The translations under genes were made by a program, and so were the position numbers. Positions 1-64,000 of a DNA stretch of 64,000 bases are shown piece by piece. This DNA comes from a bacterium (lineage in GTDB: Bacteria > CLD3 > SB21), in contig JABWCP010000008.1 in assembly GCA_013360215.1 (NCBI GenBank), positions 1 to 64,000 on the forward strand, written 5' to 3'. The notes under the pieces were generated by a model that did not search any database, was not told where the DNA came from, and saw only the letters and a program-made list of their open reading frames with translations. Position 1 is the stretch's first letter. Each line of letters opens with the position of its first letter.

Positions 1-316
1 GTTATTCGTATTGTCTCACCCGCGTACGCGGGTGTCTATGTGACCACAGGTTTAGCATTGTGGTTAACGAATTTATTTCTTCTCCGTAGGTTCCCGCTTT
101 CGCGGGAACGACACGCTTTCGCGGGAACGACACGCTTTCGCGGGAACGACATGCTTGCACGGGCGTGGCCGCGTGAAGTTATTCGTATTGTCTCACCCGC
201 GTACGCGGGTGTCTAAGTGACCACAGGTTTAGCATTGTGGTTAACGAATTTATTTCTTCTCCGTGGGTTCCCGCTTTCGTGGGAACGACATGCTTTCGCG
301 GGAACGACATGCTTGC
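1..316. repeat. ~177-bp tandem repeat (2 copies visible, may extend left of window) built from REP/dRS3-like palindromes, with a nested 19-bp tandem sub-repeat
   Basis: Units start at 1 and 178. Each has CACCCGCGTACGCGGGTG and GTTCCCGCTTTCGYGGGAACGAC palindromes. YGCTTTCGYGGGAACGACA occurs 3x (95-151) in unit 1 and 2x (272-309) in unit 2. Confidence 0.9.
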
Positions 317-525
317 GCCGGAATAGTAACCTTTCAAGGAAACGGTAAGACAATGGTGTGTGTTTTGCCTTACCCGCACTGTCATTCGCGCAGAAATGGA
401 AAAAGTATGCATAAAAAATTTTGTAAGTCCAGTTTGATCTACAAATTTCAGTAATCGGGATCGAACCATATATCTACAGATCAAACAAACGTAAAATCAG
501 AGATGCTTAATATATGAAAAACTGA

Positions 526-921
526 TCAATGCAGAACGCGGCTCTCGATCATAATACACGCATTGGCTAAATAATTGAATCGCCGGGTTTCAAGAAAGTT
601 CAGCACTTCGTCGTTTTCCGAACCGGGTTGCAGCCATACATTGGTATGTCCGAGTTCCAGGCACTCTTGTAGGATATTTAAAGTCACCGAAGGAGGGACG
701 ACAAAATTGATGATCGTCGGTTTTACGGGTAATGCCGCGAGATTGGCATAGGCTTTATCCCCCTCGACTTCGGTGGCTGAGGGATTAACAGGAAAAATCG
801 TATACCCTTTACGCCGAAGATCGCGATAAATCGTATTGCCGTATTTATTGGGATTATTATTGGCCCCCACGACGGCGATCGTCACCTGCGGTTCGCGCAG
901 CAGATCAAGGATATCTTTCAT
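526..921 (-). CDS. CoA-binding protein (YccU-like)
   Basis: IAVVGANNNPNKYG, IFPVNP, VWLQPG, NACIMIE motifs typical of the CoA_binding_2 family. Confidence 0.88.
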   Translation of the reverse strand: MKDILDLLREPQVTIAVVGANNNPNKYGNTIYRDLRRKGYTIFPVNPSATEVEGDKAYANLAALPVKPTIINFVVPPSVTLNILQECLELGHTNVWLQPGSENDEVLNFLETRRFNYLANACIMIESRVLH

Positions 922-924
922 CGG

Positions 925-1548
925 TCACTCCATTTCTTTTTTCAAAAGATGGTCCGTGGATTTTACGGCACCTTGCATGATGGCCATATCCAGGATCTGC
1001 AATAAGTGTCGCAATTCTTTCATATCATCCAAGTACCACTGCATCCCCGGTTTTAATCGTCCGGAGCGATCATAAAAATCATCATTTGTATACGACGGGC
1101 CGTGAAACCACCGGCGGCATTCGTTTTGAAAAACATCCGATTTTTTTTCGATCAACGTGATCAGATTGGAACCCTGACTGATACTCACGATATGCTCGCG
1201 TTCGATATTTTCCAAATAGTCCGAATTGAACGCCGCACGAACTACCAGCATCGTGGAAGTAAAATCAATCGTAGGGTGAAATTTTAATTCCGGTTTTTTT
1301 CCGGCGGCCATGGCCGATTCATAAAACACAATCAACGAATCCAAAACTTGCATGCGCGGGATAACCATTTGCCGATCCATGCGCACCAGATCTTCGCGAA
1401 ACGTCTGCAGAAATGCGATCCGTGCCCGTTTGGCGCGTTGCTGATCCTGAAAATCCGATACGACAAAAGCACCATACACACCGGCAAATACGATGAGGAG
1501 TTCAAAAATTAATCGGCCTACGAAATGTTCTTTTTTTTCTTCAGACAT
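925..1548 (-). CDS. hypothetical protein with N-terminal membrane anchor
   Basis: 207-aa ORF, N-terminal hydrophobic helix (LIFELLIVFAGVYGAFVVS), 3 nt from the next gene. Confidence 0.75.
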   Translation of the reverse strand: MSEEKKEHFVGRLIFELLIVFAGVYGAFVVSDFQDQQRAKRARIAFLQTFREDLVRMDRQMVIPRMQVLDSLIVFYESAMAAGKKPELKFHPTIDFTSTMLVVRAAFNSDYLENIEREHIVSISQGSNLITLIEKKSDVFQNECRRWFHGPSYTNDDFYDRSGRLKPGMQWYLDDMKELRHLLQILDMAIMQGAVKSTDHLLKKEME

Positions 1549-1632
1549 GCACAGCTCCCGATTTTGTCGTCAATCTAATGGCCTACGTAACAAATTACAA
1601 ACACAAAACGGGCGTCCAATGATTCGATGCAA

Positions 1633-1982
1633 TATACCCATGTCAATTCAATTAAAAAGACTTTGATAATTTTTACGCCTTGGCGCTTTAGCAAGTACCT
1701 ATTCCCTCTCGCAAAGCCGCAAAGAGAAATGAAAAAGTCTTTTGAGATAATTTTTTATAGATCGCCTATTTGTCAACGAACCATTCACCGGTCGCTATAC
1801 CCATGCCAATTCAATTAAAAAAACTTTGATAATTTTTACGCCTTGGCGCTTTAGCGAGCACCTATTCGCTCGCGCAAAGCCGCAAAGAGAAATGAAAAAG
1901 TCTTTTGAGATAATTTTTTTTAGGGATCGCCTATTTGTCAACGAACCATTCACCGGTCGCTATACCCATGCCAATTCAATTA
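1633..1982. repeat. 163-165 bp tandem repeat (~2.1 copies) carrying the CTTRGCG..GCGAG / CTCGC..CGCAAAG palindrome family
   Basis: TATACCCATGYCAATTCAATT starts at 1633, 1796 and 1961; units are near-identical. Confidence 0.92.
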
Positions 1983-2179
1983 CAAAATCGTTATTCCTAT
2001 CCCGGGATGTTTATCGCGCTTCACGTTTTAATTGTGATACCTCGTCTCGGTACAGCAACGCTACTCGATGAGTAATTAATCCTCCATGTGATTAATAGAT
2101 GCTGTGGTTGTTGGATCATTCTATCCATTCTTCACTTTCTCAAAATTCCTACGATGTATTTATTTGAACCATTTATTGA

Positions 2180-2285
2180 GTGTACGGATTCGTACACCCC
2201 TGCACGCATGCGAACGATTTTCGTGCTTATTTATAAAATGAAAATTATTAAAAACAACTATTTAACCATTGGCACAAGAATTGAC
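2180..2285 (+). promoter_or_regulatory. sigma-54-type promoter with upstream enhancer-binding-protein sites and a possible IHF site
   Basis: TTGGCAC-N5-TTGAC at 2269-2285; perfect inverted repeat GTGTACG-GATT-CGTACAC at 2180-2197 and a degenerate copy at 2201-2217; AAACAA-N4-TTA at 2252-2264. Confidence 0.65.
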
Positions 2286-2345
2286 AATAAATAGTATTGA
2301 GTTAGGTTTATCAATTATCAACCGCATTGAAACACGACAGGTAAC

Positions 2346-3599
2346 ATGGACCGGAAAATCGAAAAAAAGACATGGACTCCCAAACGCATTGCGATCATCG
2401 GCGGTGGCGCATTGTTTGTTTTTTTCATCGCGTATCAATTTCTCTTCGGAGACAATTCCACGAAGCTCAATGTCAAATCCGACAAAATCACCATCGCCAA
2501 AGTGACGAAAGGCCCGTTTCAGGAATTCATACCTGTAACCGGCAACGTCATGCCGATCAAAACGATTTACCTCGACGCGATGGAAGGCGGACGTGTGGAC
2601 AAACTTTTCGTCGAAGAAGGCGCGATGCTCAAACAAGGCGAAGAGATTCTCAAACTGACGAACACCAATTTGCAAATGGATGTCATGTTTCGCGAAGCGC
2701 AGTTATTTGAACAGATCAACAACCTGCGCAATACGCGGTTATCTTACGAACAAACCCGTTTGCGCAACAAAAGCGACCTGATCAATCTGGATTATGAAAT
2801 TCAGAAACTCAAACGCACGTACGATATTCAGAAAGGCCTGCAATCGCAGAATCTGACCACGCCGCAAGAATTTGAAACCGCACGGGACGAATACGACTAC
2901 GCCGCCAAGCGGCGCGATCTGCTATTGGAAACCATGCGCCAGGATTCGATCTTGCGCGCCGTGCAGATGCAATCGCTGGAAGCCAGTATCGAGCACATGG
3001 GAACCAACCTCAATACCATCAAAGAGAACCTCGCCAATCTTACCATCCGCGCGCCTATCGCAGGGCAACTCACGTCACGCAACGCGGAACTTGGTGAATC
3101 CAAACGCTCCGGCGATCGCCTCGGGCAAATCGACGTGCTGGACGGCTTTAAAGTGCGTGCCGGCATTGACGAACACTACATCGCACGAATTCAGATCGGG
3201 CAGACCGGCGAATTTGATCTCGCCGGAAAAACGTACAATCTCGTGATCAAAAAAGTTTATCCGGAAGTTCAGAACGGACGTTTTGAAGTGGATATGGAAT
3301 TTCAAGGCGACACACCTAAGGACATTCGTCGCGGCCAAAGTTTGCAGATCCGTCTGGAATTGGGCGATTTGCAGGAGGCCGTACTTGTACCCCGCGGCGG
3401 ATTTTATCAAAAAACCGGCGGGCAGTGGATTTTTGTCGTAGATCCGTCCGGCGACTTTGCCGTAAAACGGAATATTCGCCTCGGGCGCCAAAACCCGCAG
3501 GTTTTTGAAGTCATGGACGGAATCTTCCCCGGCGAACAAGTCATCACATCCAGCTACGACAGTTACGGTGATGTGGACAAACTCATGCTGAATAAGTAG
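2346..3599 (+). CDS. efflux transporter periplasmic adaptor subunit (MacA/HlyD-like)
   Basis: N-terminal TM, lipoyl half-motifs (EGGRVDKLFVEEGAMLKQG; IRAPIAGQL), coiled coil, beta-barrel and membrane-proximal C-terminus. Confidence 0.92.
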   Translation: MDRKIEKKTWTPKRIAIIGGGALFVFFIAYQFLFGDNSTKLNVKSDKITIAKVTKGPFQEFIPVTGNVMPIKTIYLDAMEGGRVDKLFVEEGAMLKQGEEILKLTNTNLQMDVMFREAQLFEQINNLRNTRLSYEQTRLRNKSDLINLDYEIQKLKRTYDIQKGLQSQNLTTPQEFETARDEYDYAAKRRDLLLETMRQDSILRAVQMQSLEASIEHMGTNLNTIKENLANLTIRAPIAGQLTSRNAELGESKRSGDRLGQIDVLDGFKVRAGIDEHYIARIQIGQTGEFDLAGKTYNLVIKKVYPEVQNGRFEVDMEFQGDTPKDIRRGQSLQIRLELGDLQEAVLVPRGGFYQKTGGQWIFVVDPSGDFAVKRNIRLGRQNPQVFEVMDGIFPGEQVITSSYDSYGDVDKLMLNK

Positions 3600-3653
3600 C
3601 AGACGGTAGACGGCAGACGGGAAACGGGACACGGGAAACGGCAGACGGAAAGC
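3598..3653 (+). repeat. heptamer tandem array (8 degenerate units, GGSARAC-like)
   Basis: AGCAGAC GGTAGAC GGCAGAC GGGAAAC GGGACAC GGGAAAC GGCAGAC GGAAAGC directly after the adaptor gene. Confidence 0.9.
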
Positions 3654-3677
3654 GATAATAAATTAGGAGATTTTGTA

Positions 3678-4070
3678 ATGAATGAGAACGGTATGCTGAA
3701 TTTGGGTCATAAAAATTTAGATGTATGGAAACTGAGTATCGAATTGGTAACTAAAATTTACGCCATAACAGAAAATTTTCCAAAAACAGAGATGTATGGT
3801 ATCACCAATCAACTTCGGCGAGCGGCGGTGTCGGTTTCATCAAATATCGCCGAAGGCGCTGCACGACGATCTCAACTCGAACGACGTCGCTACTATGAGA
3901 TTGCGCGTTCTTCTTTAGTAGAAATTGATACGCAATTAGAAATTGCGTTACGCCTGAAGTTTTGCATCAGAGAAAATTTGCATTCTATCTCTGATCTACT
4001 AAACCATGTATTTGCCAGTCTTTCTAAATTAGTAAAAAGCACTATCCATAAAACATTAACGAAAAATTAA
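3678..4070 (+). CDS. four-helix-bundle protein (23S rRNA intervening-sequence protein / Avd-like)
   Basis: HKNLDVWKLS...FPKTEMYGITNQLRRAAVSVSSNIAEG...IARSSLVEIDTQL signature; AGGAG SD; AT-richer than neighbours. Confidence 0.92.
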   Translation: MNENGMLNLGHKNLDVWKLSIELVTKIYAITENFPKTEMYGITNQLRRAAVSVSSNIAEGAARRSQLERRRYYEIARSSLVEIDTQLEIALRLKFCIRENLHSISDLLNHVFASLSKLVKSTIHKTLTKN

Positions 4071-4097
4071 TCCATATCACTTTTAGGAGATGCCTGT

Positions 4098-4787
4098 ATG
4101 ATCAAAGCCAAGAATCTAAACAAGATGTACACCACGGACGAAGTGGAAACAACCGCACTGAATAACGTCAACTTTGAAATCAACGACAGCGAGTTCGTCG
4201 CAATCATGGGACCATCCGGTTGCGGTAAATCCACGCTGCTCAATATCATCGGCTTACTCGACAATCCGACCAGCGGTGAATATCATTTTGTCGGGCATGA
4301 GGTATCACGCTACTCCGAGCGCCAACGTTCCAATCTGCGCAAAGCCAATATCGGTTTTGTGTTTCAGAGTTTTAACCTCATCGACGAACTGACGGTGTAT
4401 GAAAATGTCGAGTTGCCGCTTTTGTATCTCGGTATGACGGCATCGGATCGTAAAAAACGCGTCGAAGAAACCCTGGAACATATGCAAATCATGCACCGCC
4501 GCAATCACTTTCCGCAACAACTTTCCGGCGGTCAGCAGCAGCGTGTGGCCGTGTCGCGCGCCGTCGTCGCCAAACCCAAACTGATCCTCGCCGACGAACC
4601 TACGGGTAACCTTGATTCCGCGCACGGTGAAGAAGTGATGCGCCTGCTGACCGACCTCAACAAAGCCGGCACCACCATCATCATGGTAACGCACTCCCCG
4701 TCGCATGCCGAATATGCGCACCGCATCATTCACCTCTTCGACGGTCACATCGTGACGGAGAACATGAAAGAAGCGGCTAAGATATAA
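4098..4787 (+). CDS. ABC transporter ATP-binding protein (MacB/LolD family)
   Basis: Walker A GPSGCGKS, LSGGQQQR signature, ILADEPTGNLD, H-loop VTH. Confidence 0.96.
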   Translation: MIKAKNLNKMYTTDEVETTALNNVNFEINDSEFVAIMGPSGCGKSTLLNIIGLLDNPTSGEYHFVGHEVSRYSERQRSNLRKANIGFVFQSFNLIDELTVYENVELPLLYLGMTASDRKKRVEETLEHMQIMHRRNHFPQQLSGGQQQRVAVSRAVVAKPKLILADEPTGNLDSAHGEEVMRLLTDLNKAGTTIIMVTHSPSHAEYAHRIIHLFDGHIVTENMKEAAKI

Positions 4788-4792
4788 CAGAT

Positions 4793-4918
4793 GGCAAATG
4801 GCAAATGGCAGACGGGAAACGGCAAATGGCAAACGGCAAACGGCAGACGGGAAACGGCAAATGGCAAATGGCAGACGGGAAACGGCAAATGGCAAACGGC
4901 AGACGGGAAACGGGAAAC
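4793..4918 (+). repeat. heptamer tandem array, 18 units, consensus GGSARAY
   Basis: Uninterrupted run of GGCAAAT/GGCAAAC/GGCAGAC/GGGAAAC starting 5 nt after the ATPase stop. Confidence 0.95.
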
Positions 4919-4953
4919 AGTGAAGAAAGAAGTAAAAACATAAGGCGGGGACT

Positions 4954-7326
4954 ATGATCAGGAATTATTTGAAAATCGCGATACGGAATATGCAAAAAAA
5001 TGCTTTGCATACTTTTTTTAACGTATTGGGACTGGCGATGGGTATCGCATGCTGTATCACGGTATATATATTCGTGGATACGATGCTCAATATGGATACC
5101 GCGCATCGCGAGGCCGAACGTATATTCACGATCAATCACGTTCGCCTGATCAATAACCGCGAAGAATTCTGGGGTTTGTCCAAAGGACCGCTTGGCCCGG
5201 CTATTAAAAACGACTTTCCGGAAGTCACTGATTTTATCCGTCTGGATGACAATAATGCCGTGGTCAAGCGCGGCGATCTTATCTTTAACGAAGATATTCG
5301 TTTTGCCGACGCCAATTTCTTTTCCATGTTCACCTTTTCATTGGCTTCCGGTGTCGGCAGCGATCTGACTCAGAAAAACGCCATTTTTTTGAGCGAAGAA
5401 AAAGCGCTGAAATATTTTGGCGATCAAAATCCTGTCGGTCAAACGTTGACTTTGATTTTTGAAGGCGAAAAACGTTTGGAGTTTGTCGTCAAAGGTGTGG
5501 CCAAAAAATTTCCCCGCAACACCAGTTTCGCATTCAACTTTCTCGTCAATTACGAAAACATCAAAGATATTTACCCCCAAGCGGATCGCTGGACTTACAA
5601 CGTCAGCGCTACATTTATCAAGCTGCATCGTCCGGAAGATGCGTTCAAAGTAGAACAGGGGCTTTCCCGATATTTGGCGCTTCAAAATGAAAGCAATCCC
5701 AATCAGCCCGCGCAGCGTTTTTATCTCGACAATCTGCTCACGATGTCTAAAAATTCGTGGCAGGTACGCGGTGATATTTCCGGCGGTACCAATCCGCACG
5801 GCATTTACACACTGACTTTCATCGCCGCACTGGTCATGCTGATGGCCTGCTTTAACTATATCAATATAGCCGTGGCCTCGGCGGCACGTCGTTTTAAAGA
5901 AATCGGAATTCGCAAAGTCGTCGGCGGAACCCGCGGGCAACTCGTCAAACAATTTCTGACAGAAAATTTTATTACCACGCTGACGGCTTTAGGTTTAGGT
6001 ATCGTGTTTGCAGAAACTCTTACCATACCATTTTTTAATTCCATCATACAAGGCAACACGGTATTAGCGTTTGATATTTCCGCTGATCTGCGCGTTGTTA
6101 TTTTTTTAGCCGTACTGACCTCTTCGATCGGACTTTTAGCAGGGCTGTATCCGTCGTTGTACATGAGTTCGTTCAAACCTGTTAACATTCTCAAAGATGT
6201 TCAAAAAATAGACGGCAACCGTTGGTTGGGTAAAACGCTTCTCGTATTACAATTTTCCATTTCACTTTTTGCGGTCATCGCCGGCATTATTTTTACACAA
6301 AACGCCGAATACATCAAAACTTTGGATTACGGCTACGAAGATGATCAGATCGTCGCTTTGTATTTCAAACAATCCGCGCAGTTTCATCAATTTGAACAAA
6401 AAATACGGCAGGACTCGAGAATTCACGCCATCGCCGGTTCCGCGCATCACGCCGGACGCAATATCATGGGAAATGTCGTTTATGAATCCAACGGTGCGCC
6501 GTCCCAAGCTAACGTCATGCGCGTGGGTTCCGACTACATACAGACTTTGGCTTTGCGCATGAAACAAGGACGCGCTTTTGATCGTGCGATGACGACCGAC
6601 GCTGAAAATAGCGCCATCGTCAATGCGACCTTAGTCAAGGCACAAGGATGGACGGAACCTATAGGACAGCGCCTCAAAATGAACGACAAAGAATTGACTG
6701 TCGTCGGTGTCGTGGAAGATTTTTTTTACCGTTCGTACCACCGCGCCATAGACCCTTGTATCCTGACGATGATACCGGACGACGAATACCGTTTCATGTC
6801 CATCAAAGTAGCGCCGGAACACGTTTTGTCTATTCGTCCGTTATTGGAATCAACATGGCACGAGATTTTGCCGGACGAACCGTTTGACATGATTTATCAA
6901 AATGAAATTTTTCTGGAAGATCTGACGGAGGATGAGCAAGTAAAAAACGTGTTTCTGTATGTCGCCATCATGACCTTAATGATCGCCGCGATGGGGTTAT
7001 TTGCTTTGGTATCGCTATCCATCGCCAAACGGACGAAAGAAATCGGTATTCGCAAAGTACTGGGCGCATCCGTAGCGCACGTGATACACCTTGTCAATCG
7101 GGATTTCTATTGGCTGATCGGTATTGCTTCGGTCATTATTTTTCCGATCGCATTTTTTCTGCTTACCAATCTGCTTAATAGTATTTATGCCGTGCATGTT
7201 GATATCACGGCATTACCCTTCATACTCAGCGTATTGATATTCGGTCTGGTGGCAGCCATCACAATCGGCATGCGGGTATATGGCGTCGCGAAGGAAAACC
7301 CCGTACATGCTTTGAAGTATGAATAA
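4954..7326 (+). CDS. ABC permease, double MacB_PCD+FtsX (paralogue 1/12)
   Basis: Two R.KEIGIRKV.G motifs, 2x4 TM pattern, C-terminal NPVHALKYE. Confidence 0.93.
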   Translation: MIRNYLKIAIRNMQKNALHTFFNVLGLAMGIACCITVYIFVDTMLNMDTAHREAERIFTINHVRLINNREEFWGLSKGPLGPAIKNDFPEVTDFIRLDDNNAVVKRGDLIFNEDIRFADANFFSMFTFSLASGVGSDLTQKNAIFLSEEKALKYFGDQNPVGQTLTLIFEGEKRLEFVVKGVAKKFPRNTSFAFNFLVNYENIKDIYPQADRWTYNVSATFIKLHRPEDAFKVEQGLSRYLALQNESNPNQPAQRFYLDNLLTMSKNSWQVRGDISGGTNPHGIYTLTFIAALVMLMACFNYINIAVASAARRFKEIGIRKVVGGTRGQLVKQFLTENFITTLTALGLGIVFAETLTIPFFNSIIQGNTVLAFDISADLRVVIFLAVLTSSIGLLAGLYPSLYMSSFKPVNILKDVQKIDGNRWLGKTLLVLQFSISLFAVIAGIIFTQNAEYIKTLDYGYEDDQIVALYFKQSAQFHQFEQKIRQDSRIHAIAGSAHHAGRNIMGNVVYESNGAPSQANVMRVGSDYIQTLALRMKQGRAFDRAMTTDAENSAIVNATLVKAQGWTEPIGQRLKMNDKELTVVGVVEDFFYRSYHRAIDPCILTMIPDDEYRFMSIKVAPEHVLSIRPLLESTWHEILPDEPFDMIYQNEIFLEDLTEDEQVKNVFLYVAIMTLMIAAMGLFALVSLSIAKRTKEIGIRKVLGASVAHVIHLVNRDFYWLIGIASVIIFPIAFFLLTNLLNSIYAVHVDITALPFILSVLIFGLVAAITIGMRVYGVAKENPVHALKYE

Positions 7327-7405
7327 CCGACGGGAAACTACATCGCAACAAGTCATTCTGTTTGACGATGTTTGATTTTAAAAATTTTTATTTCGGAGTA
7401 CACCT

Positions 7406-9808
7406 ATGATCAAAAATTATTTACAAACCGCATGGCGCGTTTTGCTGCGCAATCGAGGATATGCGTCTATTAATATTTTCGGTCTGACTCTCGGTATGAC
7501 CTGCGCGTTTATGATTTTTTTGATCGTACGCTTTCACCTCAGTTTCAACGACCAGCATCATTTCAAAGATCGCATTTACCGCGTCACGACGACGGATAAA
7601 CGCGCCGCTCAGGAAGACGCGACGAGCATGGGCACGCCGTATCCAATTTCAGGTATACTGCGCACGGGATTCCCCGAAATCGAAACGGTAGCCGTAACCG
7701 ACTATGTGTACAATGGTCAGGTTCTGATCCCGCAACAGAGCGGCGAACCTAAAAAATTCAGCGAAACCAGCGGTATCGCATTTGTTCAGCCTCAGTTTTT
7801 CGACATGTTTGATTTTCCCTGGATCGAGGGCACGCCCAAAACTCTGGACGAACTGAATACCGTTGCTTTGAGTCAAACGTTGAGTAAAAAATATTTCCCC
7901 GAAGGTAATCCCATCGGAAAAATCATTCGTCTGGATAATGAGCACGATCTTAAAGTTACGGGCATTTTCAAAGATTTTCCGGCTAACTCCGACTTCCCCT
8001 TTCAGATGGCGATCGCGTTTGAAACCTCGCGGGCCATGTATCCCAACAATAAAACAGAATGGGGTTCCACCTCGAGCAATACGAACACATACGTACTATT
8101 TAAAGAGAATTTCGACCTTCGCGCGGCCGAGACCAAACTGAACGAAGAAGCCAAAAAACACCGGGAGATACGACCGGGTTTTGATCGGATTTTTTTATTT
8201 CAGCCGCTTGACGCCATTCATTACGACAGCCATTTCGGTTCATATGCCGGCGCCACCATAAGTCAAAATACGCTACTCACACTCGGTTTGATCGGATTTT
8301 TTCTGATTGTAACCGCTTGCATTAATTTCGTTAACCTTGCAACGGCCCAAGCTGTCAAACGCGCCAAAGAAGTCGGCGTGCGTAAAGTATTAGGCGCCAA
8401 TCGTTTTCAATTGGTCGCTCAATTTTATGGTGAAACGATTTTGATCACGCTGTTTGCAGTCATTCTTACATTCGGACTTACCGAATTTAGTTTCCCTAAA
8501 GTTATGGAATGGTTGGATCTGACTATTCCTTCCGCCTTGATCTGGAACGCCAACAGTCTTTTGTTTATAGCCGCTCTCTCGGTGGTGGTTATCTTTTTAG
8601 CCGGCCTTTACCCGGCGCTCGTCTTATCCGGATTCGGTCCTGCACTTGCGCTCAAAAGTAAGATCACTTCGCATCATTCCGGTGGCCTGTATCTGCGCAA
8701 AGGTCTCGTCGTTTTGCAGTTTTCGATTTCACAACTGCTGATCATCGGTACGATCATTGCGACAACGCAGTTGGATTTTTTCAACAAACAAGACCTTGGT
8801 TTCAATAAAGAAGCTGTGGTCATCGTACCGATACATGAACGGACCAAAACATTATTTGAAAGTTTGGAGCACCAATGGAAGAGCCATCCCGGCGTCGAAT
8901 CGGTGAGTTTTTCTTACGCCAGTGCCGCTTCAGGCAACCGCTGGACTTCCAATATCACTTTCTTAAAAAAGGATGAACCGATCGAATTAGACGTTGACCT
9001 CAAAATGGCTGATGATCATTATGCGGATATTTTCGGGTTACAATTTATAGCCGGGCGGAACTATGTAGCCGGTGATACATTGCGCGAAGTATTGATCAAT
9101 GAGACGATGGTTCGCAAACTCGGATTTTCTAATCCTCAGGATGCTATCGGCATTGAACTCAAGATCGGTGCACGTCGCCGCGTCAGCGTTGTCGGCGTTG
9201 TGCGGGACTTTAATGCCTCCTCACTCCATGATCCGATCGCTCCGTGCATAATTGCTACGAACAGTCGGTTTTATCAGGAGGCGTCCATAAAGATCAACAT
9301 GCAACAGGCAACGGAAGCCTTGAGACACATCGAAACAGTATGGAATTCTGCATTTCCTCAATACGTATTTGACCGACGTTTCCAGGACGAGACCATTGCC
9401 GAATTTTATGAGCAAGAACAAATCTATACCAATATGCTTCGCATTTTTTCGGGCATTGCTATTTTCATTGGTTGCCTCGGCCTGTTCGGTCTCGTTTCAT
9501 TTATGGCCACTCAAAAAACCAAAGAAATCGGCGTACGTAAAGTTCTTGGCGCCTCGGTCACGGATATACTACTCATATTTGGAAAAGAGTTTATCGCGCT
9601 GATCATTTTGGCCTTCATCATCGCCGCTCCGCTGGCTTACTACGCGATGCAACAATGGTTGCAAGATTTTGAGTACCGCATCACCCTCGGCCCGGCTGTT
9701 TTTGCCGCAGCGGTAATGGCTTCACTGATCATTGCCGGAGCCACCGTTGGGTATCAGGTATTTCGTGCCGCACGTGCCAATCCGGCCGATGCTTTGAAAT
9801 ACGAATAA
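7406..9808 (+). CDS. ABC permease, double MacB_PCD+FtsX (2/12)
   Basis: ACINFVNLATA..RAKEVGVRKVLGA; KEIGVRKVLGAS; NPADALKYE. Confidence 0.93.
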   Translation: MIKNYLQTAWRVLLRNRGYASINIFGLTLGMTCAFMIFLIVRFHLSFNDQHHFKDRIYRVTTTDKRAAQEDATSMGTPYPISGILRTGFPEIETVAVTDYVYNGQVLIPQQSGEPKKFSETSGIAFVQPQFFDMFDFPWIEGTPKTLDELNTVALSQTLSKKYFPEGNPIGKIIRLDNEHDLKVTGIFKDFPANSDFPFQMAIAFETSRAMYPNNKTEWGSTSSNTNTYVLFKENFDLRAAETKLNEEAKKHREIRPGFDRIFLFQPLDAIHYDSHFGSYAGATISQNTLLTLGLIGFFLIVTACINFVNLATAQAVKRAKEVGVRKVLGANRFQLVAQFYGETILITLFAVILTFGLTEFSFPKVMEWLDLTIPSALIWNANSLLFIAALSVVVIFLAGLYPALVLSGFGPALALKSKITSHHSGGLYLRKGLVVLQFSISQLLIIGTIIATTQLDFFNKQDLGFNKEAVVIVPIHERTKTLFESLEHQWKSHPGVESVSFSYASAASGNRWTSNITFLKKDEPIELDVDLKMADDHYADIFGLQFIAGRNYVAGDTLREVLINETMVRKLGFSNPQDAIGIELKIGARRRVSVVGVVRDFNASSLHDPIAPCIIATNSRFYQEASIKINMQQATEALRHIETVWNSAFPQYVFDRRFQDETIAEFYEQEQIYTNMLRIFSGIAIFIGCLGLFGLVSFMATQKTKEIGVRKVLGASVTDILLIFGKEFIALIILAFIIAAPLAYYAMQQWLQDFEYRITLGPAVFAAAVMASLIIAGATVGYQVFRAARANPADALKYE

Positions 9809-9841
9809 ATTGTCAACGCCTTACTTTTTTGGGAGAAATTA

Positions 9842-12211
9842 ATGATACATAACTACTTCATCATCGCTTTCAGGAATCTGTACAGAAAAAAAATGTACAC
9901 ATTTATCAATTTATTCGGCCTGAGCGTTTCGATCGCGGTGTGCATCGTCGGCTACCTTATTTGGGATTATAGTTATCACTTTGATCAGTTTCACGAAAAC
10001 GCCGAACGCATTTATCACATCGGAACCACACGGGTGATCAATGAACAGGATCAAATTTTTGGAATTTCTCCTCTGCCATTAGCCCCGGCACTGGCACGGG
10101 ATTTTTCGGGCGTAAAACACGCCGTACGATTTGCCAATCAGGTAGCCATCGTCCGAGTCGGTGATAAAGTATTTAATGAGTCCATACACTTCGCGGACGA
10201 ACAATTTTTCGATATGTTTCGCTTTGAATTGGAACAAGGTCGCTACGATGCTTTAAAAAGCAAAACCGATCTCATCATCACCCATGACATGGCGATGAAA
10301 TATTTCGGCGAAACGAACGTGGTCGGTCAATCCATCACGATAAGTTATGCCAATGAAGTTAAACACACTTATACCATCGGCGGCGTGCTAAAAACCATTC
10401 CGCGTAACTCGAGTTTGCAGTTTGGTTTTTTGCTTTCAACCGAAATTCTATCGGATCTCGGCGTTGACGAACGTAATAACTGGAGTCATGTGACGGGTGC
10501 GACCTTTATCGAAGTGCATCAGGCCGAAACCATTCAACAGATCAAAGACAATGAATCTAAATACATTGAATTGGTTCGATCCGCCAACACCCGTTTTCCG
10601 ATAAGCCATCTCGTCATCACACCACTCAAGGATCTGGCCATAGAAGGAGAAAACTTCCGGAGTCACGATTTGCAAGATGCGCCGCCGCCGTCAGCACGCA
10701 TAACTTTGTTTATCACGGCCATTCTGCTCCTCGTGATGTCGTGCTTTAACTACATGAACACCTCGCTCGCCATGGCCACGGCAAGACTTAAAGAAATCGG
10801 AATTCGGAAGGTAATGGGCAGCCCGCGCACACAGCTGATTTTTCAATTTTTGACGGAAAATGTTCTGCTTTGTGTTCTTGCTATCTTTGCAGCTTTCGGA
10901 TTGGCTGAGTTTTTGGTTCCCGGATGGAATGCGCTTTTTTATGACATTCAACTTTCTATGGACGAATCGAAAACTTCCGGCTTGTGGTTATTTCTTATCG
11001 GGCTCGTCGGCTTAACAGCGGTCGGTGGCGGATTGTATCCGGCCTATGTCATCAGCGCGCACAATCCGGCTAAAATTCTGCAAGGGCATCAATCCAAAAC
11101 TACGGCGAGTTGGATCATGAAAGTGATGCTGACATTACAGTTTTCGGTCTCTATCATAGCCGTCGTCGGCAGCGTCGTGTTTTCACAAAATGCAGAGTAT
11201 CAAAAAAATTTAGACCTAGGGTATGAACCGGAAAAGCTCATCGGTGTGGTTATTCAGAAGAGCTCCATGTATCCGGTACTTTCGAACGCACTCATGCAGA
11301 ATGCACCAATCGAAAGCGTATCGGCCGGACGAAATCACATTTTGTATTCATCTTGGCGAAGAACTATCAAAGTCGTTGATCGTGATATCGAAGCGGAATT
11401 TTTATATGTACGTCCCGGATATACTGAAACCGTCGGGTTGAGGTTGGCCGAAGGCCGTTTCTTTGATACATCCAAACCGCTCGATTTGACGGAATCGATC
11501 GTGATCAACCGCAGGATGGCCAAAGAGCAAGGTTGGGGAAATCCTATCGGACAGACCATGGTTATTGATTCGGTGACGTGCCGTGTCATCGGTGTCGTAG
11601 AAGATTTTTATATCCGCGGCCCTTTTCGACCGATATTGCCCTGCGTTTTTAAAGCGGCCAAAGAAGACAGTTATAGATTTGTAATCGTCAAGGCCGATCA
11701 AACTAACATCCATGCTGCGATGCATTCTGTGGAAGAAACATGGAAAAAACTTTTTCCTGAGATGCCCTTTGAGGGATTTTATCAGGAAACACAAACGGCC
11801 AACGCGGCCGAACTTAGCAAGAGTATCATGCTCGTGTTTTTCTACGTAGCACTCATGGCGATCGTTATTTCCGGTATGGGCCTCTTTGCGCTCGTGTCGC
11901 TAAATATCGTACGGCGAACTAAGGAAATCGGTATCCGTAAAGTACTAGGCGCATCGGCACTACAGATCATGCGTATGATGAATTCGGATTTTATCATTCT
12001 TTTATTGATCGCCTCCGTCATCGCCGATGTCGCCGGGTTTTTCCTTTTCAAAGCGCTTCTGGGAAGTATTTACAGATACCACGTGGAAGTCGGAATCACG
12101 GCTCTCATACTGGCCAATATTGCAGTTCTCCTGATCGGATTGGCGACGATTACAGGTCGTGTTCTCAAAGCAGCGCGCGCCAATCCGGTAAACGCATTAA
12201 AATATGAGTGA
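9842..12211 (+). CDS. ABC permease, double MacB_PCD+FtsX (3/12)
   Basis: RLKEIGIRKVMG; RTKEIGIRKVLGAS; NPVNALKYE. Confidence 0.93.
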   Translation: MIHNYFIIAFRNLYRKKMYTFINLFGLSVSIAVCIVGYLIWDYSYHFDQFHENAERIYHIGTTRVINEQDQIFGISPLPLAPALARDFSGVKHAVRFANQVAIVRVGDKVFNESIHFADEQFFDMFRFELEQGRYDALKSKTDLIITHDMAMKYFGETNVVGQSITISYANEVKHTYTIGGVLKTIPRNSSLQFGFLLSTEILSDLGVDERNNWSHVTGATFIEVHQAETIQQIKDNESKYIELVRSANTRFPISHLVITPLKDLAIEGENFRSHDLQDAPPPSARITLFITAILLLVMSCFNYMNTSLAMATARLKEIGIRKVMGSPRTQLIFQFLTENVLLCVLAIFAAFGLAEFLVPGWNALFYDIQLSMDESKTSGLWLFLIGLVGLTAVGGGLYPAYVISAHNPAKILQGHQSKTTASWIMKVMLTLQFSVSIIAVVGSVVFSQNAEYQKNLDLGYEPEKLIGVVIQKSSMYPVLSNALMQNAPIESVSAGRNHILYSSWRRTIKVVDRDIEAEFLYVRPGYTETVGLRLAEGRFFDTSKPLDLTESIVINRRMAKEQGWGNPIGQTMVIDSVTCRVIGVVEDFYIRGPFRPILPCVFKAAKEDSYRFVIVKADQTNIHAAMHSVEETWKKLFPEMPFEGFYQETQTANAAELSKSIMLVFFYVALMAIVISGMGLFALVSLNIVRRTKEIGIRKVLGASALQIMRMMNSDFIILLLIASVIADVAGFFLFKALLGSIYRYHVEVGITALILANIAVLLIGLATITGRVLKAARANPVNALKYE

Positions 12212-12228
12212 TCAAGGATAATAATATT

Positions 12229-14622
12229 ATGGTAAAGAATTTTTTGATCGTGGCCATGCGCACCATGCGCAAACACAAATCGTACACTATCATGAATGTG
12301 GCCGGTCTCGCAACCGGGTTGGCGTGCTTCATGGTCATTGCCATGTATGTTCGCCGCGAAACGGAGTTTGATACCTTTCAAAAAAATCCCGATCGCCTTT
12401 TTCGTATAGCACTGCATCGGGAAAATACCGGCTCTCCACAGCCTATCGCAACCGTATCGCACAGTGTCGCCGACATCCTTCGCCGGGAATCCCCGGGTAT
12501 TGAATCCATGGCACGTTTATTTCGATTTGATCAAGACGCCGTCATTTTGACGGGCGATAAAAAATTTACCGAGCCGGATTTGATGTTCGCCGAACCGGAT
12601 GTTTTCGACCTTTTGAGTATCGAACTGCTGAATGGCAGTCCTGCTAATGCTTTAAAAAATCCTACGGACGCCGTTTTATCGGAAGCCAGTGCTCGTGCCT
12701 ACTTCGGGCATACCGACGTGATCGGACAGAATATCCGCGTTCGCATCAATACACGCTACGCCGATTTCAAGATTACGGGCGTATTCAAAAACTATCCCTC
12801 CAACTCGCATTTTTATACCAACGTATTATTGGGATTTGACGGAGTAAAAAATTACGTCGGTGATTTGGATTTTTTTCAGAGCTGGTTTAATTACCCCATG
12901 TGGACATACCTGCGCATTAAGGATATCAACGATGAAGCATCGGTTAATGCCGCACTCCATCAGATCGTCGAGCGCCACTTTCCTCAAACGCGCAAGCCGT
13001 CGCACATGCAGCTCCAGCGCGTCACGGATATCCACCTTCATTCACAAATGGGCGGAGAAATTAGACCGAATAGCAATATTTTTTACATCTACACGTTTAC
13101 GATTATCGGGCTGCTTCTTTTGATCGTAGCTTGTGTAAACTACATCAACCTTTCGACCGCTCAATCGGAACAACGTACGCGCGAAGTCGGCGTACGCAAA
13201 GTTATGGGCGCCCGCCGCAGGGAATTAATATTTCAATTTTTGATGGAATCCGTTCTGCAAAGTATATTTGCATTGGGTCTTGCCTTGGGATTGGCCGAAG
13301 TGCTGGCATCCGTCCTCAACCGATTCACGGATCTTCAACTCACATTCGATTATTCGGATCCGTTTTTATTTATATTTTCGGCGTTTCTGATCGTGGTCGT
13401 CGGCGTCGGTGCAGGTTTTTATCCGGCTGTGGTTCTGTCCGGTTATGCGCCAATCCGAAATTTAAGAATGAAGGCTTTTCGTCGCCGGTTTCCCCTCCGA
13501 AAAATACTGGTTATTGTTCAGCTTTCGGTGACCGCTGCACTCATCAGCGCGGTTTGGATCATTCAGCTTCAGATCAACTACGTTCGCTCCAAAGAACTTG
13601 GATTTAATAAAGATCACACCGTTTTGATACGTGCGATCGGGAGCACGGTAGCCTCTAACCTGAACTACGATCGTTTTAAATACCAATGCGAACAATTGCC
13701 CGGTGTGATTTCAGTCACACGTCATTCATGGGTGGCAGGCGAGGGGTTTCGAATCCGGTCCGTCGGTTTTGATTCTTTTTCAGAAGAGCAGCGCCAACCG
13801 ATACAATTTATCTTTGTAGGCGAGGATTATCTCAAAACGTACGATCTGAAGCTTATTGAAGGGCGTGACTTTTCCGCACAGTACCCGGCTGACACAGCCG
13901 GTGCATATATCGTAAACGAAGCCGCCGTCAGAGCGTACGGGCTGACCAATCCTATCGGACGCATAGTCGTCAGCGGCGATCGCGGCCCGGTTCGCGGACC
14001 CATCGTAGGGGTGGTCAAAGATTTTCATTTTGCGAGTTTGCACGAAGCCATCGAACCGATGGTCATCGGATTATTCCGATTCCCGATGCCTTACATCTCC
14101 GTACGATTTGACGGCCAAGCAACGCCGGAAACCATCGGCGCCATCGAACGTTTATGGAATAACATTGATACGGAACGCCCGATGGACTATAGCTTTTTAG
14201 ATACACGTATCGAGCGCGTCTATCGTTTTGAAAATCAACTTTCGGCCATAACCAAATTATTCACGATCTTATCCATGATCATCGGCTGCATGGGTTTATT
14301 TGGCCTTATCGCAGCAATGGCTGAAAAACGCACCAAAGAAATCGGCATTCGCAAAGTATTGGGCGCATCAATCTGGGGCATAATCGGAATGTTTGCCCGC
14401 GAATTCTCGGTCATGGTCATTGTCGCCACGCTTTTAGCTGTTCCGACCGTGTATTCCGGTCTATCCCAATGGCTCGAAGGATTTGCATATCGTGTGGAGC
14501 TGACGGCTGAACCCTTTATCGTATCCTTTATCGCGATCTTGTTTTTAACGGTTATTACAGTCACTCATCATGCATTGAAAGCCGCGAAAACTAATCCGGC
14601 GGTATCGCTCAAATCGGAATAG
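12229..14622 (+). CDS. ABC permease, double MacB_PCD+FtsX (4/12)
   Basis: Same motifs; ATG 12229 preferred over GTG 12208 (AAGGA SD, matches paralogue N-termini); ends NPAVSLKSE. Confidence 0.92.
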   Translation: MVKNFLIVAMRTMRKHKSYTIMNVAGLATGLACFMVIAMYVRRETEFDTFQKNPDRLFRIALHRENTGSPQPIATVSHSVADILRRESPGIESMARLFRFDQDAVILTGDKKFTEPDLMFAEPDVFDLLSIELLNGSPANALKNPTDAVLSEASARAYFGHTDVIGQNIRVRINTRYADFKITGVFKNYPSNSHFYTNVLLGFDGVKNYVGDLDFFQSWFNYPMWTYLRIKDINDEASVNAALHQIVERHFPQTRKPSHMQLQRVTDIHLHSQMGGEIRPNSNIFYIYTFTIIGLLLLIVACVNYINLSTAQSEQRTREVGVRKVMGARRRELIFQFLMESVLQSIFALGLALGLAEVLASVLNRFTDLQLTFDYSDPFLFIFSAFLIVVVGVGAGFYPAVVLSGYAPIRNLRMKAFRRRFPLRKILVIVQLSVTAALISAVWIIQLQINYVRSKELGFNKDHTVLIRAIGSTVASNLNYDRFKYQCEQLPGVISVTRHSWVAGEGFRIRSVGFDSFSEEQRQPIQFIFVGEDYLKTYDLKLIEGRDFSAQYPADTAGAYIVNEAAVRAYGLTNPIGRIVVSGDRGPVRGPIVGVVKDFHFASLHEAIEPMVIGLFRFPMPYISVRFDGQATPETIGAIERLWNNIDTERPMDYSFLDTRIERVYRFENQLSAITKLFTILSMIIGCMGLFGLIAAMAEKRTKEIGIRKVLGASIWGIIGMFAREFSVMVIVATLLAVPTVYSGLSQWLEGFAYRVELTAEPFIVSFIAILFLTVITVTHHALKAAKTNPAVSLKSE

Positions 14623-14665
14623 ATGTTTTCTATTTATCACAACCTTTCAAGAAACGTGAGGTTTT

Positions 14666-17083
14666 ATGTTTATAAATTATTTACAAACGGCAATCCGAGT
14701 ATTACAGCGTAACCGCAGTTATACTCTCATCAATGTGGTCGGTTTATCCATTGGCATATCCAGTGCATTGATCATTTTTAGCATTCTGCATATTCACACC
14801 GGTTTCGACCGTTTCCACAGTAAAAAAGATCGCATCTATCGTGTCGTGACGGATTCCGATGACAACGGAAAAGTAAATCACACGCAGGGTTCGCCTATAC
14901 TTTTGGCTACAGCGATGCAATCCGACCTTTCACAGGTAGAGTTTGCGACACGTACTTATTATGCCGACAACGATAACGGGTTGATTTCTATTTATGATAC
15001 TCAAGGCGGGGCCTCGGCTAAATTCAAAGAAGATGAAGGAGTTGCTTTTGTTGAGCCGGAATTATTCAAAATTTTTGATTTTCCGCTTATCCATGGTTCG
15101 TCCGAAAAATTGAGCGAACCATTCACGGCGATCCTCACCGAATCTATCGCTCGCAAATATTTCGGCTCATCTGACGTACTTGGGCGTACGTTTCGCTTTG
15201 ATAACAAATTTGATTTTAAAATAGTCGGTGTCGCAGCCGATTTTCCGGTCAACACAGAATTGCCCTTTCGCGTAATGATGTCGCTAGAGTCGGGTCGTAA
15301 TAATCCGGATGCGGTGCTCGGATTAAATCTCTCTTCATGGGGCAACCTCTCCAGCAATACCAATACCTGGGTATTACTCAAAGAAGGTGCTACCGCAAAA
15401 GAATTGGAAGATCAACTACCGGCGCTTTCCAAAAAGCATCAGCCGGTTTCCGACATCACCCGCAACTACCGCGTACAACCGTTAGCCGATGTACATTACG
15501 CCACAGATTACGATTCGTATTCCGGTCAGACGACCGACCGATCCACATTATACGCGCTTTTTTTTATAGCCCTTTTTTTAATTGCTACGGCATGCATCAA
15601 TTTCATCAACCTTGCTACGGCACAAGCTGTACGTCGTGCGAAAGAGATCGGTGTGCGCAAAGTGCTCGGCGCCAACCGTACTCAACTCGTTATCCAATTC
15701 CTCGGCGAAACGTTTTTGATTACGATGCTTTCTGTTCTTATCGGCGTTATGATATGCGAACTCACGTTACCGTTTGTACTCAACGCCTTAACGCTTCAAG
15801 CCTTCAAAACACCGATTGATACATTCACGATATTCTTTGTATTATCGGCAATTACTTTTTCGGTCACACTTTTCTCCGGTTTCTATCCGGCAATGATTTT
15901 GTCCGGTTATCGCCCTGCCTTCGTTTTGAAGTCCTCTCAATCATCCGAACATGCCGGCGGTTTGCTGCTGCGGCGCGGGTTAGTGATGATTCAGTTTGTA
16001 ATATCCCAATCGCTCATCATAGCGACGCTTGTAGCGGTAGGCCAGTTAGATTTTTTACGCACCAGAAATATCGGGTTTTCCAAAGATGCCGTCGTCACGG
16101 TGCCGTTACCCAACGCTGAACCGCAACAACTGGAAAGTTTACGATCTCGGTTTTTAGAATTTTCAGGCATCGAGGCGGTTACGTTCGGATATGCAGCCGG
16201 TGCCGTTAATTTTAGCTGGAATACCATCATGCGTCATATGCACGATGGCAAAGAAGAACGCATTCGAACGATGATGCGGGTTGCCGACGCGTATCACATC
16301 CCTACGATGGGATTACAAATGATCGCCGGGCGAAATTACACCAAGAGCGACACACTGAATGAAATCGTGGTCAACGAAACGTTTGTCAAAACCATCGGCT
16401 GGACATCGCCACAAGACGCAGTCGGTAAAATCATGATGCGCGGCAACAACAAAACTGTGCCGATCGTCGGTGTCGTCAAAGACTGGAATACAAACTCCTT
16501 ACATTCTCGGATTCGTCCCGTCGTACTGGGAAATTATGCCCCTATGTATCGTGAGGCCGGCATCAAAATACGAATGACACAGTCAACTGAAGCAATGGCA
16601 CATATTCAAAAAGTATGGAATGAAACGTTTCCCGAATACGTTTTTTCATTCGAATTTCTGGATGAACGCATCGAACGTTTTTATCAAAATGAACGCCTCA
16701 CATCAAATCTGTTTACCACTTTCGCCGGTATTGCTATTCTCATCGGATGTCTCGGTTTATTTGGTTTGGTAGCTTTTATGGTCAATCGCAAAACCAAAGA
16801 AATAGGTGTCCGTAAAGTACTTGGCGCCTCTATTGTCGATATATTAAAGATTTTCGCCGGTGAGTTTTCCCGATTAATAGTTGTTGCATTTATTATCGCA
16901 GCGCCACTGACTTACTGCATCATGCAAGAATGGCTTCAGGATTTTGAGTATCGCGTTGCCATCGGAACCGATGTGTTTGTATTAGCACTTTGTGTTTCAC
17001 TTTTGATCGCTGCCGTATCGGTGGGTTATCAGGTGTTGCGCGCTGCACGCGCCAACCCCGTGCATGCGTTGAAATATGAGTAA
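14666..17083 (+). CDS. ABC permease, double MacB_PCD+FtsX (5/12)
   Basis: ACINFINLATAQAVRRAKEIGVRKVLGA; NPVHALKYE; most similar by eye to paralogue 2. Confidence 0.93.
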   Translation: MFINYLQTAIRVLQRNRSYTLINVVGLSIGISSALIIFSILHIHTGFDRFHSKKDRIYRVVTDSDDNGKVNHTQGSPILLATAMQSDLSQVEFATRTYYADNDNGLISIYDTQGGASAKFKEDEGVAFVEPELFKIFDFPLIHGSSEKLSEPFTAILTESIARKYFGSSDVLGRTFRFDNKFDFKIVGVAADFPVNTELPFRVMMSLESGRNNPDAVLGLNLSSWGNLSSNTNTWVLLKEGATAKELEDQLPALSKKHQPVSDITRNYRVQPLADVHYATDYDSYSGQTTDRSTLYALFFIALFLIATACINFINLATAQAVRRAKEIGVRKVLGANRTQLVIQFLGETFLITMLSVLIGVMICELTLPFVLNALTLQAFKTPIDTFTIFFVLSAITFSVTLFSGFYPAMILSGYRPAFVLKSSQSSEHAGGLLLRRGLVMIQFVISQSLIIATLVAVGQLDFLRTRNIGFSKDAVVTVPLPNAEPQQLESLRSRFLEFSGIEAVTFGYAAGAVNFSWNTIMRHMHDGKEERIRTMMRVADAYHIPTMGLQMIAGRNYTKSDTLNEIVVNETFVKTIGWTSPQDAVGKIMMRGNNKTVPIVGVVKDWNTNSLHSRIRPVVLGNYAPMYREAGIKIRMTQSTEAMAHIQKVWNETFPEYVFSFEFLDERIERFYQNERLTSNLFTTFAGIAILIGCLGLFGLVAFMVNRKTKEIGVRKVLGASIVDILKIFAGEFSRLIVVAFIIAAPLTYCIMQEWLQDFEYRVAIGTDVFVLALCVSLLIAAVSVGYQVLRAARANPVHALKYE

Positions 17084-17106
17084 CTAAGTTTTTTAGATAT
17101 AAAACA

Positions 17107-19497
17107 ATGGGATGCTTCATGTTCAAAGTTTACCTGAAAATTATTTTACGAAACTTTCTGAAAGAACGTTCTTTCGTCTGGATCAACCTGATCGGATTAT
17201 CGGTCGGACTACTCTGTTGTTTTACGATCTTACTCTACGCGCGTAAGGAATTGGCTTACGAAAATTTTCACGTTAACAAGGAACACATTTACCGTGTATT
17301 GCCGCGGATCCAAGGCGGCGCCAACGATTATGAACAAATTTGGACACCGGCATGGCTTGCCCCGTCCGCTAAAAATAAAATTCCCGAGATTCGCCTCGCT
17401 TCGCGATACATCCATTTGGGATCGGAACAACTGATCACGCATGAAAACCAACGTATGCTTACGGACGGATTAGCTTTGGCCGATCCGGATTTTTTACACA
17501 TGTTCTCTTTTACGGAACCGTTCACGTCCGGCATGAATCCGCTCAGCGATCCTTCGGCACTGATTGTCTCCCGTTCCGCTGCGTATCGTATGTTTGGAGA
17601 TCAATCTCCGATCGGGAAAACCATAACACTCAATGGTTCCCACGTCTTTACGATCAAAGCCGTATTTACGGATGTACCGGTCGAATCCCATCTACAATTT
17701 GAAATGCTGGGTCATTTTCAGCGCATTCGCGAAATCTGGGGAATGGATACGACACCGGAAGAAAATACCAGTTGGAATTTTGCAACCTACCTGATGACAA
17801 CGCCCCAAGCCGATATCAGCGCGGTACAGTCTAAAGTGCTCAATATTTTCGAAGAACGTGCTCCGCGGAAAAATCAGCGCACGATCCGACTACAGTCTCT
17901 CAACGATATTCATTTCACGCAAGGTATCCGCCGTGATAACGCCGACGGAAATTGGACTTCACTGATCGCGCTTTGCAGCGTCGCCGTATTGGTCGTACTC
18001 ATCGCATGTTTCAATTTTACCAATCTGATGACAGCCAAAGCGATGCGACGCGCCAAAGAAATCGCCGTGCGAAAAATTTCCGGCGCAAGCCGGTGGCTCA
18101 TAGCTCTGCAGTTTATCAGCGAAGCACTTATGCTGTCGGTTTTTGCTACCGTCTTGGCTATCGGGATGCTGGAAGGCTTACTTCCTCTTTTACGTCATTA
18201 TCTCGACATATCTATTCCTTTTACCTATACCGAACACGGTCCCTGGTTAGGCATTATGATCGGCGTCGGAGTATTGACCGGGCTCATCGCCGGTTTTTAC
18301 CCCGCATGGGTTTTATCATCCTTTGAACCCGCGCGCACCATCAAAGGCGTGACCAAACTTCCGGTGGCCAATAAACTCCGCAAAGGATTGGTTTTATCCC
18401 AATTCACCGTTTCGATCATTCTTGCATCGTGCACGGTGATTGTTTGGCAACAAATCAACCACATGAAAGAATTTAACCTCGGCTTTCAAAAAGAACAGAT
18501 TATCGTGACCTCCGCCCCGGGTTCATTGCGTGAAAAACCTGAAGCCGTACGTCAACAGCTCACCAACGACGGATCAATCATATCCGTAACATTTGCCAAC
18601 TCCGTACCCGGCAATGCTTTTTCGCATGGTCCGTATGAAATACTGGGCGGAACGGAAAACGGACGCATTTCTATCAATACCATATATGCGGATGCGGAAT
18701 ATTTGAAGACACTTAACATAGCGTTATCCGAAGGGCGTTACTTTTATCCGGAACATGCGGCAGAGAACACGGATTATTATGTGGTCAACGAAGCTTTTAT
18801 GAAAGCTTACGGAAAATCGGATTTTCAAACGATGCGCTTGCGTTCATTGGACGGAAATCATGATAAACCGGGATCAATCGTCGGCGTTGTCAAAGACTTT
18901 CATTATGCGTCACTTAAAAGCACCATCGCACCATTGGTCCTGCGCTACGCGCCGGCAGAATCCTGGCGCATGATTATTCGTGTCGCACCGCAACAAACAA
19001 AACAGGCTATCACAAAACTTTCGTCCGTGTGGCAAACTATGGCGCCGGAAATTCCGATGACGTACCGCTTTCTTGACGAAGTGTTTGACAAACAATACAA
19101 ACAGGAAGATCGCCTGCATCACCTGATGATTGGCTTTTCGGCACTGGCCATTCTTATTGCAGGGCTTGGCCTCTATAGCATGGTGGCGTATTACAATGAG
19201 CAGCGTACCAAAGAAATCGGAATTCGCAAAGTTTTGGGCGCCACGATCACGGATGTATTGTATCTGATGTCGCGCGATTATGTCGGAATGGTCGTACTGG
19301 CAAACATCATTTCATTCCCTCTGATTTATTTTATGATGAATCGCTGGCTGGACGATTTTGCGTATCGCGTTGCCGTTCGATGGGAAATCATGGCTATTAC
19401 AGGAATATTGACATTGGGACTGACACTCATCATGGTGGGAATACAATCATGGCGCACGGCTTCCGCCAATCCGATCCATGCACTCAAATACGAATAA
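17107..19497 (+). CDS. ABC permease, double MacB_PCD+FtsX (6/12)
   Basis: RAKEIAVRKISGA; RTKEIGIRKVLGA; NPIHALKYE; alternative start 17119. Confidence 0.92.
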   Translation: MGCFMFKVYLKIILRNFLKERSFVWINLIGLSVGLLCCFTILLYARKELAYENFHVNKEHIYRVLPRIQGGANDYEQIWTPAWLAPSAKNKIPEIRLASRYIHLGSEQLITHENQRMLTDGLALADPDFLHMFSFTEPFTSGMNPLSDPSALIVSRSAAYRMFGDQSPIGKTITLNGSHVFTIKAVFTDVPVESHLQFEMLGHFQRIREIWGMDTTPEENTSWNFATYLMTTPQADISAVQSKVLNIFEERAPRKNQRTIRLQSLNDIHFTQGIRRDNADGNWTSLIALCSVAVLVVLIACFNFTNLMTAKAMRRAKEIAVRKISGASRWLIALQFISEALMLSVFATVLAIGMLEGLLPLLRHYLDISIPFTYTEHGPWLGIMIGVGVLTGLIAGFYPAWVLSSFEPARTIKGVTKLPVANKLRKGLVLSQFTVSIILASCTVIVWQQINHMKEFNLGFQKEQIIVTSAPGSLREKPEAVRQQLTNDGSIISVTFANSVPGNAFSHGPYEILGGTENGRISINTIYADAEYLKTLNIALSEGRYFYPEHAAENTDYYVVNEAFMKAYGKSDFQTMRLRSLDGNHDKPGSIVGVVKDFHYASLKSTIAPLVLRYAPAESWRMIIRVAPQQTKQAITKLSSVWQTMAPEIPMTYRFLDEVFDKQYKQEDRLHHLMIGFSALAILIAGLGLYSMVAYYNEQRTKEIGIRKVLGATITDVLYLMSRDYVGMVVLANIISFPLIYFMMNRWLDDFAYRVAVRWEIMAITGILTLGLTLIMVGIQSWRTASANPIHALKYE

Positions 19498-20371
19498 AAG
19501 TATGTTAATCACAAAAGACTCAATCATCATAGCTGATTTGAGAACACTTATTATTCTAATGATATCTTTGTATTTAACAGCTTGCTCTGCCATGCATCGT
19601 AAAAATCCTTCCGGATATATTGCCGAAACTTCTTTTTCTGTATGGTGGCAGGATTCGACTACCGGTATGAAATTTCGCCGTATCGAAGCGGGAAAATATA
19701 TGGCCGGTTTAGCTGAAAACGATACGGTCGCCCCCTTGCACGAGATACATATTACAAAACCGTTTTGGATGAGCGCGTATGAAGTAACACAACGCCAATG
19801 GTATATGATCATGCATGAGAATCCCAGTCAGTATTCTCATGATTGTTCAGATTGCCCTGTTGAAAACGTCAGCTGGTTTGATGTGAAAAGATTCATTGAA
19901 CATCTGAACAGCAAAACCGGTCGTCGTTACCGATTGCCCAGTGAGGCCGAATGGGAATATGCATGCCGTGCAGGTACGTCAACACCCTTCGCCACGGGAC
20001 ATACATTGAGTACGGATCAGGCCAATTACGATGGTAACTGGCCTTACGGCAAGTCCTCAAAAGGTATTTTCCGATCTCGCCCTTTGCCGGTAGGAAGTTT
20101 TGCTCCCAACACATGGGGCCTCTATGACATGCATGGTAACGTTTTAGAGTGGTGCGAAGATGACTATTGCCGATATAATCAGGAAACGGAGTATGATCCT
20201 GTACGGCGATGTGCCGGCGATCGAAAAATCATTCGCGGCGGAAGTTGGCACTTCGGAGGTGATCTGGCGCGTAGCGGCCGTCGCTATACTCATGAACCGC
20301 ATGATCGTGGACCAAGCTTAGGCTTTCGTCTTGTAATGGAAGATGTAAATACAAAAGAAAATAACCGTTAA
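19478..20371 (+). CDS. FGE/SUMF1-domain (sulfatase-modifying factor-like) protein, probable lipoprotein
   Basis: YEVTQ, PVENVSW, RLPSEAEWEYACRAG, GLYDMHGNVLEWC, RGGSW, LGFRL; LTAC lipobox; true start probably downstream (19502 or later). Confidence 0.88.
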   Translation: MHSNTNKSMLITKDSIIIADLRTLIILMISLYLTACSAMHRKNPSGYIAETSFSVWWQDSTTGMKFRRIEAGKYMAGLAENDTVAPLHEIHITKPFWMSAYEVTQRQWYMIMHENPSQYSHDCSDCPVENVSWFDVKRFIEHLNSKTGRRYRLPSEAEWEYACRAGTSTPFATGHTLSTDQANYDGNWPYGKSSKGIFRSRPLPVGSFAPNTWGLYDMHGNVLEWCEDDYCRYNQETEYDPVRRCAGDRKIIRGGSWHFGGDLARSGRRYTHEPHDRGPSLGFRLVMEDVNTKENNR

Positions 20372-20394
20372 TGCTTAAATAAACAGGGACCACC

Positions 20395-22749
20395 ATGCTC
20401 AAAAGTTATCTCACTATGGCCTTGCGTACGTTATCCAAAAGCAAAGCTTATTCTTTCATCAATATTGCCGGCCTTGCCATCGGACTTACGTGTACGACGC
20501 TGATACTCCTGTGGGTGCAAGACGAATTGTCTTATAACCGTTTTCATGAAAAACTACCGCGCCTCTACCGCGTGATGGAAAGTCAGCACTATGCCAATGG
20601 TGAGGTTTTTACGACATCGGCTACGCCGGCTCCGCTGCTCTACCATCTTAAGGAGCGTTTTCCTGAATTCGAAGGCATCTCCCGAATGAATTTTTGGAAT
20701 AATATTCTTATCGAATACGGCGAAAAACGCATGTATGAAAACGACGGCCTCGGTGTGGACCCCGATTTTCTTACCATGTTTTCTTTTCCATTAATCAAAG
20801 GCGATCCGTTAACAGCACTCCATCAACCCGACGCCGTAGTACTCAGCGAAACCCTGGCCAAAAAATATTTCGGGAACGAAGATCCTATAGGTAAAACCAT
20901 CAAAATGGGTGGCCGCGACTTATTTAAAGTCACGGCTATAGCTGCCGATCCTCCGTTGCAATCGAGCATTAAATTTAATCTTTTGTGGTCCTTGTCGTAT
21001 CTGAAAGAAACACAGCCGGATAAAAGTAATTGGGATAATAACTGGCTGAGAATGTTTGCCGTTTTACAGCCGAATCAAAAAGGAACGGATGTAAGTGAAA
21101 AAATAAAAAATGTGATTATTGATCGTAATCCTAACATGGCGGTACGAATTGAATTATTCTTACAACCGCTAAGCGACATGTACCTGTACTCGGACTTCAA
21201 TAAAATACCGCCGCGCATCAACTACGTTTACATCTTATCAGGTATCGCATTTTTAATACTTTTGATCGCATGTATTAATTTTACCAATCTCGCTACGGCT
21301 CGCTCGATCAAACGCGCCAAAGAAGTCGGATTACGCAAAGTCGTAGGGGCCGATCGTTTTCAGCTCATTCGCCAATTCCTTATCGAATCCGTAACGATCA
21401 CGTTAGTCGCCATGTTATTATCGCTCATTCTGATCGAGCTGCTGGTTCCTTTTTTTAACGATCTCTCCGGAAAACAATTATCCTTACGTTGGGACGACAT
21501 ACAAACGTTTAGTTTGATGTGTGCGATGGTTCTTTTCACGGGATTGGTCTCAGGATTGTATCCGGCTATGGTACTCAGCCGTTACCAACCTGCTCTCGTA
21601 CTCAAAGGTTCATTCAGCAAGAGTATACAAGGCATGCGCCTTCGAAAAATTCTCGTATCGCTTCAGTTTACATTATCCATCGCGCTCGTCATCTGCACCA
21701 TCATCGCATACCAGCAGCTTCAGTATATGACGAATAAAAACCTCGGCTACGACAAGGAACATCTGGTTTACATTCGATTACTGGATGATACGGCCAAACA
21801 ATACCCCGTACTCAAAGAAAAGCTTCAACAGAAACCGGGTATCGTATCGGTTTCTGCCGCCGATCAGACGATGACCGGGTTTGGGAGTAACACATGGGGA
21901 TTAAAATGGCGCGGCCAACAAGAAGGCCAACGCATACTGACTACGTTTCTGCGTGTGGACTATGATTTTTTTGAAACGCACGGCATTCAGGTTTCTCAAG
22001 GGCGATTTTTCTCGAAAAATTTTGCCGCCGACAGCGGCGCCTTTATTGTCAACGAAGCGGCTATCCGGCAAATGAAGTTGGAGAATCCGCTTCAGGAAAC
22101 GATTACGCTATGGAACATACAAGGCCCTATCGTCGGTGTTGTCAAAGATTTTCACTTTCAATCCGTGCACCAGGAAATCACGCCTTTGATTTTTATACTC
22201 AATCCGGAACGCGTGAATGTTATGACCGTTCGCTTCGGACCATCGGAAACTACTAAAACTTTGGCTTCCATTGAAGAAACGTGGCAACAAGTACTCCCCC
22301 AATATCCTTTTGTATATCAATTTGTAGACGAAGAACTTGAGAAGCTATACAAAGCCGAGCAACGCCTGACCGGAATATATACGTCCTTTACGGTACTGGC
22401 GATTATCATATCCTGCCTCGGACTTTTCGGATTGGCCTCTTTTACGACGGAACAACGCACCAAAGAAATCGGCATTCGTAAAGTGCTTGGCGCCTCGATT
22501 CCGAAAATCATCATCATGCTTTCGACGGAATTTCTAAAGCTCGTTCTATTGTCCAATATTATCGCCTGGCCCGTTGCGTATTTCCTTATGAGTCGCTGGC
22601 TTCAGGATTTTGCGTTTCGCGTGGACATCGGCATTATGACATTTATTCTGGCCGGCACGACGGCGCTTTGTATTGCATTGATTACCGTCAGTTATCAAGC
22701 GATCAAAGCTTCATCCGCCAATCCCGTAGATGCGCTGAAGTATGAATAA
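20395..22749 (+). CDS. ABC permease, double MacB_PCD+FtsX (7/12)
   Basis: RAKEVGLRKVVGA; QRTKEIGIRKVLGAS; NPVDALKYE. Confidence 0.93.
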   Translation: MLKSYLTMALRTLSKSKAYSFINIAGLAIGLTCTTLILLWVQDELSYNRFHEKLPRLYRVMESQHYANGEVFTTSATPAPLLYHLKERFPEFEGISRMNFWNNILIEYGEKRMYENDGLGVDPDFLTMFSFPLIKGDPLTALHQPDAVVLSETLAKKYFGNEDPIGKTIKMGGRDLFKVTAIAADPPLQSSIKFNLLWSLSYLKETQPDKSNWDNNWLRMFAVLQPNQKGTDVSEKIKNVIIDRNPNMAVRIELFLQPLSDMYLYSDFNKIPPRINYVYILSGIAFLILLIACINFTNLATARSIKRAKEVGLRKVVGADRFQLIRQFLIESVTITLVAMLLSLILIELLVPFFNDLSGKQLSLRWDDIQTFSLMCAMVLFTGLVSGLYPAMVLSRYQPALVLKGSFSKSIQGMRLRKILVSLQFTLSIALVICTIIAYQQLQYMTNKNLGYDKEHLVYIRLLDDTAKQYPVLKEKLQQKPGIVSVSAADQTMTGFGSNTWGLKWRGQQEGQRILTTFLRVDYDFFETHGIQVSQGRFFSKNFAADSGAFIVNEAAIRQMKLENPLQETITLWNIQGPIVGVVKDFHFQSVHQEITPLIFILNPERVNVMTVRFGPSETTKTLASIEETWQQVLPQYPFVYQFVDEELEKLYKAEQRLTGIYTSFTVLAIIISCLGLFGLASFTTEQRTKEIGIRKVLGASIPKIIIMLSTEFLKLVLLSNIIAWPVAYFLMSRWLQDFAFRVDIGIMTFILAGTTALCIALITVSYQAIKASSANPVDALKYE

Positions 22750-22779
22750 TCTCCAATTTTTTAACACTAAAGGTGATGT

Positions 22780-25164
22780 ATGATATCCAATCATCTCAAA
22801 ATCGCATTTCGCAGCATCCTAAAAAATCGTTTTTTTTCTTTCATCAATGTTTTTGGGCTGTCACTGGGAATGATGTGCGTTATCCTGATCGCTGTTTATA
22901 TCGTTCATGAAACCGGATACGATCGATTTCATCGCAATGGTGATCGGATATATCGGGTATTACGGGTGAATCAAGATGCGCACGGGTTAAATCACGTTGC
23001 GGTGACTTCAGCTCCTTACGCGGACGCCATGGCCAATGACTTACCGGATGATCTGGAGTCCATTACGCGTGTGGCGCCCAACGACGGATTGATCTCGTAC
23101 AACGGCACGTCTTTTAGTGAAAAAAAACTTTATTATGTGGATGCTAATTTTTTTCAGTTTTTTTCCTATACACTTACCAAAGGCGATCCGGCTTCCGTTC
23201 TCAGCAATCCCAACGATGTCGTGCTGACCGAGGCAACCGCCAGAAAATATTTCGGCGAAGAAAATCCTATCGGCAAAATCATTCGATTAGACAATGAGAT
23301 TGATCTCAAAGTCACCGGTATCGCTAAATCAGCGCCCAATAATTCGCATCTGAATTTTGACGTGGTCGCCAATCTGACATTATTCAAAGACCGTAAGTGG
23401 TATTCCAACTGGTGGAATAATTTTCTGTTTACCTACATCACGTTGAAACCGGGCATAATCGCCGCTCTAACGGAGCAAAAACTCCCCGCGTTCATGGATA
23501 AATATTTTGGAGAAGATTTTAAAAAACAGGGGCGGCGCATGGATTTGTCCTTGCAGCCGTTGCAGTCGATTTATCTGGATCACCATACGCAATTTGACTT
23601 GATACCTCACGGCAACGATCAATCGTTGTTTGTTTTTTTATGTGTAAGCTTGATGGTGCTACTGATTGCCGCGCTTAATTTTATGAACCTATCGACTGCA
23701 AAATCCGCTATGCGCGCCAAAGAGGTAGGGCTCCGCAAAGTAGTCGGCGCGCATCGCCGCACTCTGATGGTCCAATTTTTGGCCGAATCATCCATCGTTG
23801 CGTTCATTGCATTGACATTAGCGCTGACGGGCACGGAGCTTGTTCTGCCCTATATGAATGCTTTTCTTGAGAAAGAGTTGTCTTGGACATCCGATCCGTT
23901 ACTCTTTTTGCCTTACTTCATTTTGGGTACACTCATGATGGGCGGATTGGCCGGCCTGTATCCCGCTTTGGTTCTTTCATCCTTTAAGCCGGTCGATGCA
24001 CTCAAGTATAAACTCCACTCCGGTACACAACGCAGTCGCCTGTGGAAAGCCGTTGTTATCGCACAGTTTGGAATCGCCACATTCCTCATCATCGCTGTCA
24101 TCACGATGTTTGCACAGTTTGATTTTATCCAATCTAAAAATTTGGGATTTGATAAAGACGAAATCCTGCTTGTACCGCTTGACAACAGCGACATTCGTAA
24201 AAATATAGAATCGTTTAAAGATCGTCTTGCTGCCAATCCGAGCATTATTCAGGCTTCGTCCATGTCCGGTGAGCCCGGCGGCTTTCATGACAAATTTGGC
24301 TTTGAAATCGAAGGGAAAACATCAAACGAAAGTTTTATGATGCGCACGGTTTTTGCGGATTTTAATTACACCAAAACTTTCGGCTTAAAAATTGTCGCCG
24401 GCAGGAATTTTTCTAAAGAATTCGGAACCGACAAAGACGGTATTCTTTTAAATGAGACGGCCGCGCGTGCATTGGGTTGGTCGCCGGATGAAGCACTCGG
24501 AAAAAAAATGAAAATAACGTTGCTCCGCGACAGTGATACGAAAACCGTGATCGGCGTGGTGAAGGATTATCATTTTGAATCTTTGAAAGATGAAATACAA
24601 CCGTTGGCTATTTCCATCCACGCGGATAACCGAATTTGCGCCGTCAAAATCAAATCGGATGACGTGCAAGAGAGCATTATGCATATTGAAAAAACGTGGA
24701 TGCAACTTGCCGCGGCGTATCCTTTTGAATACAAATTTTTAGACCAGCGTTTGGACCGCTTGTATCGCAACGAACAAAAACAAAGTCGCCTCATTATCGT
24801 TTTTTCTGTTTTTGCTATTGTGATTGCTTGCCTTGGCCTTTTGGGTCTCGCGATTTTTGACGCTGAGAAACGAACAAAAGAAATCGGAGTGCGCAAAGTT
24901 TTAGGTGCAGGCACGATGCAGATCACAGGCACATTGGTACGTAAATTTCTCACACTGGTAATGACAGCCAACATTATCGCCGTACCATTGGCTTATTTAG
25001 CCATGAAAACCTGGCTGGAGAATTTTGCCTATCGCACGGATCAGAATGCGTTCACGTATTTGATGGCGGCCCTGATCGCCGTATGTATTGCGATGCTTAC
25101 GATAGGATTGCAGGCTATAAAAACGGCACGCGGTAATCCCGTAAACGCATTGAAACATGAATAA
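22780..25164 (+). CDS. ABC permease, double MacB_PCD+FtsX (8/12)
   Basis: RAKEVGLRKVVGA; RTKEIGVRKVLGA; NPVNALKHE. Confidence 0.93.
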   Translation: MISNHLKIAFRSILKNRFFSFINVFGLSLGMMCVILIAVYIVHETGYDRFHRNGDRIYRVLRVNQDAHGLNHVAVTSAPYADAMANDLPDDLESITRVAPNDGLISYNGTSFSEKKLYYVDANFFQFFSYTLTKGDPASVLSNPNDVVLTEATARKYFGEENPIGKIIRLDNEIDLKVTGIAKSAPNNSHLNFDVVANLTLFKDRKWYSNWWNNFLFTYITLKPGIIAALTEQKLPAFMDKYFGEDFKKQGRRMDLSLQPLQSIYLDHHTQFDLIPHGNDQSLFVFLCVSLMVLLIAALNFMNLSTAKSAMRAKEVGLRKVVGAHRRTLMVQFLAESSIVAFIALTLALTGTELVLPYMNAFLEKELSWTSDPLLFLPYFILGTLMMGGLAGLYPALVLSSFKPVDALKYKLHSGTQRSRLWKAVVIAQFGIATFLIIAVITMFAQFDFIQSKNLGFDKDEILLVPLDNSDIRKNIESFKDRLAANPSIIQASSMSGEPGGFHDKFGFEIEGKTSNESFMMRTVFADFNYTKTFGLKIVAGRNFSKEFGTDKDGILLNETAARALGWSPDEALGKKMKITLLRDSDTKTVIGVVKDYHFESLKDEIQPLAISIHADNRICAVKIKSDDVQESIMHIEKTWMQLAAAYPFEYKFLDQRLDRLYRNEQKQSRLIIVFSVFAIVIACLGLLGLAIFDAEKRTKEIGVRKVLGAGTMQITGTLVRKFLTLVMTANIIAVPLAYLAMKTWLENFAYRTDQNAFTYLMAALIAVCIAMLTIGLQAIKTARGNPVNALKHE

Positions 25165-25191
25165 TCACCGCTCATAACCGAAAGTGTTTTT

Positions 25192-27594
25192 ATGATCCTT
25201 TATTATGTAACGGTAGCTCTGAGGCATCTCAAAAAAAGCATCTGGTTTTCATCCATCAATCTGATCGGATTAACGGTCGGTTTAGCTGCATGCATCATGT
25301 TATGTTTGTATTTAGCGCACGAGTTATCGTTTGATCGTTTTCACGAAAAAGCTGAACGGATGTACCGTATCGTGGAGCACCAATCATCGGGCGATACGAT
25401 GGAACGCCTAGCCGCGCATACCGCCGGACCTCTTGCTGACCATCTTAAATCGAAATCGGATATCGAATCGGCAACGCAAGTGCGCCGTTTAGGCCGCTAT
25501 ACCATCACGGTCGGAGATAACCGGTTTTATGAAGGCGATTATCTATTCGCCGATCCCACATTTTTTGAAGTTTTTGATTTTCCGATGCGCAGCGGCAATC
25601 CTTCACTTTCATTAAGCGAACCCCTGTCCGTCGTATTAACTCCGGAATCGGCACTACGATATTTCGGTCATACGGATGTTGTCGGCCGATTTCTATCCGT
25701 CGAAAGTTTTGGACTCGTCAAAGTTACAGGTTTATTGCAAACACTGCCCGGCAATTCACATCTTCAATTCAGTATGTTGTTTTCAATTTCTTCCATTCAG
25801 GATCAGCGTTTCAAAAAATTCAAAGAAAGCTGGGAGTCCGGTGGATTTATTACGTACGCTGTTGCACGCGAAGGTGTGAACATAAATACTTTAGAAAAGG
25901 ATGTCCTGAATATCATAAACGAAAAAATCGGCCATACCAATAAACGTCGCACGATACAGTTACAACCGCTGACGGATATCCATCTTTATTCGAGTGCTAT
26001 CGAATCTGACCGCAATTTTCAAAAAAGCGATCCTCAATATTTGTACCTTTTTTCGGCCATTGCGCTGTTTATTCTCATTATCGCCACGATCAACTATATC
26101 AATCTTTCCACGGCGCGTTCTCTGCATCGGGCGCGCGAGGTCGGCGTGCGAAAATCCGTCGGCGCCCGTCTTCCGCAGTTGATCGGCCAGTTTGTAAGCG
26201 AATCGGTTTTGCTGGTGTTTATTGCGATGATCTTTGCATGCGGTTTGGTTGAACTTTTTGTCACGCATTTTAGTGCATTGATCGGGAAACCGATATCGTT
26301 TTCTGTTTTCAACAATCCTTTTCTTATCGCATTGATAATCCTTTTCACACTCACGGTCGGGCTCCTTTCAGGCGCCTATCCGGCATTTCACCTTTCGAGA
26401 CTCAATGTGATTCATATTTTCAAAGGGTATTCGCGTTCATCTAAACATGAACGTGGTATCCGCGCGGGTCTTGTCGTCGGTCAATTTACATTATCCATCG
26501 TGATGATCGTTACCACCATCGCCGCCTATAGGCAGTTAACTTATATTCGTGAAAAAAATCTCGGCTTTGAAAGTGAACATTTGGTAGTTATCGATATCAA
26601 TTCGGGTGAAGTGCGCAAGCATCTAGTCGGTATGAAATCCCAGTTCGCCTCACACTCGTCGGTAAAATCCGTCAGTGTGACTTCACGCGTACCTGGCGAA
26701 TGGAAAGATATTCCCGAAGTGGAAGCTTATTCACCGGGCGTAACCCAATCCGTAAAAACTGCGTTTATTGCCTCCGATATGGATTTTCTTCATACGTTCG
26801 GTGTACAACTTATTCGGGGACGCAATTTTTCCGATGCGATGGGTACCGATTCGTTCAGCGTAATAATCAATGAAACGGCGGCCAAAGCTTGGGGATGGGA
26901 TGAACCTATCGGCCAACGTATTCGCGTGCCGGACCGTCAGTTCGAAGCAACGATTGTCGGCGTTGTCGGTGATTTCCATTTTCGCTCTCTTCATGATAAA
27001 ATCCAACCTTTGATCATAGGTTTTTTATCGCCACTCGGTGAACATCCGATAGATCGAAGCGATTATTTTTCGGTTCGTTTCACGGCAGACAACATGAATG
27101 ACTTGATGCTTCACCTTCGTCAGGTGGGTGAAAAGTATGACCCGGAACATCCTTTTGAATATAATTTTTTGAATGAGAAACTTGCTTCCTTTTATCAGGA
27201 AGATGAACGTATCGGCAACATTTTTATTGTAAGTGCGGCGTTTACAATATTTATCTCCTGTCTTGGGCTTTTTAGTTTATCATCATTTTCGGCTGAACAA
27301 CGACGCAAAGAAATAGGCATCCGAAAAGTTATGGGGGCTCATACCCATCGCCTCGTTTTCTTCCTGGCAAAAGATTTTCTTAAATTGGTTGTGTTTGCAA
27401 TTCTTGTGGCCGTACCGATAGCCTACGCCGTCCTTGTTTATTGGTTGAGTAATTTCGCATACCGCATCGGCATCGAACCGGATTTATTCATATCCGGAGG
27501 GTTGATAGCGCTCGGCATTGCATGGGTAACGGTCGCCTATCAGGCGTATCGTGCCGCATCCGCCAATCCCGTGGATGCACTGAAGTATGAGTAA
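25192..27594 (+). CDS. ABC permease, double MacB_PCD+FtsX (9/12)
   Basis: RAREVGVRKSVGA; RRKEIGIRKVMGA; NPVDALKYE. Confidence 0.93.
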   Translation: MILYYVTVALRHLKKSIWFSSINLIGLTVGLAACIMLCLYLAHELSFDRFHEKAERMYRIVEHQSSGDTMERLAAHTAGPLADHLKSKSDIESATQVRRLGRYTITVGDNRFYEGDYLFADPTFFEVFDFPMRSGNPSLSLSEPLSVVLTPESALRYFGHTDVVGRFLSVESFGLVKVTGLLQTLPGNSHLQFSMLFSISSIQDQRFKKFKESWESGGFITYAVAREGVNINTLEKDVLNIINEKIGHTNKRRTIQLQPLTDIHLYSSAIESDRNFQKSDPQYLYLFSAIALFILIIATINYINLSTARSLHRAREVGVRKSVGARLPQLIGQFVSESVLLVFIAMIFACGLVELFVTHFSALIGKPISFSVFNNPFLIALIILFTLTVGLLSGAYPAFHLSRLNVIHIFKGYSRSSKHERGIRAGLVVGQFTLSIVMIVTTIAAYRQLTYIREKNLGFESEHLVVIDINSGEVRKHLVGMKSQFASHSSVKSVSVTSRVPGEWKDIPEVEAYSPGVTQSVKTAFIASDMDFLHTFGVQLIRGRNFSDAMGTDSFSVIINETAAKAWGWDEPIGQRIRVPDRQFEATIVGVVGDFHFRSLHDKIQPLIIGFLSPLGEHPIDRSDYFSVRFTADNMNDLMLHLRQVGEKYDPEHPFEYNFLNEKLASFYQEDERIGNIFIVSAAFTIFISCLGLFSLSSFSAEQRRKEIGIRKVMGAHTHRLVFFLAKDFLKLVVFAILVAVPIAYAVLVYWLSNFAYRIGIEPDLFISGGLIALGIAWVTVAYQAYRAASANPVDALKYE

Positions 27595-27652
27595 AAAGTT
27601 TTGAATAAATACGTTAACCGCTGCGTCCGAAAAAAAAATCGAAAGGCCGCCA

Positions 27653-30022
27653 ATGCTGTTTAATTTCCTAAAAGTCAGCCTGCGCAATATGTGGCGCAAC
27701 CGTGCTTACGCCGCGATCAACATTATCGGTTTGACCGTAGGTCTGACGGCATGTTTCATCATTGGCGTGTATGTGATTCATGAAACATCCTACGATCGGT
27801 TTCATGAAAAATCCGAACGTATCTATCGTATTCATTCAGATACACGGGGTTTTGGTTTGTCGAACGCCTCTTCACCGGCGTTGTTTTCAGAATTACATAA
27901 ATATAATGCGATAGCAAGCGCAACACGGGTCTTTCGCCATTGGTTTGACCCTCTGGTTTCACGCGATAAAGAAAACGGTTTTATCGAAAGTCAATTTTTC
28001 TTTGCGGATTCGTCTGTATTTGATGTGTTTAGTTTAACTCTTCTCGCAGGTGAAGGGCGAGAAGCGCTTGGGCGACCGATGACCGTATTATTAACCGCTT
28101 CGACTGCGCGCAAATATTTCGGGAAACAGTCTCCGGTAGGATCAATATTAAAATATAATGCCGAACATGAATTCACCGTCGCCGGCGTTATTGACGATTT
28201 TCCATCCACTTCGCATGTGCGGCCTGATTTTATCGCTTCGATGGGTTCGACGGAAAAAATATTCTGGCCGACATTTTTAAAATCAAGCGGCAACCTTGTA
28301 AAAACCTATATCGTCGTACGCCCGGAGGCATCGGTCGAAAACCTCGCAGCCGATCTGACAAGTATCTATACGACGCGCTACGGTAATGATAATCGTGTCA
28401 CCCTCAGCCTGATGCCGCTTACCGACATTCATCTCAAATCCACCGTCGAAAAAGATTTTAGTGTCAACAACGATATACGCTATGTACAGCTGTTGGGCGT
28501 CATCGGATTAATCATCATTTTGATTTCGCTGATTAACTATACCAATCTTACCGCGGCGCGAAGCCTCTCGCGCAGTAAAGAGGTGGGTATTCGCCAAACG
28601 CTCGGCGGTTTTCGCTCGATGATCGTCATCCAGTTTTTATGCGAATCATTTTTATTCGTTTTGTTAGGACTCGCTTTTTCGATGGTCCTTTCGGAAATGT
28701 TGTTTCCTGCGATTAATCGTATGACCTCCATTCATCTCAGTTTTTCGTTATTGGATAGCACACACTGGATGATGATCGCCGCATCCGTCGTCCTGCTGGC
28801 CATAACGGGCGGGGTCTATCCGGCGTGGATCGTCGCGCGATTTAAAATAGTCCATACTCTGAAAGGACGGGTCGAACACGTACGCGGCCGTTGGCTGCGC
28901 AAAGGTCTCGTCATTTCGCAATTTGTTTCCGGCGTAATTCTGATCGTAGCGACAAGTGTGATCTGGCATCAGATGCAGTTTATCCGTGAAGCGCGATTAG
29001 GTTTTACTAAAGAAGAAGTGGCGATCGTACGTCTGATGGATCCTTCGGTTGCATCCAATCTCCCCGCACTCAAACAGCGTTGGCTCAATATTCCGGGTGT
29101 CCAATCCGTAGCCTTAGCCAATGCTATGCCCGGTAAAACGCATGCCGGTGATTACATTTCACACCGCGGCACGGATGAAGACCTAGCCGTCGCGGTCAAC
29201 TGGATAGATGAAGGTTTTGTGCCGACCATGGATCTTTCAATCATCGCTGGTCGCAATATTTCACCCCCTCATCCGACCGACAACGACGGATCGGTTTTGA
29301 TCAACGAAGCCACGGCGCGTGAACTGGGATACCCCGATCCGGAAAAAGCGATCGGCACGCTGATCACCCTTCAGGGAACTGACGGCGGTAAACAACGAAC
29401 CGTCGTCGGTGTGGTAAATGATTTTCATTACGAAAGCTTTAGACACAAAATTACGCCGTTGATTCTCGTTCCACAGTTCGAACGATGCGCCTACCTTATG
29501 GTTCGTTGCAATACGCAAGCATTGGATCAGACACTGGATCGGATCAAAACCGTCTGGTCGGAGATGGCCACGGAGCAACCGTTTGCCTTCACGTTTTTAG
29601 ATGACTCATTTCAGCAGTTGTATGCGCAGGATCGTCGGTGGTCTCTGGTCGTCGGTGCCGGGGCTTCGGCCGCTCTGATCATCGCATGCCTCGGTCTTTT
29701 CGGATTAGTTATTTTCAGCGTCCAACGCCGCGTCAAAGAAATCGGTGTACGCAAAATTCTCGGCGCTACGATCGGTAATATTATCCGGTTACTTACTAAA
29801 GAATATCTTTTACTGATCGGTGCAGCCAATATGATCGCTTGGCCGATAGCCTATTATTGGATGCAGGAATGGCTCACTCAATTTGTTTACCGCCCTTCGT
29901 TTCCATGGCTTGCATTTCCTTTGGCGCTGGTTGCAACGATGAGCATGGCCATGCTGACGATTGGTTTTCAGGCATTCAAAGCGGCTGTGACCAATCCGAT
30001 ACATTCGCTCAAATATGAATAA
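27653..30022 (+). CDS. ABC permease, double MacB_PCD+FtsX (10/12)
   Basis: RSKEVGIRQTLGG; RVKEIGVRKILGA; NPIHSLKYE. Confidence 0.93.
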   Translation: MLFNFLKVSLRNMWRNRAYAAINIIGLTVGLTACFIIGVYVIHETSYDRFHEKSERIYRIHSDTRGFGLSNASSPALFSELHKYNAIASATRVFRHWFDPLVSRDKENGFIESQFFFADSSVFDVFSLTLLAGEGREALGRPMTVLLTASTARKYFGKQSPVGSILKYNAEHEFTVAGVIDDFPSTSHVRPDFIASMGSTEKIFWPTFLKSSGNLVKTYIVVRPEASVENLAADLTSIYTTRYGNDNRVTLSLMPLTDIHLKSTVEKDFSVNNDIRYVQLLGVIGLIIILISLINYTNLTAARSLSRSKEVGIRQTLGGFRSMIVIQFLCESFLFVLLGLAFSMVLSEMLFPAINRMTSIHLSFSLLDSTHWMMIAASVVLLAITGGVYPAWIVARFKIVHTLKGRVEHVRGRWLRKGLVISQFVSGVILIVATSVIWHQMQFIREARLGFTKEEVAIVRLMDPSVASNLPALKQRWLNIPGVQSVALANAMPGKTHAGDYISHRGTDEDLAVAVNWIDEGFVPTMDLSIIAGRNISPPHPTDNDGSVLINEATARELGYPDPEKAIGTLITLQGTDGGKQRTVVGVVNDFHYESFRHKITPLILVPQFERCAYLMVRCNTQALDQTLDRIKTVWSEMATEQPFAFTFLDDSFQQLYAQDRRWSLVVGAGASAALIIACLGLFGLVIFSVQRRVKEIGVRKILGATIGNIIRLLTKEYLLLIGAANMIAWPIAYYWMQEWLTQFVYRPSFPWLAFPLALVATMSMAMLTIGFQAFKAAVTNPIHSLKYE

Positions 30023-30053
30023 TACGTGTACGATCAAAACGCATCATTTTTAT

Positions 30054-30080
30054 GGCAACCTTATGATGAGGTCAAACGTA
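30054..30080 (+). promoter_or_regulatory. possible internal ECF-sigma promoter
   Basis: GGCAAC-N17-CGTA in the widest gap between permease genes. Confidence 0.4.
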
Positions 30081-30140
30081 TAAAAATTGATTTACGCGCT
30101 TGTTAAATAACACAATTTTCAACCTTAAGAGACGAGCCCC

Positions 30141-32552
30141 ATGCTTAATAATTATCTTAAAATTGCTTTTCGCAATCTTATTAAACACAAACTTTACTCC
30201 ACGATCAATATCGTGGGTCTGTCAGTAGGCATCGGCGCTTGTTTGGCCATATTACTCTTTGTAAAGGACGAATTGCGTTATGATCGCCATCACCCGCAGG
30301 CCGATCGGATATACCGTATTACGCGTTCTTGGAATAATCCCAACGGGGAAACCAGCCTTCACCTGGGAAAAATTGCACCGCCGGCGGCTCCGCTGATGAG
30401 AACGGACTTTCCGGAAATAGTCGTAACTCAAATTTTACAGGATTTTCAAACCCGACTGAAGTGCGATAATAAAGTTTTCGTTGAAAGCGGCTTATTCTTC
30501 GCGGATGAATACGCGTTTCCTATTTTCAGTTTCAAGGTTGTCAAAGGAGATATCCAGAACGCACTGAAAAATCCCAATGAGCTATGGATAACCGAAAGTA
30601 TGGCACGCAAGTACTTCGGAGATGCCGACCCTATCGGTAAAATCATCCGTTACGAGGACGACGCCGACCTGAAAGTCGCAGGTATACTTGCCGATCCGCC
30701 CCAGCAAACGCATTTTCACTTTGATTTCCTTGTTTCGTTCAGCACCTATAAAGCTTTTACCCCTCCGGAAAGATTGACCTATTGGGGCTCGAATAACTAT
30801 ATCACGTATGCCTTGTTGCCTGAAGACTTAACGGCTTCGGCGCTGGAAGATAAGCTGGTCGCTTTTGTAGATCGGCATATCCCGCTGAGCAACTCACATT
30901 TTCCAAAACCGAGCATGGGAACTCGCCTGCACGTGCAGAAGATGACCGATATCCATTTATATTCACATCTCGATTCGGAAATCGAACCCAACGGCGATAT
31001 TTTGTATGTCTGGACTTTTTCGATTGTTGCAGTCTTCGTACTGTTGATCGCGTGTATTAATTTTATGAATCTTTCCACGGCGAAAGCATCGGATCGTGCC
31101 ACGGAGGTCGGCGTGCGCAAAGCGATCGGCGCACATCGCGGCGATTTGATCCGTCAGTTTTTGAGCGAATCACTGGTGATCGCCGTCATCGCAATGATAT
31201 TGTCGATCGGTCTTGTGGAACTTTCGCTCCCGTTTTTTTCATCTTTTGTCGGAAAATCCCTCGACCTTTCGTTAGTAGAAGATTATGGAATGCTGTTGTC
31301 GGTGCTGGGTATTTTGCTGGTCACCGGTGTTGTGGCCGGCAGCTACCCGGCTTTTTATTTGTCTTCCTTCGAGGCGGCCAAAGTACTCAAAGACAAACGG
31401 CAGTTTGGTTCCGCCCGATCACGTTTTCGCTCCGTCCTCGTCGTGACCCAGTTTGCAATTTCCATCGCTCTGGTTATCGGTATCGGCATCATCCGTAATC
31501 AGATCGATTACTGCCGCAATGCCGATATGGGATTTGATAAGGATCGCGTCGTGTCGCTTTTTATCGAACAGGAAACCCGCGACAAAATTCCACAAGTCAA
31601 GGCACAACTTCTGCAACTGCCCGGCGTTGAATCCGTTGGGTCATCGAGTCGTATTCCCTCCGGTCGCCTTTTAGATAGTTATAAAATGACCGTGGAGTCG
31701 GAATCTAAAATGAAGGAAATTGATTTTCGCATAGCCGCAGTGCGCGTGGATGAAGACTTCTTTCCGACCTACGGTATGACGATGGCAAGCGGTCGTAATT
31801 TCTCCAGAACGTACGCGACCGACGACACGGCGGCGGTCATGTTCAACGAGGCGGCCGTCAAAGCCATAGGCTGGAAATCCAATGATGAAGCGCTGGGCAA
31901 AATGGTGATCTCGGCCAATCGTACTATGAAAGTAATCGGTATCGTCAAGGACTTCCATTTTGAGTCCATGCACGAAAAAATTTCGCCGATTGTTTTTATT
32001 CCCAATACAGGCAACTATACTCGCCTGTCCATTCGATTGCGCGGAACAGCAATACCGGAAACGATGGATCACATCCGTACACTTTGGGCGGAATACCATC
32101 CGTCACTGCCGTTTGAATATCAATTCATTGATGAAAGTTTTGATCGGTTGTATCGCGCCGAAGAGCGCTTGGGAACCATATTACGCGCCTTTGCCATATT
32201 TGCCACTTTTATCGCCTGCCTTGGACTGATCGGTCTGGCCGCTTATATGGCTGAACGACGTACGAAAGAAATCGGCGTCCGCAAAGTAATGGGGGCGTCG
32301 TCCTGGAGTATAGTCCGGCTCTTGGCTTCTGATTTTGTACGATTGGTGGCGGTGGCCAATCTGCTGGCCTGGCCGCTAGCCTACTATGTCATGAATCAAT
32401 GGCTTGCGACGTTTGAATATCGCACTCCACTTTCGATAGTACCGTTTGCCGTAGCAGGGCTGACGGCCGTCATTATCGCAATCGCCACTGTGAGTTTTCA
32501 AGCCTATCGCGCCGCCAGCGCCAACCCGATACGGTCCCTGAAATACGAATAA
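30141..32552 (+). CDS. ABC permease, double MacB_PCD+FtsX (11/12)
   Basis: RATEVGVRKAIGA; RTKEIGVRKVMGAS; NPIRSLKYE. Confidence 0.93.
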   Translation: MLNNYLKIAFRNLIKHKLYSTINIVGLSVGIGACLAILLFVKDELRYDRHHPQADRIYRITRSWNNPNGETSLHLGKIAPPAAPLMRTDFPEIVVTQILQDFQTRLKCDNKVFVESGLFFADEYAFPIFSFKVVKGDIQNALKNPNELWITESMARKYFGDADPIGKIIRYEDDADLKVAGILADPPQQTHFHFDFLVSFSTYKAFTPPERLTYWGSNNYITYALLPEDLTASALEDKLVAFVDRHIPLSNSHFPKPSMGTRLHVQKMTDIHLYSHLDSEIEPNGDILYVWTFSIVAVFVLLIACINFMNLSTAKASDRATEVGVRKAIGAHRGDLIRQFLSESLVIAVIAMILSIGLVELSLPFFSSFVGKSLDLSLVEDYGMLLSVLGILLVTGVVAGSYPAFYLSSFEAAKVLKDKRQFGSARSRFRSVLVVTQFAISIALVIGIGIIRNQIDYCRNADMGFDKDRVVSLFIEQETRDKIPQVKAQLLQLPGVESVGSSSRIPSGRLLDSYKMTVESESKMKEIDFRIAAVRVDEDFFPTYGMTMASGRNFSRTYATDDTAAVMFNEAAVKAIGWKSNDEALGKMVISANRTMKVIGIVKDFHFESMHEKISPIVFIPNTGNYTRLSIRLRGTAIPETMDHIRTLWAEYHPSLPFEYQFIDESFDRLYRAEERLGTILRAFAIFATFIACLGLIGLAAYMAERRTKEIGVRKVMGASSWSIVRLLASDFVRLVAVANLLAWPLAYYVMNQWLATFEYRTPLSIVPFAVAGLTAVIIAIATVSFQAYRAASANPIRSLKYE

Positions 32553-32576
32553 CATGATTTATATATTCAGGAGTAC

Positions 32577-34991
32577 ATGCGCATGTTGACCAATTATATC
32601 AAAATCGCTTTACGCAATATGCTCAAAGCCAAAGGCTATTCGGCCATCAATATTTTGGGATTGGCCGTCGGTCTGGCGTGTTGCTTATTGATCGTACTTT
32701 TTATCAGCGACGAACTGAGCTACGACACCCATTATGCCAACGGTGATCGTTTGTACCGCGTTTATCTGAACGCTCGCATCAACAACAAAGACTTTGTCAC
32801 GGTAACTACTAATAGCCCTTTGGCGGCCGCTATGATGAAGGAGATCCCTGAAGTCGAAACGGCCGGTCGTCTCTACAGTCCGGGAAATTTTACGATTCGT
32901 TACGGGGAAAAAATCTTTAATGAAGAGCGTATGTATTTTGCCGATCCGACGATGCTGGATATTTTTAGTGTGACCGTTCGCGACGGCGATGTCAAAAATT
33001 TTGACCAACCCAATATGATTATTCTGTCGGAAAGTATGGCCAAAAAATATTTTTCAGACGAAAATCCGATCGGCAAAGTCCTGCGGCTTGACGGCAAAAC
33101 CGATTACAAGGTCATCGCCGTGTATAATGATGTACCCGGCAACGCGCATTTGCATTTTGATTTTTTGGCCAGCCTCACCAACCGTGAGGAGGGGAAAAGT
33201 ACGCAATGGCTAAGCAATAATTTTTCAACGTACACACGATTAAAACCCGGCGCATCCACAACCAGCGTCGAATCCAAGATGCATGAAATGGTCATGCGTT
33301 ATGGCGGGCCTGAGCTAAAACGATACGCTAATAAGACCTTTGAACAGTTTTTTTCGCAAGGCGGCGCCTACGCTTATCATTTGCAGCCGATCCGCGACAT
33401 CCATTTGTATTCCAATCTTGAAAATGAACAAGAACCCGGCGGGGATATTACGTACGTTTATATTTTTTCAGGCATTGCTATTTTTATTTTGCTCGTTGCG
33501 TGTGTCAATTTTATGAATCTTGCCACCGCACGTTCCGCAGGTCGCGCCAAAGAAGTCGGCATTCGCAAAGTACTCGGCTCCGAACGCGGTCAGCTCATAC
33601 GTCTCTTTCTGATCGAATCGCTGGTCATCACGACCTTGGCGATGATCATCGCCGTACTTTTGGCTGAAATGGCACTGCCATTTTTCAACGAACTCTCAGG
33701 CAAATCGCTTGATATCGGAATCGCAACCAATCCCCTGCTTGGTATCGGACTTGCCTTGGCGGTACTTTTAGTCGGTGTGCTGGCCGGCACCTATCCGGCG
33801 TTTTACCTCACGGCTTACCAACCGATCGCCGTACTCAAAGGAGCGATCGCTTCCGGCGTAAAAAATAGCAGACTGCGTGACGTCCTTGTTGTTTTTCAAT
33901 TCTGCGTATCCATCATCCTGATCGCGGGCACGATCATCGTTTACCAACAGCTACAGTATGTACAAAACCGAAATCTGGGTTTCCAAAAAGAACAGATCCT
34001 CGTTATTCATAATGTATGGCAAATGAATAAACAAGGTGATGCCTTCAAACAATCCGTCCTGCGCACACCCGGCGTCGCAAGCGCATCGCTCACCAGTACT
34101 TTACCCGGGCATCCTACCGGCAACAGCGCATTTCAGATCGAAGGCGATGCGTCCAATGAACCGTATCTCCTTTGGCAAGTGCGAACCGATTTCGACTTTC
34201 TTAAAACTATGGGGATTAACATGTCCCAAGGCCGCGATTTTTCGATGGAACATCCTTCGGATTCCTCTGCGATCATTATCAATGAGGCGGCTGTCCGTCT
34301 GATGAATATGCCGCAACCCCTCGGCAAACGTCTGACGCGTTTTAGTTCTCCGCCATACGAAATCGTCGGCGTCACGCAGGATTTCAATTTTCAATCTTTA
34401 CGCAATCCGGTTCGCCCGATTTCGATTTTTATGAATCCTCCGGGTTTTCCGGCACCTTCATTTTTAGCGGTTCGCGTAAAACCGGATCATTTACAGGAAA
34501 CCATACAATCCATCGGTCAGGTGTGGAATCAATTCCAGCCCGGTGAACCGTACGTGTACACCTTCCTCGATGAAGATTTCGGAAACCTGTATCGCACGGA
34601 AGAGCGCGCCGGCACGATCGTAACGACGTTTTCAAGTTTGGCTATATTTATTGCCTGCCTTGGGCTTTTGGGTCTTGCCGCTTTTGCCACCGAACGGCGC
34701 ACTAAAGAAATCGGTATTCGCAAAGTACTCGGCGCATCCGAAGGTCACATCATCGGCATGATCTGCAAAGAATTCGTCTTATTGGTTACCGTCGCTTTGG
34801 TCATCTCCGTGCCGATCGCATACTACGTGATGAATCGCTGGCTGCAGGATTTTGCCTACCGTATTGACATCGGCGCTGATGTATTTATTCTGTCGGGCGT
34901 GATTGCATTGACCGTGGCGCTGCTGACGGTAAGCTATACGGCGATCCGCGCCGCCTTGTCTAACCCCGTAAACGCATTGAAGTATGAATAA
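32577..34991 (+). CDS. ABC permease, double MacB_PCD+FtsX (12/12)
   Basis: RAKEVGIRKVLGS; RTKEIGIRKVLGAS; NPVNALKYE. Confidence 0.93.
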   Translation: MRMLTNYIKIALRNMLKAKGYSAINILGLAVGLACCLLIVLFISDELSYDTHYANGDRLYRVYLNARINNKDFVTVTTNSPLAAAMMKEIPEVETAGRLYSPGNFTIRYGEKIFNEERMYFADPTMLDIFSVTVRDGDVKNFDQPNMIILSESMAKKYFSDENPIGKVLRLDGKTDYKVIAVYNDVPGNAHLHFDFLASLTNREEGKSTQWLSNNFSTYTRLKPGASTTSVESKMHEMVMRYGGPELKRYANKTFEQFFSQGGAYAYHLQPIRDIHLYSNLENEQEPGGDITYVYIFSGIAIFILLVACVNFMNLATARSAGRAKEVGIRKVLGSERGQLIRLFLIESLVITTLAMIIAVLLAEMALPFFNELSGKSLDIGIATNPLLGIGLALAVLLVGVLAGTYPAFYLTAYQPIAVLKGAIASGVKNSRLRDVLVVFQFCVSIILIAGTIIVYQQLQYVQNRNLGFQKEQILVIHNVWQMNKQGDAFKQSVLRTPGVASASLTSTLPGHPTGNSAFQIEGDASNEPYLLWQVRTDFDFLKTMGINMSQGRDFSMEHPSDSSAIIINEAAVRLMNMPQPLGKRLTRFSSPPYEIVGVTQDFNFQSLRNPVRPISIFMNPPGFPAPSFLAVRVKPDHLQETIQSIGQVWNQFQPGEPYVYTFLDEDFGNLYRTEERAGTIVTTFSSLAIFIACLGLLGLAAFATERRTKEIGIRKVLGASEGHIIGMICKEFVLLVTVALVISVPIAYYVMNRWLQDFAYRIDIGADVFILSGVIALTVALLTVSYTAIRAALSNPVNALKYE

Positions 34992-35478
34992 CGTTTCGTC
35001 CATAGAAATACGCGCAATTGAAAATCGCGATAATACGGCTTTAGCATCCATCATACGCACGGTTATGCCGGAGTTTGGCGCCGACGGTCCGGGTTTTGCC
35101 ATACACGATGCCGAAGTCAATGATATGTTCGCCGCTTACACACGCCCGCGCAGCGCTTATTTCGTGGTCGTAGCCGATGGCGTCGTCTCCGGCGGTGGCG
35201 GCATCGCTCCTTTGGCGGGCGGAGATGCGAACGTATGCGAATTAAAAAAAATGTATTTTCTTCCCGGCTTGCGGGGACGCGGCGTCGGACATAAGATCAT
35301 CACGCTTTGTCTGCAAAGCGCCATGGCTTTCGGTTATAAACAATGTTATCTCGAAACATTGACCGGCATGGACGCAGCACAGCATTTGTATAAACAGCAC
35401 GGGTTTCGTTCCATTCCTCAAGCGATGGGACAAACCGGCCACTACAGTTGCGATCGTTTTTATATCAAAGATATTTGA
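34984..35478 (+). CDS. GNAT family N-acetyltransferase
   Basis: CELKKMYFLPGLRGRGVG acetyl-CoA motif A, CYLET, AQHLYKQHGF. Confidence 0.9.
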   Translation: MNNVSSIEIRAIENRDNTALASIIRTVMPEFGADGPGFAIHDAEVNDMFAAYTRPRSAYFVVVADGVVSGGGGIAPLAGGDANVCELKKMYFLPGLRGRGVGHKIITLCLQSAMAFGYKQCYLETLTGMDAAQHLYKQHGFRSIPQAMGQTGHYSCDRFYIKDI

Positions 35479-35510
35479 CCACAATGCCATAAAAACTGAA
35501 AGGATATGCC

Positions 35511-35789
35511 ATGGCTGAAGTCGTTATCCAATTGCCGGAACTCAACTCCAAAGACCGCATCGAAGTCGAATGCCGGATCAACGGAAAAAAACAAGTCCTG
35601 CATTACCGCGTGGAAATTTTTGCTTGGGAGGATTGCAATGAACCCGTAGCGGATCGTGCACTGTGCCTCAAACGATTGGTTGAAAATTACGATCCTAATT
35701 GGCAACTTCAGCAGATCGGCGCTTATACGGATAAAACCGTACAAGTGATGTTCCGCGAAAAGCACACCCCCGGCACTTTAATCCATTGA
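35511..35789 (+). CDS. small soluble hypothetical protein in the ABC operon
   Basis: 92-aa ORF, AAGGA SD, 10 nt before the second ATPase. Confidence 0.8.
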   Translation: MAEVVIQLPELNSKDRIEVECRINGKKQVLHYRVEIFAWEDCNEPVADRALCLKRLVENYDPNWQLQQIGAYTDKTVQVMFREKHTPGTLIH

Positions 35790-35799
35790 TAGAGGTATC

Positions 35800-36462
35800 A
35801 TGATCACGCTGAAAAACATCGAAAAGTATTACGAAAACAAAAGCATCAAAAATTATGTCCTCAGGGATATCAACCTGACCATTCAGCCCGGCGAATTTGT
35901 TTCCATTATGGGGCCGAGCGGTTCCGGCAAATCCACCCTGCTGCATATCCTCGGTATGCTGGACGAACCGACCAAAGGCGAGTATCTTTTTTTGGATCAG
36001 GAAGTGCACCGCATATCCGAACGCCAAAAAACCGAATTGCATAAAAATCACATCGGATTTGTTTTTCAGAGTTACCATCTTATCGACGAACTGACCGTCT
36101 ATGAAAACATCGAAACACCGCTGCTGTACAAAAAAACGAGCGGCTCGGAACGCAAAGCTTTGGTCGCGGATATTTTGGATCGTTTTAATATCGTCGGTAA
36201 AAAGGATCTATTCCCCAGCCAGCTATCCGGCGGTCAACAACAACTTGTCGGCATTGCCCGTGCGGTGATCACCGCACCGAAAGTCATCCTCGCCGACGAA
36301 CCTACGGGCAATCTCAATTCCGCCCAGGGCGAAGAGATCATGCAACTTTTCAAAAAACTCAATCAGGAAGGCACGACGATCATTCAGGTCACCCACTCTG
36401 AAAAAAATGCGGCGTACGGAAATCGTATCATCAATCTTTTAGACGGATTCATTCAGAAATAA
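35800..36462 (+). CDS. second ABC ATP-binding protein (MacB/LolD family)
   Basis: GPSGSGKS, LSGGQQQL, ILADEPTGNLN, VTH. Confidence 0.95.
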   Translation: MITLKNIEKYYENKSIKNYVLRDINLTIQPGEFVSIMGPSGSGKSTLLHILGMLDEPTKGEYLFLDQEVHRISERQKTELHKNHIGFVFQSYHLIDELTVYENIETPLLYKKTSGSERKALVADILDRFNIVGKKDLFPSQLSGGQQQLVGIARAVITAPKVILADEPTGNLNSAQGEEIMQLFKKLNQEGTTIIQVTHSEKNAAYGNRIINLLDGFIQK

Positions 36463-36489
36463 TACTTCGCTGACACATATTCTTATTTT

Positions 36490-37071
36490 ATGTTTTGGAA
36501 AATCAAAGCGCTTCTGTATGCCAGGTTCCGGCATGTATTTCCTTTTGGGTATTTTTTAAATAAAGAGAACGCCGCTTTGATAAAGCTTCTCCAACCGTCG
36601 ATTCGACCCGATGACTATGTACTGGATGCCGGATGCGGCGATGGCAATGCTACGCGAATACTTTTGAAAATACACCCTCAGGTTCGAATCATGGGCATAG
36701 ATCAATCTCCATCCATGGCAAACTATATAGAACATTCCGGACGCACTGAAATTCGAATCGCTTCACTGGATGCCATCGCAGAAGAAAATCATACTTTTGA
36801 TGCCGTGATGTGTATCGGGGTCACCGAGTATATCAACGATATCCCGAGGGTACTGCTTGAAATAAAACGTGTAACCAAACCCGGTGCGCCGATGGTGATA
36901 ACGTTTGCCCCGCCGGTATTTTGGAATTATCTGCGCTTCGGATACGGAAAGACTCTACGTTTAATATCAACGACGGAAGCAACTCACTTTCTTCAAGAAA
37001 ACGGCTGGCTAATCCAATCACAGAGCGCAACTTCGATGCAAATTCAATTTCTTGTACGAAATTCTGTCTGA
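36490..37071 (+). CDS. class I SAM-dependent methyltransferase
   Basis: VLDAGCGDG motif I, GIDQS, FDAV, RVTKPG. Confidence 0.85.
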   Translation: MFWKIKALLYARFRHVFPFGYFLNKENAALIKLLQPSIRPDDYVLDAGCGDGNATRILLKIHPQVRIMGIDQSPSMANYIEHSGRTEIRIASLDAIAEENHTFDAVMCIGVTEYINDIPRVLLEIKRVTKPGAPMVITFAPPVFWNYLRFGYGKTLRLISTTEATHFLQENGWLIQSQSATSMQIQFLVRNSV

Positions 37072-37170
37072 TGAAAATCACTCTTCGCAATGCCGCATAG
37101 AGGAAAAAAAGATAGTCTCAATAAAATCGCCTTGGGCCTTGGTTTCTTAGAAGAACTTATTTCACATCGG

Positions 37171-37657
37171 CTCTCAACTTAGTCATCGCTTAGACGTGCC
37201 GTATCGAAATGAAAAATAAAAACCATTCTCGCAGAGACGCAAAGGTTACAAGGCATTGTTTATACATTCATTTCTTAGCGTCTTAGCGAGAATGTGTTTC
37301 GAATAGACTCTCAACTTAGTTATCGCATAGACGTTCCATATCGAAATGAAAAATAAAAACTATTCTCGCAGAGACGCAAAGGTTACAAGGCATTGTTTAT
37401 ACATTCGAGACGCAAAGGTTACAAGGCATTGTTTATACATTCATTTCTTAGCGTCTTTAGCGAGAAGGTATTTCGAATAGACTCTCAACTTAGTCATCGC
37501 ATAGACATTCCGTATCGAAATGAAAAATAAAAACTATTCTCTCAGAGACGCAAAGGTTACAAGACATTTTTTGTACATTCATTTCTTAGCGTCTTAGCGA
37601 GAACGTATTTCGAATAGACACTCAACTTAGTTATCGCATAGACATGCCGTATCAAAA
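37171..37657. repeat. 137-bp tandem repeat (~3.3 copies) of the palindrome family
   Basis: C(T/A)CTCAACTTAG starts at 37171, 37308, 37482 and ~37619; unit 2 has an internal 36-bp duplication; arms CTCGCAGAGACGCAAAG / CTTAGCGTCTTAGCGAG. Confidence 0.93.
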
Positions 37658-37781
37658 TGGCCAATAAATACAACCAATCGCAATATTTCAAAAAAATATA
37701 TTCAAAACATCGCTTCGACATTAGTGATAATGCTATATTTAAATCGTTCTGTTTTAGATATTTAAATCAAAAAGGCAAATT

Positions 37782-38405
37782 ATGGAAACATCTGATATTG
37801 TTTTATTTTTCACGGCCACGCTATTACTCAATCTTTCACCCGGGCCGGACATGATATACGTCATAGCACGAAGTATTGGACAAGGTAAATTAGCCGGCGT
37901 CGTCTCTTCCCTTGGAATTTTTGCAGGTTGTTTTTTTCATATTATCGCCGCTTCATTGGGTTTAACCGCGCTTTTGGAAACGGTACCATTAGCCTTTGAT
38001 ATCATCAAATACACCGGCAGTGGTTATCTGATCTATTTAGGAATCCGAATTCTAAATGCAGGTCCTCCGGCCGAAGGAGAAACTGTAAGATCCATGCCTT
38101 TATGGGCAATATTCAGGCAAGGAGCGATCACCAATATACTCAATCCGAAAGTAGCTCTTTTTTTCGTAGCGTTTCTGCCACAATTTGTTAATCCGCATGA
38201 TCCGTCGGCGCGTTTTCAGATGGCCTCTTTAGGCTTATTTTTTAATACAAGCGGAACAATCGTCAATATTCTTGTCGCTATTGTATCATCGTATGCGGGG
38301 GTGTGGATCAAACAAAGCCTGAAAAATGCTTCATGGTTCAATCGTTTCACGGGATTGGCCATGATCGTTTTGGGTATTCGCCTGGCCTTACAAAGAAAAA
38401 AATAA
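37782..38405 (+). CDS. LysE/RhtB family translocator
   Basis: SPGPDMIYV, G.YLIYLG, TNILNPKVALFF..FLPQF. Confidence 0.93.
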   Translation: METSDIVLFFTATLLLNLSPGPDMIYVIARSIGQGKLAGVVSSLGIFAGCFFHIIAASLGLTALLETVPLAFDIIKYTGSGYLIYLGIRILNAGPPAEGETVRSMPLWAIFRQGAITNILNPKVALFFVAFLPQFVNPHDPSARFQMASLGLFFNTSGTIVNILVAIVSSYAGVWIKQSLKNASWFNRFTGLAMIVLGIRLALQRKK

Positions 38406-38416
38406 TTCCGGTTACA

Positions 38417-38443
38417 TGTCCGATTTCCGATCCGTCATTCGTC
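38417..38443 (+). promoter_or_regulatory. putative ECF promoter for the YciI-sigma operon
   Basis: TGTCCGA-N16-CGTC, resembling TGTC../CGTC promoters of ECF41/42-type sigmas. Confidence 0.5.
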
Positions 38444-38490
38444 ATTAATATGTAGCACATTAAATTCATACAAACGAAAGGGTACAACGT

Positions 38491-38841
38491 ATGCAATCGT
38501 ACATGATGATTTTCCGCGGTGGCGATGACGCCATGGTCAAAATGTCACCGGATGAGATCCAGCAGCACATGGGCCAGTGGTTTGCTTGGGTGGAAAAACT
38601 GACCAAAGAAGGACGTTATGTCAGCGGCGAACCGCTGGTTATGGAAGGCAAAGTCGTTCGCGCCAAAGGCGTCATCACGGACGGACCTTTTGCCGAAGGG
38701 AAAGAATTGGTCGGCGGTTTTTTTATAGTCAAAGCCAAATCCATCGACGAAGCATGCGACATGGCCAAAGTGTGCCCCAGTTTTCAGTTTGACGGCGCCA
38801 CGGTCGAGATACGCCAGGTTCAGGAAATGGAGCACGCATAA
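38491..38841 (+). CDS. YciI/DGPF family protein
   Basis: ITDGPFAEGKELVGGF motif. Confidence 0.92.
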   Translation: MQSYMMIFRGGDDAMVKMSPDEIQQHMGQWFAWVEKLTKEGRYVSGEPLVMEGKVVRAKGVITDGPFAEGKELVGGFFIVKAKSIDEACDMAKVCPSFQFDGATVEIRQVQEMEHA

Positions 38842-38850
38842 TAACCCAGC

Positions 38851-40125
38851 ATGAGTGTCGGCGAAAATCATCCATCCATAGAGTCTTTGGTAGACCATCT
38901 TTTTCGTAATTCGGCGGGAAAGATGGTCTCCGTTTTGACGCGATTATTCGGCAGTCATAATATCACGTTGGCCGAAGACGTCGTGCAGGATACGCTGCTC
39001 AAGGCGATGCAAATCTGGCCGCGCGCCGGTATTCCGCAAAATCCCGAAGGCTGGCTTATGCAGGTAGCCAAAAACCGTGCGCTGGATCTGATCCGTCGCC
39101 GCAGCCGCGAAATCGAATTACCGGAAGATACCGACCCGCTGTTATCCAGTGCATGGACCCGTGCAACGCGTATGGAATATCTTTTTCTGCCGCACGAAAT
39201 CCGCGACGACCAACTCCGCCTGATGTTTACCTGCTGCCACCCGATGTTGCCACAGGAAAGCCGCATCGCTCTGACGCTCAAAACGCTGTGCGGTCTGGGT
39301 ACCAAAGAAATTGCACGCGCCTTCCTGACATCCGAAGAAACGATTCAAAAACGACTGTACCGCGCCAAACAGCTTTTGCGGGAACATCGTATTCGGTTTG
39401 AAATCCCCGATGACGGGATATCGGAACGCTTTGACTCGGTTTTGCATGTGATCTATCTGCTGTTTAATGAAGGCTATAATACGACCCGCACCGATGCGGT
39501 GATTCGCCAAGATCTGATGGACGAATCAATACGGTTGGGGGAAATGCTTTTACAAAATAATCGCACCAATACCCCCGCCACGCAGGCCTTACTGGCGCTG
39601 ATGTACCTGCACGCCGCACGTACCGATGCGCGTACCGACGCCACCGGCCATATTCTTTTGCTGGCCGAACAAGACCGCCGTTTGTGGAATCAAACAATGA
39701 TTCTCAAAGGCCTGACGCATCTGCACGCCTCGGCACGCGGTACGACGATCACACGGTATCATCTGGAAGCTGGTATCGCCGGTTGCCATGCCACAGCCGA
39801 AAGTTTTGCCGCGACCAATTGGGATCGCATCGTGCAGTTGTATGATCTGCTTTTGCAAACGCAGGATCATCCCGTGATCCGGCTCCAGCGAGGTATCGCA
39901 CTTTGCCAATCCCAATCGCCTCAAACGGCGCTCGCCTGGCTTCAGCAGCAAGGCATTGACGAGGCACTGACCGATTATCCGTATTTGCATGCCACGTACG
40001 CCGAGTTATACAAAGCCCTTGATGACAAACCCTCCGCCCGCAAAGCCTTAACCCGCGCTATCCAATGCCCGATCAGCGAAGCGGAAAAACATTTGCTAAA
40101 CGATCGTTTAGAAAAATTAGTTTAG
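38851..40125 (+). CDS. ECF sigma-70 factor with TPR-like C-terminal extension (ECF42-type)
   Basis: AEDVVQD, WLMQVAKNRALD, DDQLRLMFTCCHP, IYLLFNEGY, LAEQDRRLW, YHLEAGIA; follows YciI. Confidence 0.9.
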   Translation: MSVGENHPSIESLVDHLFRNSAGKMVSVLTRLFGSHNITLAEDVVQDTLLKAMQIWPRAGIPQNPEGWLMQVAKNRALDLIRRRSREIELPEDTDPLLSSAWTRATRMEYLFLPHEIRDDQLRLMFTCCHPMLPQESRIALTLKTLCGLGTKEIARAFLTSEETIQKRLYRAKQLLREHRIRFEIPDDGISERFDSVLHVIYLLFNEGYNTTRTDAVIRQDLMDESIRLGEMLLQNNRTNTPATQALLALMYLHAARTDARTDATGHILLLAEQDRRLWNQTMILKGLTHLHASARGTTITRYHLEAGIAGCHATAESFAATNWDRIVQLYDLLLQTQDHPVIRLQRGIALCQSQSPQTALAWLQQQGIDEALTDYPYLHATYAELYKALDDKPSARKALTRAIQCPISEAEKHLLNDRLEKLV

Positions 40126-40184
40126 TTTAATTTTAGTAAGCGCTCGCGATCAATCCACCATATCATTTCGAAAGAAAAATATCT

Positions 40185-40643
40185 ATGCAACATAACATCA
40201 AAATTTTAATCGCATCAGTTTTGCTTTTAGCATGCAACAGCCCCGAGCCGAAAATTTCGGTACAATCGGAGAATGAAAAAATCGTCCGGCAGTATTATGA
40301 ATACTTTAATAATCACGCATGGGAAAAAATGGCGGGCATGTACACGGAGGTATCCGAATTTAAAGATCCTTCGCTGGGACCCGGTATCGTAAAACAAACA
40401 AGGCAACAAATCATTCAAAAGTATACCGAATTGAGTACGATGTTCCCCGATGTCAAAGACGAAATCATTCAGACCTACCCTTCCGGCGATAAACATATCA
40501 TCGTTGAGTTTGTTTCTACCGGGACGGCGCCCGATAACACCAAGTTTCAATTACCGATTTGTACCGTTTTTACGATTGAGAATGGCTTGATTAGCAAAGA
40601 CTTCACGTATTACGATAATTTTGAAACAAAAACGACGAACTGA
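40185..40643 (+). CDS. NTF2/SnoaL-like lipoprotein
   Basis: LLAC lipobox; YYEYFNNHAWE, ICTVFTIENGLISKDFTYYD. Confidence 0.8.
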   Translation: MQHNIKILIASVLLLACNSPEPKISVQSENEKIVRQYYEYFNNHAWEKMAGMYTEVSEFKDPSLGPGIVKQTRQQIIQKYTELSTMFPDVKDEIIQTYPSGDKHIIVEFVSTGTAPDNTKFQLPICTVFTIENGLISKDFTYYDNFETKTTN

Positions 40644-40804
40644 TTTTTCAGGCTCTTAGTACTAATCCGGCATACGACGCAGCTTTACGCTTCACGCATC
40701 ACGCATGCCGATGAAACTTTTGTTTACGGATTTACGTTTGAGGTGGTAACACTTTGTAACACGTAATTCCGACGTGTTGATGGCATTCTAAAACGAAATG
40801 AATT

Positions 40805-41974
40805 ATGAAAAATGCGATGTACGGGTTGTTATGGAGTTGGATTCTGGTTTCCGTTGTGCACGGGCAAACTATTTATAAAAACAAACTGGACGTGCTTTTA
40901 AAAAAAGCCGAACAGACGCATTCGGAAGCCGTGATCGTCTATAAGGACAACCAACTAGTTACCGAAAAATATTTCGGCATCGGACAGGCCGATACCAAAA
41001 TCGAAAGCATGTCCTGCACCAAAAGTATTGTCGGTTTGGCCGTGGCGTGCATGCTCTCCGATCAAACGCTGGCTAGTCTGGATGAACCCGTGTCCCGATA
41101 TTATCCGGAATGGCGGCAAGGCCAAAAACAAGCGATCACGGTGCGGCATTTAGTCAATATGACATCCGGTTTGCAAAATCATCCCAATGCTTCCGTTGAA
41201 ATCTATCCGAGCCCCGACTTCGTACAGCTTGCGCTGGCCGCGGAATTAACATCCAAACCCGGCGAAGTCTGGTCCTATAATAACAAATCACTAAACCTTA
41301 TGGCCGGCGTGATCAAAAAAATCACCGGCCAACGTATGGATCAGTATATCGGCGAACGCCTTTTCAAACCACTGGGCATCACGGAATTCAGTTGGTCGCT
41401 GGACAGCGCAGGTAACCCGCACGTCATGTCAGGATGCCAAATCAAACCCGGCGACTTCGCTAAAATCGGACTTCTTTTGCTCAATAACGGAAAATACAAT
41501 AACCAAACCATCATCGCTGAAAAATACATACAGGAAGTGATCACACCATGCAAGCCGTATCCGGGTTACGGGATACTGTGGTGGATTGACTACGAAAAAA
41601 CGACCTCCATCGTTGATGATGAGATCGTGCGCGAACTTCAGAAAGCAGGCGTCGCAGAGGACTTTGTCCAAAAAGCCAAGGCCATGCAAGGAACGTACGC
41701 TAGCAACGATGCCTATTACGCTAAACTACTCACCGTTTTCGGAGCTAATCCCTGGGAATACATCAATACTACGCTCGGCGCCAATCTTCGACTGCGCAAA
41801 AAAGAATTTAGCGGTCATGTGACCTATCGGGCGGACGGGTATTTAGGAAACTATATCATCGTGGATTTTAAAACCAAAATCGTCGCCGTTCGGATGATCA
41901 GCCACCAAAGTTTTCAGGACGAAACCGATAACTTCAATGATTTTGCAAAAATGGTATTAAAACTATCCGAATAA
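40805..41974 (+). CDS. serine hydrolase (beta-lactamase class C-like), secreted
   Basis: Signal peptide, SCTK (SxxK), ITVRHLVNMTSG, PGEVWSYNN (YxN). Confidence 0.9.
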   Translation: MKNAMYGLLWSWILVSVVHGQTIYKNKLDVLLKKAEQTHSEAVIVYKDNQLVTEKYFGIGQADTKIESMSCTKSIVGLAVACMLSDQTLASLDEPVSRYYPEWRQGQKQAITVRHLVNMTSGLQNHPNASVEIYPSPDFVQLALAAELTSKPGEVWSYNNKSLNLMAGVIKKITGQRMDQYIGERLFKPLGITEFSWSLDSAGNPHVMSGCQIKPGDFAKIGLLLLNNGKYNNQTIIAEKYIQEVITPCKPYPGYGILWWIDYEKTTSIVDDEIVRELQKAGVAEDFVQKAKAMQGTYASNDAYYAKLLTVFGANPWEYINTTLGANLRLRKKEFSGHVTYRADGYLGNYIIVDFKTKIVAVRMISHQSFQDETDNFNDFAKMVLKLSE

Positions 41975-42005
41975 AATAATGCGCTTATCGGAATGACTCA
42001 TTTAC

Positions 42006-42073
42006 GTCATGGTGAGCGGAGTCGAACCATGACCAAGTTTAGTAAAATCCGTCTTCGGCTTCGCTCAGACTGA
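42006..42073. repeat. single REP-like palindromic element
   Basis: GTCATGGTGAGCGGAGTCGAACCATGAC followed by the inverted partner CTTCGGCTTCGCTCAGACTGA. Confidence 0.6.
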
Positions 42074-42180
42074 AGAGCCTCTAAACTCGGTTTTTCTGAA
42101 ACTTTTTACTCTGTATGCGTATATCTCTAATACGATCGCATCCGTAGTCTATTCTACAAAGTTTCAGGAAAGGCTCTATC

Positions 42181-42375
42181 GTGAAGTGGTTAACACAATC
42201 TCAAAAATTGTATGTACTCATTTTCAAAATGAGTTTATTTTTCATCATGCCTTTGCTTTTACTAACGGTACTGCCGATGATCGGTGTCGCCTGGTTATCC
42301 GAAATAGCCCTGGCCGCTTTGGTCGCCGGCATGATCCTGACGATCACCAAACTGCGCGAACGTATTTTTTTATAA
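42181..42375 (+). CDS. small membrane protein
   Basis: 64 aa, two hydrophobic segments, GTG start with AGGAAAGG upstream. Confidence 0.5.
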   Translation: MKWLTQSQKLYVLIFKMSLFFIMPLLLLTVLPMIGVAWLSEIALAALVAGMILTITKLRERIFL

Positions 42376-42394
42376 ATCTAACCCCGTATGTCCC

Positions 42395-43297
42395 ATGAAA
42401 AATTGTTTCAAAACCATCCTTCTTTTTTTGAGTTTTGTTTTGACCTATGCGCTACAAATCAAAGCGCAGGAACCCGACTCGGCATCGCCGCTCAAACCCC
42501 TGGTCGAAGCCGAGCGCAGTTTTGCCAAAATGGCTGCCGCCGAAGGTGTGCGCAATGCCTTCGTTCACAATCTTGCCGATAAAGCGCTGATGTTTCGCAA
42601 TGGCCCCATCAATGGCAAAGAATTATGGGAAAAGCGCAAACCCGCGCCGTTTTTACTCAAATGGGAACCGGAGTTTGCCGACATCGCCGCCTCCGGTGAT
42701 TTTGGTTTTACGACAGGTCCTTGGGAGATACAGGAATATCGCCCGCTCACGGAGTCCGGCGGCTACGGATACTTCACATCGGTATGGAAAAAACAAACTG
42801 ATGGCACATGGAAAGTCGTACTCGACATCGGTACATCCAATCCGAAACCGGCGACATACACCTACGCTTTGCAGTACCCGCCGGGCGCCGATAAAGTCCG
42901 ATCGTTTACCCCCGTCGCTAAGCTCGATGCCGTACGGGACGAACTGATCCAACGCGATGCCGCGCTGGGCCGCTCGACGGCAGCGTCATTCTCGGCCCCG
43001 TCGTTTTTCGAAGCGCTATCAAGCGATGCACGTTTGCAGCGCAATGAATACCTGCCCACGACCCATCGCGATACGATCGCAGCACGTTTGCGCGGGATCA
43101 CCGCTTGGGAATCCCAACCCATCGGCGGCGATGTAGCCGCTTCCGGTGACCTCGGCTACACGTACGGGACGTACACTATCCGACGCGGCGAGGCTTCCGA
43201 AAAGGGCCACTACGTGCGCTTCTGGAAACGTAACGAAAAAAACCAATGGAAAATCACACTGGATCTCACCGATCCTTCACCGGAAGTCAAAAAATAA
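42395..43297 (+). CDS. secreted protein with two NTF2-like (DUF4440/YybH-like) domains
   Basis: Signal peptide; internal repeat DIAASGDFGFTTG..WKK..DGTWKVVLD / DVAASGDLGYTYG..WKR..NQWKITLD. Confidence 0.82.
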   Translation: MKNCFKTILLFLSFVLTYALQIKAQEPDSASPLKPLVEAERSFAKMAAAEGVRNAFVHNLADKALMFRNGPINGKELWEKRKPAPFLLKWEPEFADIAASGDFGFTTGPWEIQEYRPLTESGGYGYFTSVWKKQTDGTWKVVLDIGTSNPKPATYTYALQYPPGADKVRSFTPVAKLDAVRDELIQRDAALGRSTAASFSAPSFFEALSSDARLQRNEYLPTTHRDTIAARLRGITAWESQPIGGDVAASGDLGYTYGTYTIRRGEASEKGHYVRFWKRNEKNQWKITLDLTDPSPEVKK

Positions 43298-43313
43298 AAC
43301 TGTCGCTGATTTT

Positions 43314-43590
43314 TAACCTCGGCGTCTCGGCAAGAACGTGTCCTACATCCCGGTCATTGCGTAGGTTTGCCGTGTCGAAATGACCGATAAAAACCAATCT
43401 CTCGCAAAGTCGCTAAGAGAACCTGAAAAATATTCTTAATAAACCTCTTGTACCTTGGCGTCTCCGCGGGAACGTATCCTATGTCATTTCGTAGGTTTGC
43501 CGTATCGAAATGACCGATAAAAACCAAGTTCTCGCCAAAACAGCTAGAAACGAATTCATTTCATACGTACGTCGCCTACTTTACGAGAAT
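43314..43590. repeat. 130-bp tandem repeat (~2 copies) of the palindrome family
   Basis: GTCATT..GTAGGTTTGCCGT.TCGAAATGACCGATAAAAACCAA at 43353 and 43483; arms CTCGCAAAGTCGCTAAG / CTTGGCGTCTCCGCGGG. Confidence 0.88.
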
Positions 43591-43899
43591 TCTAGAAACA
43601 TAAAAAAATCAGGCTATTCCGTAAATTCATGAGATAAATAAGAAATAAAAACACATTTCATTTTTTCGCATGTAAATCAAAAGAATAAGAAAAAACTAAA
43701 AGCCTCTTAACTCCTTGTAAAACACCAAAACGCTATGCGACTTAAAAAAACATTAGCCGCTTTTATTAAATTTAAATTCACACAATAAGCCTAACTTAGG
43801 AGTGTATGAATACACTAAAAAGCATCATTCAATTTGGTAGAGACATATACAACATATGCATATTACATTGTAAACAATAAGACTATAAGTTAAATCCAT

Positions 43900-45021
43900 A
43901 TGAGTAAAATATTCAAACTAAGCGCACTTTATTTGTTCCTCATACTTTGCGCGTGTAACTCAAATAATTCGAAAAAAAATGAAAGTAATAAGCAAGCCCA
44001 AACTGCGGACTTAATATTAAAATTGCATCAAATAATAACTCCATTTGTCGATAAAGGTTTTGTTGGAGTTGTACTTTTTGCCGACTCGTCTGATATAATC
44101 ATGAATAGAGCTTATGGGAAAAGCAAAAACAATCATGACTCAAATACGACTTTTTGGATTGCATCCAACACAAAACCCATCACCGCTATCGCAATATTAA
44201 AACTACAAGAAGATGGAAAACTTTCCGTTAAGGACAGCATTACTAAGTTTTTAAAAAACGTTCCATCAGACAAAAAAAATATTACGATCGAACAATTACT
44301 TACTCATTTATCAGGTTTGCCAAGTGATTTTATTGCAGAAGGTGAACAAAATATGGAGTTGGCTGTTAAGCAAATTCTGTCTCAAAAACTGATTTCTGAA
44401 CCGGGAAAGGAGTTTAATTACACCAATGACGGGTACATTCTCCTTGCAGCAATAATTGAGTTAAGTTCAAACAAAAAATACGAATCGTATATAAGAGATG
44501 CTGTGTTTACCAAATCCGGTATGACTAATTCAGGTTTTTGGGGAGGCGACGATATTGCCGTAGATCCGGTGAATGATTCAGCTAAATACTACCCGTTTTA
44601 TCCGAAAATATTCAGAGATGGAAAAACTCTCGAGAATTGGAACAATAAAGGCGCTGCTGGAATAAGCAGCAATACAGCAGATCTTTATAAGATGATGATT
44701 GCTCTTAATAGTGGACAACTACTTAATCAAATCTCTTTAAGAGAACTGTTTCGACCTAGATTTGAACTTAGCAACACAAATGATACTATTTTATCTTTTG
44801 CTTATGGATGGGCAATTGTTCAATCCAAAGAAAATGTTCTGGAAATCAGGCATCGCGGAAGAGGTGATTGGATGCACAATAACAGCATTTATTTCCTAAA
44901 AAATGGTTATAAAATTATTGTTTGGGCAAAAGACACCGGTCCTAACAATAACGCATGGAGTACAGAAATCTGCAAAAGTTTAATCCAAGAACTAAACTTA
45001 CTTGAGAAGGCTAATCGTTAA
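43900..45021 (+). CDS. serine hydrolase (beta-lactamase-like) lipoprotein, AT-rich
   Basis: LCAC lipobox, IASNTK, ITIEQLLTHLSG, PGKEFNYTN, HRG. Confidence 0.88.
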   Translation: MSKIFKLSALYLFLILCACNSNNSKKNESNKQAQTADLILKLHQIITPFVDKGFVGVVLFADSSDIIMNRAYGKSKNNHDSNTTFWIASNTKPITAIAILKLQEDGKLSVKDSITKFLKNVPSDKKNITIEQLLTHLSGLPSDFIAEGEQNMELAVKQILSQKLISEPGKEFNYTNDGYILLAAIIELSSNKKYESYIRDAVFTKSGMTNSGFWGGDDIAVDPVNDSAKYYPFYPKIFRDGKTLENWNNKGAAGISSNTADLYKMMIALNSGQLLNQISLRELFRPRFELSNTNDTILSFAYGWAIVQSKENVLEIRHRGRGDWMHNNSIYFLKNGYKIIVWAKDTGPNNNAWSTEICKSLIQELNLLEKANR

Positions 45022-45159
45022 TATCGTAAAGACAAAACCATACTATATGATCAACATTGGCTATTAAAATGAATATTTGAACCAATGTTGTGAGCTGATT
45101 TTTTTTATTGTTCACGCGTCGCTAACGCCAAATCCGTTTTCACACAGTAAAGTAAAACT

Positions 45160-45480
45160 ATGCGAACAAGAAATTGATTACAAAACCATCTTTAGTTATA
45201 AAATGCCTCTCCTCCTAATATTTGGAACGCATTAGCCAACCCCGAACAAGCAAAAGAATGCTTTTAAACATAGAGCTGTCGTTTGGCAACAACATTCTCA
45301 ATGAAGTATTTTGATGGACTACCTGATGATAGAATATGGACTTTTGATCAATTGGAAAAGGCATGAACCTTAAAATTATCCATTACTAATAGATAATATA
45401 CCCGCAGAAAAGCAAAAAACCTTCGGGCGAGTTTTGGAGTGAAGCTCTCTTGAAGATGAAACAACTAGTCGAAAACCAAT
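45160..45480 (+). pseudogene. decayed SRPBCC/AHSA1-like gene
   Basis: Frameshifted fragments NASPPNIWNALANPEQAKECF* and EFWSEALLKMKQLVENQ resemble SRPBCC N- and C-termini; several stops. Confidence 0.6.
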
Positions 45481-45680
45481 CTCTCGCAAAGCCGCTAAGA
45501 GAAACTGAAAAATATTCTTAATAAACCTCTTGTGCCTTGGCGTCTCTGCGGGAACGTATCCTAGGTCATTTCGTAGGTTTGCCGTACCGAAATGACCGAT
45601 AAATACAATGCCTAGCAAAGCCGCATAGAAAATTGAAAGATATTCTTACTAAAATCGCACGTCTTAACGTCTCTTAACGG
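45472..45680. repeat. further copies of the 130-bp palindrome-family unit (one near-intact, one degenerate)
   Basis: 45472-45603 is nearly identical to 43390-43522. Confidence 0.88.
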
Positions 45681-45821
45681 TTTGAAGCTCTACTAATAAC
45701 GATTTGCGTTGGGAAGACGAAAAATGTAAAACAAATAGCAACTAAAATAACAACATGATACATTATGTCGTTAATTTTACCACTTTTCTTTCTTACTAAA
45801 ACGTATGGATCATTGAAGAGT

Positions 45822-46376
45822 ATGACAAATCAAGAAATTATAGAGATACCCAAAATAAGCTTTGACGACAACGGAGAGTTGGTAATCACAGCATCACCGA
45901 CTTCTTCCAAAAATGATTTTGATTTTTATCAGGGTAAATGGAAACTTAAAAATAAGAAATTAAAAACACGATTAAACAATTGTACAGAGTGGGCAGAGTT
46001 TGAATCAACTCAGGACATGTATAAGGTTTTAAACGGACTAGGAAATATTGACAATTTCTTTGCAACATTTGACGGCGTACCATTTGAGGGAATGTCCATC
46101 AGACTGTTTAATCCAAAGACAAAACTATGGAGCATCTACTGGGCTGATTCTAACGAAGGTGTATTACAACCGCCGGTTCTAGGTTCATTTGAAAACAATA
46201 TTGCTCATTTTTTTACAAAGGACATTTTTAACGGGCGCAACATATTAGTCGTATTCCGTTGGGACGTTAGAGACAAAGAAAATCCAATTTGGAGTCAAGC
46301 ATTTTCGGGCGACAATGGTAAGACTTGGGAGTGGAATTGGTATATGTATTGCAGTAAAGTAAATAAGATCGATTGA
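45822..46376 (+). CDS. hypothetical protein (DUF1579-like beta protein)
   Basis: DFDFYQGKW...WSIYWAD...WSQAFSGDNGKTWEWNW; ORF track start 45765, ATG 45822 preferred. Confidence 0.72.
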   Translation: MTNQEIIEIPKISFDDNGELVITASPTSSKNDFDFYQGKWKLKNKKLKTRLNNCTEWAEFESTQDMYKVLNGLGNIDNFFATFDGVPFEGMSIRLFNPKTKLWSIYWADSNEGVLQPPVLGSFENNIAHFFTKDIFNGRNILVVFRWDVRDKENPIWSQAFSGDNGKTWEWNWYMYCSKVNKID

Positions 46377-46612
46377 AGGAAATGCTTGCCGAATGACTTG
46401 AGAGTTGGATAATAAATGAGATAACGAGAAAGCCACACAACCACCCACACCGTGTTTATGTCAGCTGCAGGTGACAGGTTGATATGAAGTTTAGTTTTTT
46501 CGTTCATCCACATTGGAAAATAACGGCTTCGGAAACCGCCGCCTTCATAAGTTCTTCGTCACTTTACGGGTAACTGTAACCGATCTGCATAATGGGTATC
46601 AGGAAAAGTTAG

Positions 46613-47101
46613 ATGAAAGTAATAAATATTCATACGAGAGAAATCGGACAACCCAAGGCCGATATCGCCAAACTGTTAAACACTTTGGCGACGGAAAATG
46701 ATATGATGTTGGCAACAGATAAATGGTCGCCGATGAAATTGGACAAAGGATTACAGGTTGGTTCAAAAGGCGGACACGGACCCATCAAATATGTTGTAAC
46801 GGAGTATCAGCCTGAAAAATCAATCACTTTTCAGTTTAACTTGATCGGTTTTAATGGTTACCACAGATTTGACATCAACGAGGTAGAGCCCAACAAAACT
46901 GAGCTTACACATATTATTGATATGACAACAACAGGTTCAGCGACTTTAAAATGGGTGTTAGCAATTCGTTGGCTGCACGATGCTTACATTGAAGACGCTT
47001 TTGATAAAATCGAAAACCAGTTCACAAAAGACAAAAAAAGTAGCGAATGGAATTGGTGGGTTAAAATTTTAAGAAAAACAATGAAGTCTAAAAAGAAATA
47101 A
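46613..47101 (+). CDS. SRPBCC-like hypothetical protein
   Basis: GSKGGHGPIKYVVTEYQP, GFNGYHRF, IRWLHDAYIEDAFD. Confidence 0.7.
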   Translation: MKVINIHTREIGQPKADIAKLLNTLATENDMMLATDKWSPMKLDKGLQVGSKGGHGPIKYVVTEYQPEKSITFQFNLIGFNGYHRFDINEVEPNKTELTHIIDMTTTGSATLKWVLAIRWLHDAYIEDAFDKIENQFTKDKKSSEWNWWVKILRKTMKSKKK

Positions 47102-47243
47102 AAACGAACACTGATCACCCGTTAAATAAAATAACAGGCTTAATGCTAAATACAACGATCGTTTTTCGATTGAGTATTTGTACTGAAAATCCCGCACCAA
47201 TGCCAAACTGAGAATCCTTAACCTTAACTATCAAACCACCACC

Positions 47244-47642
47244 ATGCCCATCGAATATAGTTTTGACAAAAGACCCTCCGCCGACCAGATCATAGCGCTC
47301 TATGATAGATCGGGTTTGCCGAGACCGACCCAGGACAAAGAACGCATACAAAAGATGTATGACCATTCCGATCTGATCGTAACCGCCTGGGACGGCGACC
47401 TGCTGGTCGGAGTTTCCCGCTCGATCACGGATTGGGTTTGGAGTTGTTACCTCGCCGACCTGGCGATCCATCCCGATTACCAAAAAAACGGCATCGGTAA
47501 GGAACTGGTTCGCCTCACCAAAGAAAAAGTGGGCGAAGAAGTCATGATACTATTGCTTTCGGTTGCCACCGCGATGACCTACTATCCCAAAATCGGAATG
47601 ACCAAAGAAGACCGGGCCTTTACCATTCTCCGGACTAAATAA
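47244..47642 (+). CDS. GNAT family N-acetyltransferase
   Basis: YLADLAIHPDYQKNGIGKEL. Confidence 0.9.
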   Translation: MPIEYSFDKRPSADQIIALYDRSGLPRPTQDKERIQKMYDHSDLIVTAWDGDLLVGVSRSITDWVWSCYLADLAIHPDYQKNGIGKELVRLTKEKVGEEVMILLLSVATAMTYYPKIGMTKEDRAFTILRTK

Positions 47643-47760
47643 ATACTTTCATCCGACCGGAAAAATCACCAAACTTCGTCGGATCGCTTTTATACAGACG
47701 TTCGCACCATCGCGTAACGTCCGATTATTTGATTACTGTCATTTAATAAAACGATACAAC

Positions 47761-48198
47761 ATGCTTACTCGCATTTCGATAAAAGACATTGAACCCGAAG
47801 CGTATAAGGCCATGATGGCTTTAGAAAACTATACCAAAACGATCGGTGTTTCACCACTTCTGACAGAACTCATAAAGATACGCGCTTCGCAGATCAATGG
47901 GTGCGCTTACTGCATAGACATGCACACGGAGTATGCTATTAAGTTAGGCGAAAGCGAAAGACGGCTCTTCGTATTACCGGCCTGGAAAGAATCGCATCTG
48001 TTTTCTGACGAAGAGCGACTGGTTTTACAATTGACAGAAGAAGTCACCTTGATCCATGCGCATGGCGTGCAGGATGATACCTATAATGCCGTCGTAAAAC
48101 ATTTTGGCGAAAAAACAACCGCTCAAATCATAATGCTGATCGTTTTGATTAATTCATGGAATCGCATCGCCGTGACGACAAAACTGATCTACAAATAA
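47761..48198 (+). CDS. carboxymuconolactone decarboxylase/AhpD family protein
   Basis: ELIKIRASQINGCAYCIDMH, INSWNRI. Confidence 0.93.
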   Translation: MLTRISIKDIEPEAYKAMMALENYTKTIGVSPLLTELIKIRASQINGCAYCIDMHTEYAIKLGESERRLFVLPAWKESHLFSDEERLVLQLTEEVTLIHAHGVQDDTYNAVVKHFGEKTTAQIIMLIVLINSWNRIAVTTKLIYK

Positions 48199-48259
48199 TA
48201 TCTGTCGCCGATGAAGCATTACGATCAAGCATAATCTACATAACATATACAGAGGATGT

Positions 48260-48814
48260 ATGGATTTCAATCTGACCTCGGAATTACAAGACTATTTAGA
48301 TAAAAACGAAAAACTGCTTTGGACAGGACAGCCCCGAAAGGGAATTGTTTTTAGTGCGGCGGACATTTTTATGATACCGTTTAGCCTTTTGTGGTGCGGG
48401 TTTGCGATATTTTGGTTTACCACAGCCATTACTTCCGGTGCACCGATTTTCTTTAGCTTGTTTGGGGTTCCATTTGTTGTCATAGGGCTGATGATGGTAT
48501 TCGGGCGATTTATCATAGACGCCAAACTAAGGGAATCGACGATTTACGGTTTGACCGATGAACGCATCATTATCAAGTCCGGCCTATTTAAGAAGACTAT
48601 AAAATCCATACATATCAAAACCCTCGCTGATTTCGAATACGACGAAAAAAATGACGGTAGCGGCACGATCACGATAGGCCCGAAAAATCCGATGATGGTA
48701 TGGGGAAACGGAATGAGCTGGTGGCCAGGAACAAATCCGACACCGTCACTTCATCTGATACAAAACGTCCGGCAAGTGTATAATATGATCATCGAAATTA
48801 AAAAAAAGCGATGA
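48260..48814 (+). CDS. membrane protein with bacterial PH-like domain
   Basis: EKLLWTGQP, two TMs, YGLTDERIII, DGSGTI. Confidence 0.75.
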   Translation: MDFNLTSELQDYLDKNEKLLWTGQPRKGIVFSAADIFMIPFSLLWCGFAIFWFTTAITSGAPIFFSLFGVPFVVIGLMMVFGRFIIDAKLRESTIYGLTDERIIIKSGLFKKTIKSIHIKTLADFEYDEKNDGSGTITIGPKNPMMVWGNGMSWWPGTNPTPSLHLIQNVRQVYNMIIEIKKKR

Positions 48815-48880
48815 ATGGGATACTATAGTGCACTGTTAGCACTTACCATACACGGAATTAAAAAAACTTAAGCAAAGTGA

Positions 48881-49387
48881 TTGATGAAAAACCCGTTTGA
48901 AATAGAAAAAACATACATCACCGAATATTCCCCAAGCCGTATCACGGCCATCGTGCAAGAAACCTTAGAGAAAAAGAACCGTATCGTTTTCTTTTCATCA
49001 AAAACTTTTACCGGCGCGATCAAAGAAAACCATTTCCGTTTCAAAGAAAATGTATGGGCCACCAATAACGGAATGATCTATCCGACCATCCAAGGTACGA
49101 TACTGGGTGATAACCCCACAAAGATACATATCCATATTACACCGCGATACGGGTGGATATTATCGTTCACACTGTGCGCTTTAGTTTTTTTATGTACTGC
49201 TTTTTTTACGGATCGCATGTCCGTTGACGGTATCGAAAGCGCATCAACGCTGTATGAACGATCGGCTTTTGCAATTTTTGGCGCAGGTATTCCAATGCTC
49301 ATGTGTTATGTTACCTGCCTAAGATCCATCAAACATACTGAACGATGGATTATAAAAAAACTCTATCTCAAAGAAATCACTTCATAA
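48881..49387 (+). CDS. hypothetical membrane protein
   Basis: 168-aa ORF with two C-terminal TMs. Confidence 0.6.
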   Translation: MMKNPFEIEKTYITEYSPSRITAIVQETLEKKNRIVFFSSKTFTGAIKENHFRFKENVWATNNGMIYPTIQGTILGDNPTKIHIHITPRYGWILSFTLCALVFLCTAFFTDRMSVDGIESASTLYERSAFAIFGAGIPMLMCYVTCLRSIKHTERWIIKKLYLKEITS

Positions 49388-49536
49388 AATGAAGCATTAC
49401 CCGCCGCAACGTGTATAGACAATTAACCGAAGTACGGCGGCATATACATACCGGCTTTTTATTTTACTTTTTTTTCTTACATTGAGCGGGATGCGTGCCC
49501 GATAATCTTATGATCGAATTACCTATACTCAAACTT

Positions 49537-49953
49537 ATGCCGGCTATAGCCAAATATTTTATCCGATGCGCTTTGGTATTTCTCCTGCTTTCGATCCTGA
49601 TACAGGCGTTGACCCAAGTGGGACCGCATTGGGGTTGGACGACCATTCACAATCTTCAGCCCGTATTTTTTCATTTTTTCTTATTCGGCTGGGTCATGCA
49701 GATGATCATCGGCGTATCGCTGTGGATGTTTCCGTGGCAAGATAAGGCGCAGTTCATACTCCGCGACCGGATCGGTTGGTTTGCGCTTTTGACGATCAAT
49801 AGCGGCCTCGTACTGCGCGGGGTGTGTGAACCGTTTCTCGATCCGTCCTCCGGCGATGCGTTGCGATTCGCGCTTACGGCTTCCGTGATACTGATGTGGC
49901 TGGGATGCGTCGTATATGCCGCGCATATCTGGCAAAGAGTGCGGAGCAAATGA
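49537..49953 (+). CDS. 4-TM membrane protein (heme-copper oxidase subunit I/NnrS-like fragment)
   Basis: HFFLFGWVMQMIIGVSLWMFP motif; ORF track start 49495. Confidence 0.65.
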   Translation: MPAIAKYFIRCALVFLLLSILIQALTQVGPHWGWTTIHNLQPVFFHFFLFGWVMQMIIGVSLWMFPWQDKAQFILRDRIGWFALLTINSGLVLRGVCEPFLDPSSGDALRFALTASVILMWLGCVVYAAHIWQRVRSK

Positions 49954-49954
49954 C

Positions 49955-50380
49955 ATGGATCGCCTCAGTATATGGTGGATTCGCGGCGCGTTGATTTATT
50001 TTGTAGTCGGCGTTACGCTCGGCGCACTTTTACTTTTGCACAAAACCTGGTCATGGGATATGCTCTGGTGGCGTTTGCTGCCGCTGCACATCTACACCAT
50101 GTTGCTCGGTTTTATGATTCCTTTTATCATCGGCGTAGCACACTGGATACTGCCGCGCAACGACGGCCCCCATGATCGCGGCAATCCCAAACTCATTATC
50201 ACCGCCTGGGTGCTATGGCACACCGGCCTCATCGCCGGACTCGTTTCCGAAATCTCCGGATCGGCACGGTCCGCGATCACATTGAGCGTGGCTTTGTGCA
50301 ATAGCGTTGCCGTTATGATCATGTTCACCCAGCTATGGCGACGTCTTCGATTATTCAAACAAATCTATAACGGCAAATGA
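49955..50380 (+). CDS. paralogous 4-TM membrane protein
   Basis: HIYTMLLGFMIPFIIGVAHWILPR; ATG 1 nt after the previous stop. Confidence 0.65.
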   Translation: MDRLSIWWIRGALIYFVVGVTLGALLLLHKTWSWDMLWWRLLPLHIYTMLLGFMIPFIIGVAHWILPRNDGPHDRGNPKLIITAWVLWHTGLIAGLVSEISGSARSAITLSVALCNSVAVMIMFTQLWRRLRLFKQIYNGK

Positions 50381-50470
50381 TCCCCCAGTGCATCAAAATA
50401 TTAAATATGTTTTGATATGAATGCGAGGCGGAAAAAATCTGCTTTTTCCAAAACCTTGTGAGATCTTGAC

Positions 50471-51472
50471 GTGGCACAAAAAACGGCCATTATATTACTA
50501 CAGCTTGGCGGACCGGATAACTTAGATGCAGTCGAACCGTTTTTGTATAATTTATTTTGTGATCCGGACATCATTGATCTGCCAGGCGCTTTCCTTTTTC
50601 GTAAAGGTCTCGCACGTTTGATTTCGACCCGCCGTTCACTGCCCGTCCGGGAACTCTACAAAAATATCGGAGGCCGTTCACCGATCTTGCCGCAAACCGA
50701 AGAGCAGGCACAGGCGTTGCAAGTACGATTGGATACATCCGGTCACCGATGTACCGTATTTATCGCGATGCGCTATTGGCACCCCATGACCGATGCGGTA
50801 GCCCGATCCATAGCCGAGGGTGGTTACGATCGTATTCTTTTGCTCCCGCTGTATCCGCATTATTGCAAGGCTACGACCGGCTCCGGTATCAATGAATGGA
50901 AACGCTGCGTTAAAAAATATCAGATTGATCGCATTCCTGCCAAAATCATCGAAAGTTATTTTGATCATCCGGATTATATTCGCGCAATCACGGATAATAT
51001 CCAAAAAGCACTAGCCAAACTACCGAGCGAAGAGCGTGCGCAGATACATCTGGTATTTAGTGCACACGGCACACCGATGAAACTTGTTCGCGATGGCGAT
51101 CCGTATTCGTTGCATATTCGTCGCACATACGAAGCAGTTTTATCCGCCGGTAATTTTAGGTTACCCCATCATCTGTGTTTCCAAAGCAAAGTCGGCCCGC
51201 AAAAGTGGCTTGAGCCTTCGCTGGTGCAGACCATCGCTCAACTCGCGTCACAAAAGGCATCAGGCATACTGGTGGTTCCTATCGCTTTCGTGACGGAGCA
51301 CATCGAAACGCTTTCTGAAATCAATATCGAAGCGCGTCATGAAGCGGAACAAGCAGGCGTTCGGTATTTTGATATGATGCCTGCACTCCGCGATCATCCG
51401 TCTTTTACCGCGTGTCTCTACGACCTCACTCTAAAGGCATTGCACGGTGCTTGGCCCGTATCGCAATCATAG
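50471..51472 (+). CDS. hemH: ferrochelatase
   Basis: LLQLGGP, GGRSP, AMRYWHP, LPLYPHY, FSAHG, FQSKVGP..WLEP, HIETLSEI. Confidence 0.95.
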   Translation: MAQKTAIILLQLGGPDNLDAVEPFLYNLFCDPDIIDLPGAFLFRKGLARLISTRRSLPVRELYKNIGGRSPILPQTEEQAQALQVRLDTSGHRCTVFIAMRYWHPMTDAVARSIAEGGYDRILLLPLYPHYCKATTGSGINEWKRCVKKYQIDRIPAKIIESYFDHPDYIRAITDNIQKALAKLPSEERAQIHLVFSAHGTPMKLVRDGDPYSLHIRRTYEAVLSAGNFRLPHHLCFQSKVGPQKWLEPSLVQTIAQLASQKASGILVVPIAFVTEHIETLSEINIEARHEAEQAGVRYFDMMPALRDHPSFTACLYDLTLKALHGAWPVSQS

Positions 51473-51602
51473 GCGGCTGGATCATATAGTAATGTTCCTA
51501 AGTAAATATTGAAGAATAACTCCTTCGGGGCGATATACCTTTAGCAAAGAAACTTTTTTAAAAAATACCGTATAAATTAGAAATCATAACCGATACTTCG
51601 CC

Positions 51603-52511
51603 ATGCGTTACGTTGATCGTTTTCCCGATCCGCACTCCCGCCGATTTGATAAAGCCGAATGGCGTGATGAACATGGTGTGGCCAACGTGATCATTCATTG
51701 CCAATCTTCAGGAATTGCTTTTCCCAAGCATTGGGGTCCCCTCTCGCTCAAAACCACATTATCCGGTCATGAATACTATGTCACACGGCACAGCACGCAC
51801 CGCGTTACGCCGGAACGGATTTTGATACTCAATGAAGATACGACTTACGCCAGTTATATTCGCGACGGTGAAACCGTCGAATCGTTTACAATCAATTTCA
51901 GTGCGGATTTTATACGCACCGCTTTGCGCGATAGCATGTCCGATAGTATGCAAAAATTAGATGATCCTTTTTCGGGCGAAGCGCCTTCCGTGCAATTTCC
52001 GGAGTACACGCTGCCGTATCATCATCATATCCGGACCCGTCTGAACCGTATTCGACGATGCCTTACCATGCCCGCGGATTTGAACGGACGCGTGGACGAA
52101 GAGTTGTCGTTTTTATATGAAGCGATGCGCACGCTTTCCGCGTCAGAAAATAAAAAAACGCGCGGCCTGCCTTTCCAAAAAGTCTCGACACGCGAAGAAC
52201 TGTACCGGCGGCTTCAGCATGTCCGGGATTATATGGAGGCCTGTTATGCGGAATCTATAAATCTGCACGATCTCAGTCGCGTGGCGTGCCTTTCCGTGCA
52301 TCATTTGATTCGCCTTTTCAAATCACATTTTTTATGTACGCCGCACCAATATCTCATACGATGCCGATTGCTCGAGGCCAAACGACTCACCGAAACCACT
52401 TCCCTTCGTATTGAAGACATTGCACGCCGTGTCGGCTTTGAAGACCGAAGTTCATTTTCACGATTGTTTCGTCAGCATTTCGGCAAAAAACCCTCCGACC
52501 GCACGCAATAA
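51603..52511 (+). CDS. AraC family transcriptional regulator
   Basis: C-terminal double HTH (LHDLSRVACLSVHHLIRLFK; IARRVGFEDRSSFSRLFR). Confidence 0.92.
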   Translation: MRYVDRFPDPHSRRFDKAEWRDEHGVANVIIHCQSSGIAFPKHWGPLSLKTTLSGHEYYVTRHSTHRVTPERILILNEDTTYASYIRDGETVESFTINFSADFIRTALRDSMSDSMQKLDDPFSGEAPSVQFPEYTLPYHHHIRTRLNRIRRCLTMPADLNGRVDEELSFLYEAMRTLSASENKKTRGLPFQKVSTREELYRRLQHVRDYMEACYAESINLHDLSRVACLSVHHLIRLFKSHFLCTPHQYLIRCRLLEAKRLTETTSLRIEDIARRVGFEDRSSFSRLFRQHFGKKPSDRTQ

Positions 52512-52596
52512 AAAAAAGCAATTTTCACCACCTTGTTTTAACAAACCTCTGCGCATATTATAGGGATGATATTATTCCAAAACGAAAGGCACACGT

Positions 52597-53091
52597 ATGT
52601 TGATGCGATCTTTCATTATCGCGCTTTTTTTTATATGGACTCAATCCTTTGCACAAATGCCGATGGATTCGACAGCGTTTGATTTTTGGGTAGGTGAATG
52701 GACGGCGACTTGGTCCAACGCCGACGGCAGCACCGGTAAAGGTCAAAATCGCATCGTCAAAATTTTAGACGGCAAAGTGATTCAGGAACATTTTGAAGAC
52801 GAAAGCGGATTCAAAGGAACGAGCCTTTCCGTATATACACCTGTTCAAAAAAAATGGCGTCAAGCATGGGCCGATAACCAAGGCGGTTATTTTGATTTTG
52901 AAGGCGATATGTCGGACGGAAAAAAGATTTTTAAAACCAAAATACGCGAAGCCAACGGCAAACAATATATGTCACGTATGCTGTTTTACGATATCAAGAC
53001 GGATGCGTTTACGTGGGATTGGGAAAAAACAGAGGACGGCGGCAAAACATGGGCCTTGCAATGGCGCATACAATATGTGCGCAAAAAATAA
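52597..53091 (+). CDS. secreted hypothetical protein (DUF1579-like)
   Basis: Signal peptide; FDFWVGEW...WRQAWADN...WEKTEDGGKTW; same motif pattern as 45822-46376. Confidence 0.72.
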   Translation: MLMRSFIIALFFIWTQSFAQMPMDSTAFDFWVGEWTATWSNADGSTGKGQNRIVKILDGKVIQEHFEDESGFKGTSLSVYTPVQKKWRQAWADNQGGYFDFEGDMSDGKKIFKTKIREANGKQYMSRMLFYDIKTDAFTWDWEKTEDGGKTWALQWRIQYVRKK

Positions 53092-53110
53092 TGGAAAGAC
53101 GGATTGAAAT

Positions 53111-54166
53111 TCAGTTCGCCCCCGTCGGCGCATCATAATATTTACTTTTGATCCACAACGCAACGCGAACGAGGCTTACCAAAACGGGCACCTCGACCAA
53201 TGGACCGATCACGGCAGCAAACGCTGCACCGGATGAGATACCGAAAACCGCTATGGCAACGGCGATCGCCAGTTCAAAATTATTGCTCGCCGCGGTAAAC
53301 GAGAGCGTAGCCGACTCGGCATAGTCCGCACCGCTGCGACGGCTGAGATAAAAAGAAATCAAAAACATCACGACAAAATAGATCACCAGAGGAACGGCGA
53401 TGCGCAAAACATCGAACGGAATCGTTACGATATACTCACCTTTGAGCGAAAACATAACCACGATCGTAAACAGCAACGCAATCAATGTCAGCGGCGATAT
53501 TTTGGGAATAAATTTTTCATGATACCAAACCCGACCTTTAGCTTTTAATAAAATCATCCGCGTAAGCATCCCGGCTAAAAAAGGAATTCCAAGATAGATA
53601 AATACGCTTTCGGCGATCTGCATGATCGTGATATCCACCGCAAACGCTTGTAATCCGAGCATGGAGGGAAACAACGTCAAAAAGAGATACGCATACACCG
53701 GGAAAAACAAAACTTGGAAAATGGAATTAAAAGCAACCAGACCCGCCGCGTACTCCGTATCACCATGCGCAAGTTCATTCCACACGATAACCATAGCGAT
53801 ACAGCGTGCAAGTCCGATCATGATCAGGCCGGCCATATATTCCGGATAATCGCGGAGAAATACGACCGCCAGCAAAAACATAAACACGGGGCCGATCAAC
53901 CAGTTTTGAACGAGCGACAGAAACAAAACTTTTTTATTCCGAAAAACATCCGCGAGTTCTTCGTATTTGACTTTGGCCAGCGGCGGATACATCATCAGAA
54001 TCAACCCTACGGCGATAGGAATATTGGTCGTGCCGGATTGGAACCGGTTCCAGAATCCAACGATGGGCGGAAACAAATAGCCTGAAAAAACGCCGATCAA
54101 CATGGCGATAAAAATCCACAACGTCAGATACCGGTCTATAAATGAAAGTTTACTGATCTTTTCCAT
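53111..54166 (-). CDS. acr3: ACR3 family arsenite efflux transporter
   Basis: [51 protein letters not shown] track start 54190. Confidence 0.96.
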
Positions 54167-54190
54167 AGTGAATCTTGCGTGTGGCATCAC

Positions 54191-54613
54191 TTATCGAAGT
54201 GACTTTTGATAAAATGCAAAAAAGTCTTTTTTAATTTCATCACGGATGCGGCGAAATTCCTTCATCACATGTTCTTCTGCCCCAGAAGCCTCCGCTGGAT
54301 CATCAAACCCAATGTGCAATCGGTGGCTCACGGTTCCCGTAAAAACAGGGCACTGTTCTTGGGCATTACCGCATACGGTGATGACATAGTCAAACGGCTT
54401 ATCCAAAAAAAGATCGGTGCTTTTGGGATAGTTACCGCTGAGATCAATTCCAATCTCGCCCATTACCTTGACCGCCTTCGGATGCACTTGAGATGAAGGC
54501 CGTGTACCTGCGGAATACACCTCAAGCGAAGCATCAAATGATTTAAGAAACCCTTCGGCCATTTGACTGCGGCAGGAATTCCCGGTACAAAGGATTAAGA
54601 CACGTTTTTTCAT
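54191..54613 (-). CDS. arsC: thioredoxin-coupled arsenate reductase (LMW-PTP fold)
   Basis: LCTGNSCRSQMAEG, ITVC....CP, FDDP. Confidence 0.93.
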   Translation of the reverse strand: MKKRVLILCTGNSCRSQMAEGFLKSFDASLEVYSAGTRPSSQVHPKAVKVMGEIGIDLSGNYPKSTDLFLDKPFDYVITVCGNAQEQCPVFTGTVSHRLHIGFDDPAEASGAEEHVMKEFRRIRDEIKKDFFAFYQKSLR

Positions 54614-54632
54614 AAACACTACCTATTAATAT

Positions 54633-54654
54633 TAATTCGTTATATTACGAAATA
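54633..54654. promoter_or_regulatory. second ArsR-operator-like palindrome upstream of arsC
   Basis: TTCGT-TATATT-ACGAA, near copy of the site upstream of arsR. Confidence 0.55.
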
Positions 54655-54999
54655 TTATAAACACGCTATCATTTTGGGTGCTTGTATTTTTTTTACATCC
54701 GACTGTACCTGCGCCGTATCATTGAGCGCTGTATGAAGCAATATACGTAGCGCGGTTATTTCCGGATACAGAGGTTTCGTATTCAAACTATAATACACCC
54801 AACGGCCTTTTTTCTCTTCTTTTATATAGGCATTTTTTTTCAAAATTTTCAAATGCTGCGAAACGGTGGACGGCGCCAATTTTAAGACGTCCCGTATTTC
54901 ACATACACACAACGTACGTTGCTCCAGCATTTTGAGAATGCGGAGCCTGTTAGGATCGGAAAGCGCTTTGAATACTTCGGCGTAATTTTGAATGGTCAT
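54655..54999 (-). CDS. arsR: ArsR/SmtB family repressor
   Basis: FKALSDPNRLRIL, LCVCEI, STVSQHLKIL. Confidence 0.93.
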   Translation of the reverse strand: MTIQNYAEVFKALSDPNRLRILKMLEQRTLCVCEIRDVLKLAPSTVSQHLKILKKNAYIKEEKKGRWVYYSLNTKPLYPEITALRILLHTALNDTAQVQSDVKKIQAPKMIACL

Positions 55000-55001
55000 A
55001 T

Positions 55002-55023
55002 TAATTCGTTTATTAACGAATTA
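55002..55023. promoter_or_regulatory. ArsR operator candidate
   Basis: Perfect inverted repeat TAATTCGTT-TATT-AACGAATTA immediately upstream of arsR. Confidence 0.65.
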
Positions 55024-55087
55024 TAATAATCCAACCTCTTCAAAAAATCAATTCGTTTTTTGTGATACCGATTATTAGAAGTAGTGC

Positions 55088-55117
55088 TTGACAATACGAT
55101 ACGAACTGTTCTAATTT
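55088..55117 (+). promoter_or_regulatory. sigma-70-type promoter
   Basis: TTGACA-N18-TAATTT ending 5 nt before ATG 55123. Confidence 0.5.
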
Positions 55118-55122
55118 ACGTC

Positions 55123-55473
55123 ATGCAACGGATTTTTAAAGCTTCATTGTTTTTCACTGTTTTCGTTTTATTAAGCATTGCTTCGCATACTTATTCGGCC
55201 AGCCAACAAAACGAAAACCGTTCCCCGCATAAAACAGCACAAGAGCCGGCCTGGTCATCATTAGATCAGCGTGACGGTTTATTTTTTCTTTCATCGTCCC
55301 GCGAAGAAACTGCATCCCAATTAAAAGAAACACGCCATAAAGCGTGGATTCTGCCTGCACTACCTGTTTCATTTATTACGTACCGCAAATACCTCGATTT
55401 TTTTCAACTTTCACTGGCCCACAATTTTCTCCTCGGGCATACGACAGGTCTTCGCGCCCCGCCGATCTGCTGA
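55123..55473 (+). CDS. putative secretion-monitoring ribosome-arrest leader peptide (signal peptide + C-terminal RAPP)
   Basis: MQRIFKASLFFTVFVLLSIASHTYSA signal; ends GLRAPPIC*; ORF track start 55084. Confidence 0.65.
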   Translation: MQRIFKASLFFTVFVLLSIASHTYSASQQNENRSPHKTAQEPAWSSLDQRDGLFFLSSSREETASQLKETRHKAWILPALPVSFITYRKYLDFFQLSLAHNFLLGHTTGLRAPPIC

Positions 55474-55568
55474 CATCTCCCCCTCTATAAATCATTTATC
55501 GGCCACCCGGTGTGGCTGAGCCGGCACAGCTTCATGCCATCCGTGGTGGTGTTTCTCACGGAGGTACT

Positions 55569-55682
55569 ATGAGTTTTTCAACCGATGTGCTCACCAAGAT
55601 CGTTGTGATCGCCCTATCGATCACAATTTTCGGCGTGTTTGTACATCTCTATATCAAGTCCGGAAAATCTGAAAAAAAATGA
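55569..55682 (+). CDS. 37-aa single-TM small protein (absent from ORF track)
   Basis: GGAGGT SD; MSFSTDVLTKIVVIALSITIFGVFVHLYIKSGKSEKK*. Confidence 0.7.
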   Translation: MSFSTDVLTKIVVIALSITIFGVFVHLYIKSGKSEKK

Positions 55683-55702
55683 CATGAAACGGAGTATATA
55701 TT

Positions 55703-55987
55703 ATGTCAATCTCTCAACCCGAATCGCGCCCTTTGATCAGCATTACGGAATTATTCAATTCCGATCCGGAATGGGTCGTGAAGCGTGATAAAGCTATTAA
55801 GAAACTGTACGACGGCAATACGCAGGAATTCAATGCGTTCATGTCCAAACTGGAGCCCATGCGCGACTGGAAAGACGTGATGGACGCCGTCGAAGCCGAG
55901 TTTATGCGTAAAAAAATCAGACAAGACAGCAAAGAAGCAACCGGTCTTACGGATGTGCTTTTCAAACGATACTTCCCCTCGTATTAG
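55703..55987 (+). CDS. hypothetical soluble helical protein
   Basis: 94-aa ORF, GGAG SD, followed by a terminator. Confidence 0.78.
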   Translation: MSISQPESRPLISITELFNSDPEWVVKRDKAIKKLYDGNTQEFNAFMSKLEPMRDWKDVMDAVEAEFMRKKIRQDSKEATGLTDVLFKRYFPSY

Positions 55988-56016
55988 TCCGTCTGGATAT
56001 ATTCATTTCTTACTCC

Positions 56017-56055
56017 GAGCTGCGCGAATAATTTGCGCAGCTCTTTTTATTTTTT
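56017..56055 (+). terminator. intrinsic terminator
   Basis: GAGCTGCGCGAA-TAA-TTTGCGCAGCTC followed by a T tract. Confidence 0.85.
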
Positions 56056-56081
56056 GCCGCACCCTCTTCGCTGAAAAAATC

Positions 56082-56110
56082 TTGACTATTCACGGCTTAA
56101 TTTTTATGTT
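56082..56110 (+). promoter_or_regulatory. sigma-70-type promoter of ferredoxin
   Basis: TTGACT-N17-TATGTT. Confidence 0.5.
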
Positions 56111-56166
56111 GAGCCACGATAATGATGGATTTGTGCTCACTATAAAAAATTTTCAGAGGAGTAGAT

Positions 56167-56409
56167 ATGGCTTATATTATTGCAGAACCGTGCATCGGTG
56201 TTAAAGATACAGCCTGCGTCAAGGTTTGCCCGGTGGACTGCATTTATGACGGCGACGGTTGGGATCAGTTGTACATTCATCCGGATGAATGTATTGATTG
56301 CGGCGCATGTGAACCCGAATGCCCTGTCGAAGCGATTTTCGCCGCCGAAAACACGCCCGATAAATGGAAAAGTTTTATTCAGAAGAACGCGGATCAATTC
56401 AAACAATAG
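56167..56409 (+). CDS. 7Fe ([3Fe-4S][4Fe-4S]) FdxA-type ferredoxin
   Basis: C-x7-C-x3-CPVDCI and [20 protein letters not shown]. Confidence 0.93.
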
Positions 56410-56430
56410 ATCCCGTCTTGATTACACACG

Positions 56431-56468
56431 AAAAGGCTTGGACTTGTTCCAAGCCTTTTTATTTTTTA
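56431..56468 (+). terminator. intrinsic terminator (possibly bidirectional)
   Basis: AAAAGGCTTGGA-CTTGT-TCCAAGCCTTTT followed by a T tract. Confidence 0.85.
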
Positions 56469-56521
56469 TGCTCGTCGTTGCCGTAGCATCGCACCTGCCG
56501 TGCTAAAATGGGGAAATCAAA

Positions 56522-58468
56522 ATGAAAAAAATCACGTTACCGGCGTTTATCTTTCCTTGCGCATTGATTCTGCTCGATTATGTAACCAATAAATCAACCG
56601 TTACTTTTAATACCAACCGTATCCTGGCGTATACCAACGGGTTTATCGGTTCTATCGCGTTTTGGACTTTTTATCAATTAGCTTCGGCGTACACGCTGCA
56701 TCATTATCGCGAACACAAACGGGTTCGCATGCTTTTCATTGTCGGGCAAATTCTTTTTGCCTTGGTATTTACCGCTACGATTTCCGTAAGCCTCGGATAT
56801 TATTATGAGTTTGGTAACTTGCCCAATAAGTTTGCCGTGGCGTATCTGATGGATGAATGGACTGACGCGGTTAGTCTTATTACCGGTTATATTTCTATGC
56901 CGCTGATGTTTCTTCTGATGTCCGTATTCGCAGCGATATATGCCTGCCACTATTTTGTGATACGTCATATTGCACAACGTATGCACACGAGTACCCCGGC
57001 TTCGGTGAAGAAAGTCTTAGCGATTTTGGCAATCATCACCGCGGCATCGTTGCTCGGCGGTTTTTTTTCCAAAAAACTGTCCGCTACGTTACCGATGGAC
57101 TTCGGGAGTTTACAAGCCGTCGCAAAATATGCGTTCGGCGATAAGTCGGGAAAAGGCTATTCTGTTCCTCAACGAATTATTTTACCGGAGAATCGGACCG
57201 CCCCAAAACCATCCAATGTACTGTTGATCATCAACGAAACGTTGCGCGCCGATTTTATCGGTTATCAGACATTGGCTAATCCGATTCCGCCGGCTTCACG
57301 CATGACCGACGCAATCGCTTCTGACAGCTTGTCTTTCGTATTCAAACGCGCACGCAGCAATTCGAGTTCTACCCGTGTCAGCTTGCCTGCTATTCTTATG
57401 GGCATGATTCCCACAACCGCCACTTCCGCCGATTATCATCGCATGCCGACGCTTTGGAATGTGTCTAAAGCGCTGGGTTACCGCACTTTTTTTATCACGC
57501 CGCAAAACTGGGATTGGCAAAATCTGGATGTATTTTTTCTCAATAAACAAGTGGATCAAAGTATAACGGCTAAAGATATCGGCCCGCCTTACGTCAATAA
57601 TGCGGGCGTGGAGGATCGCCGAATATTGGATTACACTAATTCTATTTTTCAGGAATTTAAGAAAAACAAAAACCCGTTTTTTGGCGTTATTCAGTTTAAC
57701 TGCACGCACCAGCCGTATAATCCCGGCGACCCGCATACGGCGTTATCACCTAACTCAACCGAGCGGTATGCCGCGGCGGTACAATATTTGGACAGTTTGA
57801 TTGCGCAGATATACGTTCAACTCAATGAAGCCGGCCTGAAAGACGAAACGCTGATCATCGTGACAAGCGATCATGGTGAGAATTTTAAGCATCGCGGTCT
57901 TGCTCGATTGAATAATCTGTACGACGAAGTCATATGCATTCCATTATGGGTAAGTTATCCGAGCCAATATTATCAAACCCCCGAAGGTAAGGCGCGATTT
58001 CAAGCCTGGAAACAAAATGAATACAGTACGGTACAAAATGCCGATATTTTCCCGACCTTGTTAAGTTACTGGGGTGTTTACAAAACCTCACTTCAGGGTT
58101 ATTCTTATCAGGGAATGCGGTGGGAAGATCCGGCGGACTCCCTGCGTATCCTGAGCGGTACAAATACCGGCGATATCCGAAAGTGGAATCGTGAAGAGTT
58201 TTTTTTATTACGCCAACATGTGAAATTTTTAGCAACGGATAAAGCGGGGCCACAGATTTATAATTTGCAATCCGACCCGTATGAAGAACACAACTTGTGG
58301 GACGACTTATCTTTTAGAGAAGCGCATCGGCCATGGATACATCAATATATATCCGACCATGCGGTGCTCGCAGAATTGGCCAAGCGAATGAAAATTAATT
58401 TGGAAAACGAAGCCGCCACACAACCATCGGACTCTTCGCTTTCGCGTGCGGATATTGATTTGAAATAA
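56522..58468 (+). CDS. membrane-anchored sulfatase-like hydrolase/transferase (LtaS/EptA superfamily)
   Basis: ~5 N-terminal TMs, NVLLIINETLRAD, SST, THQPY, VTSDHGE, DIFPT. Confidence 0.82.
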   Translation: MKKITLPAFIFPCALILLDYVTNKSTVTFNTNRILAYTNGFIGSIAFWTFYQLASAYTLHHYREHKRVRMLFIVGQILFALVFTATISVSLGYYYEFGNLPNKFAVAYLMDEWTDAVSLITGYISMPLMFLLMSVFAAIYACHYFVIRHIAQRMHTSTPASVKKVLAILAIITAASLLGGFFSKKLSATLPMDFGSLQAVAKYAFGDKSGKGYSVPQRIILPENRTAPKPSNVLLIINETLRADFIGYQTLANPIPPASRMTDAIASDSLSFVFKRARSNSSSTRVSLPAILMGMIPTTATSADYHRMPTLWNVSKALGYRTFFITPQNWDWQNLDVFFLNKQVDQSITAKDIGPPYVNNAGVEDRRILDYTNSIFQEFKKNKNPFFGVIQFNCTHQPYNPGDPHTALSPNSTERYAAAVQYLDSLIAQIYVQLNEAGLKDETLIIVTSDHGENFKHRGLARLNNLYDEVICIPLWVSYPSQYYQTPEGKARFQAWKQNEYSTVQNADIFPTLLSYWGVYKTSLQGYSYQGMRWEDPADSLRILSGTNTGDIRKWNREEFFLLRQHVKFLATDKAGPQIYNLQSDPYEEHNLWDDLSFREAHRPWIHQYISDHAVLAELAKRMKINLENEAATQPSDSSLSRADIDLK

Positions 58469-58531
58469 AACGAAAAGTTTATATATATAGCCGATTCATT
58501 CAACAATGTCCCATTTGCTGAAGAGGTAATC

Positions 58532-58984
58532 ATGAAAATAGCTATTGGCTGCGATCACGGCGGGTTTCCACTCAAAGCGACGGTGATCGAAACTGTTCAG
58601 AAGGTCGGTCACGAAACCATGGATCTCGGAACATTTTCATCGGATCCTGCGGATTATCCCGATTATTCGGAAAAAGTAGCCCAGGCGGTACAAACCGGTC
58701 TCGCTGATCGCGGTATCGTCATCTGCGGCAGCGGTGTCGGCGCTACGGTGGCGGCCAACAAATTCAAAGGTATTCGCGCCGGATTATGTCATGATACATT
58801 TTCAGCCCGTCAAGGTGTAGAGGATGACGACATGAATGTGCTCACCCTCGGTGCGCGTATTATCGGTCCGCTTTTGGCCATCGAAGTGATCCAAGCATTT
58901 CTCAAAGCGCGCTTTTCCAACGCCGAACGTCACCTCCGGCGGCTGAATAAAGTCAAAGGTTTTGAAGAAAATTTCGGCAAATAA
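58532..58984 (+). CDS. rpiB: ribose-5-phosphate isomerase B
   Basis: IAIGCDHGG, DYPD, CGSGVG, ANKFKGIRA, RHLRR. Confidence 0.93.
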   Translation: MKIAIGCDHGGFPLKATVIETVQKVGHETMDLGTFSSDPADYPDYSEKVAQAVQTGLADRGIVICGSGVGATVAANKFKGIRAGLCHDTFSARQGVEDDDMNVLTLGARIIGPLLAIEVIQAFLKARFSNAERHLRRLNKVKGFEENFGK

Positions 58985-59017
58985 AAATTCTTATTTATTT
59001 TTTTAACTACTGGTCCT

Positions 59018-60115
59018 ATGGAAAAACCTTATCCGCCGGTTTATTACGCCGACTATTTGGAACTCAATCAGCTGCTCGGCGCACAACATCCTAAAAGCGA
59101 TGCGTATGGCAAACCGGCGCACGATGAGATGCTGTTTATCATCATTCATCAGGCGTACGAACTTTGGTTCAAACAAATTTTGCACGAAGTAGATTCCGTT
59201 GCACGCCTGTTTGCCGAAGATCATATTGATGAAAAAAACATAGGCATCGCCGTCGCAAGGTTGCAGCGCGTCACGGAAATTCAGAAAATCCTGGTAGATC
59301 AACTGCGGATTTTGGAAACGATGACACCGTTGGATTTTTTGGAATTTCGAGATTTTTTAGTCCCGGCTTCGGGTTTTCAAAGCGTCCAGTTTCGCCTGAT
59401 CGAAAACAAACTCGGGCTCAAACATTCCCAGCGACTCAATTACGGTCAACATCCATACCACGATCGGCTCTCCAAAGAACATCAATCTTTAGTGCAGACC
59501 GCTGAACAATCGGCTTCGCTGCTCGAATTGGTCGAGCGCTGGTTGGAACGCACACCGTTTTTGGAATTGGGTGATTTTAATTTTTGGAGCGCATACCGGG
59601 ATGCCGTAACACGCATGCTGGATGAAGATCACCGCACCATCGAACATAACGTCAGTCTTTCGCCATCCAAAAAAAAAGAACAATTAAAACAACTTGATCT
59701 CACGCGGATCAATTTTGATGCGCTCTTCGATGAAAATAAACATAACCAACTGATGAAGGAAGGCATACGCACGATTTCGTACCGCGCCACGCAGGCGGCG
59801 CTACTGATTTGTTTATACCGCGATCAACCGATATTGCATCAGCCGTTTCGCCTCATTACTTTACTTGTGGATATTGATGAAATGTTTACAACGTGGCGTT
59901 ATCGCCATGCACTGATGGTACACCGCATGATCGGCACCAAAATCGGCACGGGCGGTTCGTCCGGGCATCAGTACCTGAAAGGCACTTCGGATCAACATAA
60001 AATCTTTTCCGATTTTTTCAACCTTTCGACATTTTTAATTCCGCGTTCCTCATTACCCAAGCTGCCCGGCGACGTCGAGCGCAATCTTGGATTTGTCTAC
60101 AGTCAAAAACAATAA
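59018..60115 (+). CDS. kynA: tryptophan 2,3-dioxygenase (long form)
   Basis: HDEMLFIIIHQAYELWFKQ, PASGFQSVQFR, WRYRH, RMIGTKIGTGGSSG. Confidence 0.95.
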   Translation: MEKPYPPVYYADYLELNQLLGAQHPKSDAYGKPAHDEMLFIIIHQAYELWFKQILHEVDSVARLFAEDHIDEKNIGIAVARLQRVTEIQKILVDQLRILETMTPLDFLEFRDFLVPASGFQSVQFRLIENKLGLKHSQRLNYGQHPYHDRLSKEHQSLVQTAEQSASLLELVERWLERTPFLELGDFNFWSAYRDAVTRMLDEDHRTIEHNVSLSPSKKKEQLKQLDLTRINFDALFDENKHNQLMKEGIRTISYRATQAALLICLYRDQPILHQPFRLITLLVDIDEMFTTWRYRHALMVHRMIGTKIGTGGSSGHQYLKGTSDQHKIFSDFFNLSTFLIPRSSLPKLPGDVERNLGFVYSQKQ

Positions 60116-60139
60116 GGATCGTTAACCGATAAAACACCT

Positions 60140-61453
60140 ATGAGTGCTATTGTTGATATGATACGCAAAGCCGGTGTGGTCGGCGCCGGCGGAGCCGGTT
60201 TTCCGGCACACATCAAAGCCGGTTCCACCGTGGATACCGTAATCGCTAACGGCGCCGAATGCGAGCCGTTGATTCACAAAGATTACGAATTGATGCTGCA
60301 TTATCCGGCGGAAGTCGTGCGTGGCGTCGAACTCGTCATGCAATCCACGGGCGCCAAAGAAGGCATCCTCGGCGTCAAAGAAAAAAACACCAAAGCCATC
60401 GAAGCACTACAGAAACATCTCAAACCCGGCATACGGCTTCATCTGCTGGGTGATTTTTATCCTTCGGGCGACGAATATATCCTCGTATACGAAAGCACCA
60501 AACGTCTGATACCTCCGCAGGGCATACCGCTTCATGTCGGCTGCGTGGTCAATAATGTCGAAACGTTTTACAACATCGCGCAGGCCGAAAAAGGCGAAGC
60601 CGTGACGGAAAAATTTATCTCCGTTTCCGGCGCGGTAAAAAAACCGTTCACCGGGATTGTTCCCGTCGGTGCGACATTTGCCGATGTGATCGCCATGGCC
60701 GGCGGCATTACAGAAAAAGAATACGGTGTTTTTGTCTCCGGGATCATGATGGGCAAACTGACCTTTGATCTGGATCAACCCATCACCAAAACCTGCGCCG
60801 GATTGATCGTACTTCCCAAAGAGCATAAACTCGTGACGCGAAAATCTCTGCCGGAGGAATCCATGCATCGTATCGGCAAATCGGCTTGCGATCAATGCAG
60901 CTATTGTACCGAACTGTGCCCCCGTTATATTTTGGGTTACGATATTCAGCCGCACAAAGTGATGCGCAGTCTCGGATTTACCAAAACCGGTACGGATTAT
61001 TGGAACCAATTTGCTTCTTTGTGTTGTGCCTGCGGCTTATGCACGCTGTATGCATGCCCGGAAAGTCTTTTCCCCAAAGAAGCTTGCGATCAAAGCAAAC
61101 GTGTGATGAAAGAACAAAACATCCAATGGTCAGGCCCGGTGGAAATACAACCGCATCCGATGTACGAAGGGCGCCGCACCCCGCTCAAAATGCTGGTGAA
61201 ACGTCTTGGCGTCACGGATTACGACATACACGCCCCTTATTCCGATCGTCAAGCAACCCCATTTAAACGTGTGATCCTGCCGCTGCAGCAGCACGTGGGG
61301 CAAAAAGCCGAAGCGGTTATTCGCACGGGTGAATCGGTAAAACGGGGGCAGCTTATCGCCGATGTCCCGCAGGATAAAATGGGCGCACCGATCCACGCCA
61401 GCATTGACGGTACGGCACGCGTCGAAGCGGATCGCATCCTTATCGAATCTTAA
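60140..61453 (+). CDS. PduS/RnfC-like flavin Fe-S oxidoreductase
   Basis: GVVGAGGAGFP, NGAECEPL, YPSGDE, two 4Fe-4S motifs, C-terminal PLQQHVG...IHASIDG. Confidence 0.9.
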   Translation: MSAIVDMIRKAGVVGAGGAGFPAHIKAGSTVDTVIANGAECEPLIHKDYELMLHYPAEVVRGVELVMQSTGAKEGILGVKEKNTKAIEALQKHLKPGIRLHLLGDFYPSGDEYILVYESTKRLIPPQGIPLHVGCVVNNVETFYNIAQAEKGEAVTEKFISVSGAVKKPFTGIVPVGATFADVIAMAGGITEKEYGVFVSGIMMGKLTFDLDQPITKTCAGLIVLPKEHKLVTRKSLPEESMHRIGKSACDQCSYCTELCPRYILGYDIQPHKVMRSLGFTKTGTDYWNQFASLCCACGLCTLYACPESLFPKEACDQSKRVMKEQNIQWSGPVEIQPHPMYEGRRTPLKMLVKRLGVTDYDIHAPYSDRQATPFKRVILPLQQHVGQKAEAVIRTGESVKRGQLIADVPQDKMGAPIHASIDGTARVEADRILIES

Positions 61454-61476
61454 AATGTAAATTTGAGGATATTATC

Positions 61477-62028
61477 ATGACTATGAATTCTATCGGATTG
61501 ATCGAACTCGGCAGTATTGCAGCGGGATTTGACACGGCGGATGCGATGCTCAAAGCGGCTAACGTTAACATCTTACTGGCACGTTCGATTTGTTCAGGCA
61601 AATACATCGTGATGGTGGGCGGTGAAGTCGCGGCGGTGCAATCCAGCATTGATGCCGGTGCAGCACAAAGCCGCGGTTCGGTCATAGACACTTTTGTTAT
61701 TCCCAATGTGCACCCGGAAGTTTTTCCTGCGCTCTCCGGAGCGGGCCGATCCGAACTGCGCGAATCGCTGGGCATTATCGAATCGTTTTCTGTAGCTTCT
61801 TTGATCGAAGCGGCCGATGCCGCCGTTAAAGCGGCCAATGTCAAATTGCTGGAAATTCGCCTCGCTATGGCGCTCGGCGGTAAAGCTTTTCTCACCATGA
61901 CCGGTGAAGTCGCCGCCGTTCAGGCCGCTGTGGACGCGGGTTCACGTGTCGTAGCCGAAAAAGGACTACTCGTCAACAAAGTCGTCATACCGGGTCCGCG
62001 ACCGGAACTCCTGACCGAAGTAGTCTGA
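61477..62028 (+). CDS. PduT-like tandem BMC-domain shell protein (BMC-T)
   Basis: Two BMC repeats (SIGLIEL..ADAMLKAA..ICSGK; SLGIIES..AADAAVKAA..LGGK) with the PduT-type Cys. Confidence 0.92.
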   Translation: MTMNSIGLIELGSIAAGFDTADAMLKAANVNILLARSICSGKYIVMVGGEVAAVQSSIDAGAAQSRGSVIDTFVIPNVHPEVFPALSGAGRSELRESLGIIESFSVASLIEAADAAVKAANVKLLEIRLAMALGGKAFLTMTGEVAAVQAAVDAGSRVVAEKGLLVNKVVIPGPRPELLTEVV

Positions 62029-62666
62029 TCAGATAATTTTCTCTCGCGGAGACGCAAAGAAGCTGTATCAAACAAACTTTTTTTGATGCTATACAGATAA
62101 AAAGGTTGTTTTTTATTGATCAATGAAATACCTGAAAACGCTATTTCAACACAAATAATAGATGCTTGTTTTAAAATACATTCTACATTGGGACCAGGAT
62201 TACTCGAATCGGTTTATGAGAACATTTTGTGTTACGAGTTAGATAAGAGGAATCTTCATTTTGAAAGACAAAAAACGATTCCTCTGCGCTATGAAAACAT
62301 GCAATTTGAATCGGCACTTCGCTTAGATTTAATTGTAGAAAATAAAGTTATCGTCGAAATTAAATCGGTAGAAACAGTTTTACCTTTACACAAAAAACAA
62401 TTGCTGACTTATCTGAAAATTTCAGGTTATAAACTGGGCTTGCTGGTGAATTTCAATTCGGCGTTAATCAAAGACGGTATAACAAGAATCGCTAATAACT
62501 TGTAACTTGGTTCATTATGCTCGCTTATAAACTCCTTTTTTTCTTTGCGACTTTGCGAGTAAATATTTGAAATATGACTCTTATTCAACTAAACAACCAA
62601 TGCCGCGACCGGAACTGCTGACCGAAGTAGTCTGATCAGATAATTTTCTCTCGCGGAGACGCAAAG
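61996..62666 (+). mobile_element. putative GxxExxY insertion unit bounded by 64-bp direct repeats
   Basis: 61996-62059 and 62603-62666 are identical except for 1 nt; the repeat includes the last 33 nt of the BMC-T gene. Confidence 0.65.
62116..62505 (+). CDS. GxxExxY protein (PD-(D/E)XK-like)
   Basis: LGPGLLESVYE, RLDLIVENKVIVEIKS, QLLTYLK, GLLVNF; AT-rich; TTG start uncertain. Confidence 0.92.
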   Translation: MINEIPENAISTQIIDACFKIHSTLGPGLLESVYENILCYELDKRNLHFERQKTIPLRYENMQFESALRLDLIVENKVIVEIKSVETVLPLHKKQLLTYLKISGYKLGLLVNFNSALIKDGITRIANNL

Positions 62667-62734
62667 TACACGACGTCGTTCCGGTTTGTACCTTTTTTTC
62701 ATCGCGTCTTTGCGAGCAAACACTATGAATAGAC

Positions 62735-63523
62735 ATGAATCTCAATCTGCAAAATAAAACCGCCTTAGTATGCGGCAGTACGCAAGGCATCGGTAAAGCC
62801 GCCGCAATGGCGCTGGCCGGTCTCGGTGCGCGAATCATACTTTGTGCACGTAACGCCGAGGCGTTGGAAAGTGTAAAAAACGAACTGCCCCAACCGGCTT
62901 CGGCGCACCATACTTATCTGGTGGCAGATTTTTCAAAACCGGAGACGCTTCAGCGAATCCTCCATACGTTTACCGAAAAATCAGGCCCGATACACATTCT
63001 CGTCAATAATACCGGCGGTCCCGCGGGCGGCCCGATCGCGGATGCAGCGACCGATGCGTTTGAGCAAACCTTTCGCCAGCATTTGATTTGCAATCACATC
63101 CTCGCACAAGCGGTAATCCCCGGTATGAAATCATCGGGTTTTGGTCGCATCATCAATGTGATCTCGACTTCCGTCAAACAACCGCTCAAAGGTTTAGGTG
63201 TATCCAATACCATTCGCGCCGCGGTGGCCAACTGGGCGAAGACACTATCGGTCGAACTTGCTCCGTTTGGAATAACGGTAAATAACGTTTTGCCCGGAGC
63301 CACCCTCACACAACGCTTGACCACTCTCATCGCCAACCGCGCCAAACAAAGCGGTCGCCCGGAAGAGGCGATTCAAAAAGAAATGGTGACCGAAATTCCC
63401 GCCGGACGCCTTGGGCAAGCAGAAGATATTGCTGCCGCCATCGCTTTCCTCGCCTCACCCGCGGCCGGATATATCAATGGTATCAATCTGCCCGTGGATG
63501 GCGGAAGAACGGGATGCTTATAA
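62735..63523 (+). CDS. short-chain dehydrogenase/reductase
   Basis: CGSTQGIG, NNTGG, SNTIR in place of YxxxK, NNVLPG, PVDGG. Confidence 0.9.
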   Translation: MNLNLQNKTALVCGSTQGIGKAAAMALAGLGARIILCARNAEALESVKNELPQPASAHHTYLVADFSKPETLQRILHTFTEKSGPIHILVNNTGGPAGGPIADAATDAFEQTFRQHLICNHILAQAVIPGMKSSGFGRIINVISTSVKQPLKGLGVSNTIRAAVANWAKTLSVELAPFGITVNNVLPGATLTQRLTTLIANRAKQSGRPEEAIQKEMVTEIPAGRLGQAEDIAAAIAFLASPAAGYINGINLPVDGGRTGCL

Positions 63524-63526
63524 ATC

Positions 63527-64000
63527 ATGATCTCCGCGCCTGAACCCTCCGAGCTGCTACGTAAAGTTTTCGCTGCGCATACGGAAAATTACGGTGACCC
63601 CGATGTACAGTTTCGCTTCGATCAGCAAAATTCAACGCTGACCGCGCTCAACTACCTTGACGTGTTTGTTTGGGAACCGACGGAAGAAATCCCCATGACG
63701 ACGTTTTCCACCATAGGTATGGCTGAACGTGCAATGCCGGAATGTCCGCATCGCGCCGAAATTCACTGGACACTGCGCGGTAAACTGACGGAAGCACAAG
63801 AGGAAGAAGCCGCTGTTTTTTTACTTAACCTTGCCGCGCTGCCTTTTGTTAAAAATACTTTTTTAGATCATTGGCATGTATTACCCAACCTCAGAATTCC
63901 CCATTTTGGCGGTTGCTCGGCCGGATTGATGCACCCTTCGTTTGTGGATGGCGGCTGGGATCACATGCACGCCGAAAATACCATCGTAAAATTTCTTAAT
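63527..64000 (+). CDS. Suppressor-of-fused (SUFU)-like domain protein, truncated by the window end
   Basis: Open frame from ATG 63527 to the window end: LDVFVWEP..TTFSTIGMA..RAEIH..NLAALP. Confidence 0.6.
   Translation, partial: MISAPEPSELLRKVFAAHTENYGDPDVQFRFDQQNSTLTALNYLDVFVWEPTEEIPMTTFSTIGMAERAMPECPHRAEIHWTLRGKLTEAQEEEAAVFLLNLAALPFVKNTFLDHWHVLPNLRIPHFGGCSAGLMHPSFVDGGWDHMHAENTIVKFLN

Follow-up and report, generated by a model that had tools for sequence, protein, structure and literature searches.

The 64,000-nucleotide stretch of DNA analysed here, hereafter the window, contains a short exported-type reading frame that ends in Arg-Ala-Pro-Pro (RAPP) and lies upstream of two small genes, which raises the question of whether translation of this frame controls the genes behind it and by what route. 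RAPP and RGPP have been reported to be depleted from proteomes but overrepresented at the C-terminal ends of small exported proteins encoded ahead of a variety of genes, with seven of seven tested Streptomyces examples stalling (PMC12992588), while RAPP alone was reported to be insufficient, needing a permissive upstream context, and its action can be species-specific (PMC12992588; PMC10951233). The cassette is probably a stalling-based switch with targets of no known family. The reading favoured here, in which the first of three genes in an operon encodes a ribosome-arrest leader of the RAPP type that would act on the other two through Rho, is given a probability of about 0.6.

Layout of the cassette and its conservation

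Read directly from the window sequence, the locus is a three-gene unit of a 116-aa leader, a 37-aa one-helix ORF and a 94-aa ORF closed by a strong terminator (Table 1), with the gene order, spacer length, Shine-Dalgarno (SD) sequence, candidate anti-SD sequences and terminator of the original prediction all present. The start of the leader is uncertain, being either the ATG at 55123 or an in-frame GTG at 55084 that would give a protein of 129 aa. A TTGACA promoter had been proposed, of which the hexamer is present at 55089-55094 but a consensus scan called no plus strand promoter there. The promoter-like element ends only 5 nt before the leader ATG, which would leave little or no 5′ UTR. A more relaxed pattern, CTTG[AC][ACT][AT]-N14-18-TAnnnT, was present in the 80 nt preceding the start of the leader in eight of 12 cassettes compared to 16 of 1847 background windows, and the Bacteroidia-type -7 promoter motif TAnnTTTG was present in one of the 12 upstream regions scanned.

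Table 1. Features of the leader operon in the window (positions in the 64,000-nt stretch).
Feature	Position	Strand	Details
Promoter-like element	55087..55118	+	CTTGACA (-35), 18-nt gap, TAATTT (-10-like, 55113-55118)
Leader ORF	55123..55473	+	ATG 55123, TGA 55471-55473; 116 aa, ends TTGLRAPPIC*
Predicted export signal	55123..55200	+	Residues 1-26, MQRIFKASLFFTVFVLLSIASHTYSA; 2 basic residues, hydrophobic core at 9-19
Second conserved leader motif	55282..55341	+	Residues F54-K73, consensus FLSSxKEDxxxQxxxQKxK
RAPP codons	55453..55464	+	CGC GCC CCG CCG
G-free, pyrimidine-rich tract	55473..55500	+	28 nt, 36% C; from last base of leader stop; includes ATCTCC
Spacer, leader to 37-aa ORF	55474-55568	+	95 nt
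GC-rich imperfect hairpin	55502..55550	+	MFE folds; then GUUUCUCAC; not conserved in other loci
SD of 37-aa ORF	55560-55565	+	GGAGGT; window sequence
37-aa ORF	55569..55682	+	One hydrophobic helix
94-aa ORF	55703..55987	+	Own SD GGAG at 55691-55694
Intrinsic terminator	56017..56053	+	12-bp stem (7 GC pairs) at 56017-56043, 3-nt loop, T-rich tail TTTTTATTTT

Using the 94-aa protein as bait, 12 loci were returned. One of them (L012) was rejected as a false match, since it lies inside a 1063-aa minus-strand ORF and has stops in the matched frame. Conservation of the cassette is directly observed, with the leader, the small peptide and the 94-aa gene found together in all 11 genuine loci (L001-L011), which come from Bacteroidota genome bins, and the carriers are uncultured Bacteroidota. 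The genes outside the cassette vary by locus (dihydrolipoyl dehydrogenase-like, EngB-like GTPase, PLP decarboxylase, RpiB and others), and scanning the neighbours in the window and ten loci turned up no sec, yidC or other export gene.

The leaders are 17-31% identical to that of the window, except for one close relative at 65%, and the mean column identity of the alignment is 37%. Conservation of the motif is equally a matter of observation, with R111, P113 and P114 the sole invariant columns of 15 aligned leaders and L104, G105 and A112 nearly invariant. The motif reads RAPP in the window and ten loci and RGPP in L008, lying two to six residues before the stop throughout. The codons used for it vary synonymously across loci (Arg CGC/CGG/CGA/CGT/AGA, Ala GCC/GCT/GCG/GCA, Pro CCG/CCC/CCT/CCA), indicating that selection acts on the protein. 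An untranslated spacer of 51-456 nt follows the leader in every locus, with an additional 122-aa gene between leader and small ORF in L002, and alignment of the 11 spacers other than that of L002 revealed no conserved block besides the RAPP codons and the start codon.

The leader as a putative arrest peptide

The leaders are predicted, by a Kyte-Doolittle hydropathy heuristic only, to carry an N-terminal export signal. The best 11-aa window of the window's leader is LFFTVFVLLSI (mean 2.84), and a hydrophobic core (1.89-2.84) preceded by one or two Lys/Arg residues was found in all 15 aligned leaders, in each of which the end of the core lies 88-97 residues from the P-site proline. At the other end of the protein, GLRAPP had been placed at 55453-55464; the motif is present, but this span covers RAPP alone, with Gly and Leu encoded at 55447-55452. 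RAPP does stand two sense codons (ATC TGC) before the leader stop as described. Taking the geometry of a RAPP stall from the ApdA/ApdP structures (PMC10951233), the ribosome would be expected to halt with the P site occupied by Pro113 (55459-55461) and the A site by Pro114 (55462-55464).

Among 951 six-frame ORFs of at least 50 aa from the window and the 12 loci, R[AG]PP was found in 13, 12 of which were leaders with the motif always within the last 12 residues. Within the 64-kb window, RAPP, RGPP, RAGP or RAPG occurred in the leader ORF alone (six-frame ORFs of at least 50 aa). The leader had no Pfam match at E <= 0.1 and no NCBIfam family, and a profile of the leader alignment searched against 1.84 billion representatives recovered three proteins only, all members of the same leader family. 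The AF2 model contains helices at residues 2-31 and 79-107 with residues 36-76 below pLDDT 50 (pTM 0.25), by which the leader is modelled as a protein with no folded domain and a disordered middle. It is the combination of the N-terminal hydrophobic signal, the invariant C-terminal R-x-P-P and the distance of 88-97 residues between signal core and stall site that supports the view that the leader bears the hallmarks of a RAPP-type arrest peptide, from which we infer stalling itself.

In keeping with this, the leader conforms to the definition used in the survey of Fujiwara et al. (EMBO J 2025; PMC12992588) in its size, the place of its motif, its signal and the orientation of the downstream gene, the class comprising proteins of less than 300 aa with a localization signal, RAPP or RGPP near the C-terminus and a downstream gene on the same strand, in which the motif persists as the remaining sequence diverges. 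The present cassette has two uncharacterised small targets, which places it outside what the survey describes. Set against the earlier criteria of Fujiwara 2024 (PMC10987492), the leader is not a uORF upstream of sec or yidC (i), has an N-terminal signal or transmembrane segment by the hydropathy heuristic and the AF2 helix 2-31 (ii), is conserved at the C-terminus among homologues (iii), and has the distance from core to P-site proline given above (iv). The RAPP-like core near the C-terminus by which ApdA, ApdP, RQH and CruR are recognised is likewise found in the window and related leaders. The ApdA, ApdP and RQH family, encoded upstream of secA, secDF or yidC (Sakiyama 2021, PMC7897499; Fujiwara 2024, PMC10987492; Morici 2024, PMC10951233), is described as having an N-terminal export signal in common with the leader, together with a RAPP-like core at the C-terminus that is preceded by a variable 'regulator' segment, but differs in that here no sec or yidC lies downstream or nearby and the profile search revealed no sequence relationship.

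A close parallel in the layout is CruR (DUF2946) of Bordetella pertussis, from the operon cruR-bfrG-bp2921 (Roy et al., mBio 2022, PMC9426467), whose RAPP arrest is reported to block Rho-dependent termination and which carries a further motif whose spacing is conserved (PMC9426467; PMC12360218). As described, CruR resembles the present leader in being an exported protein of about 120-145 aa that heads a three-gene operon, with RAPP two to three residues before the stop, a second motif at fixed spacing, unstructured and pyrimidine- or C-rich RNA near the stall, and an arrest proposed to block Rho. It differs in that the leader here has no DUF2946 match (Pfam, E <= 0.1), no counterpart of the copper-binding CXXC that CruR carries about 45 residues ahead of RAPP and no conserved cysteine in the alignment, the targets include no TonB-dependent transporter, the phylum is another one and the Rho link is drawn by analogy.

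The second motif of the present leaders (F54-K73) is more reminiscent of CruR, a ligand sensor, than of a simple monitor of Sec, and a rival reading is built on it. According to this reading the leader would be a CruR-type nascent-chain sensor, in which F54-K73 binds a ligand or partner as it emerges from the ribosome and this binding, in place of bulk export activity, sets the duration of the arrest. The motif occupies the stretch 40-59 residues ahead of the P-site proline, which would place it near the tunnel exit allowing for the predicted helix 79-107, and its distance to RAPP is kept without indel in 15 of 15 leaders despite their low identity, the alignment being gap-free from about column 68. 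CruR is reported to have the same two-motif architecture, with spacing kept to one or two residues and relief independent of the signal peptide (PMC9426467). Against a sensor of this kind, F54-K73 shows no arrangement of Cys or His that would point to metal binding, and every leader has kept its export signal, arguing that export matters. On balance, sensing through this motif is considered possible but rather unlikely. Candidates for its partner would be a small molecule, the surface of the translocon or of the ribosome, and the 94-aa product of the operon.

Proposed coupling of the leader to the downstream genes

The mechanism that we infer for the favoured reading has a stall, a release signal, a direction of regulation and a Rho step. 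The 116-aa leader would be synthesised with its N-terminal export signal, and with Arg111-Ala112-Pro113 in place and Pro114-tRNA in the A site peptide bond formation would stall, as in ApdA, ApdP and CruR. At this point some 110 residues would have been made and the export signal would already be outside the ribosome. How long the stall lasts would be set by the fate of the exposed nascent chain, through pulling by the export machinery or through an interaction of F54-K73, held at its fixed distance near the tunnel exit, and this duration would determine the expression level of the genes for the 37-aa membrane peptide and the 94-aa cytoplasmic protein. The preferred coupling is transcriptional. 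The stalled ribosome would abut a pyrimidine-rich, G-poor tract with more C than G, which begins at the stall site or the stop codon, and hinder the loading of Rho, such that transcription continues, whereas once the leader is completed and the ribosome gone Rho would terminate transcription in the untranslated spacer.

The bias in composition on which the Rho step draws is directly observed. A G-free run as long as the 28 nt in the window occurs in 1.0% of nearby same-length windows and in 2.3% of 129 other post-stop regions. When the 52 nt around each leader stop were compared to these 129 regions, C exceeded G at all 12 leaders (median C-G 6.5 versus 0, Mann-Whitney p about 1e-5), the pyrimidine fraction was raised (median 0.62 versus 0.48, p about 2e-5), YC dimers were more numerous (median 8 versus 5, p 0.001) and G-free runs were longer (p 0.00085), these p-values being inflated by treating related loci as independent. 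In four of the 12 loci (L006, L007, L008 and L010) the G-free runs do not exceed the background median. The pyrimidine bias could in part stem from the Ser/Phe/Leu/Pro-rich tails that follow RAPP. By analogy, the tract resembles a candidate Rho loading (rut-like) site, and as it starts at the leading edge of the modelled footprint, shielding by the ribosome would be partial. In tnaC-tnaAB, a ribosome is similarly described as being held at the end of the leader beside a Rho site in a long untranslated spacer, but TnaC stalls at the stop codon on tryptophan and is not exported (PMC12360218), whereas for the leaders here an elongation arrest two to six codons before the stop would be expected.

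The original prediction had instead placed the control at the level of translation, with a structured spacer in which the SD can be sequestered by TCCGTG (55540-55545, whose complement CACGGA lies at 55557-55562) or by ATCTCC (55475-55480). In such a SecM-like switch a helix of either sequence with GGAGGT would be disrupted by the ribosome stalled at RAPP, permitting initiation at the 37-aa ORF. SecM, MifM, VemP and one RGPP leader upstream of secDF2 are reported to use a switch of this type (PMC10987492; PMC10951233), most small ORFs of the related loci have an SD-like purine run in front of them, and ATCTCC:GGAGGU closes the MFE folds of both 55440-55600 and the spacer alone. Neither of these folds was stronger than expected by chance, with an MFE of -30.6 kcal/mol for the spacer (z = -1.19; 23 of 200 shuffles folding equally well or better) and z = -0.24 for 55440-55600 (79 of 200 shuffles), and changing the 5′ boundary of the folded RNA led the SD to pair elsewhere. 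When the footprint of a stalled ribosome was forced single-stranded and RBS accessibility compared, the latter went in the window from 0.49 to 0.46 and 0.44 with a modelled stalled or terminating ribosome, and the effect had no consistent sign over 12 loci. Duplexes between the stall region and the RBS had a median rank of 0.36 against control windows, none being below 0.05. ATCTCC begins 16 nt downstream of the first base in the P site, which puts it at the edge of the footprint or outside it, and the pairing is not kept across spacers of such varied length that share no conserved block. The intervening gene of L002 would be tolerated by a leader-proximal mechanism but not by a specific SD pairing. 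Thus the structured spacer could not be confirmed and the sequestration switch is unlikely.

As for other RNA elements, the hairpin in the window's spacer scored as a weak terminator-like site in a simple scan, which found none in ten of the 11 other spacers and one site inside the extra gene of L002. No Rfam match near the gathering score was found for the spacer RNA. SecM-secA itself is alike in that its leader is exported and governs the following gene by a stall at a C-terminal R-A-x-P, but unlike in its motif (RAGP, not RAPP), in its target and in its SD-sequestering stem-loop, which is unsupported here.

The downstream proteins and the significance of the cassette

Both downstream proteins are kept with the leader. 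The 37-aa peptide is present in 12 of 12 cassettes, with F24 and L27 invariant and K30 nearly so. The flanks of its helix have a net charge of 0 or -1 on the N-terminal side and +1 to +4 on the C-terminal side in all 12, and because of this distribution the peptide is predicted to take an N-out/C-in topology. The 94-aa protein is 56-99% identical to its 11 homologues, a block at the C-terminus (consensus KEATGLTDVLFKRYFPSY) being invariant, and its AF2 model of five helices (pLDDT 83, pTM 0.66) predicts a soluble, cytoplasmic helical protein.

Neither protein could be assigned to a family. Scans of Pfam, NCBIfam, PADLOC and PHROGs gave no family for the 37-aa peptide and none above noise for the 94-aa protein, and there was no match to Sec, YidC or TonB for either, as had been proposed. 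For the 94-aa protein, Foldseek with the model gave 0 matches at E <= 0.001 against the PDB and the same against BFVD, the best E in a PDB sequence search with the family profile was 0.48, ESM Atlas returned unnamed clusters only with no usable named match, and no longer fused form was present among 7998 candidates scored, which is weak evidence. Pterin_4a, listed for three of the 12 members of the 94-aa family (best E 9.4e-4), and ten other families listed for one to three of the 12 members each, were taken as noise.

It has been considered whether the 37-aa and 94-aa pair might be an undescribed export or membrane-insertion accessory, feedback-controlled by its own monitoring substrate, an assignment that is tentative and quite doubtful as it stands. 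Its setting would be uncultured Bacteroidota that use SD sequences. In a bolder variant, the arrest would serve mainly to tether the operon mRNA at the translocon through the exported nascent chain of the leader; the 37-aa protein, whose own length does not suffice for co-translational targeting, could then be made at the membrane. Arrest-based regulation and mRNA tethering could coexist.

That the leader is instead an ordinary small exported protein, its RAPP tail kept for a structural or processing role and the genes merely co-transcribed, would accord with the report that RAPP alone does not always arrest (PMC12992588) and with the possibility that the three products assemble into a single complex across the envelope, with parts in the periplasm, the membrane and the cytoplasm, but is highly unlikely given that the arrest motif, otherwise absent from the ORFs of the window, supplies the sole invariant residues of a fast-evolving leader at its extreme C-terminus beside the intergenic region, that the leader is predicted to lack a globular fold and that a long untranslated spacer follows it in every locus.

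Judged by its sequence, the leader fits the known RAPP/RGPP class, and the novelty would lie in its targets. A compact cassette conserved across divergent genomes points to two small proteins without a recognised family or fold, which the cell apparently controls closely, and is the kind of case left out of the published RAPP/RGPP survey, which is described as taking downstream genes with a predicted function and omitting those marked 'unknown' (PMC12992588). With its second motif and Rho-site-like tract, the cassette would be a useful second case to set beside CruR in studying the relief of arrest and its coupling to transcription. If the leader senses export or the state of the envelope, its targets could represent a new factor of the envelope or of translocation in a branch of the Bacteroidota that has been little studied.

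Organization and conservation of the cassette

The leader, the spacer, the SD, the small ORF, the 94-aa ORF and the terminator claimed in the original prediction all lie at the positions claimed for them, so that the observation of the unit was confirmed. The motif had been given as GLRAPP; it is present, but the coordinates assigned to it (55453-55464) span RAPP alone. An alternative in-frame GTG at 55084 would make the leader 13 residues longer, and the 20 nt between the 37-aa and 94-aa ORFs contain a GGAG of their own.

Features of the cassette and the adjacent ars operon in the window
Feature	Position	Strand	Basis or context
ACR3/SBF-family permease	53111-54190	-	ars operon
LMW-phosphatase-type arsenate reductase (ArsC)	54191-54619	-	ars operon
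ArsR-family repressor	54655-54999	-	ars operon, upstream of cassette
Promoter-like CTTGACA-N18-TAATTT	55087-55118	+	sequence
Leader ORF, 116 aa, ending TTGLRAPPIC-stop	ATG 55123 to TGA 55473	+	sequence
RAPP codons	55453-55464	+	sequence
Untranslated spacer, 95 nt	between leader and 37-aa ORF	+	
SD GGAGGT of 37-aa ORF	55560-55565	+	
37-aa ORF	55569-55682	+	
94-aa ORF	55703-55987	+	
Terminator: 12-bp GC-rich hairpin with T-run	56017-56053	+	

Relatives of the leader were few, with three returned by a word-indexed search, all with RAPP and two residues at the end, and three proteins by a profile search of 1.84 billion representatives. The 94-aa protein is kept better (11 relatives, 56-99% identity, with an invariant C-terminal block), and using its family as bait in a genome collection gave 41 pattern matches leading to 12 loci. 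One of these, L012, was rejected, its matched frame having stops and sitting within a 1063-aa minus-strand ORF. The 11 genuine loci come from genome bins, eight labelled Bacteroidota and three just 'bacterium', and all 11 have the same order on the same strand: a signal-bearing RAPP/RGPP ORF, a 32-44-aa one-helix ORF and the 94-aa gene. The motif, whose absence from relatives was to count against the original prediction, was found in 11/11 (RAPP in 10, RGPP in L008), 2-6 residues ahead of the stop, and synteny likewise held, with the leader directly upstream of the same two small genes in all 11 loci, an extra ORF intervening in L002. Neighbours beyond the trio vary from locus to locus, so the trio itself is the conserved unit.

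The extra ORF of L002 (5489-5857) encodes 122 aa behind its own SD, with two N-terminal CxxC pairs, a hydrophobic C-terminal half and no match in Pfam. An FmdB-type small zinc-ribbon protein (MPxYEFxC...) lies directly upstream of the cassette in L005 (4942-5160), L009 (5107-5340) and L010 (from 3583), forming in L010 one continuous frame with a PLP decarboxylase. A promoter-like pattern, CTTG[AC]..-N17-18-TAnnnT, is common to the region upstream of the leaders in the window and in L001, L003, L004, L005, L007, L008 and L010, ending just 5-18 nt 5′ of the presumed leader starts, which suggests that the 5′ UTRs are very short or absent, or that starts are misplaced in some loci.

In the window the cassette adjoins a compact arsenic-resistance operon (53111-54999, minus strand), in place of which related loci have a PLP-dependent decarboxylase or other genes. 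The start of the divergent arsR is closely preceded by a perfect 9-nt inverted repeat, TAATTCGTT-N4-AACGAATTA (55002-55023), and 27 nt beyond the repeat comes a third half-site, AATTCGTT (55050-55057). The repeat is a likely ArsR operator and shares the intergenic region with the leader promoter, such that the cassette might also respond to ArsR, in this genome only. Past the terminator is a ferredoxin gene, then a gene for a 648-aa membrane-anchored sulfatase-family protein (56522-58468; Pfam Sulfatase, E 5e-32), then rpiB. L002 has the order cassette, RpiB, tryptophan 2,3-dioxygenase, RnfC-like, with no ORF of at least 90 aa at the sulfatase position, so the sulfatase-family gene looks like an insertion in the genome of the window. 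An RnfC/Nuo51-like flavoprotein is encoded at 60140-61453 and, after it, a shell protein with tandem BMC domains at 61477-62028, possibly marking a bacterial microcompartment locus.

The leader as a putative arrest peptide

Fifteen leaders were aligned, comprising that of the window, P0003, the 11 locus leaders, P0015 and P0016, with P0001 (94% identical to the window's leader) and P0002 (87%) omitted. Since P0015 is the L001 leader, P0016 is almost the same as that of L010, and L003 and L004 are near-duplicates, these represent about 11 independent sequences. P0003 apart (65%), the leaders share 17-31% identity with that of the window; R111, P113 and P114 alone are invariant in the alignment, with L104, G105 and A112 nearly so. 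All four motif codons vary synonymously between loci (for example, Arg as AGA or CGN), so that it is the peptide rather than the RNA that is under selection. Every leader (15/15) has a hydrophobic N-terminal core following one or two basic residues, its end 88-97 residues from the first motif proline. A second, weaker motif, FLSSxKEDxxxQxxxQKxK, corresponds to F54-K73 in the window's leader, and the stretch between it and RAPP is free of indels in every alignment row. The AF2 model built on this alignment has a signal helix (2-31) and a second helix (79-107) with no globular fold (pTM 0.25), and residues 36-76 are of low confidence (pLDDT below 50). The anatomy is that of a regulatory nascent peptide, not a folded periplasmic protein.

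Reading the window and the 12 loci fetched in six frames gave 951 ORFs of 50 aa or longer, of which 13 contain R[AG]PP; 12 of the 13 are cassette leaders, where it always falls inside the last 12 residues. Throughout the 64-kb window, no other ORF of this length contains RAPP, RGPP, RAGP or RAPG. The invariant R-x-P-P, the export-type signal core and the conserved trio together support well, at the level of sequence comparison, the proposed identity of the leader as a putative RAPP-type arrest peptide.

Possible coupling to the downstream genes

It had been proposed that the SD of the 37-aa gene is sequestered by TCCGTG or ATCTCC and freed by a stalled ribosome, a switch that is possible but not supported. 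The ATCTCC:GGAGGU helix does close the MFE structure in two folds, but with z of only -0.24 and -1.19, near shuffled sequences, and with a shifted 5′ boundary the SD pairs with another partner. Forcing the footprint of a stalled or terminating ribosome single-stranded did not open the RBS in the window (accessibility 0.49, 0.46 and 0.44), and over the 12 loci the change under the modelled footprint was inconsistent in direction. The best duplex between stall region and RBS was ordinary (median rank 0.36 against control windows, 0 below 0.05), the spacers have no block in common and vary in length between 51 and 456 nt, and in L002 a whole additional gene separates leader from small ORF.

A recurrent feature is the composition around the leader stop. 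When the 52 nt flanking each stop (12 nt on the 5′ side, 40 nt on the 3′ side) were compared with 129 other post-stop regions of the same DNA, leaders had higher C minus G (median 6.5 vs 0; C > G in 12/12; Mann-Whitney p ~1e-5), pyrimidine fraction (0.62 vs 0.48; p ~2e-5) and YC dimers (8 vs 5; p 0.001), and longer G-free runs (p 0.00085), all p-values exaggerating the evidence because the loci are related. In the window the G-free run starts at 55473 and spans 28 nt, against 29 nt for L001 and 45 nt for L005; in L006, L007, L008 and L010 it does not exceed the background median. Scanning the spacers found no conserved intrinsic terminator, and spacer RNA matched no Rfam family. PMC12360218 describes Rho in tnaC and CruR as using a C-rich, G-poor, unstructured tract beside the leader stall site. 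With this precedent, the recurrent C > G, G-poor tract favours Rho-dependent attenuation, which a ribosome stalled on the leader would relieve, allowing expression of the downstream genes. Rho-type coupling appears to match the conserved features better than the proposed RNA switch.

Downstream targets and known arrest peptides

The 37-aa peptide is kept in 12/12 cassettes; F24 and L27 never vary and K30 hardly does. Its N-terminal flank is neutral or acidic, whereas the C-terminal one has a net charge of +1 to +4, for which the positive-inside rule predicts an N-out/C-in topology. With a pI of 6.3 and no hydrophobic segment, the 94-aa protein is soluble; it was modelled as five helices (pLDDT 83). 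It had no family in Pfam, NCBIfam, PADLOC or PHROGs, no sequence relative in the PDB and no fold relative in the PDB or BFVD, and no longer fused form was found. No sec, yidC or tonB gene occurs in the 20 kb examined. The genes for the 37-aa and 94-aa proteins are 3-30 nt apart in the loci read, suggesting that their products are made together.

Of the four search criteria for candidate monitoring substrates in PMC10987492, three describe the leader and the remaining one, a downstream sec or yidC gene, does not. A wider survey (Fujiwara et al. 2025; PMC12992588) reports that proteomes are depleted in RAPP and RGPP, that these motifs are concentrated close to the C-termini of small proteins, exported or membrane-bound, with diverse downstream genes, and that in vitro stalling occurs with seven such proteins of Streptomyces as well as with CruR; targets annotated 'unknown', the kind to which those of the cassette belong, were left out of its downstream-gene analysis. 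The closest worked example is CruR (PMC9426467), an exported protein that heads an operon of three genes, has RAPP at its C-terminus and a second motif whose spacing is conserved, and by its arrest prevents Rho-dependent termination. A literature search covering main texts found no description of the cassette. RAPP leaders as a kind are already known; what stands out here is the two novel targets, the second motif at fixed spacing and the occurrence in a little-studied group. By analogy with known arrest-peptide operons, the 37-aa and 94-aa proteins may be expected to act on the stimulus that the leader detects.
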